Assembly: GCA_964016885.1 (NCBI GenBank)
Contig: OZ024747.1
Location: 69,378,001 to 69,442,000, forward strand
Length of the DNA stretch: 64,000 bases
DNA from: Eledone cirrhosa
Taxonomy: Eukaryota
Direction of reading: 5' to 3'
The notes beneath the pieces were generated by a model. The model had not been told where the DNA came from. It ran no database searches and saw nothing but the letters and a program-made list of their open reading frames with translations. The position numbers and the translations under genes were made by a program. Of the stretch, positions 1-64,000 are shown in pieces (positions within the stretch are counted from its first letter, which is position 1; each line of letters opens with the position of its first letter).

Positions 1-22173: not shown

Positions 22174-22597
22174 ATCTGCATGATGTGGAAAATGTTCCAT
22201 CATCACTGCCCAAATGATGTTGGCATCGCCTTCAAGATACACCCAAGGCTTGGGCCCCGTGCTATCCGTCCCATACAAAAATCTAAATCACAACTCATAA
22301 CAACAATACGGTACAATTATTTCACCACAATTGGCCCTGCTCTCTTCAACATCACACCAGGACACGTCAAAACAGAAACTGACCACACAAAATTCAAGAA
22401 GTCTTTGGACAAATTCCTCCAAGTAATCCCGGACAAACCACCCACACCCGGATATGTCTCCGCAAACAGTAATTCTCTTCTCGAATGGGCCATGGTGCCC
22501 AAATCCTGAATTCAAAGACTTCGCCAGGTGGTGCTATTAAGTTAGACATGGCCTGGGCCAATACTGGCCAAAACATTTCAAAGTTATTCAAAGTTAT
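22168..22597 (+). mobile_element. CR1-group LINE copy 2 (3'-terminal ~430 nt)
   Basis: ORF 22180-22509 matches the C-terminal 109 aa of copies 1 and 3 with 2-4 substitutions; same tail. Confidence 0.92.
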
Positions 22598-22797
22598 NNN
22601 NNNNNNNNNNNNNNNNNNNNNNNNNNNNNNNNNNNNNNNNNNNNNNNNNNNNNNNNNNNNNNNNNNNNNNNNNNNNNNNNNNNNNNNNNNNNNNNNNNNN
22701 NNNNNNNNNNNNNNNNNNNNNNNNNNNNNNNNNNNNNNNNNNNNNNNNNNNNNNNNNNNNNNNNNNNNNNNNNNNNNNNNNNNNNNNNNNNNNNNNN
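22598..22797. other. Assembly gap (200 N)
   Basis: Run of n. Confidence 1.
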
Positions 22798-25700
22798 ATG
22801 TTTTGGCCAGTATTGGCCCAGGCCATGTCTAACTTAATAGCACCACCTGGCGAAGTCTTTCAATTCAGGATTTGGGCACCATGGCCCATTCGAGAAGAGA
22901 ATTACTGTTTGCGGAGACATATCCGGGTGTGGGTGGTTTGTCCGGGATTACTTGGAGGAATTTGTCCAAAGACTTCTTGAATCTTGTGTGGTCAGTTTCT
23001 GTTTTGACGTGTCCTGGTGTGATGTTGAAGAGAGCAGGGCCGATTGAGGTGAAATAATTGTGCCGTATTGTTGTTATGAGTTGCGATTTAGATTTTTGAA
23101 TGGGACGGATAGCACGGGGCCCAAGCCTTGGGTGTATCTTGAAGGCGATGCCAACATCATTTGGGCAGTGATGATGCAACATTTTCCACATCATGCAGAT
23201 AATATAACGCTCACGGCGACGTTGGAGTGAGTAAAGTTTCAGGTTTTCCAATCGACCCCAGTAGTCAAGGTCTGACATGCCATCTATCTTTTTCGTGATT
23301 GCCCTTTGAGGAGCTTCAAGTTTCATGATACTTTGTTTCGTGTGGGGAGACCACAGTGGACAACAGTATTCAAGGTGTGGTCGGGCGAAAGTAGAGAAGA
23401 GAAGGATAATGGTGCGGGAATCTCTCGACTGGAAGGTTCTGAGGATCCAGGAACACATTCTGCGGGCCATGTCAACTTTGCTGCTTATATGCGTGGTCCA
23501 GCTTATGTTGCTGTCCACGGTTACTCCCAAGTCTCTGATGTTGTTAGATGCCACGAGAGTTTCCCCGGAGGGAAGGGAGTACGGGAGTTTCAGAGCATCC
23601 TCTTTTACAAAATGGATCAGTTCGAATTTGTCTTCGTTCAGTAACATGTTGTTCTTTTCTGCCCATTGGGTAACAGCCAGTAGGTCTGACTGAAGGCTTA
23701 TCCGGTCATCCACGCCATTGATGACCTTTTGGAGCTTGGAATCATCAGCGAAAATTTTAATGTTGCTGTGTTTGATGATGTCAGTGATGTCATTAATATA
23801 GATGATGAAGAGAAGTGGGCCCAACACAGTGCCTTGTGGGACTCCACTACTGACTTTGGCTGGGCTTGATTTGACTCCCTCAACTACAACATGTTGGGTT
23901 CTGTTTGACAGGAAGCTCTTGATCCACTGCAGCAGCTTTCCAGTGACACCAATATTGGACAGCTTTCTCAGTAGAATGTTATGATCAACCCTGTCAAAGG
24001 CCTTGCTGAAATCAAGGTAGATAACATCAGTGTTGGAACCCTCTCCCAAGGCTCTCAAAATGTCATCAAAGTGATGCAGTAGTTGCGTCAGGCAATCCCT
24101 TCCATTACGGAATCCATGCTGGTTGGAGTTCAGCATATTGTTACTCTCAAGGAAGTGGGTCATTCGCGATCTCACCACTCGCTCAAATACCTTAATGATA
24201 TGAGAGGTGAGTGAGATTGGACGGTAATTCACGGCAAGGGATTTGTTTCCCTTTTTGAAAACTGGGACAACAGACTGGGATAGAAGGTTTTCTGGCACAT
24301 ATCCAGCATCCAGTGAGTTCCGCCACAGATTGGCAAGAGGAGAAGCAAGTTGGTGTTGACACGCCTTCAAGACACAAGCAAGGAACCTATCGGGACCTAC
24401 TGCTGAATTATGTTTGATTTCCTTTATTGCCGCCAAGACATCAGGGGCGCCAAACGTTATGTCCGATAAGGTGTAATGGGGAGTAACATCGCCGATACAG
24501 CCCAGATCGGCCATATCAGGATTGCTGAAAACAGAGCAGTATTGTTTCTGCAGTATCTCACCCATGGTTTTAGCATTGTCTTGAAGAGTGCCATTTTCAT
24601 CAATTAGAGGGCCAACAGTAGAGCCAGTGATTTTGTGTTTTTTTTGCAAATGAAAAGAACACTTTGGGATTGAGTTTGATCTTCTCAATGGCCCAGGCCT
24701 CTTCAGCTCTTCTCTGATTGTTGATGAGGGACATTATGTTGTTTTGGAGGTTATGTTTTTTAATCTCTAGTGATGAAATGGCAGTCAAGTTGATGTGTTG
24801 CTGCTGACAGTATTTCAGCTTGTTGATTTTTTTGTTCGTTCTCTTAATTTTTCTGATGAGTGTTTTTCTATTTCTAGGGATTCTGCTCTTAGATTTGTTT
24901 ATAGTTCTTAATGGGGTGTGTTTAGCACATATGTTTGTAACAGTGTCCACAAAAGTCTGCCAGGACTTTTTGATGTTAGTGGGTGTATGAGTGTGCGTGA
25001 AGGACCAGTCGACATGTGCAAGATCATGACTGATCGCTTCCCAGTTTGCATTGTGGAAATCCATAGCGTCAAACGGATGGACAGGAGAAATGACATTGGG
25101 TTTGTATATTGGACGGTGGAATCTCAGATCACAGAGAACCATGTCATGATCAGAGAGTAGAGTTTTCTCCACTGCAATATTGTGGATATTGTCAGTGTGA
25201 TTGCTGAAAATTAAGTCTAGGACGTTTTTGTGGCACCTCGTTGGTTCGAGCACTAGTTGGGATAGGAAGAAATCATCCATGAAGTCAAGAAGCGATTCCA
25301 CAGCTTCCCTGTCAGAGGTTGAGGCAGAAGAACCTGGTGGCAGGGTGTTTGTGGACCAGTCAACTCCGGGGAGGTTGAAGTCCCCCATCATTAAGATGTT
25401 GTCAGGGTGACACTCTTGGATGAAACACTTTATGCTGTTGAGGCATTCCTTGAAGCATGGTACAGGCGTTTGGGGTGGCCTATAGAGCCCAACTACTAAT
25501 AGGTTGTTGGTTTGACTGAATACAGTGACTGCCTCACAGTATCCATTAGTGAATATGTTCATAGCCTCTGTTGAGAAAGAATTATGGACATAAATGGCAG
25601 TTCCGCCCTTTCTTCTGCCAGCGCGATCAGCACGGATGGCTTTGAAATTTTTCACTTTCACCTCGGCTTCCAAGTGGAGGTTACTGAGATGGGTTTCAGT

Positions 25701-25954
25701 GAGGACGAAGAAAGGGATGTGGTTTGGATGGACATCAATCCAGTCCTCCAGGAATTTGATCTTCGATTTTTGAGTATTGGTGGAAGGGCTGATGCCTTGG
25801 GCGTTAAGCAAAAATGTAGAGGCGAGAGTGGATGGTTTTAATTGTTTTGGTGTGTTGTTAATTTGTTTGTTTGTTAATGGCAGCAATGGGAGTTTGTGCA
25901 GTGGGGTGATAGTGGAGGGTGGTGCTGGGTGATAGCTCGAATGTTTTTTTCCAG
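22798..25954 (-). mobile_element. CR1-group LINE copy 3, essentially complete ORF2 (APE endonuclease + RT), no ORF1
   Basis: APE motifs [41 protein letters not shown] and SDH, followed by RT; 5' end abuts TA. Confidence 0.93.
22865..25954 (-). pseudogene. LINE ORF2 split by a 1-nt frameshift in a T homopolymer at ~24638-24645
   Basis: 8 T here versus 7 T in copy 1 (10110-10116); ORFs 24600-26627 and 22865-24688 join. May be a sequencing error. Confidence 0.85.
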
Positions 25955-25983
25955 TATATATACATATACATATATATATATAC

Positions 25984-26032
<49 letters not shown>

Positions 26033-26309
26033 CATATATATATATAGATATATATATATACATATATATATATACATATATATATATACATATACATATA
26101 TATATATACATATATATATATATACATATATATATATACATATATATATATACATATATATATATACATATATATATATACATATATATATATACATATA
26201 TATATATACATATATATATATACATATATATATATACATATATATATATACATATATATACATACATATATATATATACATATATATATATACATATATA
26301 TATATATAC

Positions 26310-26340
<31 letters not shown>

Positions 26341-26438
26341 CATATATATACATACATATATATATATACATATATATACATATATATATATATATATACA
26401 TATATATACATACGTATATATATATACATATATATACA

Positions 26439-26470
<32 letters not shown>

Positions 26471-26519
26471 CATATATATATATACATATATATACATATA
26501 TATATATAAATATATATAC

Positions 26520-26566
<47 letters not shown>

Positions 26567-26609
26567 TATACATATATATATATACATATATATACATATA
26601 TATATATAC

Positions 26610-26640
<31 letters not shown>

Positions 26641-26744
26641 CATATATATACATATATATATATATATATACATATATATACATATATATATACATATATA
26701 TATATGTATATATATATATATATGTATATATATGTATATATATG

Positions 26745-26778
<34 letters not shown>

Positions 26779-26908
26779 AAATTAATATATATATATATAT
26801 ATTAATTTTATATTTATATATATATATATGTATATATATGTATATATATATATATGTATATATATATGTATATATATGTATATATATATATATATATGTA
26901 TATATATG

Positions 26909-26939
<31 letters not shown>

Positions 26940-26982
26940 GTATATATATATATGTATATATATGTATATATATATATGTATA

Positions 26983-27029
<47 letters not shown>

Positions 27030-27206
27030 GTATATATATTTATATATATATATGTATATATATGTATATATATATATGTATATATATATGTGTATATATA
27101 TATATATATGTATATATATGTATATATATATATGTATGTATATATATGTATATATATATATATATATGTATATATATGTATATATATATATGTATGTATA
27201 TATATG

Positions 27207-27237
<31 letters not shown>

Positions 27238-27526
27238 GTATATATATATATATGTATATATATATATGTATATATATATATGTATGTATATATATGTATA
27301 TATATATATGTATATATATATATGTATATATATATATGTATATATATATATGTATATATATATATGTATATATATATATGTATATATATATATGTATATA
27401 TATATATGTATATATATATATGTATATATACATATGTATATATATATATGTATATATATATATGTATATGTATATATATATATGTATATATATATATGTA
27501 TATATATATATGTATATATATATATG

Positions 27527-27593
<67 letters not shown>

Positions 27594-27642
27594 GTATATA
27601 TATATGTATATATATATGTATATATATATATGTATATATATG

Positions 27643-27694
<52 letters not shown>

Positions 27695-27705
27695 TATATG
27701 TATAT
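25955..27705. repeat. (TA)n tract with polarity switch (TACA to TATG) and an internal inverted duplication
   Basis: Switch near 26700; mirrored marker bases (TAAAT ~26508 versus ATTTA ~27039). Confidence 0.85.
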
Positions 27706-29516
27706 AGTTAACCTTAATATTATTAAGAACAATATACGTAATCTCTTTAACCAACATAACCTAAAAATCGAATTTGATAATAGTATCAAACTAGCTAATT
27801 TCTTGGATGTATCTCTTAATCTTGACACTGGCCTATATTACCCTTACCATAAAAACAATGAGAACCTAAATTATGTTAAATTTAAATCTAACCATCCTAC
27901 CAATATCAAGAATGCTATAGTTAGTAATATTGGAAAAAGAATATCTAACATATCCTCTAATAAAAACATCTTTGATGCTAACGCCAATTACTATAATAAC
28001 GCACTTTCTAAAGCCGGCTATCCAGATAAAATCAAATATAGTAAAGAAACAAATTCTAGAAAAACTTACAGTAGAATAATTAATCATGATCATTCCAATA
28101 ATTTTAATAAAAGACCTAGATACAAAAACATAATCTGGTATAATGCTCCTTTCTCCATCTCTATTAATAACAATATTCCTAAATTATTTTTTAGTGCCTT
28201 AAATGCTTCCCTCCCTCATATATCTATAGTAAAATATTTAACAAACACACCATCAAATTTTCTTATTCCACATCCTCCAATATTTCCAACATCATCTCTA
28301 AACACAACAATAAAATACTAAATACTAAATCTCTTCCTTCCAACATTGAATTTCATAATAACAGTAATAGTACTCCCGACGTCATTGTAAACCCTAGGCT
28401 AACTTCTGTAAACCCAAATACAACGTCAAACACAACTTCGCTAAATGTTCATAATCCAACTCTAAATCAAGAAACTATTATTCCTATTATTCCTATCGCA
28501 AACAACTTCTCCAATCCAATTCCTTCTATAGATAACACTAGGTCACGCATTAATAATCTCTCTAATTGCAACTGCCGCATTAAAAATAAATGTCCTCCTC
28601 AACAACCATTGTCTCGATAAAAACTTAATTTATGAACGTAAAATTATAACTAGCACCAATTCCTTCACCTATTTTGGCTCCACTTCCACCTCTTTTAAGC
28701 TCGTCTTTATAATCATCATTCATCTTTCAAATACAAACTTAAAAGAACCAACACTGCTCTCTCAGAACTCATATGGTCCTTAAAAGACAAAAACATTAAA
28801 TATACCATCTTTTGGAAGAAGATTTCTTCTGCATCCTCATACTTGAACAGCTCTCTATCTAAAATCTGTAATCTCTGCCTAAATGAAAAATTTACCATTA
28901 TCTCTAACCTAGATTCTATAATAAATAGACGTACAGATTTGTTTTCTATCCGCCTGCATAAATTCCATAGAACTTTTCACAAAGTATACAGTTAATATTC
29001 AATTCTTTATCAATTTAGAATCTTTTCTCAAAGGCACATATACATACACCTCTTTAAAATATACCCATCTTCCTACCATACTTTAAAGGGCATTATACAC
29101 TCTATAATACTTGTTTACTCATTACCCTCATTCTATCTTCACCTTGTAAAATCCTTCATAACATATACATTTGTTTTTTGACGTTAGAATATTCATCCGC
29201 AATCATTATTTTTTTTCTCTCTATCATAAATCTTTTTAATCTCAATTTCATCCTTAATTTATTATTTTTTTCTCCCCATCAACGAACTCATTCTTAATAC
29301 ATATTAACTCTTTATTCGCATATATTATCAATTCCCCCAATATACAAACTTTAACTTCACATTATTTTTCTCAAATCCTTCTACACACAAACCTTAAAAA
29401 TTTTTCTCTTCGTTAATTTTGAAATTGCCACAATTCTTATCAACATACCCTTTTTTGGCGTTAGAATATTCATCCACAATTATTATTTCTTCTCTCTATC
29501 TTCATACATAAATTCC

Positions 29517-29920
29517 CTTCGTTAATTTTCAAATTCCTTTAATTTATACATTATCTTCCAACGGTTCTCCACCTCTCTATGTAAAACAATATATCTTTCT
29601 CTCAGTTATAAAAACTATCTCTTTCTCTCTATCACCCATCTCTCCCTCTCCACCTTCACTCTCATCTCCTCCCCCTTTTTTCATCCTTTCCACCCCCCCT
29701 CCCTAAATAAAATACTTTTTCCTCGCACATATCCTCCTTTCGTTAATTTTCAAATTTTTTTTAATTTATACATTATCTTCCAACGGTTTTCAACCTCTCT
29801 ATGTAAAACAATATATCTCCTCTCAGTTATAAAAACTATCTCTTTCTCTCTATCACCCATCTCTCCCTCTCATCTCCTCCTCTTTTTCATCCTTCCCCCC
29901 CCTCTCTAAATAAAATATTT
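29517..29920 (+). repeat. ~220-bp direct duplication in the PLE 3' UTR
   Basis: TTCGTTAATTTTCAAAT...TAAATAAAATA at ~29517-29712 and ~29738-29917. Confidence 0.8.
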
Positions 29921-30017
29921 TTCCCAATATCACACATCAATCTAAAACCACTTTTCATATGTTGATTTAAAACTGCACTATCCACAAGTGTTTTTTAGCC
30001 TTCATATCATGTTCTCC

Positions 30018-30088
30018 TGTTGTATCTGATGAAAACACAAATATTATTGCATGATGATGTTTGTTTTTGAAATGCGCATAATAAAATA
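30018..30088 (+). ncRNA. Type I hammerhead ribozyme in the PLE pLTR
   Basis: TGTTGTAT-CTGATGA-long stem II (ACAAATATTATT gcat GATGATGTTTGT, with G-U pairs)-GAAA-TGCGCA-TA^ATAAAATA. Confidence 0.8.
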
Positions 30089-30089
30089 C

Positions 30090-30632
30090 ATGACTGACGC
30101 TTAAACAATTAAGTTAAAAGTGTACATCCACATATGTATACTGAAATACCAGTATGCATATAAATACACACACGTATACATATGTACATGTACCGAGTTT
30201 TTCACTGGACACTTTACTGTGAGTGTCCAGCTAGTCTGTATGTAACCAAACAGACAAACCGGTTTTTAGAGTCATACGGGTTTTCAAGGAAACACCTTTC
30301 CTCTATTCTCCAGAGAGCCAGACAGGAATATTGGACTAGTTTCGCTGGCTCACTGGAGAATAGAGGAAAGGTATTTCCTTGAAAACCCGTATGACTCTAA
30401 AAACCGGTTTGTCTGTTTGGTTACATACAGACTAGCTGGACACCCACAGTAAAGTGTCCAGTGAAAAACTCGGTACATGTACATATGTATACGTGTGTGT
30501 ATTTATATGCATACTAGTATTTCAGTATACATATGTGGATGTACACTTTTAACTTAATTGTTTAAGCGTCAGTCATACAAAAGTGAGTTACAAACGAAAC
30601 GAAATTTAATTTCGTTTCGTTATTTGTTTTTA
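30090..30632. mobile_element. Fold-back copy of the ~465-nt retrozyme-like family (diverged variant)
   Basis: Left arm 30090-30344 ends in a half HHR (GGACTAGTTTCG); right arm 30345-30632 is inverted; several substitutions versus 19541-21312. Confidence 0.87.
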
Positions 30633-30650
30633 TATATATATATATATAAA

Positions 30651-30691
<41 letters not shown>

Positions 30692-30718
30692 AAATATATA
30701 TATATATATATGTATAAA

Positions 30719-30779
<61 letters not shown>

Positions 30780-31142
30780 GTATAAATATATGTATATATA
30801 TATATATATATATATGTATAAATATATGTATATATATATATATATGTATAAATATATGTATATATATATGTATAAATATATGTATATATATATATATGTA
30901 TAAATATATGTATATATATATATGTATAAATATATGTATATATATATATATATGTATAAATATATGTATATATATATATATATGTATAAATATATGTATA
31001 TATATATATATATATGTATAAATATATGTTTATATATATATGTATAAATATATGTATATATATATATATATGTATAAATATATGTTTATATATATATATA
31101 TATATATGTATAAATATATGTTTATATATATATATGTATAAA

Positions 31143-31203
<61 letters not shown>

Positions 31204-31230
31204 AAATATATGTATATATATATATATATA
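30633..31230. repeat. (TA)n tract with TGTATAAATA subunits
   Basis: Directly visible; the same subunit recurs at 36655-37107 and 37662-38415. Confidence 0.9.
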
Positions 31231-31367
31231 TTAGAAAGTGAGGTTTTTTTACAAAATGAAAAATAACCGAGGTGTCCTACACGAGTGGAAGTATAAAGAG
31301 AAAGGGATGAAATCGAAAATGCAACTGAAGTCTTATTTTTAAAAAAAATATATATATTTATTTGGTT

Positions 31368-31405
31368 CCTTTACCGGTTTCGCAGTTCTTCTGCTTTTCT
31401 AAAGG
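31368..31405 (-). ncRNA. Decayed hammerhead ribozyme relic
   Basis: Minus strand CCTT-TAGAAAA-GCAG aagaa CTGC-GAAA-CCGG-TA^AAGG followed by AATAAA; all three stems intact, CUGAnGA box has 3 substitutions. Confidence 0.55.
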
Positions 31406-31540
31406 TGAGTTGAGATGGAGGGTCTGTGGTTTTTCTCACATATATATATATATATATATGTATAAATATATGTATATATGTATAAATATATGTATATATA
31501 TATATTTATATATATGTATAAATATATGTATATATATATA

Positions 31541-34490
31541 TGGAAAGTTATATTTAAATTGTTGGGTTACAACTAGTAAATATTTATAACTGATATAAAA
31601 GCACTCAACAAGTATTTGGAGTATATTTACGATATTAAATAAATGGAAACTATATTTATAAAACCATATTTATTTCATTATATATATTTCAGGGATATCA
31701 TATTAACAATATGTTATGCCTTCTTCAGACAAAATACAATATAGACAGTTTTATAGATAAATAGATTTGACATACCGTTCAACATCGACTTGTATTTGAA
31801 AAAGTTGATTTGGCAGTGAAAAATTGTAAACAGAAAGAAAGAAAGAAAGAAAGAAGGAAAGAAAGAAAGAAAACGAAGAAAAAGAAGAAAAAGAAGAAAT
31901 GCATGCAACAAAATAGAGAGATGGAAAGATAGATAAAGAGAAGAACTTCATGTAAAGAAACAGAGAGAGATATATAGAGAGAGGAAATAGATAGAGATAG
32001 ATATATATAGAGAAAAGTAGGTAGTTGAACGACGTATCAATGATACATTTATTTATTTATTTATTTATTTAGCTCTAGTATTAATGTAATGGAGATATAT
32101 GTGGTTAGGAAGGAACCAGCCGTTATATATAGAGAAAAATGAAAAGTAACCAGACATAGGCGAGGCTGAATTTAAAAACCCTATGTTTTAATGTAGAAAT
32201 ATTAGTTCGTATAAAAACCAGGCACTATAATGTAAATATCAGTATTCCTGAATGAGACACGTATCTATAATGTGTGAAAAGTAATGATCTTATGTCTAGT
32301 TTTAAAAATTCATATGTTTATATGATAACTACAAACATCGATGTGAATTTACGTGATCAACTCTGCAAACCCCTATTTCACACGGAGAACATTCTCATTG
32401 TGCTATAAAAATTTAAGTATACATATATATGTATATATACACATATATATAGAGTCTATATTAATTTTAACAATACTATTCTTGTCTTTACTCTACATGA
32501 TTATCTATCAAGCAGAAATAGAGGACAGATTTCAATATATTAATAAAAATATCAGAAACAAAAACAAAAATAATAATAATAATAATAATAATAAACAAAT
32601 AAATAAAATAGAAAACTAAAAAATATTACATATTAAAAATGAAAATATTAAAAATATTAAAAAATATTAAAAAATATTAAAATAATAAAAATAAAAACAT
32701 AATATGCCACGCAAATCGACCACAAAGATCAACCCTTCAAAATTAATTGACAATATATTGCCAAGTTCATTATAAGCATCAGAGTCGAAAACAGATAAAG
32801 CTAAAAATTATTTACCAAATCGCGTCTAGCAGAAATCATTTCAAAAGTTTAGGATGCCCATTTGGTCTACATATGTTCTTATATTTAATATAGAAGTTTA
32901 TCTAGTGTAACGTTTATTCGATATATTTGGAGCATCAACTTTTAGGGTAGTTTAATTTTTCATGAAGAATGTTTAAAATAAAAATAAAAATAAAAAGAAG
33001 AATAAAAAGAAGAAATCGAAAGATTTATCGGCTAGTTTCCCAAATAATTACAAATCAAACTAAATATACTACATTTTAAATTTAAATTTATATTTAAAAG
33101 TTGAGTTCAATCTATGTTTGCAGCAACTGAATAAATTTGTCCATAGATTAAGGGAATTTTTAGATTTTAGTATAAAGAATATCTCCGCCGCGCAGAGGTC
33201 ACATGTCTCAGAGGATGAATTAAAAGGTATCCCTCTTGAGACTATATTCCAAGCCGTCGAATATCTAACGTTATCTTGCCTAAGTTGCCAGAGTACGCCT
33301 GATAGTGCTGTTTAAGATTTTTTGCTTGGATCTGTGAAAGAATTCTTGTGGTTATTATAGCGAAGTTTAAATTCCGTCGATGTGGAACCGACGTAGTTAA
33401 AAGAATTAGAGTCCGTTTTAACATTACATTTGTATATTATATTTTTAACTAAGCAGTTGTTATTTAACGGACATTTAGATCTATCTCTACAGTTACATTT
33501 GTTAACTTGTATATTATTTATGCTATTATCGCTAGGTTTTAAGTTCCTATTATTTATTCTATTAATATTTTGTGCTAAATTTTTGGTGGATGAGTAGGTT
33601 AATTTTATAGTATGTCTATTGAAAATTGAGTGATACCTATGTGTTCTAGGGAAGCGATTATCAAGAGCTTTAAAAAATAGTTTAGCGATGTGGGTTTTAA
33701 TGTTTAGTGAGAAAGGGGGGGCAAACCATATTATGTTCCTAGTTCTATTTCTTTTTTGGCTTTTGGAATTATTGTAATGCTTTCTATTATAGTTGTTAAG
33801 GTTGTGGCCGTAATTAAAATAGTTGTTATTTTGTTTAGTTTGTCTATCATTATCTATGTACATAATTTTATCACTATATCCTGCTCTAGCTAACGCTTCA
33901 TTGTAGTACTGGGCTTTTTCGTCGAAAATCTTTCTATTAGACGAGATTCTAGAGATACGTTTTTGAACAGAGTTTACTATAGTGTTTTTGACAGATCTGG
34001 GGTGGTTAGAGTTAAAGTTGACATAGTTTAAGTTTTCATTCAACTTGTGAAATGGATAGTGAAGACATGTGTTGAGATTTAATGTTATATCTAGGAAATT
34101 GACTATTCTATGGTTGTTCTCATTTTCTATTTTTAGATTAAAGTAATTAAAAAATTGTGTAATTTGTTTTCTTTTTCTATTTAGTTCAGAGTTATTATTA
34201 TCAATAAGTAAAAGCATGTCATCTCTATATAAACCTCCGGTAGTACCAGGTATTTTCCTATGTAGCGAATTGATTAAAAATAAGCCCACAAGGTCAGTTA
34301 CCTGAGCTGAGTCGGATGATCCCATAGTAATGTCAAAATTGCTATCTCTATCTGCTCTGGTCCATAGTTGGTCATTAAATTCAATCAATGTTTTCCTAGC
34401 CGATAATATAATGTGCATTTCATTGCTATTTAGGTCTGTATGTTTGAATGCGTAATTTAGTGCCTTATTTAGTAGATTAGGGGTAATAGA
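31541..34490 (-). mobile_element. Penelope-like element (Hydra-clade-like), 5'-truncated; left arm of an inverted pair
   Basis: RT FDITMGSSDSAQVTDLVGL, GLYRDDML, NFLDITLNL, SNHP; EN CNCRDRSKCPL..CL..IIY..YVGSTSTEFKLRYNNHKNSF; long 3' UTR with an HHR at 31664-31744. Confidence 0.9.
33080..34490 (-). pseudogene. PLE RT/GIY-YIG ORF with an in-frame TAA at 33312-33314
   Basis: The frame continues past the stop: TALSGVLWQL..WNIV..TCDLCAAEIFFIL..LFSCCKHR; end coordinate approximate. Confidence 0.85.
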
Positions 34491-36654
34491 AAGCATTACA
34501 ATAATTCCAAAAGCCAAAAAAGAAATAGAACTAGGAACATAATATGGTTTGCCCCCCCTTTCTCACTAAACATTAAAACCCACATCGCTAAACTATTTTT
34601 TAAAGCTCTTGATAATCGCTTCCCTAGAACACATAGGTATCACTCAATTTTCAATAGACATACTATAAAATTAACCTACTCATCCACCAAAAATTTAGCA
34701 CAAAATATTAATAGAATAAATAATAGGAACTTAAAACCTAGCGATAATAGCATAAATAATATACAAGTTAACAAATGTAACTGTAGAGATAGATCTAAAT
34801 GTCCGTTAAATAACAACTGCTTAGTTAAAAATATAATATACAACTGTAATGTTAAAACGGACTCTAATTCTTTTAACTACGTCGGTTCCACATCGACGGA
34901 ATTTAAACTTCGCTATAATAACCACAAGAATTCTTTCACAGATCCAAGCAAAAAATCTTAAACAGCACTATCAGGCGTACTCTGGCAACTTAGGCAAGAT
35001 AACGTTAGATATTCGACGGCTTGGAATATAGTCTCAAGAGGGATACCTTTTAATTCATCCTCTGAGACATGTGACCTCTGCGCGGCGGAGATATTCTTTA
35101 TACTAAAATCTAAAAATTCCCTTAATCTATGGACAAATTTATTCAGTTGCTGCAAACATAGATTGAACTCAACTTTTAAATATAAATTTAAATTTAAAAT
35201 GTAGTATATTTAGTTTGATTTGTAATTATTTGGGAAACTAGCCGATAAATCTTTCGATTTCTTCTTTTTATTCTTCTTTTTATTTTTATTTTTATTTTAA
35301 ACATTCTTCATGAAAAATTAAACTACCCTAAAAGTTGATGCTCCAAATATATCGAATAAACGTTACACTAGATAAACTTCTATATTAAATATAAGAACAT
35401 ATGTAGACCAAATGGGCATCCTAAACTTTTGAAATGATTTCTGCTAGACGCGATTTGGTAAATAATTTTTAGCTTTATCTGTTTTCGACTCTGATGCTTA
35501 TAATGAACTTGGCAATATATTGTCAATTAATTTTGAAGGGTTGATCTTTGTGGTCGATTTGCGTGGCATATTATGTTTTTATTTTTATTATTTTAATATT
35601 TTTTAATATTTTTTAATATTTTTAATATTTTCATTTTTAATATGTAATATTTTTTAGTTTTCTATTTTATTTATTTGTTTATTATTATTATTATTATTAT
35701 TATTTTTGTTTTTGTTTCTGATATTTTTATTAATATATTGAAATCTGTCCTCTATTTCTGCTTGATAGATAATCATGTAGAGTAAAGACAAGAATAGTAT
35801 TGTTAAAATTAATATAGACTCTATATATATGTGTATATATACACATATATGTATACTTAAATTTTTATAGCACAATGAGAATGTTCTCCGTGTGAAATAG
35901 GGGTTTGCAGAGTTGATCACGTAAATTCACATCGATGTTTGTAGTTATCATATAAACATATGAATTTTTAAAACTAGACATAAGATCATTACTTTTCACA
36001 CATTATAGATACGTGTCTCATTCAGGAATACTGATATTTACATTATAGTGCCTGGTTTTTATACGAACTAATATTTCTACATTAAAACATAGGGTTTTTA
36101 AATTCAGCCTCGCCTATGTCTGGTTACTTTTCATTTTTCTCTCTATATAACGGCTGGTTCCTTCCTAACCACATATATCTCCATTACATTAATACTAGAG
36201 CTAAATATATAAATAAATAAATAAATAAATAAATGTATCATTGATACGTCGTTCAACTACCTACTTTTCTCTATATATATCTATCTCTATCTATTTCCTC
36301 TCTCTATATATCTCTCTCTGTTTCTTTACATGAAGTTCTTCTCTTTATCTATCTTTCCATCTCTCTATTTTGTTGCATGCATTTCTTCTTTTTCTTCTTT
36401 TTCTTCGTTTTCTTTCTTTCTTTCCTTCTTTCTTTCTTTCTTTCTTTCTTTCTGTTTACAATTTTTCACTGCCAAATCAACTTTTTCAAATACAAGTCGA
36501 TGTTGAACGGTATGTCAAATCTATTTATCTATAAAACTGTCTATATTGTATTTTGTCTGAAGAAGGCATAACATATTGTTAATATGATATCCCTGAAATA
36601 TATATAATGAAATAAATATGGTTTTATAAATATAGTTTCCATTTATTTAATATC

Positions 36655-36655
<1 letters not shown>
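34484..36655 (+). mobile_element. Inverted ~2.15-kb copy of the same PLE (EN domain + 3' UTR/pLTR)
   Basis: Reverse complement of ~31630-33789 with few differences; carries the same TAA stop. Confidence 0.92.
36541..36621 (+). ncRNA. Type I hammerhead ribozyme in the PLE pLTR (mirror copy at 31664-31744 on the minus strand)
   Basis: CTATATTGTATTTTGT-CTGAAGA-AGG...CCT-GAAA-TATATA-TA^ATGAAATAAATATGG; ~15-bp stem I with G-U pairs and one bulge. Confidence 0.75.
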
Positions 36656-36730
<75 letters not shown>

Positions 36731-36999
36731 AAATATATGTATATATGTATAAATATATGTATATATATATATATATATATGTATAAATATATATATATAT
36801 ATATGTATAAATATATATATATATATATGTATAAATATATGTATAAATATATGTATATATATATATATGTATATGTATAAATATATGTATAAATATATGT
36901 ATATATGTATAAATATATGTATATATATATATATATATATGTATAAATATATGTATATATATATATATATATATATGTATAAATATATATATATATATG

Positions 37000-37056
<57 letters not shown>

Positions 37057-37947
37057 GTATATATATATGTATAAATAGATGTATAAATATATGTATATAT
37101 ATATATATAGTAGAATAATTGAGTATCGAAAAATCGGCACACGAGTTCACGATAAACAAAATTCGAGATGAGCGGCAGAGGGCTCTATAATTCAAATAAA
37201 TCAGAGCTATAACTATCGTTAAAATACCGTCACACGTAGAATATGTCTACAATCAACCAAATAACCGACAAATTTCGATATGGAAGATTCGGGACACTCA
37301 GATAAATTATCAATAAATCAATAAATGAAATGAATGTAAAAAGCATACCCGGACCCACTAGAGAGATGGTATATCTAGCTTCTTGGGTTTCTGTAAATCC
37401 TTAAACCGTCCTCTATCAGCTCACATAAAAATATAAGACTTACAGACAACGGGGGACTGGAGTTACTTCTTCAACGAGCTTTAGTCCAACGGATGAAAAG
37501 ACAAAACCCAGGCTAAAAATACGCACATGGATTTCAGCAAGGGAGATAACCTTTATATCCGCAAAAAATATTCGTAAAAATGTGGAATAACACATATCGA
37601 ATAAGAGTGCTCAATAGACGAGTTAAAATAAACAGGAGCTATTCATCATTTAATAGAATCGACATATATGTATAAATATATGTATATATATATATATGTA
37701 TAAATATATGTATAAATATATGTATATATATATGTATATGTATATATATATGTATAAATATATGTATATGTATATATATATGTATAAATATATGTATAAA
37801 TATATGTATATGTATATATATATGTATAAATATATGTATATATATATATGTATAAATATATGTATATGTATATGTATATATATATGTATATATATATATA
37901 TATATATATGTATAAATATATGTATATGTATATATATATATGTATAA

Positions 37948-37999
<52 letters not shown>

Positions 38000-38415
38000 A
38001 AATATATGTATATATATATATATATATATATGTATAAATATATGTATATATATATATATATATATATGTATAAATATATGTATATATATATATGTATAAA
38101 TATATGTATATATATATATATATATGTATAAATATATGTATATATATATGTATAAATATATGTATATATATATATATATATATGTATAAATATATGTATA
38201 TATATATATATATATAAATATATGTATATGTATATATATATATATATTTATATATTTATATATATGTATGTTTAAATAAATATATATATGTGTATATATA
38301 AATATATATATGTGTATATATAAATATATATATGTGTATATATATATATATATATGTGTATATATAAATATATATATGTATAAATAAATATATATATGTG
38401 TATATATATATATGT
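36656..38415. repeat. (TA)n/(TATG)n tracts flanking a unique segment at 37108-37661
   Basis: Directly visible. Confidence 0.9.
37300..37640 (+). pseudogene. Possible highly decayed LINE RT fragment
   Basis: Faint, ordered motif remnants (PG/DP, RP.IS, MDFSK, CGIT, RVKIN) with many stops and shifts. Confidence 0.25.
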
Positions 38416-38469
38416 ATGAATGAAGTAATTCCATCGGAAAAGTCCAGGAAAAAAGAGTGCTCTATGTAG

Positions 38470-38502
<33 letters not shown>

Positions 38503-38795
38503 TACGAAACTATAGAAACTTAATTTACTATAGAGAGAAAAATTACCATAATTTAATGATGTTAAAAAGCTAAGAAAAGAATGCAGTAAAAAGTATTAGT
38601 TATCTAATTATAGAAAAAAATACGAGGAATAAAACTGTGGTGACTATTTTTTGTCGCTTTTGGATTCGAAAGTAAGTAATTGAAATATGAAGCATTTAGT
38701 GATATGGACTTCAGAAGAAAGTTGATATTCATACGTACACACACTTTTATGTATACATCTCTATCTCTCTCTCTCTGTCTCTGTCTCTGTCTCTA

Positions 38796-38827
<32 letters not shown>

Positions 38828-38991
38828 CATATATAAAATACTGTTTTTTTTTTACCGTTACAACAATGTAAACTGGAGGGTAAATGTTAAAAATATGATG
38901 ATAACACTAACGTTGGGGTGTTACCACTGATGTTGGGATGTTGGTCCCTTATATTTCAAGATGAAATCCCTTCACTCATTATTAGTGGATT

Positions 38992-39310
38992 GGGCAGTGA
39001 ATTGGCAGTATCGGTAGAGGGTCGGACGCCATGCTTTGACGCATAGAGTTACGGCCCTTGCCATTCTGCGTTCAAATCCCGCCGAAGTTAACTTTGCCTT
39101 TCCTCCTTACAGGGTCTATTGCTGGCCTTGTGCCAAATGTAGAAACAATTATTATTATTATGGTCCTCGCAGCATAGTTACGGCCCTTTATGTTCTGAGT
39201 TCAAATGCTGCCAAGGTTAGTTCTGTCTTACATTCTTACGGGGTCGATAAAATAAAGTACCAGTAATTGGTTAATTGCTGGCCTTGTACCAAATGTAGAA
39301 ACAATTATTG
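38992..39310 (+). mobile_element. Two adjacent tRNA-derived SINE copies (family A; Nin/Deu-like core)
   Basis: TGGCAGTATCGG A-box-like motif, GTTCAAATCC B box, core GCCTTTC.TCCTTAC.GGGTCGATAAAATAAAGTACCAG, tail TTGCTGGCCTTGTGCCAAA..AGAAACAATTATT. Confidence 0.8.
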
Positions 39311-39654
39311 TTTATGCTTTTGAATCTTTTCAAAATATGCTATTTCATATTTCAGGTATGCCCGACTGGGAAATATGGCATCTATTATAAGTAGAAGAAA
39401 ACGAGACAACAGAGAATGAAATAACGAACTACTTCACTGTCAGTCAACCACACTATGTACAAGGGATTTAATAACCTCCTGATTGAGGGGAACACTCCAA
39501 GGAAAATTAATAGACCACGAAGCAGGGGTAGAGGTAGTTGACTCTAGGAAAACTAGCCAGTCTGAGGTTCTGCTACAATTGGCTATGTCCCTTTTCGCGT
39601 ATTCCCATAATATCTGAAACATCCCTGGACCATAACAGCATGCAGAATGAAAAA

Positions 39655-39830
39655 TAGTTATTGGTCTCTGATTTAGGCACAAGGCCAACAATTTTGTGGA
39701 AGGGGAAGTTGGTTAAATCGATCCCAGAGCATTACTGGTACTTTATATTTTTGACCCTCTAAGGATGAAAGGCAACGCTAACCTTGGCAGGATTTGAACT
39801 CATAAAACCTGATGTCCGACGCTCCACCCC
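39655..39830 (-). mobile_element. SINE family A copy
   Basis: Reverse complement of the core, B box (GGATTTGAACTC) and tail. Confidence 0.8.
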
Positions 39831-40045
39831 TACTGTCAAAATAATTATTAAAATGAAATGAATTAACTTGAATTAATTTACACTAAAAAGAATAAATTAC
39901 TTGTAAGGTGGCAAAAATAATGCTGCCAAGTTCAACATTTGATTATAAGCTTTTTCTTCTAAAGACTGCGTTGGCTGGAGAGAATGGATCTATAAGTAGA
40001 AAATCTTGTGGAGATCCGAATGATTAAGGTGACAAGAAGGGTAAA

Positions 40046-40373
40046 TATTCTCGGGTCTCGAATAATCGAATCCCCCCACCCCGCTTATTAAACTTTGCTA
40101 ATCTATAGCCGGCAAAATGTTATTTTAAGTGCTAGCATTCCTGCGACTATTAATTTTCTTTAGGCATAAAAAATCACTATACATGACAGTAAAAGTAAAT
40201 TACTAAAAATCCCATATATTGTAAAATAAATAGGGCGGGTTGGGGTCTCAATATGTAAACTAAACTTCTAATTCTGGTTTTTAAAAAACCAATAGACATA
40301 ACCTAGAAACATTACCGATTATCCAACCCCACTTACGCTTATTCCATCTCCCTATTATTTGGGACCCAAGAGC
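40046..40373. mobile_element. Possible MITE
   Basis: Imperfect ~20-bp terminal inverted repeats TATTCTCGGGTCTCGAATAAT / ATTATTTTGGGACCCAAGAGCA. Confidence 0.4.
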
Positions 40374-42322
40374 AAGTAAAAGCTGAAATGGATGTTGTCT
40401 AGTTTTAGAAATAGCTAAAGAGCTCCAGGTCCTTGGTGGGATAGGGTAAACCAAATGGGAATAACAGGTATAATCAGCGGAGAAATATGAAGATCAAAGA
40501 ATTAAAAAGAATAGAATAAAGAAATTATTAGAGGAATATAATATTGATCAACGTTTCTGCCACAGGATAGTAAATTGGTATTGTCTAGTCCTAGCAAGGA
40601 CTAATTGACTTCAAATTGAGAGGGAGGGGACACAATATAAAAAAAAAATAGATTACCGCTGTAGAAGGGGAGGAATAGCATTGATCAATGTTTCTAGTGC
40701 AGTTCAGCATAGCTGAGTACCACCAAATGAGTGGAGGAATAAGAGGAGCTTCCAATTATTGTCGAGAATTCATTTCATGTTTTACCAATACGTACACTTC
40801 CCGTGATTTTATATATTCAGTACGACATTAGTCAATGCATCAGTCTTTGTTTATAAGATTTGCTTATGGTTTGTATGCTATGTGACTGCTATTTCTGCCA
40901 CGTGTAATCTAGATATCCATTTCTATACCATACCACTTGCTCTACTGTATACTCTGACAAGCAGTAGTACATTACGTGCGTGGAGTACAATGTGTTATTC
41001 CATACATATTGCATTTTTTCTAACAGTTCATTCGTTATATCTTAGCCCGAAGTTTCTGGCAGTGACCACACGGTGGTGTTGGGCAAGAGGAATTTGGTCT
41101 GAGCGTCACTTTTGTTGTTCATTTGCATTTATCTAGAACAGTGTACATCCCAGCACAGCATTTGGAACTAATGGCGTCGTCACACTTGTCTAGAGCCCGA
41201 GAGAAGGCCTTCCGAGAAAACCTATTTCGGATAGTTTATCAAGGACTACATTATTCAGCCTGTCCTGTTGTTAATCATAGGGATGGCGGTGATTTTAGGG
41301 CGATTTGACTGCTTTTCCTAGAAAGTCGAGTGACCTCATAGTGGCTCTCATGTTAAGGTCCGAGTTTTCCTCGCTGGATAATGAGAATATTGTTGCTGCA
41401 ATGTTTGTATGCATATGTTTAATTGGGTGTGTTGATGATAAAGCAATGCAACGAGACTTTTTATCACTGGATATTTTTCTTTGAATAGTACCAGGAAAGA
41501 TATTTGATTTTCTCTTGTGATTCATCAACAAGGCATCGATTGTAAATTTGATGAGCTAAAATATAATCTGAAGCTTCGTTATTCTTCTTGTGTTATTGGA
41601 ATTGCTTCGTTGTTCACATGATTAGGCAGTTATGCAATGTGGGTCATTTTAAAGTAAGGAGGAATGAATGAATCAGTCAATGGGTTGATCAATTCTCTTG
41701 CTTCCTAAGTTTAGGTATTGTATTGACGGTTTGAACTATATAGCCATTCAAATTTAATACAAGAAAAAAAATTAATTCTGCACATCAAAATATATCATAT
41801 GATTAAAACATATGAAGTCTTGCATTAGATTAAATCTCGGAGCTACATTGTGCTGATGTATATAGAATTAATAAAAGCAAATGTCTGGGTCTAAAAGTAA
41901 TGAAATATTATAAACATGATATATATGTTGAAAAACAAGTTCATATTTAGAGAGAGTATGGCGAGGTATTAGTAGAAATTATTTAAAAAATAATTACATG
42001 CTTTACGATAGTCTACCAGGTCTCTAGATTTTGTCTTGAAATCACCTTATAAACTTTACACGAGATATTCACTGCAGTTGATTCAATATCATTATAGAAA
42101 ATAATTTGACGTTAAATCTGGTCTAAACTAATCAATATTTGAGTTACTGCAACAAAAGAATATAAGATTAACTTGAAAGAAAACACTACTGAGGCAGAAA
42201 TAGATTGGTCAGAGTTAGTTGCCTGAATTATTCGTTTGATCAGTGTTCCAACTGTGGCCAGACAAATTTTGTTTTATGACATAAACAAATTTTAAGACTG
42301 ACAATTGTTTCCCATATATAAT

Positions 42323-42466
42323 GTTTTCTGAGTTAGGCACAAGGCTAATAATTTGGGGGCAGGGGAAAGTCGTCGATTAAATCGATCTTTGAGCATTACT
42401 GGAACTTTATTTTATCGACTCCTTAAGGATGAAAGGCAAAGCTATCCTCGGCGGGATTTGAACTCA
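42323..42466 (-). mobile_element. 5'-truncated SINE family A copy with a 17-bp target-site duplication
   Basis: TGTTTCCCATATATAAT at 42306-42322 and 42467-42483. Confidence 0.88.
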
Positions 42467-42829
42467 TGTTTCCCATATATAATACAATATAAAAATATAT
42501 AAGAAGAATGGCATCAGCAAAAAAATTAGTAACCAAAATAATCTATCTGAAAGAGGGATGGGATGATCATATCTGGAACGCTTTTGATCATAAGTCTAAT
42601 GAGTGAGTAGTAAGCTGAAGCTAAACAACAACATAACCAATATCCCGCCCACGAAAAAAAAAAAGAAAATCGAGAGAAAACACTCTGGAAAAGCAGCCGA
42701 AGATCGTCGTTTCGAAATTAATAGAAGCTAGAAATATGTTCTGATATACAGACAAATCCCGTGACTACCCAGTAGCTTTCTATTTGCCTGGCATTTTTTA
42801 GCAATTCAATAGTAGACAGCAAATAGGCT

Positions 42830-43480
42830 AAACAAATATGTTGTCTCAACCATCCAGTGATTTACCAAATTATTTGATGTTTTCTTATGTATGTCATTCA
42901 TCAATAATATTGCTTTCTTTGGATTGGGAAGAAATATTATGTTTAGTGGTGAGAGAAATCAGGTGTTACATGTTCAAGGCTTGAGCATAAATGAAGAGCG
43001 TCTGTATGTGGGGACCTCTTTCGATTTGCATCTATTTTCTTTAGTGATTTTTACATCATGCATTTCTGTATGCATTATAGAAAATATATGCGATAACCGA
43101 GGTTCCATCTTCAAAGGTGTTGTTTGTTGTTGGACCTCCGTCGGTTTTGACGATGGGTGTTCCACTTGTTCGAACAAAGAAACGTCCTGTTCGAGAAATT
43201 AATGTGCACAAATTGTTGAGTATTCCATATATCAGTGAACGTAGTTTTATAACGTAGTTTTCATGGAGATTTTGTGTGACAAGACTGAATTTTAACTTAG
43301 AGGTACAACTCTTTTTTACCAGCTGAATGAACTGGATACATACCAGAGGGGGAATCACAATTACAACCATACAGTCGTGAGCCGAACACCCTAACTTAAA
43401 ACGTCACGTGCCTTCACAATATAGGCCCAAAAGTGAAAACTTTAGTTAGAAGAGTAGGTGTTCACGCAGGCAATACATTA
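42830..43480 (-). pseudogene. Possible ancient PLE RT fragment
   Basis: Ordered weak remnants (TPT..TKV, NCDSP, M.PRLSHIF, YRR, NIIF, HKKT) across frameshifts. Confidence 0.3.
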
Positions 43481-43589
43481 TTCAGTACTTCAATACTCGA
43501 AGGAATACAACGCGCTGCTAGTAATGCAATATATATATAAGGGTTAGTAGTGCTAGAGAAAGAGTAAGAGGGAGAGAGAAATTAAAATA

Positions 43590-43875
43590 ACCTTTAGACT
43601 TGTCTCCCCACAGCCCCAGCGGACAGAATGGAGAAGGCGTTTCCCCGGAGGACGGCAAGGGAGACGTGCTAAAAAAGCCACTCCAACTCGCGAGGCTCAC
43701 ACCTGCGTCTGGCCAGCTCAGCACCTATGGTGGTGAGTAGGGAGGTTGCCCTAGAACCGAGAACACCAGAAGTCTCCACTGCCAAGGGTACAACCGCAAA
43801 CCTGTCGGAGAGCGACCGGTATTTGAGGAGTTTGGCCTCCTCAGCCAGACGTGCAGCAAGGTTATCGTAGCGTCT
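43590..43875 (-). mobile_element. Decayed 3' fragment of a CRE-like (RLE endonuclease) non-LTR retrotransposon
   Basis: Reverse-complement homolog of 55405-55710. Confidence 0.65.
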
Positions 43876-45688
43876 TAGTGAACTGTTTGAGAATTATATA
43901 TTGAACCTGTTAACATGTTGTTTAGTGAACCTACTGACCTAGCACCTAATAAACCCATTCCAGTCGTTATTGTAGTTCTGGTTTGTAAGTGGTGTCGATC
44001 ATGGTAATGGAATAGAATGTATTTTCTAGTACTCGGATAATAGAATTGATGATGATGACGATGATGATGGTAATAATGATGATGATGACGCCGCCGCCGC
44101 TGACAAATGAGAAATAAGACTGCTGGTTAAAAAAAAAGTAAACAACAAAGAAAAAATGACAAAGAAAAGAGTATCAATAAGAATAGTAAGTAGATAAAAC
44201 ATAGAGGCGAACTACTAAACTCGCTTTACCTGAAGAGAAAGTAACCGGAACATTTTAAAGGTTGTTACACTTTAAAAAAAGCTCCAAATATAGCCAGTAT
44301 TTCTTTCATTTACTCTATTATATATCTACTCCACCAATCAAGTATTCGTTTTTGCGAAAAATCTCAAATCTCTGCGAGAGAAGATGAGGCCAACTGGGGT
44401 AAAGTAGTTTTAGGATCTAAAATAGCTTGGAATTTACTAACAGGTTTGGCTTGCTCTAAACTATTCTGGTGGATGACATATAGTATTAGCTTCCTTGATA
44501 TTACATCCAAGCCAGCTTTATTTCCTTCAAGCTGTTTCCTGCTCCATCTTTTCACGTGCAATCTTTTTATATTTAATCGATATTGTTTATTATCTCTTGC
44601 AAGCTATGTATTTTTAGTACTAATTAATATACTCTTAAATGTCCGTTCTATTTTTTTTAAAAATCTCTTTACATTATCTTTCGGTTTTCGAGTAGGTTTG
44701 CACAGACAATTCTTCTTCTTCGCCGCCGCTCACTTACTCCTGAGAGGGTCGTGGGAGAAGAGTCCTCAAACACTCTTTCCAGCAGGTCCTTCCCGTCATA
44801 AACTTCCGTCTCCAATTGATTTACGCATTTTCCAGACATTACTTCGTCTTTATTTCCATAAATAACACCTAATTACAATCACATTTTATTTTGAATTGCA
44901 ATTGGTCAAACATATTAACTACTTTAAATTTTTTGCATTACATCTAACACTAATTTAACACACTTGATTTTTTAACTAATTATTTTCTACATTATTTTAA
45001 TACTTGATAAAACATATTTAAATTTTATCCAATTTGGTCGCATAACCACTTAACTGAATAAAGGTTTAATTTCTTATCTTTTTCTATGTATATGATTAAT
45101 GACCTGCTAAAACACCTGTATACACAGGTGTACACACAATATACACATCACTGAAAGTTAGTGAAATATCTATGAAATAATTTAAGACAATGATTTAACT
45201 AAAGATAAGAACAATAGACAGAAAAGAAGAAACAAAACAAACATTTCATTGTATCTATTATTAAAAGATAGGTTTGTACAAACATAAAAATTGTATTGTG
45301 AATATTATATAATTTGGTTCTTTATATACACACAAACATATATATATTTATGTGTGTATATATTTCTGTGAATGTATATAATTACACACACACACATATA
45401 TACATATATACACAGTATATATCAACGGTAATGATATTCGAGACGAAAATCTGGCCTATATTATGACATGCGTTAAATAAAAAGACTTATGTTCTAGGCT
45501 CTAGTGTATTGAGAAGAGAGACAAACGTTTTCTTTCATTGACTAATATTTTAAGTGGATGACTATTGTTTTAGTATTTAAGTTATTTGCTATTACGTGCA
45601 TGCACTCACACAAGTGCGCACGAGCACATACAAACATACGTACAAACAAACCAACTCAAAAACACACACGTATACACACACACACTCA

Positions 45689-45734
<46 letters not shown>

Positions 45735-45910
45735 CCTTATGTGGAATAAACAGGGGCTACATTATCTGAGACAAATTATTAATATATATAAGACTACACA
45801 CTGGTAAAAGACAATGCTCAATACAACTTTGTTAGCAAACAATAATCGAACAGAATATGCGTGTATACACACGCGCACACATGTATGTATATATGTATAC
45901 GTATGTGTAT

Positions 45911-45946
<36 letters not shown>

Positions 45947-45994
45947 GTATGTATGTATGTGTGTGTGTGTGTATATACATATATATATATACCA

Positions 45995-46280
45995 GTGGAG
46001 GCACGTGGCCTAGTGGTAAGAGTGTTGGACTTACGAACATAATGTCGTGGGTTCGATTCCTGGGCTGCGTGTTGTGTTCTTGAGCAAAACACTTCATTTC
46101 ACGTTGCTACAGTATATTCAGCTGGAAATAAGTACCAGCAATAGCTGGAGGTTTAACCCTGCCATGGACTGGCGTCCTGTTCAGGCGGGAGCCTTGTACT
46201 CTCAGTCGCTTCACGACATGAAACCTGGATAAGCACCGGCCAAATGAGCCTTCTGGATTAAGACAGACTTTAGACTTTTA
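45995..46280 (+). mobile_element. Full-length tRNA-derived SINE, family B (V/Meta-domain-like)
   Basis: A box TGGCCTAGTGG, B box GGTTCGATTCC, body TTGAGCAAAACACTT..CCCTGCCATGGACTGGCGTCCTGTTCAGG, tail (AGACTTT)x2. Confidence 0.82.
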
Positions 46281-46850
46281 GATATATATATATATAAATA
46301 TACATATATACGCACAAACATACACTCTCATTTTCTCTGAAACAGTGATACACACGCACGTATATATGCGTGTGTATATATTTAGGTAAGCTCCAAATGA
46401 CTTTCATTTTAGTTTTTCATTGATAAATGTGCCAGTTTTAAAGCTCAAGTTTGAATCACTTCAAGTTCACCTTCAACAATGAGTTTACAAGCATTTGACT
46501 GAAGCGTTGATGTTATTTACTTATATGGAACACTCTCAGTTTCCCGTATATTGATACCTAGTTTGGGTTTCTACCTGCCATCATATAGACCAGTTTTCAG
46601 CTATGGATGTACTCATATCTGGCATTAGATTCATTAACTACTGCAGTCATGCTTTTCAATGTCTCTTCCTCTATAAAATCATACTTTTCTTTCATAGAGG
46701 TTTTATTGGCTTGTAATTGTGATTGTTTTATAGAATATTTGTTACATGATCGCTGTTATACGCATTTCTGACTTCTACATTACTGTTACAAATATACATA
46801 TATACGTTTAGATAAGTATATATACGAATAAACAGACAGACCCCGCCCCC

Positions 46851-46929
<79 letters not shown>

Positions 46930-46930
<1 letters not shown>

Positions 46931-47093
46931 CAAAAAGTTATCACTCTACATAGCTGAATACAATAATTGTAATCTGAGTTTTTCGAATATGAACACAAGA
47001 GCAAGTATGAGGGGCACATTCTACTGACATGGCTGTTTGCATAATTGCAAACGAATCGAATATTATTATTAATATTCGAAAAACTCAGATTAC

Positions 47094-47095
<2 letters not shown>
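46930..47095. mobile_element. Small TA-flanked element with an internal inverted repeat; related copy at 51190-51305
   Basis: TGTAATCTGAGTTTTTCGAATAT (~46968-46990) is inverted at ~47072-47094; 46993-47092 matches the reverse complement of 51190-51305. Confidence 0.65.
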
Positions 47096-47138
<43 letters not shown>

Positions 47139-47721
47139 TGAAATGTATTTGTTTATGTCATAGTGTGTCTTTTGTTCACCAATACTCTCGTTCCCTCGTG
47201 CATTTTCTCACCCTTTAACATATCTTAAGCTCTCTATCTCACTTCTTTAACTAATACCAATTCCCCAGGTTTTACAACATGCATATATTTGTATATTTAC
47301 ACACACGCTTGTGCTACCCCACCCCACTCCGATATTATTACATACGGGCATGCTCTTACACACTTATGTGCGCGTGCATGAGTTAATGTGTGAATATAGG
47401 CACTTCTATAGTTGCGAAAATTAATTAAGTTGTTGACGATTTTATCTGTCATGACAGAAATTAGTTTAGTTATTAGCTTAGCATGAAGTAAAAAAAAAAT
47501 GTTTAATTAACATATTGGCACGCACACACATGCATTTACACACATGCACGCACACATGCATTCATACAGCCATTCACATTGATAAAGACGTATTTATGCA
47601 CTTACATTCACGTACAGATATTAATGTTCACCTCAATCTATGGAAACACGCGACGGTGTGTCCCATTGCCGAGAAAAATAATGGTCTCCCTGGACCACTC
47701 AACTACCATATTATTTCTCTA

Positions 47722-47969
47722 CAAAACCGCGGCGGGATTTGAACTCAGATCGTAAAGGGGCGTAACTATGCTACAAAGCATGGCGTCCGACCCTCTAGTA
47801 TTGGTAGGGGGTCGGACGCCATGCTTTGTAGCATAGAGTTACGCTCCTTTAGGGTCTGAGTTCAAATCCCGCCGAGGTTAACTTTGCCTTTCATCCTTAC
47901 TGGGTCGATAAAATAAAGGACCAGTAATGCACTGGGATAATTGCTGGCCTTGTGCCAAAAGTAAAAACA
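47722..47969. mobile_element. Head-to-head inverted SINE family A pair within one 12-bp TSD
   Basis: 47727-47798 is the reverse complement of ~47806-47877; ATTATTTCTCTA at 47710-47721 and 47970-47981. Confidence 0.82.
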
Positions 47970-50139
47970 ATTATTTCTCTAGATTCCAACACCAAAACCT
48001 AAAAGCCAAATGTAAATAGCCTTTAAGAAAACCTCCCTTGCTATTTCACTTCTCTACGACCGTTAGGACAGATTTTATAAAACCAGATATACTGGAAACT
48101 TACATTGTAATGAGATACAATGCGGGTCTCTCTCTCTTAAGAACTTCAGCAAAGGCTATGTTGTCTTCTTCGATATAAGAAAAAAGTTCAAATGTGTTTT
48201 GTCCAGGGTTTCTATCTATGTTTCACTTCCTAAATCGATGTTTCATTGTCAGATCGCCATTCCGTCAATGGATTTTGTGTTGACACTTCAGTACACACTG
48301 TTCTAACTGAGCGGGGAATTTTCATGGGTCATATACTTTATCAACTCTGTGGTAATCACAGGTCACATTAGGTGTCCCACACTATTTCATCTGTAGATGA
48401 ACGTGATACTTCTTAATTCAAACCACACACGCAGTTATGCAGATCACGTTGCATTCTCTCTTTCATATATTTCAACACACATCTGCATGCCACTGAGAGA
48501 GATAGGGCGGGGGAAGCCTCCATGCCAGAGATTTGGAATTGTTTGCTCGCAGGGCATATTTTCCCCGTCTTCATATTTGAAACTACGCGCTGAAAACTAT
48601 CTAAATAACCCATATGAGAAAAAAAACAGTTTTATCCTTAAGGTTAAAACATTAATCTAAGTTGTATGTATACTTATGTATTCGTAAAATTAATGAATCT
48701 TTATTTTTCATATATCAGATGTAACTCCACAGATTCTTTCGTACTTGAAATTAGCCCCTGGTATTCAAATGGCTTCCTACGAATATTATACATAGTCACC
48801 GTCACTAGATCTTCTATATAAACGTGACTAAATCTCTGAAATAACACATTAGATAATATAGACTAAACTATACTATATTGAATAAATTAAAGAATATCAG
48901 AGCTGGAAAGACTTTGCTCTTTAAATTTCTTCAATCGAAGCTGACCTGGTGTTAACGTGCAACATTGTGAAAGCTATTTCAGTTGCCCTTTTTTCTTTAT
49001 CAATGTTCTTAGAAAGAGCAAACAATTCCCAAGACTACATTTTCCCTCTGTTATTACGTTGAGAAAATGTGTAAATTCGGTACCTAGTTAAAATACCAAA
49101 TACTCAGTCTTTCGTTTTCGTTAACTTACATAGCTTTTGATCGACCACATGACCGTCGCAGCCCCTTTCATACAGACGAAATCTTTAACATGCATAATGT
49201 AGTTCTACGTACATAACCACAGAGAAGGAGGAGATGGTCATCAAAGGAATGCGTTAAATAATAGATCAAAGATCTATTCAGTCAAATCTGGCCTAGATGC
49301 TAAACTGTAACAGCAGGCATTAAAAAATGAAACAAGATACTGAAAAATGTATATTCTAAAGTCAATTTGGTCAATTTGGTAAACTCTGGTTGAACATAAT
49401 TTTTGTTGCTCTTCGTCTTTTTCTTGAGAATCTTACACCAGGACACACATTATTCAAAGAATAATTATTTTTCCAGGTGGAAGTGTGTGTGTTAGGACAG
49501 ATTTAGCTTGTGGCTTTTCGTTTTGAGTAAACTTGTAATCATATTGAAATTGGTATTTATCAAAATGTATTTTTGTTTCGTTTAGCACCAAATCGTCTGT
49601 GATCGAACAGACCTTTGCTAAACCTTTTTCTAATCATGAATATCGCGTCTTTCCTTTTCAACTATATTGCACCACAGACTACATTATTCACCGTGATCTT
49701 TTATTAAGATGGAGCTCCAGTGTCAAAAGTTGATCTGCTTTCTATTTCAAATAATCCAAGCAGCCAAAATAGGATTCGTTTGATGTGATCGTCAACATTT
49801 TTCTATGCTGTCCACTTGGCCAATCAATCAAATACCCATGGATGATGTACCTAGTTCTGGGGTGCTACTCTAAACGTCTGACTGTGTCAATCGTTGCATT
49901 TCAATGGGCCTTAGAAATATTTGCCGATACCCATCTTCTCTCCAAGCATCCAGTCCCTCCCTTAGTTAAGCCTTCCAGCTGAAGCAGTTATCTGGATATG
50001 GCTGAAAAATGTCCGAGAGCCAAAAATGAAGATCAAGTGAGAACCAGTGTACCGGTCAACCCCTAAAAACGCCGCTGCCAAATATCAAGGTATTCTCTCT
50101 TACCAGACACTCCAGTTTTGAGATAATGTTTCTTCAAAT

Positions 50140-50520
50140 GCTGGATAACGGTATGTTCGGTATTGCAATCACTTTTCTTTAAATCACCTCAATCTATTTT
50201 CAAAGGAACATTAGATAATGTTATATCTAGTATTGAAATGACGTTTCTATTAAGCAGGCGTAATTTCAGCGTAGTAAATGTCTCTAGAACCCACCATTCT
50301 GCTTGTTGTCTATATAGCATTCAAGTCTCTGATCCATACACGAAAACTTTCAGGATCGCTACCTCCTAGATTTTGATCTCAGTAGAGAACAGGATGTTGT
50401 TATTACTGATTACTATTTATGCAGTTTACCAAATTCTTTGCTTTCTAAACTAATCCTATATGCAATTTCCTTGTCTAATGATCCATCATTGATACACATT
50501 CTTGTGAGTCACTCGACATA
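50140..50520 (-). mobile_element. Decayed RTE-clade LINE fragment
   Basis: Minus-strand translation INDGSLDKEIAYRISLESKEFGKL ... ISTEIKI ... VFVYGSET*MLYRQ. Confidence 0.6.
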
Positions 50521-50851
50521 TCTAGATTGTTTCCTTTCATTAAAATACAAATGTATAAAAAACATAATATAGATAGAATGAAACATCGTCATGATTCTTA
50601 GATCTGACAGCGTATTTGAATAATTTCTGCTAGGAGTAATGCTTCTCTATCCTTACTCGTCTAAATAGATAACCAATATGTATGTATGTGTGTATATATA
50701 TATATATACATATTATATATAACGACATGTTTGCATATACACATATGTATATGATATAGGAATAAATAATTCGTGGATATAATGAAGATATTTCTTCGTG
50801 CTAGAGTTTACCAAAAAGATTATTGAAATAGTCAGAATGCAAATGTCTAGG

Positions 50852-50935
<84 letters not shown>

Positions 50936-50968
50936 TATTGAAGTTTGCTTGAAGCATTGTGGAACAAT

Positions 50969-51155
50969 AAGTAAATATCTTTAAGTCGTTTGGAAGCCTC
51001 GACAATGCAAATGGGTAAATCTCACACATCTTATACACACCACGCATCTCAACGTACACCCACTTACATCTCTCTCTCCACCACCGGACCTTGTTACCCG
51101 GAGATTTACCCATTTGCATTGTCGAGGCTTCCAAACGATTTAAAGATATTTACTT
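50969..51155. repeat. 55-bp inverted repeat with a 77-bp spacer, between TA tracts
   Basis: 50969-51023 versus 51101-51155, about one mismatch. Confidence 0.85.
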
Positions 51156-51300
51156 TATATATATATATATATATATATATAATAATAAATCTAATCTCCG
51201 TTTTTCGAATATTAATAATAACATTCGATTCGTTTGCAATTATGCACACAAGCCTCATTGTTAAAGCTATGTCAGTAGATGAACCCTTCATTCTTGCTCT

Positions 51301-51341
<41 letters not shown>

Positions 51342-51994
51342 ATAATAATAAATTTGAAGACTAAAATCTGTTATTTTAATAAATATATATATATATATAT
51401 ATATTAAAATAACAGATTAAAGTTTAAGCAAAGAATCGCTGCTTTCACCCTTAACGGGATCTTCTGAAACTAACAAAGTCAATCTGTAAACGCAGAAGTG
51501 GATATTTCAAAAAACGTTGCAACCGGAGGAAGACAGGAAGACGATACTTTGGTTCGTGGAAACGTTCCCTGGCAAAGAACGGGAAAAAACGAATATAATA
51601 CGTCATTAATAGGAGCGGTGAAAAACAATTACGCGCAAAGACAGAACCACATTTATGGTATAAAAGAGGTCGTAGACTAATGTTCTCTTAGGTGGTTCAT
51701 AGAGACGTTCTCTGGCAATGAACGAAAAATACGCAGATAATACGTCATATGTGGAGCGTGGATATTTGCTCTACGGTTCTTATATATTTGATATATATTT
51801 ATCCTTATCGAGCCCTCTTTGGACTTTTGTCTTCAAATTTATTATTATTACTATATATATATATATAGTTCGGATCTAGCTGTCGAAACGGCCGGAGCTC
51901 AGCCGTCGATCTTGATTTATATATATAATTTATATATTTATATATAGAATAGGAAAATGCGAAGTAGTGTCAGATGTTAAAGTCCTTTATTGAT

Positions 51995-52074
51995 AAGGCT
52001 GTGATATATATTTCAATGACGACAGTGGCCACGCAATTCCGCGTCCCAGTACCATGATCTCATCAGATAGCTTC
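51995..52074 (-). ncRNA. Degenerate type I hammerhead ribozyme at the 3' end of an old PLE
   Basis: GAAGCTAT-CTGATGA-long stem II-GAAA-TATATA-TC^ACAGCCTT followed by AATAAA; two A-C mismatches in stem I. Confidence 0.65.
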
Positions 52075-52361
52075 TTACATAATAAGTTTACGTTCGCAAA
52101 GCAATCCAAATGAAAAAGACAAGGGAACGGTGAAAGATGATGTTGTTGAAGTGAGAGAGGAAGAGAGGAAAGGATGAGGAGGAGGGAGAGATGAAAAAGG
52201 CGATACTGAATGTATAAGTGTAGATAGAGGTGTATATGTAGTTGTATTGCTGTGATGTTGCACCGGTGACTAAACGGTGAAACGTTTGGAGCAGAGAGGA
52301 AGTTTTTAAGCTGTTTGAGTGACAGGGCATTTATTTAAAAGGTATGTCTAAATGGTAGGGG

Positions 52362-53060
52362 TTGAGAGATAGGAAGGTATGTCTACTAGGTGAGGGTAAT
52401 TATGAATGTATCTCTAGTGGGTGGAGATATAGGGCAGGTATGTCTCATGGGTGGAGATATAGGGCAGGTATGTCTCATGGGTGGAGAGATAGGGAAGGTA
52501 TGTCTCGTGGGTGGGGTGATTGGAAGGTGTCTCGTGGGTGGAGAGATAGGGAACGTATGTTTCGTGGGTGGAGAGAAAGAGCAGGTATGTCTCGTGGGTG
52601 GTGTGATTGGAAGGTACGCCTCGTGGGTGGGGTGATTGGGAAGGTATGTCTTGTGGGTTGGTTGATAGGGAAGGTATGTCTCGTGGGTGGAGAGATAGGG
52701 AAGGTATGTTTCGTGGGTGGTGTGATAGGGCAGATATGTCTCGTGGGTGAGTTGATAGGGCAGGTATGTCTCGTGGGTGAGTTGATAGAGCAGGTATGTC
52801 TAGTGGGTTGGGTGATTGGAAAAATATGTCTCGTGGGTGAAGATAAGGCAGGTATGTTTCGTGGGTGGGGTGATTGGGAAAATATGTCTAGTGAGTGGGA
52901 TGACCGAAGGCAAATATGTCTGGTGGGTGGGGCGAGTATGTTTAGTGGGTGGAGTGCTTGGAGGCAGATATGTCTTGTGGTTGGGGTGAGTGGAGGCAGA
53001 TATGTCTAGTGGGTGGGGTGAGTGGAGGCAGATATGTCTAGTGGGTGGGGTGAGTGGAAG
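52362..53060. repeat. G-rich ~30-bp minisatellite (~23 units)
   Basis: Consensus approximately GGGCAGGTATGTCTCGTGGGTGGAGAGATA. Confidence 0.92.
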
Positions 53061-53606
53061 CAGTTTTGGCCGTTTGTTAACTTAAAAAAAATACACCCTG
53101 TATAACTTTAACATAAACTGTTGATATAAGGTTATTTAAGGATTGGGATTGGGTGTAATATGAAAGTTGAGATCGTATTGTTGTACTTCAGGCCACCAGA
53201 CGTTGGATGTATCGTATTATCCATAGTTTTGTTATTGAATCTAGGGAGAATAGAGAAAGCTCCCAAACTATATAAAGTTTAATTGAAATGATCTTTTATT
53301 TAGGTTTAAGCTAACAAATGGAGTTCATAGTTCTGAAACAGAGTCTCAGCAATGTTTTGGTCGACAGTCTACAGTAGTAAATTACATAAACCTAAATTCA
53401 GGCTTTGTATAATTCTATTTGCCATGCATTACCATGTAACCTTAACAGACGATGGAATCGTAGAGGCACCGTCGTGATGGTGTTTCTTGGGCATTTACTG
53501 CTCTTCAGATTTGAATACAACCAATTTCTTCCCGAAGAGGCATTGAGAAAAAGATATACATATATATATATACATTACACACACACACACATATATATAT
53601 ATAAAT

Positions 53607-53702
53607 AGAGAGAGAGGGGGGAGAGAGAGGGGAGAGACGGCTGAGAGGGAGGGGAGGGTAAAGAGAGGGGGAGATTGAGAGGGAGGGAGGGAGAGAGAGA
53701 GG

Positions 53703-53781
<79 letters not shown>

Positions 53782-53805
53782 AGGGAGAGAGAGAAAGAGA
53801 GAGTG
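53607..53805. repeat. (GA)n/purine tract
   Basis: Directly visible. Confidence 0.9.
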
Positions 53806-54605
53806 AGAATGTAAGAAAGAGATCAGGAGAAAGAACTGAAACCTGTACTGGATTGGTAATCCATTTGTCAAACTAAAGAGTGGGAAAAGCAAAGACGACC
53901 TGGGAAGGATTTCAACCCGGAGCGCAGAGAATCAGAACGATTACCGCAATGCATTCTATTTGACGATCCAACGACTTTGCCAATTCCTCGCGTATTACGC
54001 TATTTAGTAAGAACAATTAACTGTTCAAGGAAGAATCTGAGTTACACGAATGCTTCAGTATTAGCATGGATAACGTGTCTTGTTATATTTAGTGGTGCGT
54101 TTTTATGATCTTTGTTCAAATCTCACAAAGGTCAAATTTTCCTTTCGTCCATCTTGGCCCGATAAAATTGTTTCTTTCTCAATAACCGTGAGGCCTCAAG
54201 CTTAGGTGTATAAAATATTATTGTTAACTAATGGAAAAAAGGATATGTTAACACATACACGCTGATATACTTACATATGCACATACACAAGCATACACAA
54301 ACATACATATATATATATATATATACAAAGGTAAACACAAACGCACAAATACTCACGAACACACTGGCATATGCACACAAACACACATGCAGACTGAAAA
54401 CGAAAGTCATCTATCTCGCGAGGTAAATATTTCTGAGAGTAGCGTCTCAGGTGTGTGTACATGCGTGCGTGCATTTGAGTGTGTTATCAGTAGGAAATAT
54501 CACACAACACAATTCTAAATATGCCCCCCCCCCCCCTCCCCCCCTCAAACAAAAATTAAATAAATAAAAATGGCAGAGTGGTCACAGCTGCAACAGCCCT
54601 GCTTA

Positions 54606-54828
54606 TAATGATTTCTGATTTAGGCATAAGACCAGCAATTTTGGGGGGATGGGAAGATCGATGAAATCAACCCCAGTGCGTTACAGGTACTTTATTTTAT
54701 CAACCGTATAAGTATGAAAGGCAAAGCTAACCTAAGGATTTGAACTGAGACGGTGAAGCGTCGTAACTCTATATGTGCTATAAAGCATGGTGTCCGATGC
54801 TCTACTGATACTGCCAATCCACCGCCCT
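54606..54828 (-). mobile_element. Near full-length SINE family A copy
   Basis: Head AGGGCGGTGGATTGGCAGTATCAGTAGAGCATCGGAC, B box, core and tail all on the minus strand. Confidence 0.82.
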
Positions 54829-55038
54829 AACAGCTATTCGATCAGGGCTGCTCGGGGGGGGGGGGGGGGGGTAATAAATAATAGGATCAAGGAGAACAAA
54901 TAGCAAAGAATCAGGTATTTTGAAAATATCATAGTATGTATTCAATATAACCTGATCTAATTCTTAGACAGCTAATACAAACAAACAAATAAAAACAATA
55001 AAAATAAAAATCTTATTTTTCGTCATACATTCTAGAAT

Positions 55039-55148
55039 ATCCTGCCGAGGTTAACTTTGCCATTCATCCTTACGGGGTCGACAAAATAAAGTACCAGTAA
55101 TACACTGGGTATTTGCTGGCCTTGTGCCAAAAGTAGAAACAATTATTA
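55039..55148 (+). mobile_element. SINE family A, 3' half
   Basis: GCCGAGGTTAACTTTGCC..GGGGTCGACAAAATAAAGTACCAG..AGAAACAATTATTA. Confidence 0.8.
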
Positions 55149-55404
55149 CGTATATGAGCAATAGTGTAGTCCTACCTACACGTGACTGAAGCGTACCCAC
55201 TGGAATGTATATAATTGTCTTTGTATATGGCTGTGATGAGAAATTTAATTACTTCCTAAATTGAGTCAATATATTTTATAATCCTTTCACGAACTTCTTA
55301 CTACAAGATCCTACTATCCAATGTGTTTTAATACATTTTCAAACTTTTTACATTTTATCAAGAATTTAAAATTGTTTAGTGTAAATATTGAAAACTATTT
55401 GTAA

Positions 55405-55710
55405 GTATCTGACTCTGCGACTAATCCAGGCAGTTCGGGTCGAGGAGGGTAAACTCTCCAAATATCGGTCGTTTTCCGACAGGTTTGTGGCCAGGCCCGT
55501 ATCAGTGGCGACTTCTAGTGTCCTTGGCCCTAAGACCACCTCCCTACTCACTACCATCGGCACGGTGTTGACTACCCGCAGATGTGAGCCTCGCGAGCTG
55601 GAATGGCTCTTTCAACGCGTCTCCTTCACCAACCTCCGAGGGAAACTCCTTCTCTATTCTGTCCGCTGGGTCTACGGGGCGGCCAGTGCATGGGTTCCCA
55701 TTTGCTTATA
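55405..55710 (+). mobile_element. Decayed 3' fragment of a CRE-like (RLE endonuclease) non-LTR retrotransposon
   Basis: EEGKLSKY..F...PVSVATSSVLGP...IG..L....EPRELEWLFQRVS...RG matches the CRE-type motif E..K..KY...F.P...ET.G..G...FQR.S...RGN. Confidence 0.7.
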
Positions 55711-57086
55711 ATAGTGAAAGATGGGAAATGCGAGAGAATCGGAGACAGTGAGTGAAAGAGAGAGAGAACAACGCCCACACGCACTTAATAAGACAACGAT
55801 AATTTAGTATAGTCGTTGTTATTTTCTTGTAGATTAAGTATCTGGCATAAAACTGTGACAGAACTCATTGCTTTATGATACATGTGGCTCTTGTTTCTGC
55901 TATTGCTCGGCTCCTGATCAACACTGACTGGAAGACCCATTATTAGAGGCATTTCCAGTCGTAATTGTTCCAATGTCTTTATGGGTGCCCAGAACTACAT
56001 TTCTAACGTATCTTTTCCGTTTTTTAAAGAAAATAGTACAAGATTTTAAGAAATGTGGCTGGTATTTCTAGCAGAGAAAGCAACTGGATAGAGCTTCTCT
56101 TGTTGCATCTTTATGCTTTTTGTTACAACTATATTAGTGTCAGAATCTTAATTTAGATATGAACACTTTTTTTATTGGTTGTCTTAGGCCTGATGTAATT
56201 AGAGCGGTTAACACTGGCTTCATATACTGTCTTTTTTTTCCTCTGCGTTCATTTTCAGATATAGATAAAAGAATGTATTGCATTTTATGAGTATCTTTCA
56301 TAAAACTTTATGTAGATATAAACATTTACAGCCCTTTAGAATCTGCGTGTATTTGGATTTTTAAGGGTGACAGTACATTAATAGGCAGCTGTAACAACCA
56401 TAGAATGGTTTTGGAATGGAGGCATCTAGAAATAAATAATTCTACAGAGGAATTGATGGTCAATTTCTTTTTTTTATATATAAAACACTGAAAGAAAAGC
56501 AGTAGAATGTGTTCTACTTCTCTTTTAAAGAAGCTAGATGTAACATAGAAAAATAGGCCGCCATAAAAATCATACTCAACCAATCAAGAATAAAACCGTA
56601 TAATTCTCTAGTCTCAGACGATTTCTTGTTCTTTCATTTGTTATTAAGGAATAAAAATGCTTCACAGAATTCAGAAGTCTTTAGCAGTACGATCAATAAA
56701 GAAAGGATTAAGAAACAAGTACATTTTGCAGAGATTTTGCAGGTCAAATTCTGCTGTACCAATTAACCATTCTGTATAATAAAGCTTTCTTTTAAGCTGC
56801 AGTGTAAGAGGATGTATTAAGTTGCATTTCAAATTCTCGCTGGCTATTTCAAGTGAGAGTTATAATTATTTGTGGTTATAAACTGTATTTATGGTTAAAA
56901 GGGAAGGAACTTTCTAATTGTGCAATAAGAACATTCGATTGCAACATATATTTAACTTCCTTAATAGCATAGACTGCTTTTGATGTTCTCCCTGCAACGT
57001 TTGCATGTATCTGTTTCAGACGCACATTCACTGTATTTACAAGAGTATACATATGTTTTTGTGTTGGCTGGTATATTTGTGAGCTT

Positions 57087-57087
57087 A

Positions 57088-57120
<33 letters not shown>

Positions 57121-57318
57121 GTATTTGTGGATGGACGTCTGTACATGTGCATGTTTGTATGTGTGTGAACATGTGTGTGTGTGAGCGTGTGTGTGAGCAT
57201 GTGTGTGAGAGCGTGTGTGTGAGAGCATGTGTTTGTGAGCGTGTGTGTGTGAGCGTGTGTGTGTGTGTGTATGAGCGTGTGTGTGTGTGTGTGAGCGTGG
57301 GTATATGTGAGCGTGTGA
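57087..57318. repeat. (TG)n/(GTGAGC) microsatellite
   Basis: Directly visible. Confidence 0.85.
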
Positions 57319-58076
57319 TGAAAGGAGAAAGATGCATTTATGCTTAATAGAATAGAGTGTCATAGCAGCAATTTCTCTGTATGTATCTGTGTAATATAGA
57401 CGATTTTGATTTTGTGATATGATGTAACGTGTATCATTGATACAGAGAATTTCGGCTAAGGAGAGAAGGGTTATATTATTTTACATGCTCTGCCCCTAAT
57501 CAAAGCTGCTATGTAACAACTTTAAAGAGAGTGAATGAAGCTATTATTTAGCTAAATCTCTATTGTTATTCTCCATGAACTCTTTACTTGGCCTTTCACA
57601 CAGTCAGGTTCTTGTTTGTAACAATTCTCAAATTATAGAAAAAGGACAGAACATTTATGGTTTTTGTCGCCGAAGAGAGCTTATAGATTTTATACATGGT
57701 GTTTATCATTGTTTATTATTTTGGCACTGCCAATACGTATATATACATACACACACAAATGTGTCTGTGTGTGATATTGGTTAGTGTGTATGTAAAATAT
57801 ATATATATGTATGTGTGTGTGTGTTGTATATGAAGATGTATAAAAAGAGAGAAGGCGTGGGAGAATAGAGCAGAGCAAATGTGTGTGTATGCATGAAGAT
57901 ACGAATGTGTACATGTGAGTGCGCATGTGTGCTGTGTCTTTCGCTAACTATAGATATCTTTGTTGTGGACAAAATGTATAAAAAGTAAATTCTAATAAAT
58001 AGTTTAACTTTCAATTTCTATGAATAAACATTATCTTTATGTGCTTCCTAGTATATAATGCAAACATACACCCACT

Positions 58077-58077
<1 letters not shown>

Positions 58078-58162
<85 letters not shown>

Positions 58163-58225
58163 AGATAGAGAAAGAGAGAAATATAGATGCTGAGATAGAT
58201 AATCAGACATATATGCATGCACGTA

Positions 58226-58299
<74 letters not shown>

Positions 58300-58730
58300 T
58301 ACATACATATATATATATACATATATATATATACATATATATATATACATATATATACATATATATACATATATATATACATATATATATACATATATAT
58401 ACATATATATACATATATATATATACATATATATATATACATATATATATATATACATATATATATATACATATATATATATACACATATATATATATAC
58501 ATATATATATATACACATATATATATATATACACATATATATATATACACATATATATATATACACATACATATATATACATATACATACATACACATAT
58601 ATATACACATATATATTTATACACACATATATATATATACACACACATACACATACATACACACACACACACACATATATATATTTATATATATATATAT
58701 ATATGTATATGATATAAAACGATCAATATG

Positions 58731-58810
<80 letters not shown>
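58078..58810. repeat. Compound (GA)n-(TA/TACA)n-(GA)n microsatellite
   Basis: Directly visible. Confidence 0.9.
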
Positions 58811-58813
<3 letters not shown>

Positions 58814-61076
58814 AGAAATTGATACATAGATATTTCGATAGAAAGATAGCTAGAGAGATGAATAAATAGATAGATCTATATTATTATTATGTGATTTTGA
58901 ATAAAAATAAATGATCATAGCAGAATGAATGTGGTCCTACTTAAATTCTAGAAATAAAACATGACAAATCAAAATAAGAAATATTGTGTTATGGGTTTCT
59001 TTGCAATAAACAAAAGAATATCAATAAATAACAATATACGACTAGATATAACCTTGTGCGCATTAAGAGTATTGTTTCACTTCTACCAAGATGAAGGATG
59101 GAATATCCTTCCGCCCCCATCCTTCTTCCTGCTATTGATTTTACCATTCACATAACACCGAAACAGCGAAAGGTTATTCGAAAGTTCTTTACAGATAAAA
59201 GATCTACCTACATTTATTGATGGTTTATGTAGTTTTTCATTGCAAATATTAGTGCATTTCTTCGTGTAATTAGAATTCCATTCCACTTCACTGAATATAT
59301 CTTCATTTTCAGGATTACTGGACCTTTTTCAACAAAGAAAATATTTTCTGTTTATTACATTTTGGCACTACTAGCTTTAGATAGTTCTTTGTTTTAAATA
59401 TTTCAGAATGTGAGCTTAATAAAGTCAAACCAAACGAATGATATCGTAATTCATATAGAGCTTGTATCTTGATCTTTCCACAATATAGAGGTCAACTCAT
59501 TGTAAAATTGCCAAAGCCTTCATAGCATTACAACTATAAAAATGCCTGTAAATCTCTAAATATTTTCATATAGTTTTATTCCCGAATTTCTGAGACACGT
59601 TGGTACTGATATTGTCCAAAATGTTTAGGTTGTACATATATATATACACCCCTTTTATGTATCCCAGGGATACTTTCTTTTACTTCAAGGTCACTTTGGT
59701 AATCGTTGTAATAGAATGTGTTATACATTATCGCAGTGGAACATATTCTCTCATGGCCTATTGGGCGCTTTGTACATAGCAGCAAAATCTAACGAAACAG
59801 TCGATAGTTACGCAACATTGCCAATTATTATGGTAAGCTAGACCAATTATAGTATCTATTTATTTAAAGCTAGGTAAGGGCGTTGTTCATAGGCATAGTA
59901 TGAAACCTGCTTCAGAATATGAAGGGCAGCTTAAAAGCTAGAACTTGGAACTCATGAAAGCAAGGGAGTGTATGTAACTTTAAAGCAAGGGAGTGTATGT
60001 AAACCTTTCCAAAAGATTTGAACTATGGATTGTGTAATACAATGAAATACCTTTGAACATTAAAACATCTATTACAGATCTTCACAACGACTTCAATGCA
60101 ATACACAACATAATTATGGAGTTATATATTATGAAGCACAAATTTTAGTGTTGTTAAATGTTAAATTTCAACAAAACTGATAAACAGTGAAAACACGAAT
60201 CTAAAAGAAGGCCAAATTTACTGATATAGATTATCCACTATCTAGATACGTCCTTGTATAAAATACACATTCACCCTCTTCACAGTCTTCTGTTTCCGTT
60301 TTGTTAGCCTATGACATCAACACCATTACAGCTGGGCATGGTATTTCATTTGACCAGCTGTCCACTGTACAATGGTCACTTCCTCTTTCGGGAAATTGGG
60401 ACCCTCATGGCATTGTCTAAGCTTGATGGTGATTATCTTGTGGGATTTCAATAGACTGTGAACGGAAGGAACTATGTGATGTAGTATTAAACAAACATGT
60501 CGGCAAGTGTTTTCCATAGTATGGCTTTTTACAATATATTTTAATACTGGAGACATTTGCCGCGCCGCTTCCCTACACTATTTTCACTCCATTGTTCATT
60601 GTTTGGCTTTGGTCAGGGTTCAATACTCTGAGAACTGTATTTAATTGTATTTAATCATATACTTTGTCCTTTTAAGTTGGTCAACAGGCATTTAACTATA
60701 CTTGTTCTTCTTATCAATGTTTATCTACTGATGCATCCAGGTCTCACTATTTACAAGCAACAACTACTTTAGATTTAATTATCTTCTAAATTGGTTCATC
60801 ATTTTTCTTCACTGCCACCAGTACCAGTATCACTATTACAAATACTACCACCATAAATAGCACTAACATCAGCAACAATAGCAGCAACAACAACACTAAC
60901 ACATCAAATAACCACTGCCGTCCTTCATTATCAATGTCATCACCAGTACATTTTACACACCACCTACATCACCACTACTCTAACGAACATCAACACCACC
61001 CCTGATCTGTAGAACAGCATACTAAATATAACATTATGATACACACGAACAAACACATCCGCACACACACATATTG

Positions 61077-61079
<3 letters not shown>

Positions 61080-61139
<60 letters not shown>

Positions 61140-61238
61140 GCGTGTGTGTGCGTGCGTGTGTATGTGTGTTTATATTGTATATATAGATATATATAAGGTG
61201 TTTATATATAAGTATGTATGTGTCTATGTAAGTATATA

Positions 61239-61277
<39 letters not shown>

Positions 61278-61311
61278 CATATATAATGTATATACATATA
61301 TAAATATATAC

Positions 61312-61348
<37 letters not shown>

Positions 61349-61372
61349 GTATATACATATATAAATATATAC

Positions 61373-61431
<59 letters not shown>

Positions 61432-61461
61432 TATAATGTATATACATATATAAATATATAC

Positions 61462-61505
<44 letters not shown>

Positions 61506-61527
61506 GTGTGTGTATGTGTGTGTGTGT
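61080..61527. repeat. Compound (CA)n/(TA)n microsatellite with a three-fold higher-order unit
   Basis: ATAATGTATATACATATATAAATATATACG recurs near 61283, 61343 and 61433. Confidence 0.85.
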
Positions 61528-61991
61528 AGGATTAAATGCATCATCAGTGATTAAGGAAGTAGCTTTTCTAATAGGCTATCTACAAGAATGCATGCATATT
61601 TCGATATAACGTCATTTTTCAAGTACAGGAAATTTAAAATTCTTATTTGCTTCTCAAACAATTGCTAAGAAGTAAATCAATGGCCGAGCTGATTGTCGTC
61701 CCATCTTTTACAAAATACTGACCATCTCTTACAGCGGAAGGAAACGGTTAGAGAGATGAGTCTTCTGAAATTGATCTTTTTCATTAGACATTCTAATGTT
61801 ATAAGTTATTCGAGTCTTGATTAAATAAATTCAGGTGGAGGCACTCTACATGCAATATGTATATAAATATGTAAAGACAAGTTGTACTTGCAATGAATCG
61901 GTGTCATTTTTAGTTACTCTGTGCAAAAGACATTCTATTCTTTCTTGTAGAAATAATTTCCATTTGTATTGTCAACAAAATTACTTCTCTG

Positions 61992-62045
<54 letters not shown>

Positions 62046-62559
62046 TAAGTTAGTTTGATTACCAGGGAATAAGGGAGTAGAACTGGTGGTTCTGAATATA
62101 TATATATATTCATATATATATATGCGTGTGTATGTACGTTTGTGTGCATGCGTATGTGTGTAACATAATACACCGTAAGCAACAATTCATAATTATATAT
62201 AAAGAATAAAATAGACCTTCATTGGTTTCTATAATCATTGTTCAGTTTGTCCGATCAACATAACAGCCTGGTACAGTGCATTCGACGACTTCTACATAGT
62301 TTCCCCATATCCTCTTTCTGTTACTGGGTTTATGTGGGTCATCCTAATTTATGGTAATGACGCTTACTTAAGATGCCATGCAGTAGGATTGAACTTGGAA
62401 TTTTACTATTGCAAAGCTAACTTCGTAGCCCATTCGAGTGGACTGCAACTCTATATTGATACATTGTATTTTTTATTCTTATATACTTTTAGTGGTTTCA
62501 GTCATGCCTTAATATGCCACGTATATTCACACCTGTATACAAGCACACACGTGTGCGTG

Positions 62560-62735
62560 TGTGTTGAACTTACGATCAGAATGTCGTGGGTTCGAATCCT
62601 GGATTAAGTTGTGTGTTATATTCTTGTGCAAAGCACTACATTTCACGTTGCTCCAGTATACTAAGTCAAAACGTTTTATAAGCAATAGCTGGGGATTTAA
62701 CCCTGCAATGGACTGACGACATGTCCAAGGAGGAG
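62560..62735 (+). mobile_element. SINE family B copy, lacking the A box
   Basis: GTCGTGGGTTCGAATCCTGG..TTTCACGTTGCTCCAGT..CCCTGCAATGGACTG matches 46020-46190. Confidence 0.78.
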
Positions 62736-63931
62736 TCTATTTTGACACTTCTTGCATAAAGTATTAAAACGTATTTAAAAAAATAGGATTTATACATTAT
62801 ATTCTATAATTAAAAATAATTTAAACCATAGATATGTATTAAGTATTTACTTAATTCAATCTATAAGAAATAGCTATCAATGAGAAACGTGGGTTTGTTT
62901 TAGAGTGACATTTTCATTATTTTGATTTATCTGAGTTAAATATACTAGGATTTAACAATTTAACCTTCTTTGTGGGGCATTACCTTCATCTAACGCCTTA
63001 TCGATGTGCCGCAGGGTACCATTTGGATATCACGGCAGTAAAGAAAACAAAGGGTCCGAGAAAAGGTTGAGAAAATAGAGAAGTTGTTTTCAATAACTTC
63101 AAACTCCAGTCTTTGATTGAAATAGGAAATAAATGGAGGTGGAAATTTGGGAAATAAAATATTTTCACCATTCATTTTCTTTTATGTTTCATAGTACTTA
63201 CCAACATTACCAATGCATATAAACATATAGAATTCTAACGAGCAAATGTACACGTTGAATGGGACAAGAATATGTGCTAAACCATCGGTAGACCACGTGA
63301 TACAGATAACATATCTGGTTTTTATTACCTTAAGTAGGTATTAATATTAGGACTAATAGTATTGAGAACTGTATGGCCAGAGTAAACTCTTGGTTAGCCT
63401 AGTCCATAAATTGATTTTAATTCTGAGTTATAACTATATCATTTCACTTAGATTATAAATGATATTGAAAAAGTTATTAATGTCACCAACATTCATTTCA
63501 TAACTCGTATAAATTTGAGGCTTTGTCCCTATATAAGAAACCAATTTTAAGGTGGGATTTGATTGGATACATCCGTATCCTAAGTATGCTTGAGCAGAGA
63601 TGATATGGGCTAACCCCCCCCCCCCCCAGTACCACCACTACCACCACCGTAACAGCAACAACAAAAACAATCATTTTAAAAGATCATATTGTCTAAGAAC
63701 TTGTGAGAAGAAAAAGTATATTTTCACTATATGCAAATCAAAATAAAAACCCTACCATGTCTTCAATAGCTATGGCTAATAAGAATTAAAAGTCTGTAAA
63801 TCTAATTCTAATATCAAGTTTATTTATCATGTAAGTAAGATATGTATTTCTTTTCTCATTTAGATAAAAACTATCCGAGAGTTTGAAGGTTCGTATCATA
63901 ATCACTTGCATTATATTTTAAGCTAAAGCTA

Positions 63932-64000
63932 AGGGCGGTGTTTTGGTAGAATCGGTAGAGCATCGGACAACATGATTTGCGGTATATAGTTACCCTTTTA
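63932..64000 (+). mobile_element. SINE family A head, running off the window
   Basis: AGGGCGGTGTTTTGGTAGAATCGGTAGAGCATCGGAC. Confidence 0.65.

Follow-up and report, generated by a model that had tools for sequence, protein, structure and literature searches.

The window, that is the whole stretch of 64,000 nucleotides analysed here, contains at 27708..30089 on the plus strand a 5'-truncated Hydra-like Penelope element (PLE1), which was recognised by tblastn of its relatives (E 1e-48). It retains the end of the RT, a CxCX5C linker, the EN and a 3' UTR of about 1.1 kb, and a TA tract adjoins its 5' end. The linker reads CNCRIKNKC, which fits the CxCX5C pattern preceding a C-terminal EN, and the EN region aligns with the relatives through frameshifts, of which tblastn places three in 1.28 kb of the ORF (near 28205, 28597 and 28703). 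The region carrying RWK and DKT is absent from PLE1, while the full-length relatives have RWK or RWR in 37/37 and DKT in 34/37 cases. Pfam gave no matches in the three Hydra-type pieces of the window that were scanned. Within the 3' UTR some 200 bp are duplicated in tandem at 29506-29924, with 85% identity between the copies.

Close to its 3' end PLE1 carries a putative type I hammerhead (30004..30093, plus strand), identified from a core seen by eye and from its fold. The core CTGATGA lies at 30026, and the strand GAAA-T-GCGC-ATA gives a predicted cut after 30080. Stem II is long, stem III is a 2-bp palindrome, and stems I and II fold as expected; the stems contain mismatches, the z-score of the fold is only -1.1, and Rfam returned no hammerhead family here up to E 10. 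The complete core and stems, as judged by inspection and folding, suggest the 3' hammerhead of a PLE pLTR, a call made by eye.

In the assembly sequence the predicted cut is followed by ATAAAATAC (30081-30089) and then, from 30090, by sequence of the 465 retrozyme family, with no TA tract between them. PLE1 lies on the plus strand and the adjoining retrozyme arm on the minus strand, so the two are joined 3' end to 3' end. The junction (30081..30093) comprises the 9 nt of PLE past the cut and then 2-4 nt (AT or ATGA) possibly common to both elements. The preliminary description, in which a PLE hammerhead runs straight into the 465 family, is borne out as far as the orientation and the missing TA tract are concerned, but ATAAAATAC is not a plausible native end of PLE1, since comparable elements extend at least 30 nt past the cut and the pairing of stem I reaches 4 nt into the retrozyme arm. 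The distal part of the stem (30088-30093) forms 6 bp over the join by using these 4 nt. Such a 6-bp distal stem is given by 3/465 unit start positions and, among starts with AT, by 3/39 (~0.08), and the 4-nt overlap is thus a weak hint that ATGA belonged to both PLE1 and the retrozyme arm.

The 465-family DNA at 30090-30632 is a 5'-truncated palindrome with arms of 255 and 288 nt, corresponding to 0.55 and 0.62 units, and self-BLAST shows 30090-30576 to be palindromic. The left, short arm (30090..30344, minus strand) starts 11 nt ahead of the cut site of the ribozyme (5' end) and extends to unit position 245 (3' end), while the right, long arm (30345..30632, plus strand) runs from unit position 14 to 300-301 and then meets TA. 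The excess of the right arm forms a one-sided tail of 55-56 nt (30577..30632, plus strand) with a strong hairpin (-14.4 kcal/mol, z -3.4). Neither arm holds a CTGATGA core. With less than the one complete unit with ribozyme that would make it a retrozyme, the sequence is a dead fragment of the family; what had been called a retrozyme copy is indeed 465-family DNA, but in the form of an inverted pair of truncated arms and not of a monomer. Beyond it lies a TA-type microsatellite (30633..31231), in which a search for a displaced PLE1 terminus found none. The microsatellite variant TAAATATATG is confined to the right of 30.6 kb, so the tract left of PLE1 differs from the tract beyond the retrozyme.

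Both ends of the fragment are consistent with native ones. The long end is common to two independent 465 insertions (unit positions 300 and 301), the end of the right arm being that of the large array described below, and the left arm is 17 nt longer than the short arm of that array, which favours a native start over erosion. The arms differ from each other at 4/232 sites, and comparison of either arm with the array units gives 11-16 differences, most of them common to both; about 11 variants relative to the array are found in both arms. From these comparisons we regard the fragment as a single real, aged insertion from a different 465 subfamily. The differences between its arms exceed those in the arrays (2/442 and 4/900; p 0.047) and in PLE2 (3/2161; p 0.002), which would make it older than both, provided that arm differences track age; differences between templates could inflate them. 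A fold-back assembly artefact was considered as the source of the palindrome and judged unlikely. At the centre of the palindrome (30334-30364) both arms break off no more than about 14 nt from the cut site of the ribozyme, and in the 310-family array of the window the right arm begins at the hammerhead stem I; a folded ribozyme may stall the RT.

The window holds two larger retrozyme insertions. The 465-family array at 19541..21310 consists of 2.7 inverted units and 1.1 further units, with a one-sided tail of 72 nt, TA on both sides and four hammerheads. Its units are repeated head to tail (period 465, 2.7 copies, 99%), and there is no ORF of 80 aa inside the unit, which is non-coding. Rfam gave four Hammerhead_HH9 matches of 38.9 bits (E 2.5e-6), under the gathering score of 52, with a complete core. 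A type I hammerhead in each tandem unit, with predicted self-cleavage, identifies the family as a retrozyme. The 310-family array at 1222..4187 has 2.9 inverted units and 6.7 further units, a one-sided tail of 36 nt and again TA on both sides. Thus all 3/3 retrozyme insertions of the window, from two families, have head-to-head inverted arms with the 3' ends outward and a one-sided tail, of 72 nt (465 array), 55-56 nt (30090-30632 copy) and 36 nt (310 array). In the 465 family the start sites fall at unit positions 228-245 and 300, in the 310 family at 129 and 165. Because the array arms, of 1.1 to 6.7 units, pass through the cut site, we infer a circular or an uncut multimeric RNA as their template.

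Two PLEs of the window are built in the same way as the retrozyme insertions, with inverted arms and a one-sided tail. PLE2 (31542..36656) is a younger Hydra-like element with an inverted structure and a tail of 87 nt, and serves both as comparator and as rival candidate for the mobiliser; at 47% protein identity PLE1 and PLE2 are separate families. Its coding region has one stop, against the three frameshifts of PLE1. Since this in-frame stop, in the EN domain, is common to both arms, the template itself was probably defective, and was either moved in trans or copied once. PLE3 (5073-5512) is a third PLE-type 3' end, present solely in the form of an inverted pair; its hammerheads (5304 on the plus and 5221 on the minus strand) are minimal and its tail is about 50 nt long. 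At 545-605 another 60 nt of this end stand alone in TA. The tails share no common hairpin, with z of -3.4 and -3.3 in the 465 family, -2.6 in PLE3, -1.0 in PLE2 and -0.6 in the 310 family. PLE4 (5601-7730, minus strand) has an open frame of 481 aa with RT and GIY-YIG according to Pfam and a non-Hydra cysteine pattern; the CTGAnGA core was sought in its 3' UTR and is absent. PLE3 and PLE4 face each other with their 3' ends, separated by about 100 bp of TA.

In the first 38.5 kb (1-38.5 kb), TA tract accounts for 39% of the sequence. Of 20 recognised element ends in this part 18 abut TA, and the other two are those of the PLE1-retrozyme junction; this count leaves out ends at gaps, at inversion centres and at four islands, and leans towards TA, as TA masking partly defined the segments. 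Given this density, a single tail-to-tail join is nothing out of the ordinary unless a genome-wide count of such joins shows otherwise. The islands in the TA tracts (4541-4643, 11517-11929, 31232-31439 and 37110-37663) gave no blastx match to PLE relatives or to window ORFs. The polarity of the microsatellite flips once, at about 26700-26800, from a CATA type (0.5 to 26.7 kb) to a TATG type (26.7 to 38.4 kb), and a small palindrome lies near 26790 at this flip. A LINE, which we take to be CR1-like, is also present in the TA tracts. LINE sequence lies at 8266-10786, 22173-22590 and 22798-25953; it comprises two copies, 99% identical, and an inverted 3' piece that faces one of them across N gaps, an arrangement that may be an assembly artefact.

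The position at which PLE1 stops was compared with that of other Hydra-like elements. PLE1 runs 9 nt past the cut, compared with 30-355 nt (median 79) in 24/24 published Hydra consensus ends, which we computed for the families with a 3' hammerhead in Files S1 and S2 of Craig 2021, leaving out one family with only a 5' motif and two that are not in File S2. Metagenome relatives extend 33-112 nt past the cut in the 7/77 loci having both a core and a downstream TA tract, a thin comparison in which the strict hammerhead motif was found in 16/77 loci and a TA tract in 12/77. Within the window the corresponding distances are 50 and 137 nt for PLE2 and 121 and about 170 nt for PLE3. As the end is short against all published Hydra ends and the metagenome relatives, PLE1 was probably trimmed, either at the insertion of the retrozyme or through a deletion afterwards. 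These distances speak against a naturally short end at +9 to +13, with the proviso that consensus ends may include a tail of 30-40 nt. In two of the metagenome contigs (L051 2512-4732 and L055 1374-3227) inverted repeats, some with minus-strand hammerheads, lie beside Hydra-type ORFs.

In target-primed reverse transcription (TPRT), target DNA primes cDNA at the 3' end of the element. A template switch would therefore join two elements head to tail, and the paired-arm reaction of PLEs would join them 5' to 5'. From this we infer that a 3'-to-3' join arises when one element is primed on the DNA of the other or when a spacer is later lost, and here one of the two was probably primed on the DNA of the other. 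The retrozyme moreover comes with two arms of its own, a full pair, so that PLE1 is its flank and not a partner arm. Overall, we consider it most likely that the fragment beside PLE1 represents an independent landing in a crowded insertion hotspot, and give a probability just short of one half (about 0.48) to the reading that PLE1 and the 465 fragment arrived separately, the retrozyme probably second, with loss of the PLE terminus. A PLE RT-endonuclease would have cut both strands of AT-rich DNA, just behind the PLE1 hammerhead and in the neighbouring TA tract. Each cut end would then prime cDNA on retrozyme RNA, at the long start (unit position 300) and at the short start (245), perhaps aided by the 2-4-nt match. 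Both cDNAs would stop near the ribozyme and be joined head to head, and the PLE terminus lying between the two cuts would be lost.

The same join would result if both elements had entered one TA tract independently and a later microhomology-mediated deletion had taken the PLE terminus and the spacer. The density of the hotspot, with its 39% of TA, and the tail-to-tail pair of PLE3 and PLE4 with TA still between them provide the setting for such an event, microhomology deletions in PLEs are on record (Arkhipova 2013, PMC3846280), and there is a 2-4-nt overlap at the join. However, such a deletion would have to end all but precisely where the arm has a native-looking end (unit position 245) and remove all TA, and we consider this course unlikely, if far from negligible. 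Rather less probable is the reverse order, in which PLE1 was primed on the end of a pre-existing retrozyme arm and started unusually near its own ribozyme. The geometry is symmetrical, no deletion of the target is necessary, and the 5' end of PLE1 lies in TA, but the RT would have had to start at +9 to +13, below every comparator. With its three frameshifts and the mismatches in its hammerhead stems PLE1 also appears more decayed. The relative age of PLE1 and retrozyme is nevertheless equivocal, since changes at conserved residues number 9/67 in PLE1 and 6/67 in PLE2, not clearly higher in PLE1 despite three frameshifts versus one stop; three indels in 1.28 kb of PLE1 could be compatible with the age of the retrozyme copy.

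That the join is an assembly error, a collapsed TA tract or a misjoin, has a very small probability in our estimate. The junction is known from the assembly sequence, and the window contains two gaps of 100 N, with inverted LINE ends and 99% duplicates on their flanks. On the other hand, the arms differ from each other yet share private variants, their ends match independent insertions, and the join lies in unique, non-microsatellite sequence and lacks the PLE terminus as well. Least probable of all, with a chance that we rate as slight, is that a single RT event co-inserted PLE and retrozyme, which would make the enzyme of PLE1 the mobiliser. The elements are directly adjacent, theirs are the sole recognised ends without TA in the first 38.5 kb, and both are of PLE type and target TA. 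Their tail-to-tail arrangement is nevertheless expected from neither a template switch nor the paired-arm reaction, the retrozyme owns a complete pair of arms, and the 3' end of PLE1 has no homology to the 465 unit. The composite insertion by one RT proposed in the preliminary description is thus unsupported, the join being 3' to 3' instead of head to tail or 5' to 5'. Targeting of the pLTR, its other proposal, is possible and fits the trimmed end of PLE1, but the cutting of AT-rich DNA is generic and the 465 family lacks homology to PLE1. For these same two reasons the junction is not the most direct hint of the mobilising enzyme that it had been taken for.

Mobilisation of the retrozymes by a PLE enzyme draws its support from the insertion architecture and not from the join with PLE1. 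All three retrozyme insertions carry the PLE signature of inverted arm, one-sided tail and TA tracts, and head-to-head arms with a tail have been described as unseen in TPRT of LINEs (Craig 2021, PMC8557442). Of the marks of a PLE passenger, the inverted arm and the one-sided tail are present, while 3' sequence shared with the three hammerhead-bearing PLE ends of the window is not: 20 local alignments against shuffles gave no homology between these ends and the retrozyme units. The best of them (p 0.005) was gapped, AT-rich and on the opposite strand of PLE2, and PLE1 against the unit gave p 0.41 and 0.12. Since the window has several PLE families (PLE1, PLE2 and PLE4) and TA-targeting Naiads are also published (Craig 2021, PMC8557442, File S1), the architecture suggests an enzyme of the PLE class, not the family of PLE1 in particular. 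A more specific proposal would be that a Hydra-clade RT-endonuclease integrates retrozyme circles via two RNA start sites, that the junction records a nick of the pLTR behind the hammerhead, and that such joins recur genome-wide and identify the clade; taken as a whole we find this doubtful. The question of which enzyme moves animal retrozymes still rests on arguments from co-occurrence and from homology of pLTRs. To these the junction contributes little, but the signature on every retrozyme insertion in the window is evidence, at the level of the insertion, that favours a PLE enzyme over a LINE; the start sites that it defines in the 465 and 310 families are open to testing in the existing in vitro PLE assay.

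For the metazoan non-LTR retrozymes, PLEs have been put forward as strong candidates for the mobiliser (Cervera and de la Pena 2020, PMC7229834), and animal retrozymes have been described, on the strength of co-occurrence and homology of pLTRs in Xenopus, as non-autonomous PLE derivatives (Li, Clavereau, Pollet 2026, bioRxiv 10.64898/2026.07.22.740005). Our conclusion that PLE machinery moves retrozymes is like that of the latter study, the main text of which is without analysis of tail, inversion or junction; the window retrozymes, in contrast, have no homology to the window pLTRs. The inverted arm with tail was not found described on retrozymes in the literature covered, which included cephalopods and a review of 2024 and was incomplete. 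Mobilisation by PLEs has already been proposed, and evidence from insertion architecture, of a kind that we did not find in print, is a modest addition to it.

The window elements resemble the metazoan non-LTR retrozymes (PMC7229834) in having tandem units that are non-coding and contain a single type I hammerhead, and arms of more than one unit that pass through the cut site, as from circular or multimeric RNA. They differ in that the insertions here are two-armed and inverted with a one-sided tail and TA tracts, the word 'inverted' being absent from that paper, and in that the copy at the junction lacks the ribozyme core. The published PLE signature consists of head-to-head arms, a one-sided tail and an AT-rich or (TA)n target (Craig 2021, PMC8557442; Arkhipova 2013, PMC3846280), head to head being the usual arrangement (Arkhipova 2013), and in vitro the tail spans two RT start sites (Frangieh 2024, PMC11167929). 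In the same in vitro system both strands were cut and extended in AT-rich DNA, including the element's own pLTR, and priming required no homology. A PLE that inserted secondarily into another one, with the orientation reversed, has also been described, namely Pen2a in Pen3 (Arkhipova 2013). Compared with published PLE insertions, the cargo here is a multimeric retrozyme, the tails are 36, 55-56 and 72 nt instead of the usual 30-40, and the TSD is unreadable. PLE1 itself is like the Hydra-clade PLEs (Craig 2021) in its C-terminal EN, CxCX5C linker, putative 3' hammerhead and, on the 5' side, its TA flank, and unlike them in being 5'-truncated and frameshifted and in ending 9 nt past the cut. 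Chlamys elements of the MRC1 type share 3' sequence with an autonomous family, whereas no such partner was found among the PLE ends of the window; like MRC1 and the other non-autonomous Chlamys elements (Craig 2021), the retrozymes described here appear as non-autonomous PLE passengers in multicopy, head-to-tail form.
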